Source: the human T2T-CHM13v2.0 reference genome, Homo sapiens. Taken from it: a stretch of 64,000 nt of DNA. The notes under the pieces were generated by a model that did not search any database, was not told where the DNA came from, and saw only the letters and a list, made by a program, of their open reading frames with translations. Every line of letters starts with the position of its first letter. Positions within the stretch are counted from its first letter, which is position 1. Where the stretch lies: NCBI RefSeq assembly GCF_009914755.1, contig NC_060930.1; one strand, written 5' to 3'. Shown here in pieces: positions 1 to 64,000 of the stretch. The position numbers and the translations under genes were made by a program.

Positions 1-654
1 GTGGGAGCTAATATGTTACCCATGTTAAGCTACCCTGGCTTTGGTTTCCAATCATATGCACCTGGAAGGGCCTCAAATGATACAGAGGTTACTCAAAGAA
101 AATCTTCATCCTTTGATGTTGCTTTAATTTCTCACTAAGAACGTTAGTCTATTTTTCCTTTATTCCTTGGAAGAAAGCTTGGGAAAGAAATACAATGAGA
201 TTTCTTTTTCCACCACATACTCCTTAATGTTTATATGTTTCACTTCCTGTCCAAAGAACCAGCTTGAAAGAGGACTCTATAGAAAGTATGGCATTAGAGG
301 AACTAGAAAAACAGCCTCTCCATAGGGTGGAGAAAAGCATATAATGGTGACCTAGGAGCATCAAAACCAAGCAAACTTCACATGCCTTAGAGTTTACTCC
401 TCTACGATTAGAAACCTTTATGCAAGAATTAGTTTCCCCTATCCATCCCAGAAAGTCACCAATACTCTTTCATAAAACAGAAAGCAAAGATGATGCACTC
501 ACTTCATAGCTGACTTAAAATGTTCATCAGCACAACCTCCTTTTTCTCTACCAAACCGTCTCACAAAAGGGAAGAAAATACTCAAAACTACATCTGAAGA
601 CAATTAGACTTTTGGCTCACACCGTGTGCAGACATCAAAAGTGGGCTTTTGTCA

Positions 655-1630
<976 letters not shown>

Positions 1631-2247
1631 GTAGTCATTTATGAGATTGTCATGAGAGCTGATGCTACATAGCAGAAATACTAAGCATGGCCACAGTCAT
1701 GGGGTCAAGCTGGAGACACTGGAAAGTCTTAAAGAAGTTAAGTGGAAAGAAATCTGACTCCTGAAGGGGGGCATTAGGATTGAAGACTTAGAGTTTTCAG
1801 TTTTAAGACACAGTAATTTTACATGTCCTTTTACTTTTTAAAAAAATACAGCTAACAAGGTAGAATTCTACTTAGATTAAGGCATAAACACATAGCTTTC
1901 AATACCACAGTATTTTTGAATTAAGGAATATATGTTTAACAAACATCAACAAGCAAACCAAACAAGAGTATGACAAAGATAAATAGAATGGTTTCTTTAC
2001 ATTTCTCTGTGTTCACCAAGTAGCTACATTGTGCTACTAAAGATTGTGATAGAAAACAACTTACTAATTGAGCCACTAAAAGAAAAAAATATTTTTGACT
2101 AAAACATTTTGTTTGTAATTATGTCACAGTAAAAATTATTATCATTGCTTCCAAGATAGCCAAATAGGAACAGCTCCAGTCTACAACTCCCAGTGAAATC
2201 AATGCAGAAGACAGGTGATTTCTGCATTCCCAACTGAAGTACCTGGT

Positions 2248-2580
2248 TCATCTCATTGGGACTGGTTGGACAGTGGGTGCAGCCCATGGAGGGTGAGCTG
2301 AAGCAGGGCTGGGTGTCACCTCACCTGGGAAACACAAGGGGTCGGGGGATTTCCCTTTCCTAGCCAAGGGAAGCCATGAGTAACCGTACCTGGAGGAATG
2401 ATACACTTCTACCCAAATACTGTGCTTTTCCCACAGTCTTCGCAACCAGCAGACCAGGAGATTCCCTCCCATGCCTGGCTCGGTGGGTCCCACACCCATG
2501 GAGCCTTGCTTGCTGCTAGCACAGCAGTCTGAGATTGTCCTGGGATGCTGGAGCTTGGCAAGGGGAGGGGCATCCACCAT
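2248..2580 (-). CDS. L1 antisense ORF0 homolog, open and extended (110 aa); expression unknown
   Basis: GCAATGG strong Kozak context; MVDAPPLAKLQHPRTISDCCASSKQGSMGVGPTEPG... resembles remembered L1 ORF0 MAGAPPPASLPPCSLISDCCASNQRDSVGVGPSEPG. Confidence 0.6.
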   Translation of the reverse strand: MVDAPPLAKLQHPRTISDCCASSKQGSMGVGPTEPGMGGNLLVCWLRRLWEKHSIWVEVYHSSRYGYSWLPLARKGKSPDPLCFPGEVTPSPASAHPPWAAPTVQPVPMR

Positions 2581-3183
2581 TGCTGAGGCTTGAGTAGGTG
2601 GTTCTATGCTCACAGTGTAAACAAAGCAGCAGGGAAGCTCGAACTGGGCGGAGCCCACTGCAGCTCAGCAAGGCCTGCTGCCTCTCTAGATTCCACCTCT
2701 GGGGGCAGGGCATATCTGAACAAAAGGCAGCAGACAACTTCTGCAGATTTAAGTGTCCTTGCCTGACAGCTCTGAAGAGAGCAGTGGTTCTCCCAGCACG
2801 GCATTCGATCTCTGATAACGGACAGACCACTTCCTCAAGTGGGTCCCTGACCCTCATGTAGCCTGACTGGAGCCTCACCTCCCAGTAGGGGCTGACAGAC
2901 ACCTCATATCAGTGGGTGCCCCTCTGGGGCAAAGCTTCCAGAGGAAGGATCAGGCAGCAATACTTGCTGTTCTGCAGCCTCCGCTGGTGATACCCAGGCA
3001 AACAGGGTCTGGAGTGCACCTGCAGCAAACTCCAACAGACGTGCAGCTGAGGGTCCTGTCTGTTACAAGGAAAACTAACAAACAGAAAGAAATAGCATCA
3101 ACATCAACAAAAAGGAAGTCCACATCAAAACCCCATCCGTAGGTCACCAACACCTAAGACCAAAGGTAGATAAAACCTCAAAA

Positions 3184-4210
3184 ATGGGGAGAAACCAGAG
3201 TGGAAAGGCTGAAAATTCCAAAAACCAGAACACCTCTTCTCCTCCAAAGGAACACAACTCCTCACCAGCAAGGGAACAAAACTGGATGGAGAATGAATTT
3301 GATGAGTTGACAGAAGTAGGCTTCAGAAGGTGGGTAATAACAAACTTCTCTGAGCTAAAGAAGCATGTTCTAACCCATTGCAAGGATGCTAAAAACCTTG
3401 AAAAAAAGATTAGATGAATGACTAACTAGAATAGCCAGTGTAGAGAAGAGTTTAAATGATCTTTTGGTGCTGAAAACCACAGTACAAGAACTTCGTGAAG
3501 CATACACAAGCTTCAACAGCCGATTCAATCAAGTGGAAGAAAGGGGATCAGTGATTGAAGATCAAATTAATGAAATAAAGTGAGAAGACAAGATTATAGA
3601 AAAAAGAATGAAAAGAAACGAACAAAGCCTCCAAGAAATATGGGATTATGTGAAAAGACCAAATCTACATTTGATTGGTGTAACTGAAAGTGACGGGGAG
3701 AATGGGACCAAATTGGAAAACACTCTTCAGGATATTATCCAGGAGAACTTCCCCAACCTAGCAAGGCAGGTCAACATTCAAATTCAGGAAATACAGAGAA
3801 CGCCACAAAGATACTCCTTGAGAAGAGCAACCCCAAGACACATAACTGTGAGATTCATCAAGGTTGAAATGAAGGAAAAAATGTTAAGGGCAGTCAGAGA
3901 GAAAGGTTGGGTTACCTACAAAGGGAAGCCCATCAGACTAACAGTGGATCTCTCGACAGAAACCCTACAAGCCAGAAGAGAGTGGGGGCCAATATTCAAC
4001 ATTCTTAAAGGAAAGAATTTCCAACCCAGAATTTCATATCCAGCCAAACTAAGCTTCATAAGTGAAGGAGAAATAAAGTCCTTTACAGACAAGCAAATGC
4101 TGAGAGATTTTGTCACCACCAGGCCTGCCTTACAAGAGCTCCTGAAGGAAGTACTAAACATGGAAAGACACAACTGGTACCAGCCACTGCAAAAACATGC
4201 CAAATTGTAA
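3184..4210 (+). pseudogene. L1 ORF1p, disrupted
   Basis: MGRNQSGKAENSK... broken by a frameshift in the A-run near 3405; C-terminal 200 aa open (3608-4210, ...QPLQKHAKL). Confidence 0.95.
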
Positions 4211-4273
4211 AGACCATCAATGCTAGGAAGAAACTGCATCAATTAATGGGTGAAAAAACTAGCTAGCATCATA

Positions 4274-7200
4274 ATGACAGGATCAAATTCACACATAACA
4301 ATATTAACCTTAAATGTAAATGGGCTAAATGTCCCAATTAAAAGACACGGACTGGCAAATTGGATAGAGTCAAGACCCATCAGTGTGCTATATTCAGGAG
4401 ACCCATCTCACGTGCAGAGACACACACAGGCTCAAAATAAAGGGAAGGAGGAAGATCTATCAAGCAAATGGAAAGCAAAAAAAAAGCAGGGGTTGCAATC
4501 CTGGTCTCTGATAAAACAGACTTTAAACCAACAAAGATCAAAAGAGACAAAGAAGGGCATTACATAATGGTAAAGAGCTCAATTCAACAAGAAGAGCTAA
4601 CTATCCTAAATATATATGCACCCAATACAGGAGCACCCAGATTCATAAAGCAAGTCCTTAGAGACCTACAAAGAGACTTAGACTCTCACACAATAATAAT
4701 GGGAGACTTTAACACCCCACTGTCAATATTAGACAAATCAACAAGACAGAAAATTAACAAGGATATCCAGGACTTGAACTCAGTTCTGAACCAAGCAGAC
4801 CTAACAGACATCTACAGAACTCTCCACCCAAAATCAACAGAATATAGATTTTTCTCAGCACCACATCACACTTATTCTAAAGTTGACCAAATAATTGGAA
4901 GTAAAACACTCCTCAGCAAATGTAAAAGAAAAGAAATCACAACAAACTGTCTCTCAGACCACAGTGCAATCAAATTAGAATTCAGGATTAAGAAACTCAC
5001 TCCAAACTGCACAACTACATGGAAACTGAACAACCTGCTCCTGAATGACTACTGGGTAAATAACAAAATGAAGGCAGAAATAAAGATGTTCTTTGAAACC
5101 AATTAGAACAAAGACACAACGTACCAGAAGCTCTGGGACACATTTAAAGCAGTGTTTAGAGGGAAATTTACAGCACTAAATGCCCACAAGAGAAAGCAGG
5201 GAAGATCTAAAATTGACACCCTAACATCACAATTAAAAGAACCAGAGAAGTAAGAGCAAACAAATTCAAAAGCTAGCAGAAGGCAAGAAATAACTAAGAT
5301 CAGAGCAGAACTGAAGGAGGTAGAGACACAAAAAACCCTTTAAAAAAATCAGTGAATCCAGGAGCTTTTTTTTTTTTTGAAAAGATCAACAAAATAGATA
5401 GAATGGTAGCAATACTAATAAAGAAGAAAGAAGAATCAAATAGACACAATAAAAAATGATAAAGGGGATATCACCACCAATCCCACAGAAATACAAACTA
5501 CCATCAGAGAATACTATAAACACCTCTACACAAATAAACTAGAAAATCTAGAAGAAACTGAGAAATTCATGGACACATACACCCTCCCAAAACTAAACCA
5601 GGAAGAAGTTGAATCTCTGAATAGACTAAAAATAGCTTCTGAAATTGAGGCAATAATTAATAGCCTACCAACCAAAAAAAATCCAGGACCAGATGGATTC
5701 GCAGCCGAATTCTACCAGAGGTACAAAGAGGAGCTGGTACCATTCCTTCTGAAACTATTCCAATCAATAGAAAAACAGGGAATCCTCCCAAACTCATTTT
5801 ATGAGGCCAGCATCATCCTGATACCAAAGCCTGGCAGAGACACAACAAAAAAAGGGAATTTTAGGCCAATATCCCTGATGAACATTGATGTAAAAATCCT
5901 CAATAAAATACTGGCAAACCAAATCCAGCAGCAAATCAAAAAGCTTATCCACCACAATCAAGTCGGCTTCATCCCTGGGATGCAAGACTGCTTCAACGTA
6001 CCCAAATCAATAGACATAATCTATCACATAAACAGAACCAATGATAAAAACCACATGATTATGTCAATAGATGCAGAAAAGGCCTTCAACAAAAATCAAC
6101 AGCCTTTCGTGCTAAAAACTCTCAATAAACTAGGTATTGATGGAATGTATCTCAAAATAATAAGAGCTATTTATGACAAACCCACAGCCAATATCATACT
6201 GAATGGGCAAAAACTGGAAGCATTCCCTTTGAAAACTGGCATAAGACAAGGATGCCCTCTCTCACCACTCCCATTCAACATAGTAATGGAAGTTCTGGCC
6301 AAAGCAATCAGACAAGAGAAAGAAATAAAGTGTATTCAATTAGGAAAAGAGGAGGTCAAATTGTCTTTGTTTGTGGATCACATGATTGTATATTTAGAAA
6401 ACCCCATCATCTCAGCCCAAAATCTCCTTAAGCTGATAAGCAACTTCAGCAAAGTCTCAGGATACAAAATCAATGTGCAAAAATCACAAGCATTCCAATA
6501 CACCAATAACAGACAGAGAGCCAAATCATGAGTGAACTCCCATTCATAATTACTATAAAGAGAATAAAATACCTAGGAATCCAATTTACAAGGGATATGA
6601 AGGACCTCCTAAAGGAGAACTACAAACCACTGCTCAATGAAATAAAAGAGGTCACAAACAAATAGAAGAACATTCCATGCTCATGGATAGGAAGAATCAA
6701 TATCATGAAAATGGCCATAGTGCCCAAGGTAATTCAATGCTATCCCCATCAAGCTCCCACTGACTCTTCACAGAATTGGAAAAAACTACTTTAAATTTCA
6801 TATGAAACCAAGACAATCCTGAGCAAAAAGAACAAAGCTGGAGGCATCATGCTACCTGACTTCAAACTATACCACAAGGCCACAGTAACCAAAACAGCAT
6901 GACACTGGTACTAAAACAGAGATATAGACCAATGGAACAGAACAGAAGCCTCAGAAATAACACCACACATCTACAACCATCTGATCTGACAAACCTGACA
7001 AAAACAAGCAATGGGGAAAGGATTCCCTATTTAATAAATGTTGCTGGGAAAACTGGCTAGCCATATGCACAAAGCTGAAACTGGATCCCTTCCTTACACC
7101 TTATACAAAAATTAACTCAAGATGGATTAAAGACTTAAACGTAAGACCTAAAACCATAAAAACCCTAGAAGAAAACCTAGGCAATACTGTTCAGGACATA

Positions 7201-8064
7201 GGCATGGGCAAAGACTTCATGACTAAAACACCAAAAGCAATGGCAACAAAAGCCAAAATTGACAAACGGGATCTAATTAAACTAAGAAGCTTCTGCACAG
7301 CAAAAGAAACTATCATCAAAGTGAACAGGCAACCTACAGAATGGGAGAAAATCTTTGCAATCTATCCATCTGACAAAGGGCTAATATCCAGAATCTACAC
7401 AGAACATAAACAAATTTATAAGAAAAAAACAAACAACCCCATCAGAAAGTGGGCAAAGGACATGAACAGACACTTCTCAAAGGAAGACATTTATGCAGCC
7501 AACAGACATATGAAAAAATGCTGATCATCACTGGTCATCAGAGAAATGCAAATCAAAACCACAATGAGATACCATCTCACGCCAGTTAGAATGGTGATCA
7601 TTAAAAAGTCAGGAAATAACAGATGCTGGAGAGGATGTGGAGAAATAGGAACACTTTTACACTGTTGGTGGGAGTGTAAATTAGTTCAACCATTGTGGAA
7701 GACAGTGTGGTGATTCCTCAAGGATCTAGAACTAGAAATACCATTTGAGCCAGCAATCCCATTACTGGGTATATATCCAAAGGATTATAAATCATGCTAC
7801 TATAAAGACACATGCACACATATGTTTATTGTGGCACTATTCACAATAGCAAAGACTTGTAACCAACCCAAATGTCCATCAATAATAGACTAGATAAAGA
7901 CAATGTGTCACATATACACCATGGAATACTACGCAGCCATAAAAAAGGATGAGTTCATGTCCTTTATAGGGACATGGATGAAGCTGGAAACCATCATTCT
8001 CAGCAAAATATCACAAGGACAGAAAATCAAACACTACAGGTTCTCACTCATAAGTGGGAGTTGA
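4274..8064 (+). pseudogene. L1 ORF2p (endonuclease/reverse transcriptase), disrupted
   Basis: MTGSNSHITILTLNVNG start; EN fragment 4468-5106; RT fragment 5569-6531 with catalytic FADD decayed to FVDH; several stops and frameshifts. Confidence 0.95.
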
Positions 8065-9814
8065 ACAATGAGGACACATGGACACAGGGAGGGGAACATC
8101 ACAGACTGGGGCCTGTTGGTGGGTGGGGGGCTGGGGGAGGGATAGCGTTAGGAGAAATACCTAATGTAAATGATGAGTTGATGGCTGTAGCAAACCACCA
8201 TGGCACATGTATACCTATGTAACAAACCTGCACGTTGTGCACAAGTATCCTAGAACTTAAAGTATAATAATAAAAAAAATTATATTAAAATTACATATCT
8301 GATTCAATAGATATTAAATCAGTAAAGATAAAAATAACTTTAGAATCTTAGGATAACATGGCATATAATATATTCCCTACATGAAAAATAAATGGAACTT
8401 TCTTTTTGATAGCTTTATTATTTAATGTATTTACATGAAGATATATGACCTTTATGTTAAAAATATCGAAGGGTATCTTCCTCCCCCTCTTCCATTTCTT
8501 TTTCTAACTTAAACTTTGGGTTGGGCAACTGTGTATATGTAAATACAACTTGATCTTCCAATAAATAACTAAACTTTAAAATTAACAAACAGATAAAGTG
8601 AACCTGTTGGGGTAACCAGACATGAAAACAGAATTCACCTAAAATTTCATATATTATGCTCAAAAAAACCAATATCTTCAATTTAAATTAATCCAAAAAT
8701 GAGATAATGGCAAGAAGTATGTATGTTCACATAGGATTAAAGCTGTTCAGAAAATGAGGAAATAATGAAAGGCAAATTATCACTCAGCTTCCTGCCTCTC
8801 AGCCATCCCTCTCTCCTCAGAGAAAGCCTGGAACTGAAAGACTGTGTGTCTGACCTCTAATAACCTGATTCCAGAATCATCCACAAGCATAAAACAGTAA
8901 AATAATAAATTCTGGTGTTAGGAATCAAGAAAATACCCTTATTGGCTGTTTTGTGTGTCATAATCTAAGAGGTCTACAACATATCACTAAATACTCAGGG
9001 GATGCACTGTGCCCCAGGTCCACGACCCAGTCAGGGACATTACATTGTTTTTATTGTTGCTAATGGCTGATGCTTAGGTCTTCACAGGGCCATAAAATGA
9101 ACATCCAGTGGAAGCAGGTGATAAGTAGGATCACAGGACAAAAACAGACCCAAAAGGTACAAGTGCAAAAGAAAACACAGCTTGTACCTGACCCCAAAGC
9201 AAATGTGAGAATCCTTCTCAATTGCTATACTAAGACTACAGCAGGCTTGTCAAACCTTTCTGGCTACCCTTGTACCTCCAAGAGGCTTTTCAGTAAAGCA
9301 GTATTTTAAAAATTTCCCTTTTGCTTTTTATATATTTTTCTAAATTAGAATTTCATAGTAGAAAACACTACATTATTTCTCTTATCTTACAAGATCATAA
9401 AGAGCGAGGAAAAAAAAATTGGCAGAGAAGACCGCTTGTCTCTCTCCCATTGGAGACGGGAGCCAAATTAATTATTTCCGCCCCCCCTTATCTTCTGAAG
9501 CAAAATAAATGAATTTTGTCTGACAGTCAAGTGTTTCCAATGCAATTTTTATCCTTCCTTTCTGGAGCATATTTTAGTCTTCCTACATAAAACAGCAGGA
9601 CTTTGATTCTGCCACAGAAGGCACTTTAAAGTCTGTCTTATCTCACCTCACAAGTGTTTTGTCAAGGAAGATGAAAACTATTTTTATTTTATGGATGAGA
9701 AAAATAAAGATTCCGGAAAAACAGTAAGTGATCTTTTCAAAATGCAAATTAGTGATGGAGTTAAGAATAAAAGTTCACTTTCACACCGTGCAGAATCATG
9801 CCCTTCTAGACCAC

Positions 9815-9972
9815 TCCTCTCAAACTTTTAACAGGCACTCACCTAGGAACCTTGTTAACATGTAGATTCCATTTGAGTTCATCTGGGATTGTGCCGAGAT
9901 TGTAAATTTTTAACAAGCTCCTAAGTGATGCTGGAATTGCTGGTCCATGAACCATACTTTGAGTAGCAAGGC
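9815..9972. mobile_element. MER5-family hAT-Charlie fossil
   Basis: ctcaaactt...aacaagctcc.aagtgatgctg...accatactttgagtagcaagg. Confidence 0.7.
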
Positions 9973-10328
9973 CAGCCTGTTAGCAATTTTTCATGCAATG
10001 CTAGCCTCAAGTCATTGGAAGAGAAAGCAACTAGAGTTACAACTAGCACACTGAGATTTGTCCATAAAGCAGCACTCTGTATTATCTCTTAACTGAAAAA
10101 CCAAAACAAGAGAATGAAAGAAAATTTGGCTTTGCTCAAAGGAGTATGTCCAAAATCCCTGCTTAAAAGTGTCAGTGCCTCATAATGTTGAGTTGGTGCG
10201 AATTTGGGTTAATGTCAGTGACCCTTCACTTTTGTTAGACTAGCTTAGGATGTCTCAAGGGGTCAGACTCCTAAACTTTCTTCAAACTTAGGTCAGCTAC
10301 CTAACTAGTTAGACTCAAGAAAGGAGAC

Positions 10329-10360
10329 ATATATATATATATATACTGAGCTAGTTTAAC

Positions 10361-10409
<49 letters not shown>
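10329..10409. repeat. Two (TA)n tracts plus poly-T
   Basis: Direct reading. Confidence 0.95.
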
Positions 10410-11987
10410 AAACATGATCCTTCTTGGTGACATTAGCAAATGAGACAAAACAACATTTTTAGCCAACAGTTATAAGTTCACTCCTTTCCAAGACCCTGCC
10501 AAATGAATGTGCTGCTCCCTTCTCCTCCTCTTCCATACCCCAGTCTATTGTCTGCTCTGACAGCACAGGCATGCCCCAGTAGGCCCAGAATTTGGCTGTC
10601 GAGAACACTGTATGCAGATTATCTCTTTAAATGCTATATTTTCAACTCTGCCTCCCCCACTATCTTATTTTTGGTCTTTCCTTGTGCTTTCTAGAATGTG
10701 GCTGTTTATTTTCTACTTAGAACCTAAATGCTGGATTCAGAAGACAGGAGGGGAATTCATATGCCATATTTCTTATCAGAATTTGAAAGGAAATTTGTTT
10801 CAGATTAGGAATGTCTAAATGATGTCCCAGGGAAGATAATTTTAGTTCCCCAACATGCAACACTTGGAAAAATTTAGGTAGAAAACAGCGTTTCCTGTTC
10901 ATATGCAATGTTCTAAGTGCCTGAGAAAGAAAAGACCGTGGAAGGCACTTGTCACCAAGAGAAGAAAAAACTATATAGTCATTTGGGTATTTTGCATACC
11001 CTAAAGGTATGCAAAACCTTAAAAGGCTTTACACATGTTATTTAATATAGCACCTGATGCCAAAAGATCAGAAGAATTGTATAGGCTTTCTCCAATTAGT
11101 AAATTTGACAACTCTACAACATAGCAAAAGATTTGAAATCATAATGATATATTTAAATTATTTAATTAAGAAAAAAATCTGGATAACTCATTTTAGTAGT
11201 GAGGACACTACTGACCAACAACATTGGCATAGTATAATTTGAGAGAGAAATCTCCTATTTTTGTTCCTGTTGGGTAGAGATAACGATCATACATTGAGTT
11301 TTTACTATGTGACATGCACTGTGTTAATTCTTAGACCAACGTTATTTCATTATCTTTTAACACTTCTATGAGAAGTGTTAAATTAAAATTCTTTCACCAA
11401 ATTCACAAAGAGACAAACCTAGGTTGTGACTCCAAAGCTCGTTTTCTTAAATACTATGCTTTAAATTTACATAGCTATACTATGCTATGAATATATATAT
11501 TTGATGCGTTCTTTTGAATGAAAGTCAGTGAAGACTATATATTTCAAATTAGGCAATATATAGTCACTGAGATAGCAGTTGACTGAACTGGACAGACCAA
11601 GGCTCAGATCCCTGCTTGAACTACTGCATCTTCAAAGGGAGCAATCCCCACCCGGAGCCTCTGCTGCTGAGGTTCCCAGGTTTTGTACCTCAAATTCTGT
11701 CTCCACAGGGCCGCAGGGCACGAGACCTGAGAGCAGAAAATTGATAAGCCAGCCAGCAATCTAGGACACAAACCACAAAATCAGATTACCTTCTTGGGGA
11801 CTTGAACTGGACACTTGGGGATCATGAACCAGTTGAATCAAAAGCAGAAGGTAATAATCATAAATACATGTGTACAAGACTGCAGCCATGTATTAAACAG
11901 AGGTATGAGTGCTTAGAAGATGAGAACGTCAAGTTGGGAGAACACTCTAGTTGGGAAAGGTGAGGCGATTTTAAAAGATGGCAGGTT

Positions 11988-12056
11988 TGTAACAAACCTG
12001 CACATCTGCGCATGTATCCCAGAACTTAAAATTAAATTAAATTAAAATTTTTAAAA
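11988..12056 (+). mobile_element. Extremely 5'-truncated L1PA tail (~40 nt + A-rich tail)
   Basis: gtaacaaacctgcacat..catgtatcccagaacttaaa; TSD aaaagatggcaggt/aaaagatcacaggt. Confidence 0.85.
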
Positions 12057-12962
12057 AAGATCACAGGTAAAAGAAATTCCATGAGAAACTGAACATATTA
12101 AGAGAAAGAGAGAGAGAACACCCAAGTATAAAGCTAATGTTTTTACTTGTGCTCTCATGAATCTAAGACAAGAGTAGCTTCATTTTGATTTCCCTCATTT
12201 TCCTCTATTTGTTTTACCTTCTCTGCCAGAGTCATGTACGTATCTTCTTTCATGTGTTTGATGTTTCTGTTAAGACAGCTCAAGGCTCTTCTACTGTATT
12301 ATTGCTTTTATTGATAAGAACAATCCTAGTCTATTGGGTGATCTTTAATGGTTGTTTTGCTGTTGTTATTATTGAGTCTTGAGGCAATCGTTTTCTGAAA
12401 TAATCTTAAGTTGACTCCATTGCTCAACTATCTGATTAAGTAGCTTTATATTCTTAAAACAAATATTTCATTTGTTTTTAAATTTTATTCTTCCAAATAT
12501 AGGAGCACCCAGGATTAGGCAAGATATTTAAAGTAGACATAAAATTACTATGTTTCCTCATATGCTAAGAAAACAGAAAACGTTGGTGTACATACAAAAA
12601 AGATATTTGATCGCCTTTTTTTCTTCTTAAAATACGTTTATGAGGTATCAGTTGAATGAGAACAAAATGGTAGCAGTGGGTGGGAAGCTGGAAAATGACC
12701 TAAATTCTAGGATACGAATCCAATGCATTGTAGATAAATATGTTAGCTGTGGCACCATAACCCGCTGGATCCATCAACCATGTGGATCCATGATGGGGAC
12801 AAGTGAATACAAAAGGTAAAAATGAAAATTTTAGAAAAAGGAAAGGGATGAGACTAGGGAACACTTCAGGTCAAGAACAGGGAGGCAAGAGAAAGGAAGA
12901 AGTTAGCTTATCTCAATTTCACTAAGCAGAATATGAAGGCTGAACAAATAAATGCCCTTATC

Positions 12963-13263
<301 letters not shown>

Positions 13264-13567
13264 ACCTTTATCTTTTCAAGATGGCGCTCTCATTCACTTA
13301 TCGCTATGACTATTATCTACTGCAATCTATGTACTTGCATAACATGACCTAAATAGGTAGATATACCATATTCATGGATGACTTAATGCTTTAAAGATAG
13401 TACTTCTTGCCAAATTAATCTAAACATTTGAGAACATTTTGACCAAAATCCAAAAATTATATTCTAAATAAAACCTGAAAATTAAATTCACAAGATTACC
13501 TGAATGATAGTGCCAAGGAGAGGTGCGCTCTATAGAATACCAAAGGATGCTATAAAGGTATGTTCTA

Positions 13568-14005
<438 letters not shown>

Positions 14006-14055
14006 TCACTATGCTGCATATTCGATCCCCTGAGCTTATTCATTTTATAGCTGAA

Positions 14056-14205
14056 AGCTGGTACAGCTGTTGTTGTTGCTTTATTTAAGAGAAAGTTTTC
14101 AGTGTATCTCAACATTTGAAGAATTGCTTGGTCCAAGGGCAAGTACACTTCAAATGTTGAGTTACACTGAAAACTTTCTCTTAAAAAAAAATAGCTGTAT
14201 CAGCT
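14056..14205. repeat. Long inverted repeat / hairpin
   Basis: 14084-14121 pairs with 14148-14185 at 37/38; outer stem 14056-14070 with 14191-14205. Confidence 0.95.
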
Positions 14206-15654
14206 ATCTCAAAATGTAATAGCACTGGCATATAAAGTGATACATATTAGAATGTTTACTGTAACACTCTGTAATAATAAAAAATTGGAAATCACCTACA
14301 TTTCCATCTTTTGGAGAATAAATAATACTACTATACTAGTAGTAGTATAATATTCACACCACAGAAAATGATGCAGTTATCAAAAATAACAAGGTAGAGC
14401 TGCATGTACTAACAAGGAAGGCTTATGTGGAAAAACAGGCTACAGATGGATATCTGTCACCTAATTCTATTTACATTTTTTTTAAAAGACCAATGGTATA
14501 TGTGTGTACATCTATGTATGTGTATGTATATATATATATGCGCATTGGTACATAGAAAAAATACACTCCAAATTGTTAATAACCAGAATGCAAGATCCAG
14601 AACACAAAAATTGTAGGCATAGTGCCTATAACAGATATTACCAATTAATAAAAGTACAATATATTTTTTTCGAATGAATGAATGGTAATTTTAGTGATGA
14701 AGACATGTTAGCATTGGGAAAATGCTGGTAAAGGAAATCTTTATTTTTTCTTGGTATCTTTCCAGATTGAGATTTTATCAAGTATAGTATCTTTCTAGAT
14801 TGTTTGAGATTTTATCAAGCATGTTATAATAATTTTGTAATTAAAACTTAAATACAGATAAAAATAAACTCTTGCCTACCCCTTTCAGATAATGTTATAA
14901 TGTGTCACAAGAAACAAACATATTTCTTGGTAATAAAACAAAATTATTTGTAAAGTACTACCAGGGCCAGCCTGTCTGCATATAGCCCTTTTTCCTAAAA
15001 AGTAAAAAAATCATCCTAAAGATTAGAGATTTCTGATCCTGCTACATGGCATGACTAGCTAGTCCTTCAAGTTAAAAAATATATCCATTGGTGATAAAGA
15101 AACATATTGAATATTATTGTCCCCTGAGCCTCTTACCATGATATACTCAGCTGTATGTGAAAGGATTTTGAGAAAACAGAGCCTAGCAAGGGGTCTCATG
15201 CCAATGGGTCCTGCCAAGGAGGAGGGTCTTCTGTATTTCCAGGGAGCAGCTATAGACATGGAGCTTAATGACTGCCTAAGTGTTCAAACTGCCAAGGCAC
15301 ACTTCATTCCAAATATGAAGATATTCACAATGTACCTTTCAAATATTTAGAAAATATTTCTAACAGGTACTTTGTAATTTTTAATGGCAAAAAGTTAGAG
15401 TTTAGATTGTGACTGTTCATAACTGCCATCACTTGCCCCCAAACTTTACAAATCAGTTCAGTGTTACTTTACATGGTTAAAGGTCTAGTTTGTATGGCTG
15501 ATATAATACATGCTATGTAAATAAATATGGTCATAAAATTGCTATAGATTTGGCTTTGATTTTAACACAAAATATGCCATATGCTTATTATAAATATTTA
15601 GTATCAAGTTCTATATTATGATTACCTCAATTCCTCAACAGTCAACTTTTAATC

Positions 15655-15864
15655 CGGGGGTGTCCAATCTTTTGGCTTCCCTCGGCCACATTAGAAGAAG
15701 AAGAAGAACTGTCTTGGGCTACACATAAAATACACTAACAATAGCTGAAACAAAAGCTAAAAAGAAAAAAATCACAAAAAATTCTCATAATGTTATAAGA
15801 AAGTTGATGAATTTGTGTTGGGCCACATTCAAAGCTGTCCTGAGCCACAAGTTGGATAAGCTTG
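15655..15864 (+). mobile_element. MER30 (hAT-Charlie MITE)
   Basis: ggggtgtccaatcttttggcttccc...gttggataagcttg termini. Confidence 0.9.
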
Positions 15865-15989
15865 TTTAATCTTGGCTTTTTGCTAAAAGCTAAAGCATTT
15901 GGCTGATACCTTTCCTGACTTAGCCCCCAGAATAACGACCCTTTTGGTTCCCCTTCTCCCTTAACAGGGGTTATTGCTTGTGTTCTTTG

Positions 15990-17468
<1,479 letters not shown>

Positions 17469-17689
17469 GAGTTCCCACACCCAGAGATATCATAATAGTA
17501 TTTACATGCTCCTGTTTCTAGCATTAGGTGGGTGACCTGTACTACCTCACCAGTAGTTATTGAAAAACATGTAATATCATGATTGTCGAAGGAGAGAAAT
17601 TATCTTAGTTATATATGGCTTGGCTCACATCATGTCTCACTCAACCCTGTGTCTTGCTGATTATTCAGAATTATTCTTAGGTATTAAGG

Positions 17690-17870
17690 CGATTAGAATC
17701 TCAGGCTGTGGAGTCAAACAGAACTGCATTTCAGATACAACTTTCACACTTACTAGTTACATGACTGTTTTAAGCAATTTACTTAATCAGTTTAAGCCCC
17801 AGTAAAATAGAGGTATTTTTCTTCTTCCATAAAACAGAGGTGATGAAAAAGTACCTACTTCTAACTTGGT
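17690..17870 (+). mobile_element. MIR
   Basis: ggctgtggagtcaaacag..cacttactagt..agcaatttacttaatc. Confidence 0.65.
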
Positions 17871-17910
17871 GGCAGAGGTGATGAAAAAGTACCTACTTCC
17901 AACTTGGTGG
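17835..17910. repeat. 38-bp tandem duplication
   Basis: cagaggtgatgaaaaagtacctacttc(t/c)aacttggtgg twice. Confidence 0.95.
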
Positions 17911-19667
17911 TAGAGCAGAAACACAGAAACCTTTCACTCTGAGATCAAGCAACCACAAAAATGCCCATGATTGCCATTTCTATCAGCATTGTACTTTGGG
18001 TCTACCCAAAACAAGAAAAATAAGTAGCAGATATAGTGTTTGGAAAGGAAAAAAGCAAAACCATTATCATTTGTAGAAATATGATCATATACATAAAAAA
18101 ATTTAGGATAAATTACTAGAATTAAAATGACAATTTAGAAAGTTTGATTCTTAAAAATGCATTTTAAAAACTAATTGCATTCATGTAAACCAGCAATAGT
18201 TATAAAATGAAAAAGAGAAAAATCGATGTTAAAAATAGCATTTAAAACTATGAAATATATAGAACTAAATCTAACAAATATGTTCAAGACTTTTCATAGA
18301 AAATATAAATTGTGAAATTTATTATAAGATGTAAGAAAGACAAATAAATGGAGAGAGGTAAAGAGACCAATTTCATGTACTGGAAAATTTTAGACCATAA
18401 CGATTTCTGTTTCCCCCAGATTGAATCTAAAAATGTAACGCAATTCATGCCAAAGTCCCACAGACTGTGTGTATGCACGCATGTGCATGTGTGTGTATGT
18501 GTGGGTAATTTCACTGGGTGATTCTAAAAGGTATATGGAGGTTAAAATGGCCAAGAGTATCCTAAACACCCTTAAAAAAAGAACAAAGTAGGAAAACATG
18601 TGTTACCAGATTTTAAAACTTATTTTGTAAAAAGAATGGTATGAGCCAGGGTAGAAAAAGTGGCCCACTGGGTAGATGAAAGTCTAAAAAGCACCAGCAC
18701 TCGATTCATGAGAAAGATGACACTGAAGACTCATGTGGATGTTTGGGAGAAAAATGGCGTGTACAGAAATGATACTAGGAAAATTATATTTGCATATGGA
18801 GTAAGATGATATTGTATCTCATTCATGGAACACATCAAAATAATTCCAAGTGGACTAACGTTTATAAAATATGGAAGAATATCTTTAAGATACCAGTGTA
18901 GGGAGAAATTTCTTGATACCAAAAAAAAGCATTTAACCATAAAGGAAAGGATAGATAATTTTAATCACTTTAAAACTGAGTTCTATTTATTAAAAGATAC
19001 TACTTTACAAGAAAAGTGAAGTAAAAAAGTAGAAAATACATTTGCAATATGTTAAACTGACAATGAAGGAGTATCCAGAATGTATACATTCCTACAAATC
19101 CATTGGAAAAACAAAAAAACACCTATAAAGGTATGGGTAAAAGAGTGAAATAAACACTCTTAGATGTGCTAATCCATAATCAAGATTACCACCTGCCAAT
19201 TTTGCAAAAATTCAGAAACTCAACTTTACCAATGAGGATGTGGGGCTTTGAGAGCGCTCATCCATGCTGAAGAGATGTATTTTGGTGGAACCAATTTATA
19301 AAGCAATTTCATCTAGTAAAGTTGAAGATAGGCATACATCATGACCAGCAATTCCATTTCCAGGTGTATACCCGTAGAGAAATGCAGGCATATGTGGACC
19401 AAAATACATATGTAAGAATTTTCATTAAGAACATTTAAAGGCAAGCCACAGACTGAAAGAAAAAATGTGCAAAACACATAAAGGACTTAATAAATAGAGA
19501 GACTATAGCAAATAACAATGTAGTATATAGTTCAAGATAGCTAGAAGATTTTGAATGTTGTTACCACAAATAAATAATAAATGCTTAAAGTGATGGATAT
19601 GGTATTACCCAGATTTGATCATTACACTAGTATAATGAATATATTCATGCATTGAAACATCACACCG

Positions 19668-19933
19668 GGCCAGGCGCGGTGGCTGATGCCTGTAATCCCA
19701 GCACTTTGGGAGGCCGAGGTGGGTGGATCACCTGAGGTCAGGAGTTTGAGTCCAGCCTGACCAATATGGTGAAACCCTGTCTCTACTAAAAATACAAAAA
19801 TTATCTGGGCATGGTGGCTGTAATGGGAAGCTGAGGCAGGAGAATCACTGGAACCTGGAGGTTGCAGTGAGCCGAGAATGCACCACTACACTCCAGCCTG
19901 GGCGACAGAGTAAGACTCAGTCTCAAAAAAAAA
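19668..19933 (+). mobile_element. AluS with internal deletions
   Basis: TSD gaaacatcacaccg. Confidence 0.94.
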
Positions 19934-20823
19934 GAAACATCACACCGTACCACATTAATATGTACAATTGTTATATGTCAATTATAGGTAAGAAATTAAA
20001 TAAAAATAAACTATAAACTATCTTGTAGACAATAATGTATCATCAAACTGAATATTCTGCTCTCATGTACTTCCTATACTTATATTGACTCAGTTTGAAT
20101 CTGGTCCCAAAAACTCACAAAATATAAGACTGTCACCAACATCACATAAGCAAAAATCATTAACTTGTACATGTAGAGTAATAAAATGACGTTTCACATT
20201 AAAAATATTATTCATATACACACACATACAAAGATTCAAAAGAAAACAAAAAGCTAATGGAAAAAATAGGCAAAAGATCTCAACAGATACCTCACCAAAG
20301 AAAGTATATACAAAAATTAATAAATTCTGAGCAGCCATCTTATATTAAAGAAAAGAAGGCATATAAATAGCAAAAAAGCGTATGAAAAGATGCTCAACAT
20401 CATGAGTCATTAGGGAATTCTAAATTAAAACAATAAAATGTTACTACCCACCTACTAGCATGGCGAAAATCCAAAACACAGAAAACACCAAACGTTGGCA
20501 AGGATGTGAAGCAACAGGAACTCTCATTCATTGATGGTGGGAATGCAAAATGGTACAGCCACTTTGCAAGACAGTTTGGCATCTCTTATACAGTTAAACA
20601 TACTCTTACCATACAATCCAGCAATTGTACTCATTGCTATTTACCCCAAAGAGTTGAAAACTTGCATCCATGCAATAATCTGCACCCACATGTTGCTAGC
20701 AGGGTTATTCATAATTTTAAAAACTTGGAAGCTACAAAGATGTCTTTCAATAGGTGAATGAATAACAAACTGTGATGCATCCATACAATGGAATATTATT
20801 CAATGATTAAAAAGTGACCTATC

Positions 20824-21043
20824 CAGGAGATCGAGACCATCCTGGCTAACACGGTGAAACCCCGTCTCTACTAAAAACACAAAAAATTAGCTGGGCGTGG
20901 TGGCAGGTACCTATAGTCCCAGCTACTCAGGAGGCTGAGGCAGGAGAATGGCATGAATCCAGGAGGCAGAGCTTTCACTGAGCCGAGATCGCGCCACTGC
21001 ACTGCAGCCTGGACGACAGAGAGAGACTCCATCTCAAAAAAAG
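20824..21043 (+). mobile_element. 5'-truncated AluY
   Basis: gagatcgagaccatcctggctaacacgg; TSD aaaaagtgacctatc. Confidence 0.94.
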
Positions 21044-21325
21044 AAAAAGTGACCTATCAAGCTACAAAAGACTTAGAAGAAGCTTAAATTCATATTACCA
21101 AATGAAAGAAGCCAATCTGAAAAGGGTACATACCATATAATTGCAACTATGTGACATTCTGGAAAAGGTAAAATTAAAGAGGTAGTAAAAAAGATGAGAG
21201 GTTGTCAGGTTCCTGGGAGAAGGGTAGAAGGATGAATAGATGGAGCACAGGGGATATTTTTTACGGCAGTGAAACTAGTCTGTATGATACTGTATTAGTG
21301 GATACATGACGTTATACATTTGTCA

Positions 21326-21718
<393 letters not shown>

Positions 21719-22070
21719 TTAATAAAAAAGTATGAATATTTATTGCCAGTTGTAACAAATGAACCATACTAATGCAAGGTGTTAATAATAGAGGAAATTG
21801 TGTATGGAATGGAGGGGGTATATGTAAACTCTGTACTGTCTGCTCAATTTTTCTATAAATCAAAAAGTGCTCTACAAAGTTAAGCCTATTAATTTCAAAA
21901 TAAGAATCTCCACAGCAGCATTTTACATAAGAGCCCACAACTGAAAAAAAAAGTGTTCACCAATAGTAGATACATTTATTGTTGTATAGTAAAACAATGG
22001 AGTACTATAAAACAATGAAAATGAATGAATTCCGGCTGGATAAAGAGGATATTACAAAGGGTTTCTGCAT

Positions 22071-22235
22071 TATGCCTGCACTTCTCTAGGGGTATACACC
22101 TGGAAATGGAACTGCTGGCCATGATGTATGCCTATCTTCAACTTTACTAGATGATGACAAATTGCTTTCTAAATTGGTTCCACCAAAATATATCTCTTCA
22201 GCATGGGTGAGCACTCTCAATACCCCACACCCTCA
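22071..22235 (-). repeat. Inverted copy of 19233-19392
   Basis: Reverse complement aligns at about 90% with one 5-nt indel. Confidence 0.93.
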
Positions 22236-22288
22236 CAAGTAATTTGCTGGCTGATTTCTGTTTCTTGACCCAAATGGTGGCCACGTGG

Positions 22289-22292
<4 letters not shown>

Positions 22293-22338
<46 letters not shown>

Positions 22339-22349
22339 CATGTGTGTGT
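22293..22349. repeat. (TG)n microsatellite
   Basis: Direct reading. Confidence 0.97.
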
Positions 22350-22489
22350 ATTTATGGAGTATTTTAGATAGAGAGAGAACACTCTTCTATGTATATGATA
22401 CTTTTCAGTATAATTAACAATTTCCATGAAACAGAAGAAATGATGAAGCATATAAATATCGAGTCATGAAAAGAACTAGAAAACCAAAC

Positions 22490-23505
22490 ATTTGAACTTA
22501 ATTAAACCAAAAAGCTTCTGCACAGCAAAAGCAACAATCAGCAGAGTAAACAAGCAACCCAGAGAGTGGGAGAAAATCTTCATAATCTGTACATCTGACA
22601 AAGGACCAATATCCAGAATCTACAAGGAACACAAACAGGAAGAAAAAAAAAATGACTTAATCCTATCAAAAAGTGGGCTAAGGACATGAATAGACAATTC
22701 TCAAAAGAAGACATACAAATGGCCAACAAACATGAAGAAATGTTCAATTAGTGATGGAAACCACTAATTGCCAGGGAAATGCAAATCAAAACCATAATGT
22801 GATACCACCTTATTACTGCAAGAATGTCCGTAACTAAAAAATAATAGATGTTGGTGTGGAGGTGGTGAACAGGGATCACTTCTACACTGCTGGTGGGAAT
22901 GTAAACTAGGACAACCACACTATGGAAAACAGTGTGGCGATTCCTTAAAGAACTAAAAGCAGAACTACAATTTGATCCAGCAATCCCACTACTGGATATC
23001 TACTCACAGGAAAAGAAGTCATTATACAAAGAAGGATACTTGCATGCATGTTTACAGCAGCACAATTCGCAATTGCTAAAATATGGAACCAGCCCAGATG
23101 CCCATCAGTCAACAAGTGGATAAAGAAACTGTGGTACATATATACCATAGAATACTACTCAGCCATAAAAAGGAACGAAATAATGGCATTCACAGCAACC
23201 TTGGATGGAATTGGAGGCCATTATTCTAAGTGAAGTAACTCAGGAATGGAAAACCAAAATTGTATGTTCTCACTCATAAGTGGGAGCTAAGCTATGAGGA
23301 TGCAAAGGCACGATAAAATAGACTTTGGGGACTCGGGGGAAAGGATAAGAGTGAGGTGACAGATAAAAGACTACAAGTTGGGTACAGTATATGCTGCTGA
23401 GCAAAATCTCAGAAATCACCACTGAAGAACTCATTCATGTAACCACACAACACCACCTGTTCCCCAAAAACCTATGGAAATAACAAATTAAAAATAAATA
23501 AAAAT
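22490..23505 (+). mobile_element. L1PB-like 3' fragment
   Basis: ORF2 end [21 protein letters not shown] and 3'UTR gctatgaggatgcaaaggca..gactttggggactcggggg. Confidence 0.9.
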
Positions 23506-24082
23506 ACGCATCTATCTGCATATACTTGTACTCTCCTGCTAAGGAGTAAATAATAAAAACTTCAATAACATCAAAAAAGAAAGAAAACCAAGGATTTAAT
23601 CAACAACAAGAAGTTATAAGAAAGAGAAGAAAAATTGAAGACCCCTCTGATAACTTTCCAACCCTCTACACCGCTAGACCACATGATAAGCAAAACAAAC
23701 ACTTCGGCCTTGCTGCCAGACTGACAAGGAGGAGAGGCCTGTGACAGGTCACTTTGGCTCAAAGCCACATTAATTTAGAAATGACCCCAGCATCAAACAT
23801 GACAATACTCCCTATTTTTTTCTTCCAATGCTGTTTTCCATACTCTATACAGACAAAAAGTGCTCAAAAAACTGTTGATAAAACACAATTCTAGTAGCAT
23901 AGTATTAAAAGGGATGTCCAACATAACAGACTTCAAAGACTTTTTTTTGTCATGACATACGCAGTTTACATCATAATAAATGTGGTATTCTGGGCAGGAA
24001 TTTGTGACCATGAGCAGTGGTACACCTAGCGTACTTAACGCCCAGGGCAGATCACTGTTAATACCCGCTCCTCAACGTTTCA

Positions 24083-24390
<308 letters not shown>

Positions 24391-24932
24391 TCCTCACCTC
24401 TAAATTTATTCCTTTCTGAGTGGAAGATTCCTCTTACCTTATTCACATTCTGTCTCTTCTGAACCTACTACCTTCCTTTTTCAATTATGACCTCCAACTC
24501 CTCAAACCCTCCTACTTCTTTCAAACTGTCATCGCCACTCTAAGCTTACGTACCTCCAAACTCTAGATTACACTTGTCACCATCTCCCATACCTTTGCCC
24601 CAGTGACTTCCTACCACCTACCACTCCTAACTCCTAGCTTCAGGAAAAATTGTAGGAAGTAGGATGAAAAACAAAGGTAATGTAAAATCTAAGTACTATG
24701 AATGGCCTACTTAAATCACACAAATCTGCAGGTAACCTAATCAGCATAACTTCATGACAACTCATAGAGATCTTTAGCCACCTGACACAGGATCAGAGAA
24801 AGCAGGTGGTGAATCACCCATGCCTGAGATCAATGCCATTGATGCCAATGATCATATATTCAAGGTTTTCCCAACATCAAATGATACTTCACAAAACAAG
24901 ATTACTAGGTAATGTTCTAGGAACAAAATTAA

Positions 24933-25427
<495 letters not shown>

Positions 25428-25746
25428 GCTACAATAATTTTTCTAAAGCATACTTCCAACTCACCCTGATGAGAAATGGTCATCCATTAGCTGTTTAAAT
25501 TAAGGAACACCTATCCCAGTATTCAACCTCAACCAAATGTCCTTTCCATCCCCTTTTCCCACGCCTCCCTTCTCCATGTACATATCTTGCCACTTAGATG
25601 AGATTTTGTCTTGGGTCCCTGCTCTCTTTTAAACCTCTCTCTGGAGTGCTCTGTATCTCTTCTGTGGCACCTATTTTACTCTGCTTTCTTTTGTTAAATG
25701 TGTCTAGTTCCTCCCACTCAGCCCATTAGGTGTTAACATTTTTTAG

Positions 25747-26066
<320 letters not shown>

Positions 26067-28069
26067 CCCCCTGGTTGACATTTTATTCACTTTAGCACAA
26101 AGTACATCAGCACATGTATGTTAGGTACTCAAAAAAATGATATATACACAATATAATAATGCAAAATTGAATGGAGTCCAGTTTTGGACTTATTTTTTAT
26201 TACATACTTCCTGAGGAGGCATACTGCATGATTCCAACAGCAACTCTCAAAGTAGCTAGCTAAAGTACTGTTCACACTCAGATTGTGTACAATTTTGTTA
26301 ATATTTTTTAAATCCTAAAATCTGGCTCATTCATGTCACTTTCCTGAAACATCATGCATGCTCTAGAATGCCTGCCTCTTCTTTAACAATGTTTTATTTT
26401 TTTTAATTAAGCTTGTTATCTACATGACTCCCAGATCAATTCTGGCTGTGCTTATACCTGATAATTTATTTGTATAAATTGGGTATTCGTCTTATTTGCT
26501 GACATGCAGCTTTTCAGCATCCAGAGTAAGGTTTCTTCATTCATTAAGTAGAAGTGACATTGTCTCCACATTGTCAGCAGGTAGTGTGTGTTGTACATAT
26601 GTGACTTACTATCACACAGGCATAAGTCATGGTTCAAAAAATTTCTAACAAAAGAAATGAGGAGCACAGGGTAAAATTGAGCTGAAATGAACATGTCATT
26701 AACCCTCTCACCTCTTTTCCCATTATGCTTTGTGAAAATAATCAGTGAATAATTCCTAGAGCTCTGGAACCTGGAACTCTCAGTGAAGAAAGGCAATAGG
26801 AGGCAATTAACACCCTGATTTTATTTTTTCAATAGCTTAACACTACAGGAGAAAATGTCTAACAGAGTATTTAAATTCAGCATAAAATCCTAGCAACCAC
26901 AATTTTAATTGCATACTAACTGCAAAAATATTTCTTTCATTGTCTAAATAAAAGGAAGACTGTAATATGTACTGTCTGCTTGTTTCAGGACTCAGTTATT
27001 AATCTTTAAGAATCTTTGCTAGGATGAAAGCCTCTTCTTCCAGCAAATGCATCCTGAGACTGGGACTTAATCTTTTAAAATCCTAGCTCTCATTTTGAAC
27101 CATGTTAAGATTTCTATCCCTGATATAAAAACACCTTGAACAATTTCAGACACAAGAATTTCAGGAATTTTTTATTAGTAACTCAAAAACAATACCTTTT
27201 AAAAGTCACAAAAATGAAAAGCTACCTTTGTCTGCAACACATAAACACACATGTAAAAAAAAATGCACAATATGAAATTTGATTACTCAACAGCAAGTCA
27301 TCACAAATGCAAGCAAAGATTGGGTTGCTGTTTCCATAGAGATGACTTTAAGTGGTTCAGTTCTTCTGGGAATTTAACCAAATCCCCAGCAGCAGAAGAA
27401 AATCATCAGCAAAAATTCTGTAGCATATGAGAACTGCCAACAAATCAATGAGAGAAAAAAAATACTTTCATTTTCTTTTCCTTTTTACCAAGAGGAATAC
27501 TGTCACATTGAGCTGTTTGAAGAAGTATACAGATTTTGCTGGTCACTCTGCATGTAACTCAAAACTAAATAATACCAGGTTGCTTCATTCTTACATTAAA
27601 AGGGCTGGTGGTACCCAGCCAGGCTCTACAGCACATGCAATCCTGGAATGGCATTTAGCCAGGAACAAGGACTGTTGCATCTTCCCATGTCTCTGGCTAT
27701 GGTCCTAAAAGAAAACCCTCAACCTCCAGGGTTATCTCTTGGGAAAGAATGCAAATGGGATTTTATTCTCTAGTATGTTTTTGAAGCTATGCTCATCCTG
27801 GGGGGTGTGTGTGTGTGTTTGAAATTTTTTTAGTTCTACTTACGACCCAGTGATTAAAGTAAGCGTTTGTAGGAGAAAAATAATAGATGTAGTACTTTTT
27901 ATTATTTTCTTTAGTTTCACCAGTCCTATATCTGGAAGTCTCTTCTAAGCATCAAGATAGAGGTCATCTAGTTCAAGATGCTTAAATTCTCTCTTCAGTA
28001 TATCTTTTCAAGAACAAGAGGTGTGACCAATACACAATAGGCAATCAATATTCAATGAAAATGTTTGTC

Positions 28070-28330
28070 TCAGAATGAGTAAAGACCTCCAGTGATAAGG
28101 AATGCATTCCTTTCCAAGGAACCCATTCTATTTTTTGAAGAGTTCACAACATCAAAAAAAAGTTCTTATGCTGAGCATGAATCTATCTCCTTTTGACTTG
28201 CACCATTGAACTCAATTCTGTGCTTCCAAGGAGATACAATTAAGCTCAATACTTTCACCAAACGACAGCAACTCACAAACCTGAGGGCGGGTTGAGACTA
28301 CTCTTCCTCACAGTCCAATCTTCAGCCCTC
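28070..28330. mobile_element. Possible L3/CR1 fragment
   Basis: aagacctccagtgat..ccttt ccaagg..cccattc..aaagttctt..tgagc resembles CR1 3' region. Confidence 0.45.
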
Positions 28331-28605
28331 TCCATTCCTCAGTGACAAGGTTTCCTTTCTCCTCCCTATGCTACTCATTCACCTCTAGAAATAGGTTGGT
28401 TTGCCAGACTTTATTTACTCCAGTTCTTCTAATCTAGATAGTTGGCCTAAATAAAGGGGAGAAGTATAAGAAAAATGCCATCAGAGGCCAGGCAGGTCTG
28501 TGTAAAGCATCTTTAGGTAAGGCCTCAGAGAGTGGTGACAACTGTTATAACTTGGAGAATTAGTTACCAGGCTGAGTAATGAAATTTACATACTTTTAAA
28601 ATATT

Positions 28606-28644
<39 letters not shown>
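28606..28644. repeat. (CA)n microsatellite
   Basis: Direct reading. Confidence 0.97.
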
Positions 28645-28645
<1 letters not shown>

Positions 28646-29647
28646 CTTGTTCTGCAGTTGTGATCCTTGGGCAAATTACGCTGATACCAAAAATTAAATT
28701 AGCAGGGTACCCATCTGAAATTTGAGAACTTAAAGAAACATTCCCTGATTAGGCTAGAGGAGAGGAGAGAGCAGTCATCTATGTCATTAGACACTCTGGC
28801 AAGTGATTATGAGAATTTAGCAAGTCAACTTTCTCTCAATGGCACACCAAAAATATACAAACCAAACTCATCATTCTTTCACTGCTCAGTATCTTCCATC
28901 AGGTAAGCGTGTTTTACAGCAGAATGAATAGCGCACAATCAGAAAAGATACGTCACGATTGAACAGTAATAAAAATAAGTTAGTCCTGGATAAAAGACAA
29001 GGACCAGTTATCAGAGTATTTTTTAAACCTCATATTATTAACTTCCACACACAATTAATTCTTTCCTTTGTTAAGACTTAAAATGTTTTCTGAACGCATG
29101 AGTTGTGCTCTCCTTTATATGTAAAGGTTCTAATGCTGCACAAAGTGCATGCAAATTGTCTGTCTTCCCATCAACCACACAGGAACATTCAGGAGCCGAC
29201 AGGCTAAGAATTAGATACTGTCTGGGGCACAGCCCAGGGAAAGTGGCTGATCTAAGCTCATTTTGAACTATCAAGGTGATGTTATGAATACCAGACTACA
29301 AAATCCTGATTTAACCACCACAGGCTCCAGCGCATGGGACATGGGACCAAAAAAGAGGCAAGTTTTTTCTCCGATTGGTGGAAAAGTATCATTATTTTAT
29401 GATCACATGTCTTGGAGTTCTGAAGCAATTGGTTAGTGACACTTATAGCAAGTAATTAGTGGCCTAGTAGCTGGAGTTGTCCACATGCAAACTCCTCTAC
29501 AAAGCAACCTCTGGGCATAGCCCCACTTGACTAATTATTGAATCATCATTCATGAGTTTAACCATTCTTGTTACAAATTAATATTAGAGTTCCATATACA
29601 AACAAATATTCACTCTCTAACGAAGAATAAATAATTTATTGGTTTAC

Positions 29648-30020
29648 CTTTGTCCATGATCTTTGATCCAGCAGGCTTATCTGGGACAGTAAGATGGTCA
29701 TGATTGCTACTCAATGAAGAAGTATCATCACTAGATAAAGAGTTCAAAAATCCACTTTCTGATGTGACAAAACTGTTTTCCAGGGCCTTGTGGATGCCTG
29801 CCTCTGAGGGTACAGGTGAATGAACTTGCACAGCAAACGTTATTGGTTGTCCCTCATCTTCAGCAGCAGACAAACTGTTAACTGTGTCAGGCAAGGATTG
29901 TCTCTCTTTAGATAAGGAGGAAGGAAAACTGCTGGGTGTCTTCACTGTATTTTCCAGGGAAGAGAAAGAATACGACGTTCCACTCAGGCTGGGTGAGGAT
30001 GAAGATGCCTGCTGTGCAGT
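29648..30020 (-). CDS. IPCEF1: IPCEF1 internal coding exon (Ser-rich linker), 373 nt
   Basis: aaatag|ACTGCACAGCAG...ATGGACAAAG|gtaaac; TAQQASSSSPSLSGTSYSFSSLENTVKTPSS...PAGSKIMDK; ends in phase 1; I did not find the next exon in the window. Confidence 0.96.
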
Positions 30021-30418
30021 CTATTTTTCACAAATAAAACCAAAAAAAGAATAAAAGACATCATGATTAAACCATCATTCTCTACCTTTTATTTTCAATC
30101 ACGGTGTCCCCGTGTTATTTCAAAAAGTGACCAATAATAAAAGAGTCAAAAGGTAAAGATATGATATTTATTTCTGTTTGACACACATTAGGATTTCATT
30201 CTCCAAAACTGATTTATGTAACTTTAAATTCACTGTTCTAGGATCTGAAAAATCTCCTTATCATGATTTGTCCTATTCTTCAATGCTCTCCAGAAACTTA
30301 AAAGGCCTCTTTTGGGAATGCTTCAGAATACTGCATTACACTTTGAGCAAAATATAATTTGCAATCTATCACTGAATTCACACTGATGGAACAAGAAAGA
30401 TAATTATGAAAAAGGAGA

Positions 30419-30713
30419 GGCTGGGTGCGATGGCTCATGCCTGTAATCCCAGCACTTTGGAAGACCGAGACAGGCAGATCACCTGAGGCCGGGAGTTCGA
30501 GACCAGCCGGGCCAGTATGTTGAAACCCCATCTCTACTAAAAATACAAAAATTAGCCTGGCTTGGTGGCGCGCACCTGTAGTCCCAGCTATTCAGGAGAC
30601 TGAGGCAGGAGAATCACTTGAACCTGGGAGGCAGAGATTGCAGCGAGCTAAGATCATGCCACTGCACTCCAGTCTGGGTGACAGAGTGAGACTCTGCCTC
30701 CAGAAAAGAAAAA
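30419..30713 (+). mobile_element. AluS
   Basis: Full dimer about 400 bp from the acceptor of the 373-nt exon. Confidence 0.95.
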
Positions 30714-30853
30714 GAGAGCAAAAGCTGGAGCCATTCCAGAAACAAAATACGAACTTAAACCCTTGAATATCGCTCACATACTCCTTAGTGCATGAAAAGC
30801 CTTGGCGACATTTTCATCAGTACACAGAGAAAACATCAAAGCAACATCACCAA

Positions 30854-31222
30854 TGATATGGTTGGTTCTGTGTCCCTATCCAAATCTCACCTCGAATTGT
30901 AATCCCCACATGTCGAGGGAGGGACCTGATGGGAGGTGATTGGATCATGGGGGTGGTTTCCCCCATGCTGTTCTCATGATAGTGAGTGAGTTCTCATGAG
31001 ATCTGATAGTTTAAAAGTGTTTGGCAGTTCCCACCTCACTCACTCTTTCTGCTGCCACCATGTAAGATGTGCCTTGTTTCCCCTTCGCCTTCCTCCATGA
31101 TTGTAAAGTTTCCTGAGGCCTCCCCAGCCATGTGGAACTGTGAGTCAATTAAAATCTCTTTTCTTTATAAATTACCCAGTCTCTGATAGTTCTTTACAGA
31201 GGTGTGAAAATGGATTAATATA
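30854..31222 (+). mobile_element. ERVL-MaLR solo LTR (THE1D/MSTA-like)
   Basis: tgatatggtt..ctgtgtccc..caaatctca..ttcctgaggcctccccagccatg..aattacccagtctc; exact 5-bp TSD ACCAA. Confidence 0.95.
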
Positions 31223-31579
31223 ACCAACAATTCTTGGAAAGAACTTCATTTATTCTGAGATTTTTATCTTTGCTACATTTTGATGTTGAAATACATGCCT
31301 TCTTTTTAAAAAATGGTGACAGTACATATAAGCCTTTGTCTCTTTGTCTCTTTGTCTCTTTTCCTTTCTTTAATGTCCTATGTAGCAAAATAAAGATTCA
31401 GCAACTCTGTCTTGTTCCTCCATTTTTAACTTTATTGGCCAACAAAATCAAAAAATCTAGACTCCAGTACTCTACAGATCACCCTATATCTCCAACAGCA
31501 GACAAGATAGAGAAGGCATTTTATGGTTCAGTTGCATTACATCATCCTATGGGACATGCCTGTCAACATCAAGCATTCA

Positions 31580-31948
<369 letters not shown>

Positions 31949-33369
31949 CTAGGATCTTCTTCAAAAACCCTCAGAATCATTGCAACTAATTCAGAACAGT
32001 TGACCTTCTTCCAAATCAATATGGTCCCCAGGAAATTTGTAGATTCTGAGCTCTGAGTTTTGATGGGAGAAGCCAATATTTACCTAATGTGTACCCAATC
32101 AGTTCCATGCTAGACATGGATTGTCAGATAATCAATAAATACACTTTTAAGTAGCATGACATTAAAATCTCTAGTTAAGATACTAACTAATCACATATCT
32201 TCTCAATAATCATATACTGGCACGTACATAAAAAAAATCCATTCAGGAATATGTCAAGTACCTTGTAAACTGGTTACCTTACATCACTTAGATCTTTAAT
32301 AACCAAGAGATCAAAGACCTATAATTTCAATAAAACCCTAGTTATCTAGAGGAGGGAATGCACTACCCCCAAATTGTCCAAATAAATGGCAGGAATAGTT
32401 TACTCGTTAGCAGGATCTACAAAATAAATATTAACAAAAATATCCATTCTGGCCCAGTCCTGACACGTTCCCCTATTGTGAGCTATTTTAGTAAAATTCA
32501 ACTTCTATGTGATCAACTTCCTTTTTTCGAAACAACACCAAATAAGCTTTTCCTCTTAGTCCTGCTGACTCTACTTTAAATTAGATTATAGCAAACTGGG
32601 CTATTTGAACAACAGACCATGTACACAGTTGCTACAGGACTGTCTGTAAGGTTTATTGAACCTCAAAACTCTGCTTAAAGTATCAAGACCTGTTAAATGA
32701 GCATTAGAAATATCTGTGAAGTGTCATCGTGTTTGTGCTATGACTCAAACACAGTGCAAATGCTCTCTCAATCCATTTTCTCTAGGCACCAGGCACCACT
32801 TATAAATTTCATTTTTAAATGGAGAAAGAAGAATGAAGGGAAAAAAAGAAATAGAAGAAACACGAAGACTTGGAGAAGAGGAAAAGGAAAATGAGAAAGT
32901 GACTACATATTCAGGTCAGGGGGAGTTTTCATTGGAAAAGAGATTGATAAAATACAAATACAAATGAAAGTGAACCTGGAGTTTAATTTCCAAGGATTCA
33001 GTATGAAAACACGCTTTATAGACCGTGTAGTGCTAAGGCATGGCTCATTATTTCTAACATTCTGGAGAAACCAATAGCCAACATCAAGCATAGAACTCTT
33101 AGCTCACTGCCTTCTGTGAACCATCTGTGCAACATACTCATAAAGCTCCCCACTGAAGATCAAATGAAAGCAGAAGGCAGTGCTAGTCTCTCCTCTCCGC
33201 CCCACCTCTACTGGTAAATATGAGCCCAACCTTCGTGTGTCTGTTCAAACACCAACTCCTCCAGGAAGCCTTCTCTGATAGTCTCGGGGCCAGGTAGGTG
33301 CTTTGCCTGGTGCTTCTGTGGTTATTTCTATCATAATAGGTGGAATGTCATTTTGTGTATCAACTTACA

Positions 33370-33656
33370 CAGTTGTCCCTTGAACAGTAGGGATTCAAAC
33401 TGCACAGGTCCACTTAAACACAGATATTTTCCAATAAATACAGTCAGCCTTCTGTATCCATGGATTCCAAATCCATGACTAAATGGGGATGAAGACAGCG
33501 TTTGTGGGATGCAGGATGAGAAACTCAAGGATACAGGGAGCCGACTTTTCGTGTAGGTGGGTTCTGCAGGACCCACTGTGGGACTTGAGTATGCACAGAC
33601 TTTGGTCTCCATGGGGTTCCTGGAACTAAACCCCCACAGATACCAAGGGATGACTG
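33370..33656. mobile_element. MER2-like TcMar-Tigger MITE inside L2 remnant
   Basis: TIRs cagttgtcccttg / caagggatgactg. Confidence 0.85.
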
Positions 33657-35292
33657 GATTGCAACTACTGATTGACTCTTCATCTTTTTGATGAGCTACC
33701 TGAGAACAGGCTGGTTTTAATCATTTTTCACCTCCATTTTTTGCCTCTTGTTTGACACATAATTGGTGACAAATTAATGACAAAGAATTGGCCAGAACCA
33801 GCTTTGTGAAGAAAAGCGCCCCAGAGTTATTCAGCCTCTGGGGGAGGAGCTCCCTGAAATCCTCCATAAAGTTGCTGAGTGATTTATCCGAATCCCAGGA
33901 TCAAGGGGCTATCGGTGCCAATTACAATGCAAATAGCCTGACAAAATGTTCTCATAACCTCAGATAAAAGTATTATTTTATTTAGTTAGTGATTAATAAT
34001 TGTATGTGGTTTCATTCCTTTCAGAACACTTAGGTATTAAGTATTTTATATTTAAATGAGGAAGTTAAAGACATTTCAAAAATCTTCGTTCTAGTTAAGA
34101 GACTATGATATGATTACATTAAAGATTAATACTGATTTTTCCTATTTTCTGTATAGGATAGTTTTAATTCTTGAAGAAGCATCATTCAAATGTTAGCCCT
34201 AAAATCCTTTTCTTGGAATTGTTTTTCAAACACAAGTTTGACATGGTGAAAAAATAGTTTAAAATGGCCACCCAAACCCTGTAATTAGGCAGAAGTGAGT
34301 CAGCATAGAAATCTTAAGGAGTCAAAGTACATGGAAACAAAAAAGTCTAAACAAAACAAAACAAAACCAAAATGACAAGAAAGGAAGAAAAGTACACAGC
34401 TTCCCTTTCCTTGTATTGGGCCATATTAGCAAAAACAAAAAATAAACCAGTCAATTGTTGTTAAGCCCCAGGAAGTATCATGTTTGTATTTCTCCTATAT
34501 GCCAGGAGAAGCATCACCCTAAATACCAGAAGACCTTGTAATAGTACACTCCTTCTCTGTCACTGACCTTCTGCATGACCTTGGGCAATGTGCTGACCGA
34601 AGATCTACTCATCACTGTGATCCTTAGTATCCATGTGACCTTGAAGAAGTCATTTTACCTGCAAGTACCATTCTAGTGGCTTCCTGCCTTATCAGTGCCC
34701 CCCATCCCACCCCAGTCCATCCTCCAAACCACAGATAGAGTATTTCTAACACACACAAAAAGTCCACAATATTCCTCTGCAGAAAACCCTCTTATAACTG
34801 CCCATCTTAAGTAGAAAAATATCCATAGTATTCATTAGAGCTTAGAAGGTCCACATGAACCCCTAAGGACTCCTCCACCTGCATCTCCTCCCTCCTTCTC
34901 CACTCCTTTCTAGCCACACTGGCCTTCTTTCTGTCCCATCACCACATCTCTGGTCCCTTCTGCCAGAAAGGCTTCCCTGTGGATGTTGGGTGGACGGCCT
35001 CCTTCCCATTGCTTGGACCTCCACTGAAATATCACTTCTTCCACAGGGTCTTCCATGACAGAGCAGACAGAGCAGTATCCTCTCCACTCCCAACCCCTGG
35101 CCACTCCCTAGCCCATTGCCCTACTTCATCTTCAGAGCATTTGTCAGTCCTTGAAGTAATTTGTTTGAATTATTACTGCATTGTCCCTCTTCCTCAACAC
35201 AGAACTCAAGATGCTCAAGGGAGAAGACACCATCTAGTTCCATTCAGCATCCCTGTATTTTTTTTTAATAAAAACAGCTTTATTAAAACATT

Positions 35293-35586
<294 letters not shown>

Positions 35587-36399
35587 ATACACACACAAAG
35601 AAACACATTAATTTATTATGTATTATTATTTAATTAGTTACCTAACTAGTTAGTGTATATGCTGCTGAATTTGAGCGGCTGTGTATTGTAGAAATATTTC
35701 AGAGGACAATGAATAAACTGCAATTAGGACAAGGTGCACATTTTCCATTTTTGTTTACCCCAGGCTGCCACTTAAAATCAAATGCTATCATATTTGATTA
35801 TTCCTTCCTTTCTAACACATCATAAAGTTTTGTATCTCCATGCTTCTGCTTGTGTTCCTCCAACTAGGATTACAATAGCAGACCCTTCGGAAACTCACCC
35901 AGATCCCCTTTACCTGGCTATGCTGCAGCCATCCCCAGCTGCTGCTAGGCCTGAAACTAATGGCTTACATCTGAGGCTTTTGCCAAAGGATTACCTTGGC
36001 TATCAAGAGATGCCAGGAGACTTTATTCTCAAAAGCTCTTCATGGCACCCCCATATTGGTAACAGTCCCTAGCACATGGTAAATACACAAAAATATTTAT
36101 CAGCTGCCTGACTAACTCAAATTTATCAAGAGGGGCAAGTGATATCCCATAAAGAATATTCTTCATGAAACATAAGCAGCTTGCAAATGCTACTTCCGAT
36201 AGCTATGTGTATTTCTCTGGAACCTGGCTTCCTCATTTGTAAAACTCATACAAGATTTCTGTGAGAGTCAAATGAAATCATTCTTCTCAAAGCCATGCAA
36301 AAGCACTAGACAAGTGGAAAGTAGTATATTTCTCATTCACATGGGGAAATATTTGTGGAACAAGAAATTTGCGGGGGTTGTGGATGAAGTCACAATAAT

Positions 36400-37250
36400 C
36401 ACTCACCCATCCATCTGTCCATTAAATGTTTATTTAGTTTCAAATGTGTGCTAGGCACAGTCATAAATGATGTGGGTAAATGAAAAGATATTGGGCACTG
36501 GCTCTGACTTTAAGAATTTAATAATTAGAGAAATAAACCAGATACACAAAATCTCTAATCAAAAGCAGATTGTGATAACAACATGAAAAAATCATCAAAA
36601 AAAGAAACACTATGGGAATACAGAGAGTTCAGAAGAGGGAAGAATTACCCTGACCTAGAGGACTAGAGATGTTCTCATGAAGGAATCTACATCTGAAGCT
36701 ACCATTTTGAAAGATACTTAGAAGGTGGGATTGGGGTGGGAGTCAGGGGCAAGTGGTCCTGCAAGTGGAGAAACTTTATACCTACAGGTACGAGGGCAGG
36801 AATGTCTGGAACGCTTTTGGGGAACAGCAGGCCGTTTGTTGGGCTGACGATAAGGGCAAAATTGGCAGCAAGACTGCAATGGCAGCCTGAAGACAGGCCA
36901 AGGGCCTAAAATACCAAGCCAAAGACTCAGGAGTTAATTTAAGAAGCAATGAGAATTCACTGGAAGCTTTTGTGCAGGTGAATCAATGTGATCAGAACTG
37001 CATCTTAGGAAGACTAATTGGGAGGTGGTTTTTAGGAGGAGAGAGAGAGGGACTAGAGACAGGGAAAGAAAAATAGCCTGCTATTTCAATAACTCAGGTC
37101 AGGGCTGATGAGGGCCTCAACTAGGCAGTGGGAGCAGAAGGCAGGAGAGAGGCTGGGGGAGAGCCACCGGGCTGCGTGACTGACTGCCAGGAGAGCAGGC
37201 TGTGAATGAAGATGAGCTGTTAAAGCCAGAGGCAAAAATATAAACACGAA
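36400..37250 (-). mobile_element. L2 fragment
   Basis: aaatgtttattt..tgtgtgctaggcac start and purine-rich body. Confidence 0.7.
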
Positions 37251-37529
37251 TTTTAGCAAAGTCTTAAAATCAGTTAGATATTCAACCATATGGCTTACAA
37301 TCATTTTTTGAAATCTTGAGGAGAAAGGGTGAATTTTTCTGTCTACCTTTTTCTTGTATATATAGTCACTGAGAATTTTTCACCCAACTATCCACTTGCA
37401 GTTCTGTTCTTTCATTTAGTACAGATATTGAATAATCAAATGACTTTGGTAGACAACTCTTCAAGATATGTCTTGTTAAGATTAAATGTGAATTTCCAAA
37501 ATTAATTTCACCTCCTTCTGTGTTTAAAC

Positions 37530-37637
37530 TTTTTGGGGTTTTTTTTGTTTTTTTGTTTTTCTGTAAAGACGGGGTTTCACCATGTTGCCCAGGCTGGTCT
37601 TGAACTCTGGGGCTCAAGCCATCCACCCACCTTGGCC
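37530..37637 (-). mobile_element. Alu left monomer (FLAM/AluJ)
   Basis: gacggggtttcaccatgttgcccaggctggtcttgaactc. Confidence 0.9.
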
Positions 37638-37884
37638 TGGTGGAAACTTTGACTTCCTCCTCTGTCGCTGGCCAAGGGCCACAGTTTGCAGGATTTATTT
37701 TTCCTTATTGCTTCTTTTGTTTATTTTAGCTGATTTTTTTTTCCTCATTTCAATATTTAAAAAACTACTTCAGAAAAACATCAAAATATGAGGATTGTTG
37801 TGTTGAAATAATCTGCATAAGCTTCTAGAAGCTGGAATTAGAAATATTTATCTCCTCTGTTTGTCTCATATTTGATCTGCCTAT

Positions 37885-38610
37885 TTGATGGTCTACCTTC
37901 CAAACGGATTCAAAATCTAACCATTCCATTTCTCTGCCACCCCACTGCTATCCCGATGGAATCGCTGCCATCTTTTGCAATAGCTTACTGTATACCCTCT
38001 CTTAGTTTTCTGATTCTATGCCTACCTCCCACTTCCCAGTGTCTGTTGCACAGAGCAGATTGGGGGCTCCATTTGAAATGTTGATTATATCCCTCCTCTG
38101 CTCAAACCTTTCAAAGGCTCCCTAAAGTCCTTACCTGGCCCATATGCCCTCCACGATATGGCTACCACTATGCTTTGGCTTCATTTCCTACTACTCTCAT
38201 CTTGGTTCACCCCGCGTCAGCCACAGAGGGCTCCTTGCAGTACCACACACCAAGGAGACCTTGACTCTCACTGTTCCCTTTGCTTGGAAAACTTTTCCCC
38301 CAAATATCCACTTGGCTGACTCTCACACCACCTTTCAAGGTTTCGCTCAGATCTTAGCTCTCAGTCGGACGTGTCCTGGCTCCTCTATTCTTTGCCACAA
38401 CCCAATCTCTACCCCATCACATCCTGACTCACTGGACTCCACTTCTGATGTAGCATATATTTTCCTTATTATGTGGATTTTTTATTAACAGTCTCCCTCA
38501 ACTAGAGGTTTGGCTCCATGATGAACATGAATCACAGTCCACTTTATTCACTGATGTGTTCCAAGTATTTAGAATGCTGGCTCTCAATAAATACTTCTTG
38601 AATGAATGAA
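37885..38610 (+). mobile_element. L2 3' fragment
   Basis: Ends ctcaataaatacttcttgaatgaatgaa. Confidence 0.8.
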
Positions 38611-39343
38611 TATGCCCAGAAGCATAGACCAGGTTATCTCATGATGCTTTTTTAAAATTAAACTTGAAGGAAAAATACCTGGAGTAAATTTTTAGTGACT
38701 TTTATAGCTCTTAACTCACTTTGTAGCTTATAAAATTATCAGATTTGAAATAGAAAGTTGGTTCTTTTTGCTCTTTTGTGAAACTAAAGGAATCACAGAT
38801 AATGATTTCTACAAATTGTCTTCCAGAGTGAAACTAAAAGACTCACATCTATTTGGAGCCTTTTCAGTAAGCCTGTTAAAAGCTGCCCACTTGCAACTTC
38901 TTTGAGAATAAATGGATGTTCTTTCCACTATCAACCCTCTGAAACCTTCTGAAGAAGGAGGAACATAACATAAAAACCTCTTCTTCACTGAAGGAAGATT
39001 TCCTGACATGTTCTTTATTATCTCGTGAAATGTCATTCAGCCCATTAGAAGCAGAAGTCCAAACTGGTTTCATTGTTTATCTTGACTCTATAGCAATTAG
39101 AATGATTAGACTGAATTAAATATTTTCAAGATTTTAAATTTTTTTGAATTTTCCAAAATAGTATTATTTTATACTGTTGAGTTCATTATCACAAAATGGA
39201 AGTACATCACCCAAAATAAAATTTTAACCAAAAACTTGGGGAAAAAAATATTTTTGCCCCTAGGCTTGTATATCTAAGTCATCGCTAGCCTATACTGTAT
39301 TGGGCCAAACACTAGCTCAATTCACTCTCTGCATAAAAGCTAT

Positions 39344-39666
<323 letters not shown>

Positions 39667-41109
39667 TTAAATAAAAAGCCTAAATGTTAGTTTAACCAAG
39701 TGCCTTCCATGTCTGTTTTTCAGAAAGAGAAGAAAACAAAAACAAAATCTGTCTGGGAAATATGTGATCAGGAGGAACACATTCTGTTTCTAAGGGGGAA
39801 AAAAAATCTAACTGTTCAACATTTATCTGACGATTTCCAATATATTTCTTTAGAAAATGTCAGCATTAATGGCCTGCCAAAAAATGCTCAACTTAGAACT
39901 TCTAAAAAATAACATTTGATTGATGATTCAAAAAATTTAAAGATACTTCTGAGTTCAGTGACCTAACTTACTGGCTTCATGAGTATCCCTTCATTTATTT
40001 ATTTTAAATCAAGTATTCCCTGAACTTCTATTGTGCATCAGGTTAGACTGTCATTATATAATGCAATTGAGCCATGACCCCTTGTCTAAGAAGGCAATTT
40101 GGTTGCTTTTATTTCACCAGGGAGAGTTCTAGAAGGCCCTCCATGATATGGCTACTCGGTTGCTTTTATTTCACCAGTGTGTTCTAGATGCCTGACAATG
40201 CTCTTAGCAAAGTAACCTGAGATACTAGTTTGCCATTATAAAACTGAAAATGCCAGTATTTTACAACTAAATAATCATAAAAAGAGGTATATTGGTGGGC
40301 ACAGTGTGAGGGAGAATGAACTTGAGGAAAAAATGGAGGGAGAACAACTAAACATTTGTATGTTACAGGTTAAAATAGGAGAGAGACACAGAAGCAGACA
40401 TAGAGACAAAGACAGAGACAGAGAGAAACTTAGCAAAAATACATAATCCTCTCTTAAATCAACAACAAGGAACATTTTTTGAAGACCTATTCAATACAAA
40501 GTTGATAATGTCTTTAGAGGCATTAAAGGGTAAACTAATCAGAAAGTTGTCAAAAGCTGAGAAACATTGTAAGGTCTGAAGATATCATTAAGTTTGAAAG
40601 ATATAAAGAAAATAAAAGCTTTTTCTAAAATCCAAAATTGATTTTTAAAAAGGAGAAGGATTACACTGGGGAGAAGCTATGAATATAGTAAGAAAGAATA
40701 ATATTATAAATGTAGTTCAAAAATTGTTCTAAATTTTACCATATTCAAAGTTTAATTTTATTTATATCTTGCTTAATTTTGGCTAATCATATTTAATAGA
40801 TAGTTTAATAAACATTTATTCAACAATATTTATGTCTTTTCTTGGCTGCTAGCCAAATAAATTAGAAAATGACCACAATTCTCCACTGACAGTGTGAAAA
40901 AACAGTAGAGGTCATTATTTAAATAATCAATATAATACCTTAAATCCAGGAACTTGCAAAACACAATAAAGATAAAAACTATCACACTGAACAGAAATTC
41001 TGGCAGAAAAGGTCTGGTAAGTGAATGAGCTACTGTAACCTGTCAGAACTTGCCATCATTTGGGTCTATAATGGACAGGTGTCATGGTTCAGTAGAAACA
41101 GCATGTCCT

Positions 41110-41451
<342 letters not shown>

Positions 41452-41711
41452 TCAGGCACTCACTGGACACTTGAGCATGCCATTCAACATCTCTGAACCT
41501 CAGTTTCCTTAACCATGAAATGAAGACAGGAATATCTACTTCCTCATGACCTAGAATAGGAAACAATTTTTGAAACCAGTGGGAAAAAAAGGCACTCACC
41601 ACAATGAAGGTGATGGATAAATCTGACATATTAAAATCAAGAACATGTGTTTACAAAGAGAAATTGTGGAACAGTTTAAAAAAGATTAAAAGTGACATTT
41701 GTTCACTTTTA

Positions 41712-41791
41712 ATAGGTTGGTGCAAAAGTGATTGTGTTTTTTGCATTATTTTTCATAGCAAAAAGCAGAACTACTTTTGCACCAAACTATA
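41712..41791. mobile_element. MADE1 (Hsmar1-derived MITE)
   Basis: taggttggtgcaaaagtgattg...ctacttttgcaccaaacta, ~80-bp palindrome. Confidence 0.92.
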
Positions 41792-42744
41792 GCTGTAGAG
41801 CTGACAAAGGACTAACACATAGAATAATAAATTAAGAAATCCTATCATTCATAAAGAAAAAGGAGGAGGAGGAAGCAGCTAAAAATGTAGGAAAGACTTA
41901 GACACTTCACAAAAGAGAAAGTTCTAATGGCTAACAAACATGAGAAGGTGCTTGGCCTCATTAAATGCAATGCATTAAATAAAATGCAAATTAAATCATA
42001 CTACTTCCAGGGTTGCCTGGAGAATTAAAAGTTTATGCATTTAAAGCACCTACATACATCCTAGTACATGGTAGGTATAAAACCAAAAATCACCTTCCCC
42101 AATGATCATTGTATGACCCTTCCTCGGGGCCATTACTGTAATGCTAAGAGCATCTAAATATGAAGCTAACTCTCCATAGACTTCACATTAATTAATAATG
42201 TGAACTTACATTTGGTGCTTCCAAAGCTTAGAATCAAATTTGAATTCCTCTCTAGTGAATACACAAATCGCTCCATGTGCACTTTTAATGCACTAACCCC
42301 ACTCCTGACTTCCTGCTCTCTTTCTGGCTCTCCTTTTTTCTTTCTGCTCTTTTTTCATCCTAAATTCATTTTGCATTGTTATAGTACATGCACATAGGCA
42401 AGGCATTTAAATTCTTCCTGAGAAAAAGTAGAACATAAATAAACACTGTCAAAGAAGTCTTTGCAAGCACTGGCCTGTCACCTAGAAGCCTTTGCATCCT
42501 CATGAATTCTCTGAGTACGGTACATCTTCGGGTCACACACAAATATACCAAGTTTATCATACCACTGGGTTGCTATGGAGAAGGCTCAAAATCAGCACCC
42601 TGAAAATTGCACTTGCTCGTTGGCAGGTATCTTAATTTAGCCCATTCTAAAAATTTATTGGTCAAGCTACTTCCTATTCAATTGGAAGAAATGACATCCA
42701 CATGTCTGATCGATGACCAACAGACTACTTATGTCGGTACATAC

Positions 42745-42830
42745 CAAAGACTGAGTCTGGGAAGCGTGAGGAGGGGGTGGTGTCTCCGCAGCTATTTCTG
42801 GATCTTCCTGTTCACTTTCACTGTAACATT
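42745..42830 (-). CDS. IPCEF1: IPCEF1 internal coding exon, 86 nt
   Basis: tttgttatag|AATGTTAC...TCTTTG|gtatgt; (E)CYSESEQEDPEIAAETPPPPHASQTQSL; lies inside ORF 42667..42891. Confidence 0.96.
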
Positions 42831-44192
42831 CTATAACAAAAATGAAAATGCTTAATGTTTTAACGCTGTCATCGCTTATTCCATAATGCATGAGCAGAGG
42901 TTTATCTCCATCTGGCTATTGCAATTTCAATCCAATTCAGAAAGTTCATATCTAATGAACTACCTGGTAACTACCTGGTGCAAAGGAATTACATAAGAGG
43001 CAGAAACAAATGGCCAATTCGGGGCTCCTGACCTCAAAGAGCATCCAATATGCAGGAAGAAGACAAATCGTAGCTTGGGGAAAATAAAATAATTCCTCAA
43101 AAGAGGTGTGAGTCATAATACCAAGAGAACACAAAATCAGTGGTGATTAATTTTGATTGTAGGAATCCTAATGAATTGAAACTGGCAGGATCACTAAACT
43201 ATCAGTGGTGCACAACTTGTGAAGGGGAGTCTCTGGCTGAGGGAGCAGGCTGGGCCAAGTATGTGGAGACCCCTACAAGATATGGCAGAAAACGAAGCTA
43301 GAAGGTGGTGGAGGCCATGTCATAGAAGGCCTTACATACCAGGACAAGGAGAAGTTTTGTGTGTAGTTTTGTACTAACTCACAATCTATAAATAGACAAT
43401 GGGTACTTATTTTATGGAAAAGAGGACCAAGAAGATGGCTAGGACACCACCGATTTCATGGTATTGCACGGTACCCCTTTACTGTTTCAAATCAAGTTGC
43501 CACTTTTCCATTTCTAACTAACTCTAAGATTTTATGATTTTGTTATCAGAAGATATAACTCCCTGCTTCCAATTTCCAAGGCCTTTTGTGGTCTGGGCAT
43601 TTCAGAAAGACTATGAGTTCAGTGGCCCTGGCAGCTAAATCCTCCCTCTTCTCAACACTAAGGTGTAATCACATCATTAAGAATTAGACTCCTGTAGCTT
43701 TTGAACCCTGAAAGCTACCGACTGAGCTAAAAATATGGCCTGTGTCCCAGTATGACCTTCAGGTTCCTGGTACAATCTTAGGGTAATTAGCCTCAGTACA
43801 CACCTGGTGGAAATATTAAAATATCAGGGAGGAAATAGTGGGATGAAAGTTAACTGACCAGATCATGACGAGATCATGTCTATCAGTAAGAATTCCACAA
43901 GTGGAGCAATTAAACATTTGCATCGGTGACTGTTTGAGATGTCATGAAGCCCACAGCTGCCGGAGTGTGGGTGAAGTGTGAAAAGCATTCATAGCCAGCA
44001 TGGGAAGCTCTATTCCATGTTGGTGAGTCTGTGTGAATATGTCTGTCTCCACATATTTTCAGATCATCTTAAATGCCAAAGCATGTTTCCTCAGGATCAG
44101 ACTATACATAGAACTTGACATTGTTTTTTCACCCTGTTTCAACCTGTTCTAATATTCTTGCTAAATTTTCAGAAATTTAAAATAGAACATAC

Positions 44193-44251
44193 CTTCATCC
44201 TTTGTAGTGGATTCCTGATGGATTACAGCCGATCCAAGTTTATTTAACCAC
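44193..44251 (-). CDS. IPCEF1: IPCEF1 internal coding exon (end of PH helix), 59 nt
   Basis: tttgaattttag|GTGGTTAAAT...GATGAAG|gtatgt; (V)WLNKLGSAVIHQESTTKDE(E); contains the conserved PH-domain Trp. Confidence 0.96.
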
Positions 44252-45301
44252 CTAAAATTCAAATAGAAAGCAAATGTTGACCAAGGAGATTAGCCCCCCA
44301 CCCATTCACCTTCCCCCAGAGTTTGTTATGAAATTAGGTCATGATTCTACCATCAGTCTGCACATTTCCAGAAAGAGCATAAGTTTGTGCCATCGAAACC
44401 TAAGGCCTCTGGTTTCACAATACTTTCCATACTCAAGGTATCTTTTGTAAGGTAAGATGTGAGGTGGCCCATTACTCAGTTGGTTCATGAGGGCAGCTAA
44501 ATTAGGTATTCCAAATATATGAACAAACACATCTTCTGTAATCCTGCATTTGAAATTTTTAGCAACCATCAAATCCTTTATCACTGGATTTAGTAACTTG
44601 GCTATTAAAGTTATTAGGTGTTACTCTTAATAATGTCTTAATAATGTCAGTTTATTTTAGAAAAAATGTACGAAAAGATCATCCATTTAATCCAGGAATA
44701 TTTTTATGTCAATCAGTAAAAAAAATCTGGCTAGAATTTAACAGGTATTTTTAAACTAGAACAAATTTTAATTCCTTGAAGAATTTTATGTAAGGTAAAA
44801 ATTGAAAATGTCCTATTTACCATTTTACTGGCAATGAATTCCAATTAAACATCAATAACAAAAATAGAACGAGACAGAAACTCAAACTTGGCTTATCACT
44901 GCAGACCACTGTAGTTCCTTCTCAAGGGTTTACTTAGGAACATATCTTGAAACACAAATTTTTAAAAGCTGGGACACAAAGTGTGTCTATGACATATACT
45001 CCTAACTATATAATTTTCTACTTATTGGGAGGATCTTGCTTATTTCTGTACCTATTTTGAGACAGGGAAAATCCGTGCTACACGTTTATCAATTCGTCTA
45101 TGCTTTTGATGTCTTCCAGTCTCCCATGGGCAATGAACAAGCCATGAACAATTCAGCATACTACACTTGCACTAAGCCATAAATACTGCACCTTCCCACC
45201 TGTATAACTGTCAGATAATTAGGAATCCTTACGCAACCCTCAACCTGCCATGGTCTTGTTGTACCTGTTTTTTTGAATAGAAAATATATAACAAATTCAA
45301 T

Positions 45302-45620
<319 letters not shown>

Positions 45621-46561
45621 ATAGGAGTTTCTAAAGAACAAAGATGAGCTCCAGCCTTTGTTAAGAAATCACCTTCAGCACATAATAATCACAAACTCCT
45701 TAGTAGCCACTTAAAATTGGACCAATGAAGAGCCCAGATACGAAACAGGAACCCAAAAATGTATATCAAGTCTCAATAGGATAACAGGCAAAATAAAGGA
45801 ACAGAAATTTACAGAGAAATCAAATAGCTAGACAATATGCGAAAAAAATTTCTCAGCCTCAATAGTATTTTGAGAAATGCACACTCAAACACAGGAAAAT
45901 ATTTTCACCACTGGATTGGAAAAAACTTAAAAATATTATTGATTTCAAGTATTTAGCAGGAAACAGAAAAAGAAGCATTGTCACCTTTTGTTGAATTAAA
46001 CATGAAAACTGATACAGCCAATTCTGAGCAGGCAATTTGATGATAATATTAAAAATTTAAATATCCATCCCCTTCACCCAACAATTCCAATCATAAATAT
46101 CAATCCTATAGAAACACACTTTCATATACACAAATGTGGCAGAATGTTCACTGCCAACAAGGCTTGTAATGGCAAAAAGAAAAAACATTAATAAGAAAAT
46201 GGATAAATAAATTATTTATTCTATCAACACTGATTCTATCAATTTCCTGTTATAATGAAGCTAATGAGAGGACTAAGATGGGGGTGGGGGGTGGTTGTAA
46301 TGACCTGGAAAATATATGAACAAATTATGAACAAATATATCTTCTGTAATTGTGCCTTTGAAATTACAAATTTCCAAATTTGTAATGGAAATTTGTATAA
46401 AATGGAAAACCCTAATATACTCTTAATTGAGAAGATCAAGCATAGAATAGTATGTTTAGCCTGATCCACTGTACTTCAAAAACGATATGTTTTTGTATGT
46501 GCATGAATTGGTATGCATAGAAAAGTGTCAGGAAGAATATAATTTTACTGTTTAAAGTGAT

Positions 46562-47518
<957 letters not shown>

Positions 47519-49957
47519 GTGGTTAGCCCTAGGGAGGGTAGTTGAATTAGAAAGTGAGGTGAGGATATAGGAAATCTTTTGCTTTGTCTGACACGAATAC
47601 GTTTTATGTATTATTAACTAAAATAAGCATTTAAAAGTTCATTTTTTAAAATTGACCAGGCAAAACATAACAATTTCATGGTTCACTTTTTAAAATACCA
47701 CAATAACAATTTTTAGCTTATACCTTAGTTCATAATTGTATAAGTTTATTCTCCCCCAAAAAAGCATCTAAAAGTGAAATAGGGAAAATATTTTTTTAAA
47801 GAGACAAAAAAATTGTTTTCACTTGAGTGTCTGAAACAAGAAAAGGCATTTCTAAGCTCCTCTCCCAAACATGGAAATAGAGCAAAATAGAAGACTGTTG
47901 ACAATAAAGAAAATATTTCTCTCAGCCCTTACCCAAAACTTGTAACCTTTTCATTACAACCATTAGTTACTTGCTGTGAAAAACTGGTGATGTTTAGAAT
48001 CTTGTTTGACTGTTTTCTTTCTAGGATCCACTGGCTTAGAGTACCTTCTTTGCTAAGAACTTTTTTTAAAACATCATGGCAGCAGGAAAACATCTATCTG
48101 TGGCTAAGTAGATGGATGCACTAAAGGACTTATATTTACATAAAAGAAAATGACAGATGTTTCCTGGGAGTTTGTTGTATATTAACTTGACGTGAATGTG
48201 TGTGTTGGAGGAGAACAAGTTTTAAGAAATTGATGTACAAAACAAGAGCATTCTTCCCACAGTGTCTGAGAAAGGCAGCTCCCGTCTTTGCTGAGAAACG
48301 AACTCTTTCATTACCCTTAATTACTTACCCCTGTACTTTTAAATTGAGACTCACTACAGAACATGCGGAGTTTCTACTAAACTTAATTACATTTCCCTTC
48401 ATCGTCCCTGAGAGAAATGTCACTATCCAGAAATGCAGTTGCCCAGGGAGAGGAACTTCTAAAACAAGGACTCATCACTGCAAACGCTACCCACTCCCTC
48501 CCCCACACCTCTCATCTTACCAAGTAATACCCAGATACATTATTTCCTGGCTTAAACCGGCTGCATCAGTAAGAAGGGAAGTTCTTCATGTGTTATTGCA
48601 AAGTAAATCTCTATCATCTGCATAATCTTGTGGGAGAAGGGAGAAGTTGCATTGTTGGCTACTAGAAAAGTCATTTTTAGAATAATGAAACTCTATAATG
48701 ATATTATAAACATGAGAAGTTATTATAAATTTCAGGCCCAGACAAAACGGACCATTTAGCCGGATGGACAATTTTCAAGTCTAAAGGTCACTGACAGATT
48801 CAAAAACATGGGGTCCAGACACCTTAAGTTCAAATTTCAATTTGCATCTTCTTTGTAAGCTGGAAAGATAACCCCCAAAAGAATTTCAAGTAAAATGAAC
48901 AGATCTTCATAGCATAGATAGGCGGTAAGATCTTGACGTTGATAACTGTGAAAGACTTTGATTTCACAGCCAACAGGATGAAGTATTTATATCATATCTA
49001 CCCATGCAACTCTACTTACCATTAGATAGGTTTCTGCAAAGGGAGAACATAAAATTGGAAGATAAATAAACTGGAAATGTAAATAAACACTGGGGCGGTG
49101 AGGAGGGGGATCTGGGATTTACAGAGCAAACGTGCATGAAATACAGCGGATTCAGATAAACAGGGAAGGGTCTCACACTTTCATCGGTTTAAAAATGCAC
49201 CTTACTGTGTAGGAGGAGAAATTCACTAGGTAACAAACAAAGCACTGAGAAGCAATTGTTTCTCTGCTACTCTGTCTCACTCACCTCTTGCTGGAGAGAG
49301 GAAAACTACTTGCAAGGAATCAGCCACAGAATGAGTGGGAAGGACGGGCCAAGGATGGAAGCTGGAGCTACAAGGCACTTTTAAAGAAAAGCCAGGACAG
49401 CAGGAGGTATTGGGCAGGGGAGAGGCGGGCAGCACTGTTTCACCACCATTCAAGACCAGAAAAGACCATTTGGGATGAACTGAGGCTCAGCGGCGGACTG
49501 ACCTCACTATCACAGGGCTCCAAGTGCTAGCGGGCGAGACCTTGTGCCTTCCACATCCCACTTACACAGCAAGGGCTTTGCTAACCAACAGGATTTAGCA
49601 ACTGATGCAAATAAAAAAAAAATAAGTAAAGATCTTTGATGTGGAGATTTTAACATCCTCTCCATTCGTGTATCTGTTCTTATTTTTCTCAGATGCTTAA
49701 GAAAACCAAGGGGATAAAAAAAAGCTAAAACTAGAAAAAGGATAGAAACAACTTCTCTCTTTGTCCAAGTAAATCAAAGCTTTGTTTGGAAGACTCAACT
49801 GTCCGTTCCTTGCCTTGTTATTTCTAACACAGAGCTTCCCGACTTTCTACAGTACAAAGCCATTCTGTCCTCATCTGGAGGGTGATGCTGGGGAGGTGAG
49901 GATAGGGGACAGATGAGAGTCCTTCTAGCTGGACAGAGCTGAGCGGATACCTGTAAG

Positions 49958-49959
<2 letters not shown>

Positions 49960-50017
<58 letters not shown>
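49960..50017. repeat. (GT)n microsatellite, about 29 units
   Basis: Direct reading. Confidence 0.97.
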
Positions 50018-50019
<2 letters not shown>

Positions 50020-50363
50020 ATGCACATGTTTGGTGAAAGGCAGTTGCTTTTTTTCTTCATGTTTCTAGAGCAAGAGAGCAATGAGAACTACATAGGGCAG
50101 ATAGGTAAGGAAATCATTATAAGTAAAACAGGTTAAGCGTAAGCTCTGTGAATGGAGGAATTATGTGTGGGTTTTTCATTGCCATTGCCCACCATCTGCT
50201 GCAATGGGGCATGTGGTAGGCGTTCCATTAACATATTTTCAATTGGTCATGTGAAATAATAAGAGACACTAAGAATTCTGAGAATAGGGCTAAATCAAAT
50301 AGAATGCCCTCTGATATCTCCAATCAGCACCTCAAATACAGCCTGATTCAAACAGCCATTGTT

Positions 50364-50651
<288 letters not shown>

Positions 50652-51244
50652 CAGCTATTGTGATCACACCTGACTCTAAACCATTAGGAATGGTGTAGGG
50701 CAGGTTGTACTCTGCACACAGCCCACTTATTTTCACAGACCACCCTGGAAATGGAGTTAGGGATCTACAATTTTAAGTTTGATGTACTCCGAGCAAAGGC
50801 GTTTTGCAATATGTTCAGGACAATACATGGAGAGGTGATAAATACGTGAATCATCACGATAATCACACAGCATATATTAAACGCTATAGCAATATTTTGC
50901 ATGTAGAATTCCGAAAGCTGCAAGATCAGTTACATAATACTTTCAAGCCTCTCTCCTTGTGATGCTGATTCTCCTTTTAACATGTTCTTTTAATGACTTC
51001 TGTCCACTCCTTTTTCAACTTAGTGGTTCCCCGAAATAGCCACTTTGATACATGTAATTCTCCAAACCGTTTCCAAATACTAGAGAAGAAAGCACGAAGG
51101 CATTGTAACTGCTAAATAAATTAATCCTTAAAGTAACAGAAATAAAATAATAATTGATATGGACATATGATTAGAATTCCAGTACCAGGCTAAAGTTAAG
51201 TATATTCCCATTAAGGATGGGGTTTACCAGTTTCCTCTACTTAC

Positions 51245-51316
51245 ACGTTCATTTCCTGCACATTCTCAGCTGCAAAATAAAAGGTCTTGATCTGTGGATG
51301 GCTGATCTTAAAAGCA
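51245..51316 (-). CDS. IPCEF1: IPCEF1 internal coding exon (PH domain), 72 nt
   Basis: tttcctccttcaag|TGCTTTTAAG...ATGAACGT|gtaagt; (H)AFKISHPQIKTFYFAAENVQEMN(V); in frame with both neighbours; typical PH beta6-beta7-helix motif FYFAAE. Confidence 0.96.
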
Positions 51317-51579
51317 CTTGAAGGAGGAAAAGCACAAACACATAGAAAATTAGTGTTTATAGTCAACAATGGGTCTGAAAGTAAATCAGTAAAATACAAG
51401 CTTTGTAAACTTGTCTGCTTTCTTTGTAAATTTACAAAAAATAATTTAGTAATATTAGATACCTATTGTCTAGTCTCTGTTTCATATAGAGAACTAAGAG
51501 TCAATTTTTTATGTCAGAACGTCCAGAACAGGGCTGAGTCTTAGCTGGTCAGTAGTTTCCATTTAAAACATATAGGTAT

Positions 51580-51921
<342 letters not shown>

Positions 51922-52221
51922 CTAACTGCTTTGCTATAAAGATACAATAAATTCAATTTTAAAGTGATAGAAATAACACTTCAAAATATTCAGAACAACT
52001 ACTTCAAGCAAGGTATTTCTTCACTTTCAATCAAATATACAGAAGAATTTTTATAGGAGAATAATCAGGTATGGAACGTCCACTCTGCAGCAACACATCA
52101 GAAATCTTATTCAAGGCACCCTTTGTTAGTAAAGGGAAATATGAAATAGATTTTAATATAAAAGAAAAGCAGAAAACATTGAAGATAACAAATGAGAAGG
52201 GCTTCCACTTTACCCTTTAGG

Positions 52222-52320
52222 CAGGAAGTCCTGCAGCACGGCACAGGCCAGGGTTTTTGTAAATAGCCAATCCTTTTCAAACCACAAGAATCAGCACTGG
52301 ACATGTGCAACCACACCACA
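52222..52320. promoter_or_regulatory. ETS + triple RUNX motif cluster (candidate enhancer)
   Basis: CAGGAAGT 52222; AACCACA 52280 and 52309; ACCACA 52315. Confidence 0.4.
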
Positions 52321-53157
52321 GAGGCAAAGACTTAAAGCTAACACCAGTTTACTAACCTTGTTAAAAGAAAACTACTCAATTGCTGCAACTAGTCACATAG
52401 GACAAAAAGGAAGGCCCCTTTCTGATAAGACTGGAAAAGATGTCAAAGGTAGAAGAAATAATAAGAAAAAGGTGAAAATGGACACATACGCAAAATATAG
52501 CAGACTGCTATCATGGGAGGAGCACTTGAATGAGAGTCTATAGATACCTGGGTTTACAGCCAGCCCGCTCATGAGATCTAAGCAGGTCACAAACTCTTTG
52601 GGCTGTTTCCTTCTCAGGAAAACCAGGACCATGAGCTGGTAATTTTTTTTGGTCCCTGTCAGTGCTCAAATCTTTTGGATTTCAATTAGATCAGAGTGTA
52701 ATCTCCAAGCTTAAGACATCTCAGAAAATTCAATTCCAAGTGTGCATCTGACAACTCCATGAACTAAGAAAGAAAAGCTGGTCTTGCTGGCGTATCTGCA
52801 ACTCGGGTGAGTCCTATTTAACTGCTTGTTTTTTCTTTAGTAGAACCGAAGCTTGACATCTGACCTCCCTGCCAGTCCTGGAGGGGGTTTATTCCATCAC
52901 AGACACAGTCATCAACAACAGTCCATGCCAAGACTTCGTGGGGGTTTTAAAATCCATCTGCTCCACAAAACGAAATTCCAGAAAATGAGAGGTTAAATGC
53001 TTCTATTTCTATGTAGGGTGCCAACCCATAATGCTTCAAATTCTCAGACATTCCGATGTTACCTTCACTCACTTCTAAATCACCATATCCCTTGGTGAAC
53101 ATTATGAAGAGATAGTATCCTGGCTCAGAGTTTTGTGGAAGATGAGAGACAACTTAC

Positions 53158-53231
53158 TGCTTTTTCTTGCATTCAGATGCTCTTTCCACAGTGAAATCAG
53201 GCAGGTTGACAAATCCATCAGCTTTCTCTGC
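53158..53231 (-). CDS. IPCEF1: IPCEF1 internal coding exon (PH domain), 74 nt
   Basis: Minus strand ttgtttcag|GCAGAGAAAGCTGATGG...AAGAAAAAGCA|gtaagt; translates AEKADGFVNLPDFTVERASECKKK(H); phase 0 in, phase 2 out; matches remembered IPCEF1 protein. Confidence 0.96.
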
Positions 53232-54415
53232 CTGAAACAAATATATACCACAAATAGGAATGAATGCATCAATCCTGGGGATTAGTGCATTGAGATCATA
53301 TACATGGAATAGGGATGGTATAAATGACATGAGGGAGAATCAAGAGATACCAACCACCCTGAATCACCATGGAGGTGTCCCAGATACACAGCTCATGAGA
53401 AAGATTAATGTTCTCCTGATAAGTCACCCAGAATCTTTCCAAGAGAAGTGGCATGACATGACACAGCTTAGGGATGGTCACCATATGGCAGGCTTAGGGC
53501 CTGTCTCCACCGGCCTCCTGTCTCTGTGGAAAACATAGCTAACCCAACAGAGTCATGTCTGCTGAGCCCATCAGCATCCACAGCATCTTCTATTCCTACG
53601 ACTCTAGTCAGCTAGCACACAGGAAGAAACCTAACTAGCATTCTTGATATATATGGTGCCCAGAGCCCTGGAGTTAGCAAATCTACATTCCTATCATGGA
53701 TTGACCACTTACTGGTTGTTGTGACTTAAATGAGCTCAGATAAATAAAACTGCTAAGAGTCACTCAACAAACATTATTTCCTCTCCCAAGTCTGTAGGCA
53801 GGGCCTTGGGGATTAAATCACAGAGCTGCATCTTTCAGAACCTCAGTCCCATCATTGATTTCTGGGAATTCTTTCTACAAAGAAAAGACTGCATAAGAAA
53901 ATTATATTTATGAGGACGTAGCATAAATGTCACTTTACATCACCAAAAACATGTATAGGAAATATAATCACTGTCCCACCTCTCTAAGAATTTGTTAATC
54001 TGTGTTTTACAAATAAAGTTTAACTGAGCCACAACAAAGCTAGATTGTTCGTCACCCATAGAACTCAAATCTTCTTTCATCTACACTGGTGTCTCTGAGT
54101 AGAGAAATAGAATCTACAAGATTAAACATAAATGAGTCTGTGGTTATTGGGAGATGAGTAAAAATGGATTTTGAAAATACAATCTTAATTTTACAAGTCA
54201 GCTAGCTATTAAGTTAGTGCCATGGGTGCTTTCAGTTTACTTGATCATTCTGCTCTTTCCTTTATTGCCAACTAGAGTGCAACTTGCATTCTTTTCTTCA
54301 GAAAAATTAAACTGTGAGGCATCCAACCCTATGCCCATCTTCTCTCTCTTATGTGACTCAACTTATCTAAATTATTCACCTGAAATGCCTTCCTCTTATA
54401 AGATTCAAAACTCAA

Positions 54416-54725
54416 GGCTGGGTGCAGTGGCTCATGCCTGTAATCCCAGCACTTTGGGAGGCTGAGGAGGGTGGATCACTTGCGGTGAGGTGTTCACGTT
54501 CAGCCCAGCCAACACGGTGAAACCCCATCTCTACTAAAAATTCAAAAAATATTAGCTGGTCATGGTGGTGGGCCCCTGTAATTTCAGCTACTTGGGAAGC
54601 TGAGGCAGGAGGTTAGCTTGAACCTGGGAGGTAGAGGTTGCAGTGAGCCAAGATCGTGCCACTGCACTCCAGTCTGGACAACAGAGTGGGACTCTGTCTT
54701 AAAAAAAACAAACAAACAAAAAAAA
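54416..54725 (+). mobile_element. Alu (S/J)
   Basis: TSD agattcaaaactcaa. Confidence 0.95.
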
Positions 54726-55030
54726 GAGATTCAAAACTCAATTCTAATGGGCACTCTCTTCTTTAAACATTATATATGCATATGTGTGTTTATACAGAGT
54801 GAATATGTACTCATTCATATGTATATTATATATATGCAGCTTCTCTCTTGACAGCCTTCTTAATTACTGGATGCTGATTCTCGAAGAGAATATAAGGTAT
54901 TCAAAGAATACAGACTAAGTCAACTTTCTGTACAATGCACAGTGCTTCCTGTGGATTCTCAATCCGCCTTACAAAAAAGTATAGTTTTGAAAAACTATGT
55001 TAGGTCTCATCAATTCCACTTTTAGATCTA

Positions 55031-55249
55031 CAGACTGAGTATCCCTTATTTGAAATGCTTGGGGACTGGAAGTGCCTTATATTTCAGAATTTTTCTGATT
55101 TGGGGATATTTGCATATACAAACAAGTCAAGTATCCCAAATCTGAAAATCCAACACCCAATGAATACTCCCTTTGAGCATCATGTTGGTGCTCAAAAACT
55201 TTCAGATTTTGGAACATTTTGGATTGGATTTTTGGATTATGGATGCTCA
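55031..55249. mobile_element. Tigger4a/MER46-like MITE
   Basis: tgagtatcccttatttgaaatgcttggg...ttttggattatggatgctca. Confidence 0.85.
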
Positions 55250-55755
55250 GAGGAATTGAAAAAGGGTACTCAAATACATGTGCAGCCCTGTTCACAAAGC
55301 ACTCACAACAGCCAAAAGGTAGAAACAGCCCAAATGCCCATTAACAGATAAATGGATAAATTAATTGTGCTGTATCTATACAATGGGATATTATTCAGCC
55401 TTAAAAAAGAATAAAGTACTAATACATGCTACGTGGATGAATCTTGAAAACCTTGTGTTAAGTGAAAGAAACCAGACACAAAAGCTCATCTCTCGTATGA
55501 TTCAATTTATATGAAATATCCAGAAGTGGAAATCCAGAGAGACAGAACACAGCTAATTGGTAGCTACCAGGGTCCCAGGCAGTAGGAAATAGGGAGCAAC
55601 TGCTCAATGGGTAAGGGGTTTCCTTTTGGGGTGATGAAAATGTTCACAATCTAGATAGATGAGGGGGTTGCACAACATTGTGAATGTATTAAATGCCACT
55701 GAACTGCTCACTTTAAAGTAATTAATGTTAGGTTGTATGACTTTCATCTAAATTT
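55250..55755 (+). mobile_element. L1MB 3' fragment
   Basis: gaattgaaaa..gtactcaa..tccttttggggtgatgaaaatgtt..ttgcacaacattgtgaatg. Confidence 0.85.
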
Positions 55756-55869
55756 TAAGAATCTATGTTAGGCTAAGGCGTTTTTATGTAAATTTCCATA
55801 ATTGAAACATCACTTAGACTCAGCATTTGTTTCTACTTCCTCCTCCCATTCATTTCTATATGTTCCAGA

Positions 55870-56850
55870 GAAACTGTAGAGACCAAAACTCCACCCGCGT
55901 TGCTAAATCCCATCTACTGTTTTTAGTCCTCCCTTAATTGAACTCTAAGTGACGCTGTAGCTGCTCCCTCCCTCTGGAGCCACCCTGATGTTGTGGCCTT
56001 TTTGACAACACATTACTGCTGCTCCCCTTTTTCCTCTAACTATGCCTTCTTCTCTTTCAGGGGTCTTGTTCTCCTGTCTGTTTCTTAAATGTCAGAGTTC
56101 ACTAGAGTTCTGTCCACAGACTTATTCTCTTTTTGTTCCAAAACTCTCTATGGATGATCATACACACCCTCATGGCTCCATCTGTCATCACTGTACACAC
56201 ATATCCAAAACCCATACCTTGTATCACCACTGTCCACATATATCCAAAATCCATATCTCAAACTGGGATTCAATCCTGGAGCTCCTGTCCCAGATTTCCA
56301 ACTGCCTAGTAAGCCTATTCCCATGGGCCCCGCAAGAGTAACAAATTCAAAATCAAACTCATTATCTTACTCCATAAAATGCCCACTTCTTTCTCCTGTG
56401 TTCTTGACTTCAGTGAATAATATCACTTTCTAGCCAGTTGCCAAAACAGGACATGTGAGAGACATCCCCAACTCTTCCATTCCCTTCTCGGTGCCCATGC
56501 AGGTAAACTCAAAGTTGTATAGTTGCTGCATCTGCTCAGGTCTTCAATCCACCCATTACCTACTGCCTCCTTCAACTTACCTTTAATGTTTTGTTGAATT
56601 ACCGCAAAAGTCTCCTCAACTGTTCTCCTTCTCTATAATTCTGCTGTTTCATCAAATTTAGTGTCCAAATCACAGTCACAGTCACAGCAAATGTTTACAT
56701 CATGAACATTCTTCATGGCACTGTTCTGATTAAATACCCTGCATGGTGTCCAGCTGCCCTCGGGTCAAGTCTAAATGCCTCAGCAGAGGATGAAAGACCC
56801 TTTATAATCAAGCCCTGATTAGTTCCACAATTTCATCTCTCCCCCTCCCC
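55870..56850 (+). mobile_element. L2 fragment
   Basis: Pyrimidine-rich L2 ORF2-like motifs (ttgctaaatcc, aactcattatctt). Confidence 0.65.
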
Positions 56851-56879
56851 CATTCAGCCAAAGACAAACAGAAAAATCA

Positions 56880-57265
<386 letters not shown>

Positions 57266-57426
57266 TTAGAATCAGCACCCAATTTATGGCATGATTAGTT
57301 TCTAGACAACTCATTTTCAGTACAATAAATCGATCTCAAATGATATAATACACAAATCAATCAACAAAAATGTAACATACCTATATACACTTTTAGTAAT
57401 ATTTTTATTCATCTAAAAATAAAATT

Positions 57427-57715
57427 GGCCAGGCTCACTGGCTCACGCCTGTAATCCCAACACTTTTGGAGGCCAAGGTGGGAGGATCACTTGAGCCCAA
57501 GAGTTCAAGACCAGCCTGGGCAACATGGTGAAATCCCATCTCTGCAAAAGTATAAAAATTAGCCGAGCATGGCAGCACACGCCTATATTCCCAGCTACTT
57601 GAGAGGCTGAGGTGGGAGAATCACCTGAGCCCGGAGGTCGAGGCTGTCATGGGTTGTGATCACAACACTGCACTCCAGCCTGGGTGACAGAGTTAAAATG
57701 TGTCTCAAAAAAAAA
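57427..57715 (+). mobile_element. AluJ
   Basis: Diverged dimer. Confidence 0.94.
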
Positions 57716-58170
57716 TTAATTAATTAATTAAATTTAATCCATGTAAAAAATAAATGGTAAATCTTCATTTGGGTGGATTCCTTTTCTGCATAAGTGAAAC
57801 AGCTGAGATTCCCTTAAACAGGAGCCTAAATAAGTTTGGGTGAAAACACCTTAGTGTTTCCCCAGGAAATTATCACTTTATAAGCAGAAGCTTTTTTTTT
57901 ATTCTGAAGACAGTTGAGCTATATTCAAAATCACAGATAATTTGTGTCAAAAAATGGTCCTTGCTTATTTGACTTGCAAAAAAAAATGCCTCAAAAATGA
58001 CAATCACAGAGGGCAAATCTTGAGAGAATGACAGTGTTCTTCTCTTCCTCCTCCTTTTCCTCCTCCTCCGCTTCTCCAGATCCCCTGTTGCCTATTATAT
58101 TAACTAAAATAACTTTGTTGAATGGGATCCTTCTTCTTCAATTCCTAACTTTCTAAAAAGTTTCCTGCAG

Positions 58171-58307
58171 GCAGCCAAGCAGGGTGGCTCACGCCTGTAA
58201 TCCCAGCGCTTTGGGAGGCCGAGGCAGAAAGATCACTTGAGCTCAGGAGTTCAAGACCAGCCCAGACAACATAGGCAGACCTTGTCTCTGTTTAAAAAAA
58301 AAAAAAA
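58171..58307 (+). mobile_element. FLAM-type Alu monomer
   Basis: TSD aaaaagtttcct. Confidence 0.9.
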
Positions 58308-58726
58308 GTTTCCTCCAGGTTCTATGCTGGTACCTGCAAGCTTCCCTCGAAATCCTGATGTAATAAAAAACTTGTTCTCCTGCCAGAGGTATCAAACCCA
58401 TCGTTTGGCCATTGTACAAACTTCTCTTTCCAAATCTAGTCTTAAATTCAGAAGAAACACGTTCCTTTTCACTTTGTTTTATGATGTTCTATGATCTCAA
58501 ACCTTTCTCCTCACAATTCAGCCCATCTAGTTTTCCCAGCATCTCTGATTTTGTTCATCTCAGTGGAGTGTCACGTACAGTTGCTGTCATTAGGCAGCAT
58601 TAAATACATATTTTTATGAAAATGGCTGGTGTTACAACATTGGGGGGAAATGTAAAGGTTGCTGATCATCTCTTTGATCTCATGAATCACCTCTAGAGTA
58701 TTTGTCTCCTTTAAACACTCTGCTCT

Positions 58727-58895
58727 TGGCCAGATGTGGTGGCTCATGCCTGTAATCTCAAGTGCTTTGGGCGGCCAAGGCGGGAGGATGACTTGAGGCC
58801 AGACGTTCAAGGCTGCAGTGAGCTGAGATGGTGCCACTTGCACTCCAGCCTGGGCTACAGAGTGAGACCCAGTCTCAAAACAAACAAACAAAAAA
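58727..58895 (+). mobile_element. Alu monomer (FRAM/FAM-like)
   Basis: Single arm with (CAAA)n tail. Confidence 0.88.
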
Positions 58896-59289
58896 CAGAG
58901 TAAAGGGTTCCAAGGTGTGAGCAAGGCAGGTTGCCTCCTGCTCCCTGGCCCTATAATGCCCTTCCTACCTCATTCCCCTAGATAAGTTTCCAGGATTCAA
59001 CTCAGGTGTGACCATTTCCAAAACTTTTTCCCTATTCCCTTAAGTCTGGACTAGGTGCCCCCATGTCTGCCTCCAGCCCCAGGGGCGGCCCTCCCTTACA
59101 GGACCTCTCTTACTGTATTTAATTATCTGGTTGTTTGTCTGCTTCTCCAATGGATTGTGAGTACCTTGAAGGAAATAACTGTGTTGTTCATACATATTAT
59201 TTATAAGGTGTGGAATAAATACATGTGAAATAAATAAATACATTTTTTGAATGAATGAATGAACTATAATCTTTTTCCTCTGACAATAA

Positions 59290-59641
<352 letters not shown>

Positions 59642-60390
59642 AGTTTGTCAGTTTCTAAAAAAAGTAAGCATATAATTGCCATACAACTGAGCAATTCTAC
59701 TCCTAGGTGTCTACCCAAGAGGAATGGATGCAAATGCCCATGCAAAGGTTTGCATGCAAATCGTTATAACAGCTTTATTCATAGTAACCTAGAACTGGAA
59801 ACAACCTAAATGTCCATCAGCTACTAAATAGAATATGACACAGCCATACGACGAAATGCTATTTAATCATGAAAAGGAGCAAACCAGTGACGCTTGCTGA
59901 AACATGGATGAACCCTGAAAACATTCTGCTAAGTGAAAGTGAAACACAAGCGATCAGTTATGACTGTGTGATTCCATTTCTAGGAAGTGTCCAGAAAGGG
60001 CAAATCTATAGAGACAGAAAGCAGGACGGTGGTTGCCTGCGGTTGGGGGTGGGAACTGACTGTAAATGGGGATGGGGGATCTTATTGGTACAATACCAAT
60101 TATTTAAAACTGATTTATTATGATGGTTGCATCACTTGGTAAATCTACCAAAAATGAATGAACTGCAAATTTGAATAGGGTGAACTTTATGATACATAAA
60201 ATGTACCTTAATAAAGCTGTTTTTAAAAACATGAGGTTCATCAGTTATAACAAATCTCCCATGCAGATGGGGATATTGATAATGGGGAGGTTGTACATGA
60301 GTATGGGCGGGGATCATATGGGAAATATCTGTACCTTCCTCTTACTTTTGCTGTGAGCCTAAAACTGCTCTAAAAAAATTAAGTCTTTTA
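59642..60390 (+). mobile_element. L1M 3' fragments (two 3' ends)
   Basis: gcaattctactcctagg..ttaataaagctgtt, then L1MC-like tail ctgtgagcctaaaactgctct. Confidence 0.8.
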
Positions 60391-61259
60391 GAAATTAACT
60401 AAAACAGGACATCAGATTTTAGAATTTAAATGCAAAAATAAGTGTTCATTGCCATGATAACATTTGCCCTTTTCGTACCACAAGTATTTTGGAAAATATA
60501 CAAAATTACTTCTTAGGTACCTACACATGTCAGAAAAGCAGAAGGGCTGACCAGGAGAAATGAGAGTGACGTGTATTCCCGAGTCTAAATAGGTCAAAGA
60601 GGACCAAGCCAGAAACAGATGAATGGTAATATAGGAAACTGTCATGTAGTTCCTGGTTAAAAAATGAAAAGTAATATTATATCTCTATTTTCAATGAAAC
60701 CATAGTTCCTTAATTCTAAAACCCTGATTTCTTTACACTTCAATAATTCTGAAATCAGAAGACACCTTAGAATCTATGTATATTTTCATTGCAACATCTT
60801 CTCCCCTAAAACCTGTTATTAAATAAATTACAGGTCTTAAATAGAATCTTGAATTCAAGAAAAAAAAACAGCTAAAAAAATTTCTTTGTAATATACTTTT
60901 GTGTTTTTAAGTGAATATAGAATTGAAATTCTTGAAATTACATTGAGCAAATTTAATGAGGTTACCCAATGACTATCTGAATCAGCCGAAACTGCAAAAG
61001 TCTCCATTTCTCCATATAAATCTATTGTTTTCTCAGTTACTCCCCAAAACCCCCAGGGCACTGGAAACAGATGAGGTCTAAACTCTGAGCTGAGCTGCCC
61101 ATTCTCATGCCGCCTTAGAACAGTTGTCTCTAGATTCTCACACTACACACAGACTCATGACCACTAGAGAAATCTGAATTATATTCTTTAAAATAGAAAG
61201 TAAAAGTAAAAGGAGATTGAAGAAAAGTTAGGATAAAATTCACTGTAAAAGTTCTAGTT

Positions 61260-61870
61260 CTATGGAGAAACAGTCATTCTCAAACACTGCTGGTGGTAAT
61301 GCAAAATGGAACTCAACAGAAGGAAACTGGATAATAATCAGCAAAAATGCACTTGCCCATTGACCCAGAAATTCCACTTCTGGGATCTGTCCTAACTATA
61401 CCTTGGAGAATATGTGGAATGACATGTACATTGCAGCATTGTTTGTATTTACAAAGGATTGCAAAGAATGCAAATGTCTGTCATCAGGTGACAGTTGAAT
61501 ACACTGTGGTATCCACACACAGTGAATAACTATGAAAAACGCCATACAACGCGTAGAGCAATCTCTAGGACATAGTGAGAGAAAAAGTAAGGTGCAGTAC
61601 TATATATTTAATGTGCTAATTTTGTGTAAGAAAGGAGGAAGAGATTTGACTCAATATACACACTTGCTGTATTTGCGAAAAGAAACATGGGAAAATAAAC
61701 CAAAAACAAATAGAAAAGGGGGAAGAAAGAGGATAGAGAACAGAGATGCGAAGGAGACTGACTTGGTTGTAACTTGTTACAGGTTTGACTTTGGAATCGG
61801 GTACATGATTGATTTTTTAAATCAAAAACAAACACGAAAAAGAAAAGCAATTCTCGAAATTAAAAACAAA
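61260..61870 (+). mobile_element. L1ME/MC 3' fragment
   Basis: tggagaaacagtcattctcaaacactgctggtgg..tgacccagaaattccacttctggg. Confidence 0.75.
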
Positions 61871-62936
61871 TAGAAACAAACCTAATTGAATGTAAACATG
61901 GTGACATAGCCCCACACAAATAATCATTGCTCTGAAAGACTTAAGAACTTTGACTATACGTATTTCATGGCAAATAGGCTAAGTAAGGACTCTTCGTAGT
62001 GACATGTTATTATCATTTTTACATAGTCTTGGTAGGTTTTTTTCCTTTCTTCCCCTCTAAAATTGCACAGAATCTAAAGCTCCCCTCCTTCTCTCCATAC
62101 AATAGCGTCCATGGCACTGCAACTCATCTGCCCCTTCCTTTCAGAAAAGGAAATACGAAGATTAGCACACCAACACAATCTACATCCTGCAACTATCACA
62201 GAGAGCTGCACGTATTAGCATCGGGCTGTGACAAGCACTGCACCAAAAGAAAGAAAAAATGTCTGTGTTTTATTTTCTTCTAGATATCAGAAGCAGGCCT
62301 GGTAGGGAGTGTGCTTGGAATCCTTTTAAGAAATATAATAATCTTGAGTAACATCTAATAAGACCTAGCATTTATTGAGCGCTAAGCATATGCCAGTGAG
62401 GTAGTACTATGATCACAGCCTTAAGAGGAAAATTAATCCCATGCCAAGTGCCAGACCTAGAACACCAAGCTAGCCTGGTATTATACCATGGGAACCATCA
62501 TGTGGTATTATTAAAGTGACAGGACTCAGACCAAGACCCAGCAACCAGTCAAATAATTCTAAAGACAAGACTGAAGAAATTCTTCAGAGCTAAAATAGGC
62601 TCAGGAACTGAAATGGGAGGAGGAGAGAATCTGCAGTCAACACATGGCACAGAAAAAAACAACCCTGGATTTGGAATTAATGTCTCGATGTAAGCCACAT
62701 ACTCTGACATCCGAGGCAGAGTACTTAACCTCTCTGAGTCACTGTACTCACAGTGAATAAGCAGCTATAACCAGCTTCTCCAGACTAAATGGAAATTAAC
62801 ATAGATGTGTGTAATAATGTAAAATTTGTTAAAGCTATAAAGAAATCCAAGAATTTATTATTATTAGTTCCTAGGAAAGCAGGAAAAGGGGTGAAAAGAA
62901 AACAAAAGAGAAGGAATGACCCAGAAATTAATGTAA

Positions 62937-63226
<290 letters not shown>

Positions 63227-63913
63227 TAAGCTTTTTGACTGAGTGCATTGTAAGCTGAGCCATCCGACTAGCTGTTTCTGTGTCTCGGCTCTCCTCTCTT
63301 TTCTTTGCATCAGATTAATGGTTATAAAAACATTTTAGTTTATTTGGAGAATAATAATACTAGTAAACTTACCATATTCTTCATGTATTATTTGGGGTAT
63401 TTTTACTAAAATATTGTTGCGTTTGGGTTTAGCTAACATTACCCTATGAATATAACTAGCTTTAGATCCAGAGAGACTTTTTTCTTACAAACACCTAGAA
63501 ATAGATATTCTACATAGACAACATTTGGTAAATGTTTTTGGCTAGAAAAAAGGCCCAATTTCCTACAGAACCCAGAGATTCTTGGCATTGATTATAAAAA
63601 CAGATGGAAAGAATTGATTACGCTAATGAGGATGGTTCTGAGGATACTGAGGCTCCAACAGGGGGAAGAGGGGAGGGTTCTGCAGTAAGGAGATCAGTTA
63701 CTCTCAGTGACCCTGACATATGCCCTGTCCTTACCACCCAGGGCACACTGGCAAGACTTCCTGCCACCAGCACCTGCATCTCACTGTGGGAAAGCTTCTC
63801 TGGCTGCCCTATTCCACTCTTTCACCTGTGCAGAGGTCCTCGGAGATCACTGCTCCTGGGACGAGCTCTCAACCAGCAACGAATGGGTCTTGGGGTAGAA
63901 ATGCCCCCAGCTA

Positions 63914-64000
63914 GGCCGGACGCCGTGGCTCACACCTGTAATCTCGGCACTTTGAGAGGCCAAAGCAGAAGGATCTCTTGAGGCTAGGAGTTCAAGACCA
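63914..64000 (+). mobile_element. Alu 5' part (cut by window end)
   Basis: ggccggacgccgtggctcacacctgtaat. Confidence 0.92.

What the first reader, a model, noticed from the sequence alone, without database searches (positions are those of the whole stretch)
2248..2660. Open, extended L1 ORF0 with a splice donor in phase with IPCEF1: possible ORF0-IPCEF1 fusion from the L1 antisense promoter
Seen: ORF1 and ORF2 of this L1 are broken, but the antisense frame from ATG 2580 (GCAATGG) is open for 110 codons. It resembles ORF0 and reads past the point where young-L1 ORF0 (about 71 aa) stops. The extension brings a strong donor CAG|GTGAGG (exon end 2325) inside the frame, after 85 codons + 1 nt, so phase 1. 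The host IPCEF1 intron is also phase 1 (AAA G|gt at 29648). The L1 is on +, so its antisense promoter fires in the IPCEF1 sense direction. Known: L1 antisense promoters drive chimeric transcripts, ORF0 can splice to host exons, and the IPCEF1 C-terminus binds cytohesins. Inference: an 85-aa ORF0 leader could be joined in frame to the remaining C-terminal exons (outside the window), giving a PH-less cytohesin binder. Caveats: the usual first ORF0 donor is CAG|GCATGG here, the second (CAG|GTACGG, ~2390) is phase 2 and would compete, and the 5'UTR CpGs are decayed.
Basis: partly seen in the sequence, partly recalled or inferred. Interest (0 to 1): 0.85.

Follow-up and report, generated by a model that had tools for sequence, protein, structure and literature searches.

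The report
Old L1 antisense ORF0 inside IPCEF1
An old, broken L1 retrotransposon in an IPCEF1 intron keeps an antisense reading frame and a strong splice donor that could join in frame to the last IPCEF1 exons, but this layout is typical of its L1 subfamily and nothing seen here shows that the fusion is made.

Summary
The sequence description holds. There is a 110-codon antisense ORF (2580 to 2248, minus strand) with start context GCAATGG. It contains a strong donor, CAG|GTGAGG, with exon end 2325 in phase 1. The IPCEF1 intron is also phase 1. I fetched the two remaining IPCEF1 coding exons from the same genome. Splicing from 2325 would give an uninterrupted 220-codon frame: 85 ORF0 codons plus the 135-residue IPCEF1 C-terminus.

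The "extension" is not special to this locus. The element is an L1PA6 (7.8% diverged), and 11 of 71 close relatives carry the same frame of 110 codons or more, with the donor in phase 1. Twelve of 12 sampled young L1s have the short ORF0 (71 codons in 11, 60 in one). The phase match has a one-in-three chance.

No expression evidence supports the fusion. IPCEF1 is absent from an EST catalogue of 988 L1-antisense chimeric genes. A brain and glioma catalogue lists this L1 with only 4 unspliced read pairs. These lie downstream of the donor and run in the same direction as IPCEF1 pre-mRNA. That paper found only 2.9% of such transcripts spliced.

Verdict: the geometry is real and ordinary for the subfamily, and the fusion is untested. 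Interest is low.

The parts
2145..8299 (+). Full-length but coding-dead L1PA6 element in the IPCEF1 intron that follows exon 29648-30020. It is antisense to IPCEF1.
   Evidence: Alignments to 39 paralogs end at window 2145-2148. ORF1 and ORF2 are in pieces. Pinson et al. 2022 Table S1 lists hg19 chr6:154493303-154499433, +, L1PA6, 78 per mille divergence, consensus positions 5-6152. The 3' limit is taken from the hub's repeat mask.
2248..2580 (-). ORF0 homologue, 110 codons plus stop.
   Evidence: 31 of 64 residues are identical to the ORF0 of a young L1 copy, E 2e-16. No Pfam family matched.
2577..2583 (-). ORF0 start codon in context GCAATGG (A at -3, G at +4).
   Evidence: The same ATG is kept in 31 of 39 and 33 of 39 relatives and in 12 of 12 young copies.
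2440..2442 (-). CGA codon 47, one of the few surviving CpGs. The same codon is a stop in many relatives.
   Evidence: The stop maps to 2442 in 8 of 39 and 5 of 39 relatives.
2467..2477 (-). Counterpart of the first young-L1 ORF0 donor. Here it is the non-canonical CAG|GCATGG, exon end 2475, phase 1.
   Evidence: U1 duplex -4.8 kcal/mol. If used it would give a 170-codon in-frame product.
2382..2392 (-). Second ORF0 donor, CAG|GTACGG, exon end 2390, phase 2. It is out of frame with IPCEF1.
   Evidence: U1 duplex -8.0 kcal/mol. Spliced to the next exon it gives 69 codons with an early stop.
2317..2327 (-). Third donor, CAG|GTGAGG, exon end 2325, phase 1, inside the long ORF0.
   Evidence: U1 duplex -11.6 kcal/mol; six native IPCEF1 donors score -5.6 to -7.1. 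GT is kept at this site in 39 of 39 closest relatives and 11 of 12 young copies.
2581..2760 (-). Stretch homologous to the L1 antisense promoter region (L1 positions about 435-615). Activity is unknown.
   Evidence: 76% identical to 12 young copies and 90% identical to the closest paralogs. The position of the promoter comes from Criscione 2016 and Pinson 2022 passages.
2516..2713 (-). Upstream ATG (2713-2711) opening a 65-codon frame that overlaps the ORF0 start.
   Evidence: Present in 32 of 39 close paralogs and 0 of 12 young copies.
1988..2311 (-). Approximate footprint (within a few bases) of the published unspliced chimera Id_1378. It lies wholly downstream of the 2325 donor.
   Evidence: Pinson 2022 Table S2: chr6:154493146-154493463, minus strand, with 4 reads in 3 of 11 samples. 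The mapping to the window is my inference from the L1 5' end.
29648..30020 (-). Last IPCEF1 coding exon in the window. Its donor is phase 1.

Best explanation
This is an ordinary intronic L1PA6 whose antisense 5'UTR still carries the ORF0 layout typical of its subfamily. That layout is a 110-codon frame, a weak first donor (GC here), an out-of-frame second donor, and a strong third donor that lies inside the frame in phase 1.

The frame survives here by chance, as it does in roughly 8-21% of close relatives. The phase agreement with the IPCEF1 intron is a one-in-three coincidence.

Minus-strand RNA over this element is most likely IPCEF1 pre-mRNA, or low-level unspliced read-through coupled to IPCEF1 transcription. 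An ORF0-IPCEF1 fusion is possible on paper: 220 codons through 2325, or 170 through the GC donor at 2475. It is not shown, and if made at all it is probably rare.

Shown: the frame, donors, phases, in-frame join, subfamily typicality and CpG decay. Inferred: low or absent antisense promoter use, and the pre-mRNA origin of the published reads.
For: Geometry.

Subfamily typicality:
- 8 of 39 closest copies have a frame of 110 codons or more (7 of them with the same stop at 2250) and the donor in phase 1.
- 3 of 39 do so in a sample picked by the adjoining 451 nt. The union is 11 of 71.
- 12 of 12 young copies stop before the third donor.
- The difference from young copies lies in small length changes between the second and third donors and in TGG where young copies have the stop.

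Element identity: L1PA6, 7.8% diverged.

No EST-level chimera: IPCEF1 and OPRM1 give 0 hits in the 10 readable supplementary files of Criscione 2016.

Published reads: Pinson 2022 lists 1 read in 8 gliomas and 3 reads in 3 control brains. The chimera is unspliced, not validated and not EST-supported.

Base rates from passages read:
- 44 of 1509 L1 chimeric transcripts were spliced (2.9%), and their expression follows that of the host locus.
- 57 of about 3200 ORF0 loci were seen fused to an exon.

Upstream ATG: the ATG at 2713 would compete with ORF0 if transcription starts further upstream.
Against: - The 2325 donor is strong. Its predicted U1 pairing is -11.6 kcal/mol, better than six native IPCEF1 donors.
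- The next IPCEF1 acceptor, 4.2 kb away, has a long pyrimidine tract.
- The start context is good.
- Passages of Pinson 2022 and Criscione 2016 say that L1PA2-7/8 antisense promoters can be active and that about 17% of such elements gave chimeras in brain and glioma.
- This very element is on that list.
- CpG loss could lessen silencing by methylation (inference).
- Junction-level RNA data were not available, so the absence of evidence rests on two catalogues and on literature searches only.
Confidence: 0.8

Rival explanations
1. In some tissue or state (brain, tumours, demethylated cells) the antisense promoter of this L1PA6 fires. The 2325 donor is spliced to the next IPCEF1 exon and gives an mRNA for a 220-residue ORF0-IPCEF1 C-terminal protein without the PH domain.
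For: - The in-frame join was verified with the real exons.
- 2325 has the strongest predicted donor in the region.
- The start context is good.
- Antisense promoter activity is reported for L1PA2-7/8 in passages read.
- This element is listed with a chimera in brain.
Against: - There is no spliced evidence. IPCEF1 is absent from the 988-gene EST list.
- The listed reads are unspliced, number 4 in all, and lie downstream of the donor.
- Only 2.9% of such transcripts were spliced, and 57 of about 3200 ORF0 loci gave fusions.
- The promoter stretch is only 76% identical to young copies.
- The second donor (phase 2) and the upstream ATG at 2713 would compete.
Confidence: 0.12
2. The L1 antisense sequence acts on IPCEF1 mRNA itself rather than as a promoter. 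A cryptic acceptor (for example ...ttttgttcag| at 2716) together with the 2390 or 2325 donor makes a cassette exon that breaks the IPCEF1 frame. Alternatively, antisense L1 polyadenylation signals truncate the upstream transcript (the gene-breaking type of effect).
For: - A pyrimidine-rich AG sits at 2717-2716, upstream of two good donors.
- An exon 2715-2325 would be 391 nt, which is not a multiple of three (arithmetic).
- A passage of Criscione 2016 notes that genes can retain antisense intronic L1 sequence through cryptic splice sites.
Against: No transcript evidence was seen. The acceptor was not scored, and polyadenylation signals were not examined here.
Confidence: 0.05
3. The open ORF0 at this locus has been kept by selection because the fusion or the peptide is useful to the host.
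For: The frame is open over 110 codons despite 7.8% divergence, and it keeps a CGA codon that is a stop in 13 relatives.
Against: 11 of 71 relatives at unrelated loci keep the same frame, so survival by chance is enough. Primate orthologues could not be compared.
Confidence: 0.02

Closest known systems
L1 ORF0 (Denli et al. 2015, Cell 163:583). I did not read this paper. I know it from passages in Criscione 2016 and Pinson 2022 and from recall.
   Same: It is an antisense frame in the L1 5'UTR downstream of the antisense promoter. It has the same start codon and context as in young copies. The peptide is 48% identical over the first 64 residues. It has splice donors inside the frame. The reported subfamily range, L1PA1-8, includes L1PA6.
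   Different: It is 110 codons rather than 71. The first donor is GC rather than GT. A third donor, which lies after the stop in young copies, is inside the frame here. I could not check whether the long form of older subfamilies is already described in that paper.
L1 antisense-promoter chimeric transcripts (Criscione et al. 2016, PMC4908685; Pinson et al. 2022, PMC9396940)
   Same: It is an intronic L1PA1-7 element with a full 5'UTR whose antisense direction points at downstream host exons. The element is in Pinson's list with chimera Id_1378.
   Different: There is no spliced or EST evidence for this gene. The listed chimera is unspliced, has 4 reads, is unvalidated, and is labelled with OPRM1 rather than the co-oriented IPCEF1.
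Gene-breaking by antisense intronic L1 (Wheelan et al. 2005; recalled, not read here)
   Same: The L1 is antisense in an intron, so its antisense promoter could drive a transcript of the downstream exons only.
   Different: Neither the truncated upstream transcript nor the downstream promoter-driven one was shown or testable here.

Membership tests
L1 ORF0 | Lies on the antisense strand of the 5'UTR of a primate L1PA1-8 element. | tested here: met
   The L1 5' end is at about 2145 and the ORF at 2580-2248 on the minus strand. The L1PA6 label is in Pinson Table S1.
L1 ORF0 | Start codon homologous to that of young-L1 ORF0, in a good context. | tested here: met
   It aligns to the ATG of 12 of 12 young copies (GGCAATGG there, AGCAATGG here).
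L1 ORF0 | Peptide similarity to ORF0 of young L1. | tested here: met
   31 of 64 residues identical, E 2e-16.
L1 ORF0 | Length of about 71 aa, with the stop before the third donor. | tested here: not met
   110 aa here, against 71 aa in 11 of 12 young copies. The long form is typical of close relatives.
L1 ORF0 | Two GT splice donors inside the frame. | tested here: inconclusive
   The first is GC here and the second is GT. A third GT donor is also inside the frame.
L1 antisense-promoter chimeric transcript | [quoted passage not shown] | not testable with these tools
   No CAGE or long-read data were available. The published read pairs do not locate the start.
L1 antisense-promoter chimeric transcript | RNA joining antisense L1 5'UTR sequence to flanking unique sequence or to host exons. 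| tested here: inconclusive
   Chimera Id_1378 has 4 read pairs in 3 of 11 samples and is unspliced. IPCEF1 pre-mRNA would give the same reads. There is no EST entry.
ORF0-host exon fusion protein | A donor inside ORF0 in the same phase as the downstream host acceptor, with an open frame through to the host stop. | tested here: met
   The phase is 1 on both sides, and the product is 220 codons ending at the IPCEF1 stop.
ORF0-host exon fusion protein | Observed junction RNA or peptide. | not testable with these tools
   No junction or proteome data were available. Denli's list of 57 fusions is not held.
L1PA6 subfamily | RepeatMasker assignment and matching divergence. | tested here: met
   Pinson Table S1 row: L1PA6, 78 per mille divergence. 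The element is 86-90% identical to its closest copies and about 80% identical to young copies. No repeat library was available for a test of my own.

The most novel reading that the evidence does not exclude
The long L1PA6-type ORF0, with a strong donor inside the frame, is a fusion-prone module across the whole subfamily. At IPCEF1 it is used in brain or in hypomethylated cells to make a 220-residue protein. This protein would lack the PH domain but keep the cytohesin-binding C-terminus, and it could compete with full-length IPCEF1 or with CNK3-IPCEF1.
Probability: 0.04. Interest if true: 0.6.

Novelty: new member of a known kind. Interest (0 to 1): 0.2.

Why it matters
If the fusion were made, it would add a case to the short list of ORF0-host fusions. 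It would also give a natural PH-less fragment of a cytohesin scaffold.

As it stands, the value is mainly a caution. An open, extended ORF0 with an in-phase donor is a common inherited property of L1PA6-like copies, so a coincidence of phase with a host intron should not be read as a sign of function.

A by-product is the observation that ORF0 in this older subfamily is 110 codons long and has an upstream ATG that young L1s lack. This may matter for catalogues of ORF0 peptides.

Tried and rejected
- Denli et al. 2015 and Macia et al. 2011: not held. The list of 57 ORF0 fusions and the promoter tests on L1PA subfamilies were therefore not seen.
- Paper reading closed and I did not try it again. 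As a result the supplements of Garza et al. 2023 were not searched. The cytohesin papers and the 4 and 7 papers that hold IPCEF1 with 'retrotransposon' or 'chimeric' were seen as listings only. None looks relevant by title or abstract.
- Lanciano et al. 2024 supplements: IPCEF1 gave 0 hits in 9 files. The only number matches were unrelated decimals.
- Criscione's one PDF supplement could not be read.
- A broad six-term paper search was badly posed and returned no paper with IPCEF1.
- Pfam gave nothing for ORF0 or for the two C-terminal IPCEF1 exons.
- I did not fold or dock the hypothetical fusion, because it would need a joined sequence.
- No splice-site model such as MaxEnt was available. 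I used U1 duplex energies instead.
- I rejected the idea that the ORF extension is a local mutation.

Full report
**Observation.** On the minus strand an ATG at 2580 (context GCAATGG) opens a frame of 110 codons that ends with a stop at 2250-2248. Three donor-like sites lie inside it.

| Site | Motif | Exon end | Length from ATG | Phase |
|---|---|---|---|---|
| First | CAG\|GCATGG | 2475 | 106 nt | 1 |
| Second | CAG\|GTACGG | 2390 | 191 nt | 2 |
| Third | CAG\|GTGAGG | 2325 | 256 nt | 1 |

The five annotated IPCEF1 exons in the window join to 664 nt with one open frame. They end ...AAA G|gt at 29648, so the host intron is phase 1. ORF1 and ORF2 of the L1 are in pieces. CpGs are depleted: 9 in 753 nt, observed/expected 0.16, against 34-35 and about 0.51 in three young copies.

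**What lies downstream.** The window's genome is held, so I fetched the 18 kb beyond the window. The next IPCEF1 exon is at window -1908 to -2101 (194 nt). Its acceptor follows a long pyrimidine run, and its first two bases complete a codon, so it is a phase-1 acceptor. The last coding exon is at -9981 to -10193 and ends with the stop.

I joined the pieces in a script. The 2325 donor gives an uninterrupted 220-codon frame: 85 ORF0 codons, one junction codon, and 134 further IPCEF1 codons. The GC site at 2475 would give 170 codons in frame. The 2390 donor shifts the frame and stops after 69 codons in the next exon. That IPCEF1's C-terminus binds the cytohesin coiled coil is recalled (Venkateswarlu 2003). 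I saw only listings of papers on this. Pfam has no model for these two exons or for ORF0.

**Donor strength.** No splice-site model was available, so I used the predicted duplex energy with the 5' end of U1 snRNA.

| Donor | U1 duplex energy (kcal/mol) |
|---|---|
| 2325 | -11.6 |
| 2390 | -8.0 |
| GC site at 2475 | -4.8 |
| Six native IPCEF1 donors | -5.6 to -7.1 |

**What the element is.** The stretch has thousands of relatives in the genome (5560 first-look candidates, 40 scored). The best is 91% identical and most are 87-89%. Alignments to 39 of them end at window 2145-2148, which is the 5' end of the L1.

Table S1 of Pinson et al. 2022 (PMC9396940) lists the element as hg19 chr6:154493303-154499433, plus strand, L1PA6, 78 per mille divergence, consensus positions 5-6152. 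The ORF1 start at about 3184 gives a 5'UTR of about 1040 nt. The ORF is the counterpart of ORF0. It starts at the same ATG as in 12 of 12 young copies, and 31 of its first 64 residues are identical, E 2e-16.

**Is the extension special?** It is not.

- Among the 39 copies most similar in this stretch, 31 keep the ATG. Eight have a frame of 110 codons or more with the third donor in phase 1; seven of these share the stop at 2250 and one reads on to 159 codons. Eight others stop at codon 47, where the window still has CGA.
- That sample was chosen by likeness to the ORF itself. I therefore drew a second sample by likeness of the adjoining 451 nt (window 2950-3400). It has 39 copies, 7 of them shared with the first. 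Of these, 33 keep the ATG, 3 have the full frame in phase 1, and 10 have the donor inside some frame.
- The union is 11 of 71.
- In 12 young copies with an open ORF1 frame, ORF0 is 71 codons in 11 and 60 in one. The third donor (CAG|GTGAGG in 11 of 12) lies after the stop.
- A pairwise alignment shows small length differences between the second and third donors, and TGG in the window where the young copy has its stop.

The long ORF0 with the donor inside it is thus the usual long form of this older subfamily. The window's copy is one of a sizeable minority that have not yet been hit by a stop. The phase match with the host intron has a chance of one in three.

**Is it used?** I could not reach RNA junction, CAGE or proteome data. 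The literature gave the following.

- Criscione et al. 2016 (PMC4908685; passages and all 10 readable supplementary files, one PDF unreadable) list 988 genes with EST-supported L1 antisense chimeras. IPCEF1 and OPRM1 are not among them. The same text says that ORF0 occurs in L1HS and L1PA2-8, and that 57 of about 3200 ORF0 loci were seen fused to an exon.
- Pinson et al. 2022 (passages, Table S1, and Table S2 part 1 plus the matching rows) report chimeras from about 17% of 8744 L1PA1-7 elements in brain and glioma. Only 44 of 1509 (2.9%) were spliced, and expression followed the host locus.
- Their Table S2 has a chimera for this very element, Id_1378: chr6:154493146-154493463, minus strand. 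It has 1 read in 8 gliomas and 0, 1 and 2 reads in three control brains. It is flagged as not validated and not EST-supported, and the host gene is given as OPRM1 on the plus strand.
- Mapped through the L1 5' end, these reads cover about window 1988-2311. That is downstream of the 2325 donor, inside the would-be intron (my inference). The method requires read pairs that span the L1 boundary, so the reads say nothing about the start site. IPCEF1 runs on the same strand, so its pre-mRNA would give exactly such pairs.
- Lanciano et al. 2024 supplements hold no IPCEF1 entry.
- Full-text searches found the following, none on an L1-IPCEF1 transcript by title or abstract.

| Search: IPCEF1 with | Papers found |
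|---|---|
| 'L1 antisense promoter' | 0 |
| 'LINE-1' | 1 (a mouse stress atlas) |
| 'retrotransposon' | 4 |
| 'chimeric' | 7 |

- Denli et al. 2015 and Macia et al. 2011 are not held, and the paper reader closed. The supplements of Garza et al. 2023 and the body of the later listings were therefore not seen.

**Further points against easy translation of ORF0 here.** An upstream ATG at 2713 opens a 65-codon frame that overlaps the ORF0 start. It is present in 32 of 39 close relatives and in 0 of 12 young copies. ORF0 would be the first ATG only for starts between 2581 and 2712. The promoter-homologous stretch is 76% identical to young copies.

**Conclusion.** The geometry is real and the fusion is possible on paper. 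The features that made it look special are inherited from the subfamily, the phase match is a modest coincidence, and the only RNA evidence is four unspliced read pairs that IPCEF1 pre-mRNA explains.

- An ordinary relic with, at most, rare and unspliced antisense RNA: about 0.8.
- A real low-level spliced fusion mRNA: about 0.12.
- A functional fusion protein: a few per cent.

If it were true, it would be a new member of a known kind (ORF0-host fusions, gene-breaking).

Noticed in passing
window about 1988-2311 (hg19 chr6:154493146-154493463): Pinson et al. 2022 Table S2 assigns chimera Id_1378 to OPRM1 (plus strand), although IPCEF1 overlaps on the minus strand and runs the same way as the chimera. 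The reads may therefore be IPCEF1 pre-mRNA rather than an L1-promoted transcript.
   Followed up: partly
window 2711-2713 (minus strand): An upstream ATG opens a 65-codon frame that overlaps the ORF0 start. It is present in 32 of 39 L1PA6-like relatives and absent in 12 of 12 young L1 copies. It could damp ORF0 translation in this older subfamily.
   Followed up: partly
window 2440-2442 (minus strand) and relatives L013, L020, L025-L028, L031, L037: Codon 47 of ORF0 is CGA here and a stop in 8 of 39 and 5 of 39 relatives. This recurrent hit is the commonest way the long ORF0 is lost.
   Followed up: yes
window 2325-2327 and the same site in relatives: The three bases before the third donor vary among 39 close relatives: CAG in 15, CGG in 10, TGG in 9, other in 5. 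This is the pattern of a decaying CpG. The window has the form that fits a donor best.
   Followed up: partly
window 2716-2730 (minus strand): A pyrimidine-rich ...ttttgttcag| lies upstream of the ORF0 donors. With 2390 or 2325 it could define a cryptic exon in IPCEF1 pre-mRNA. It was not scored and no transcript data were seen.
   Followed up: no
window 1-64000, plus strand: By the hub's table the L1 lies in the sense direction of the long OPRM1 gene span. I did not examine any effect on OPRM1 3' isoforms.
   Followed up: no
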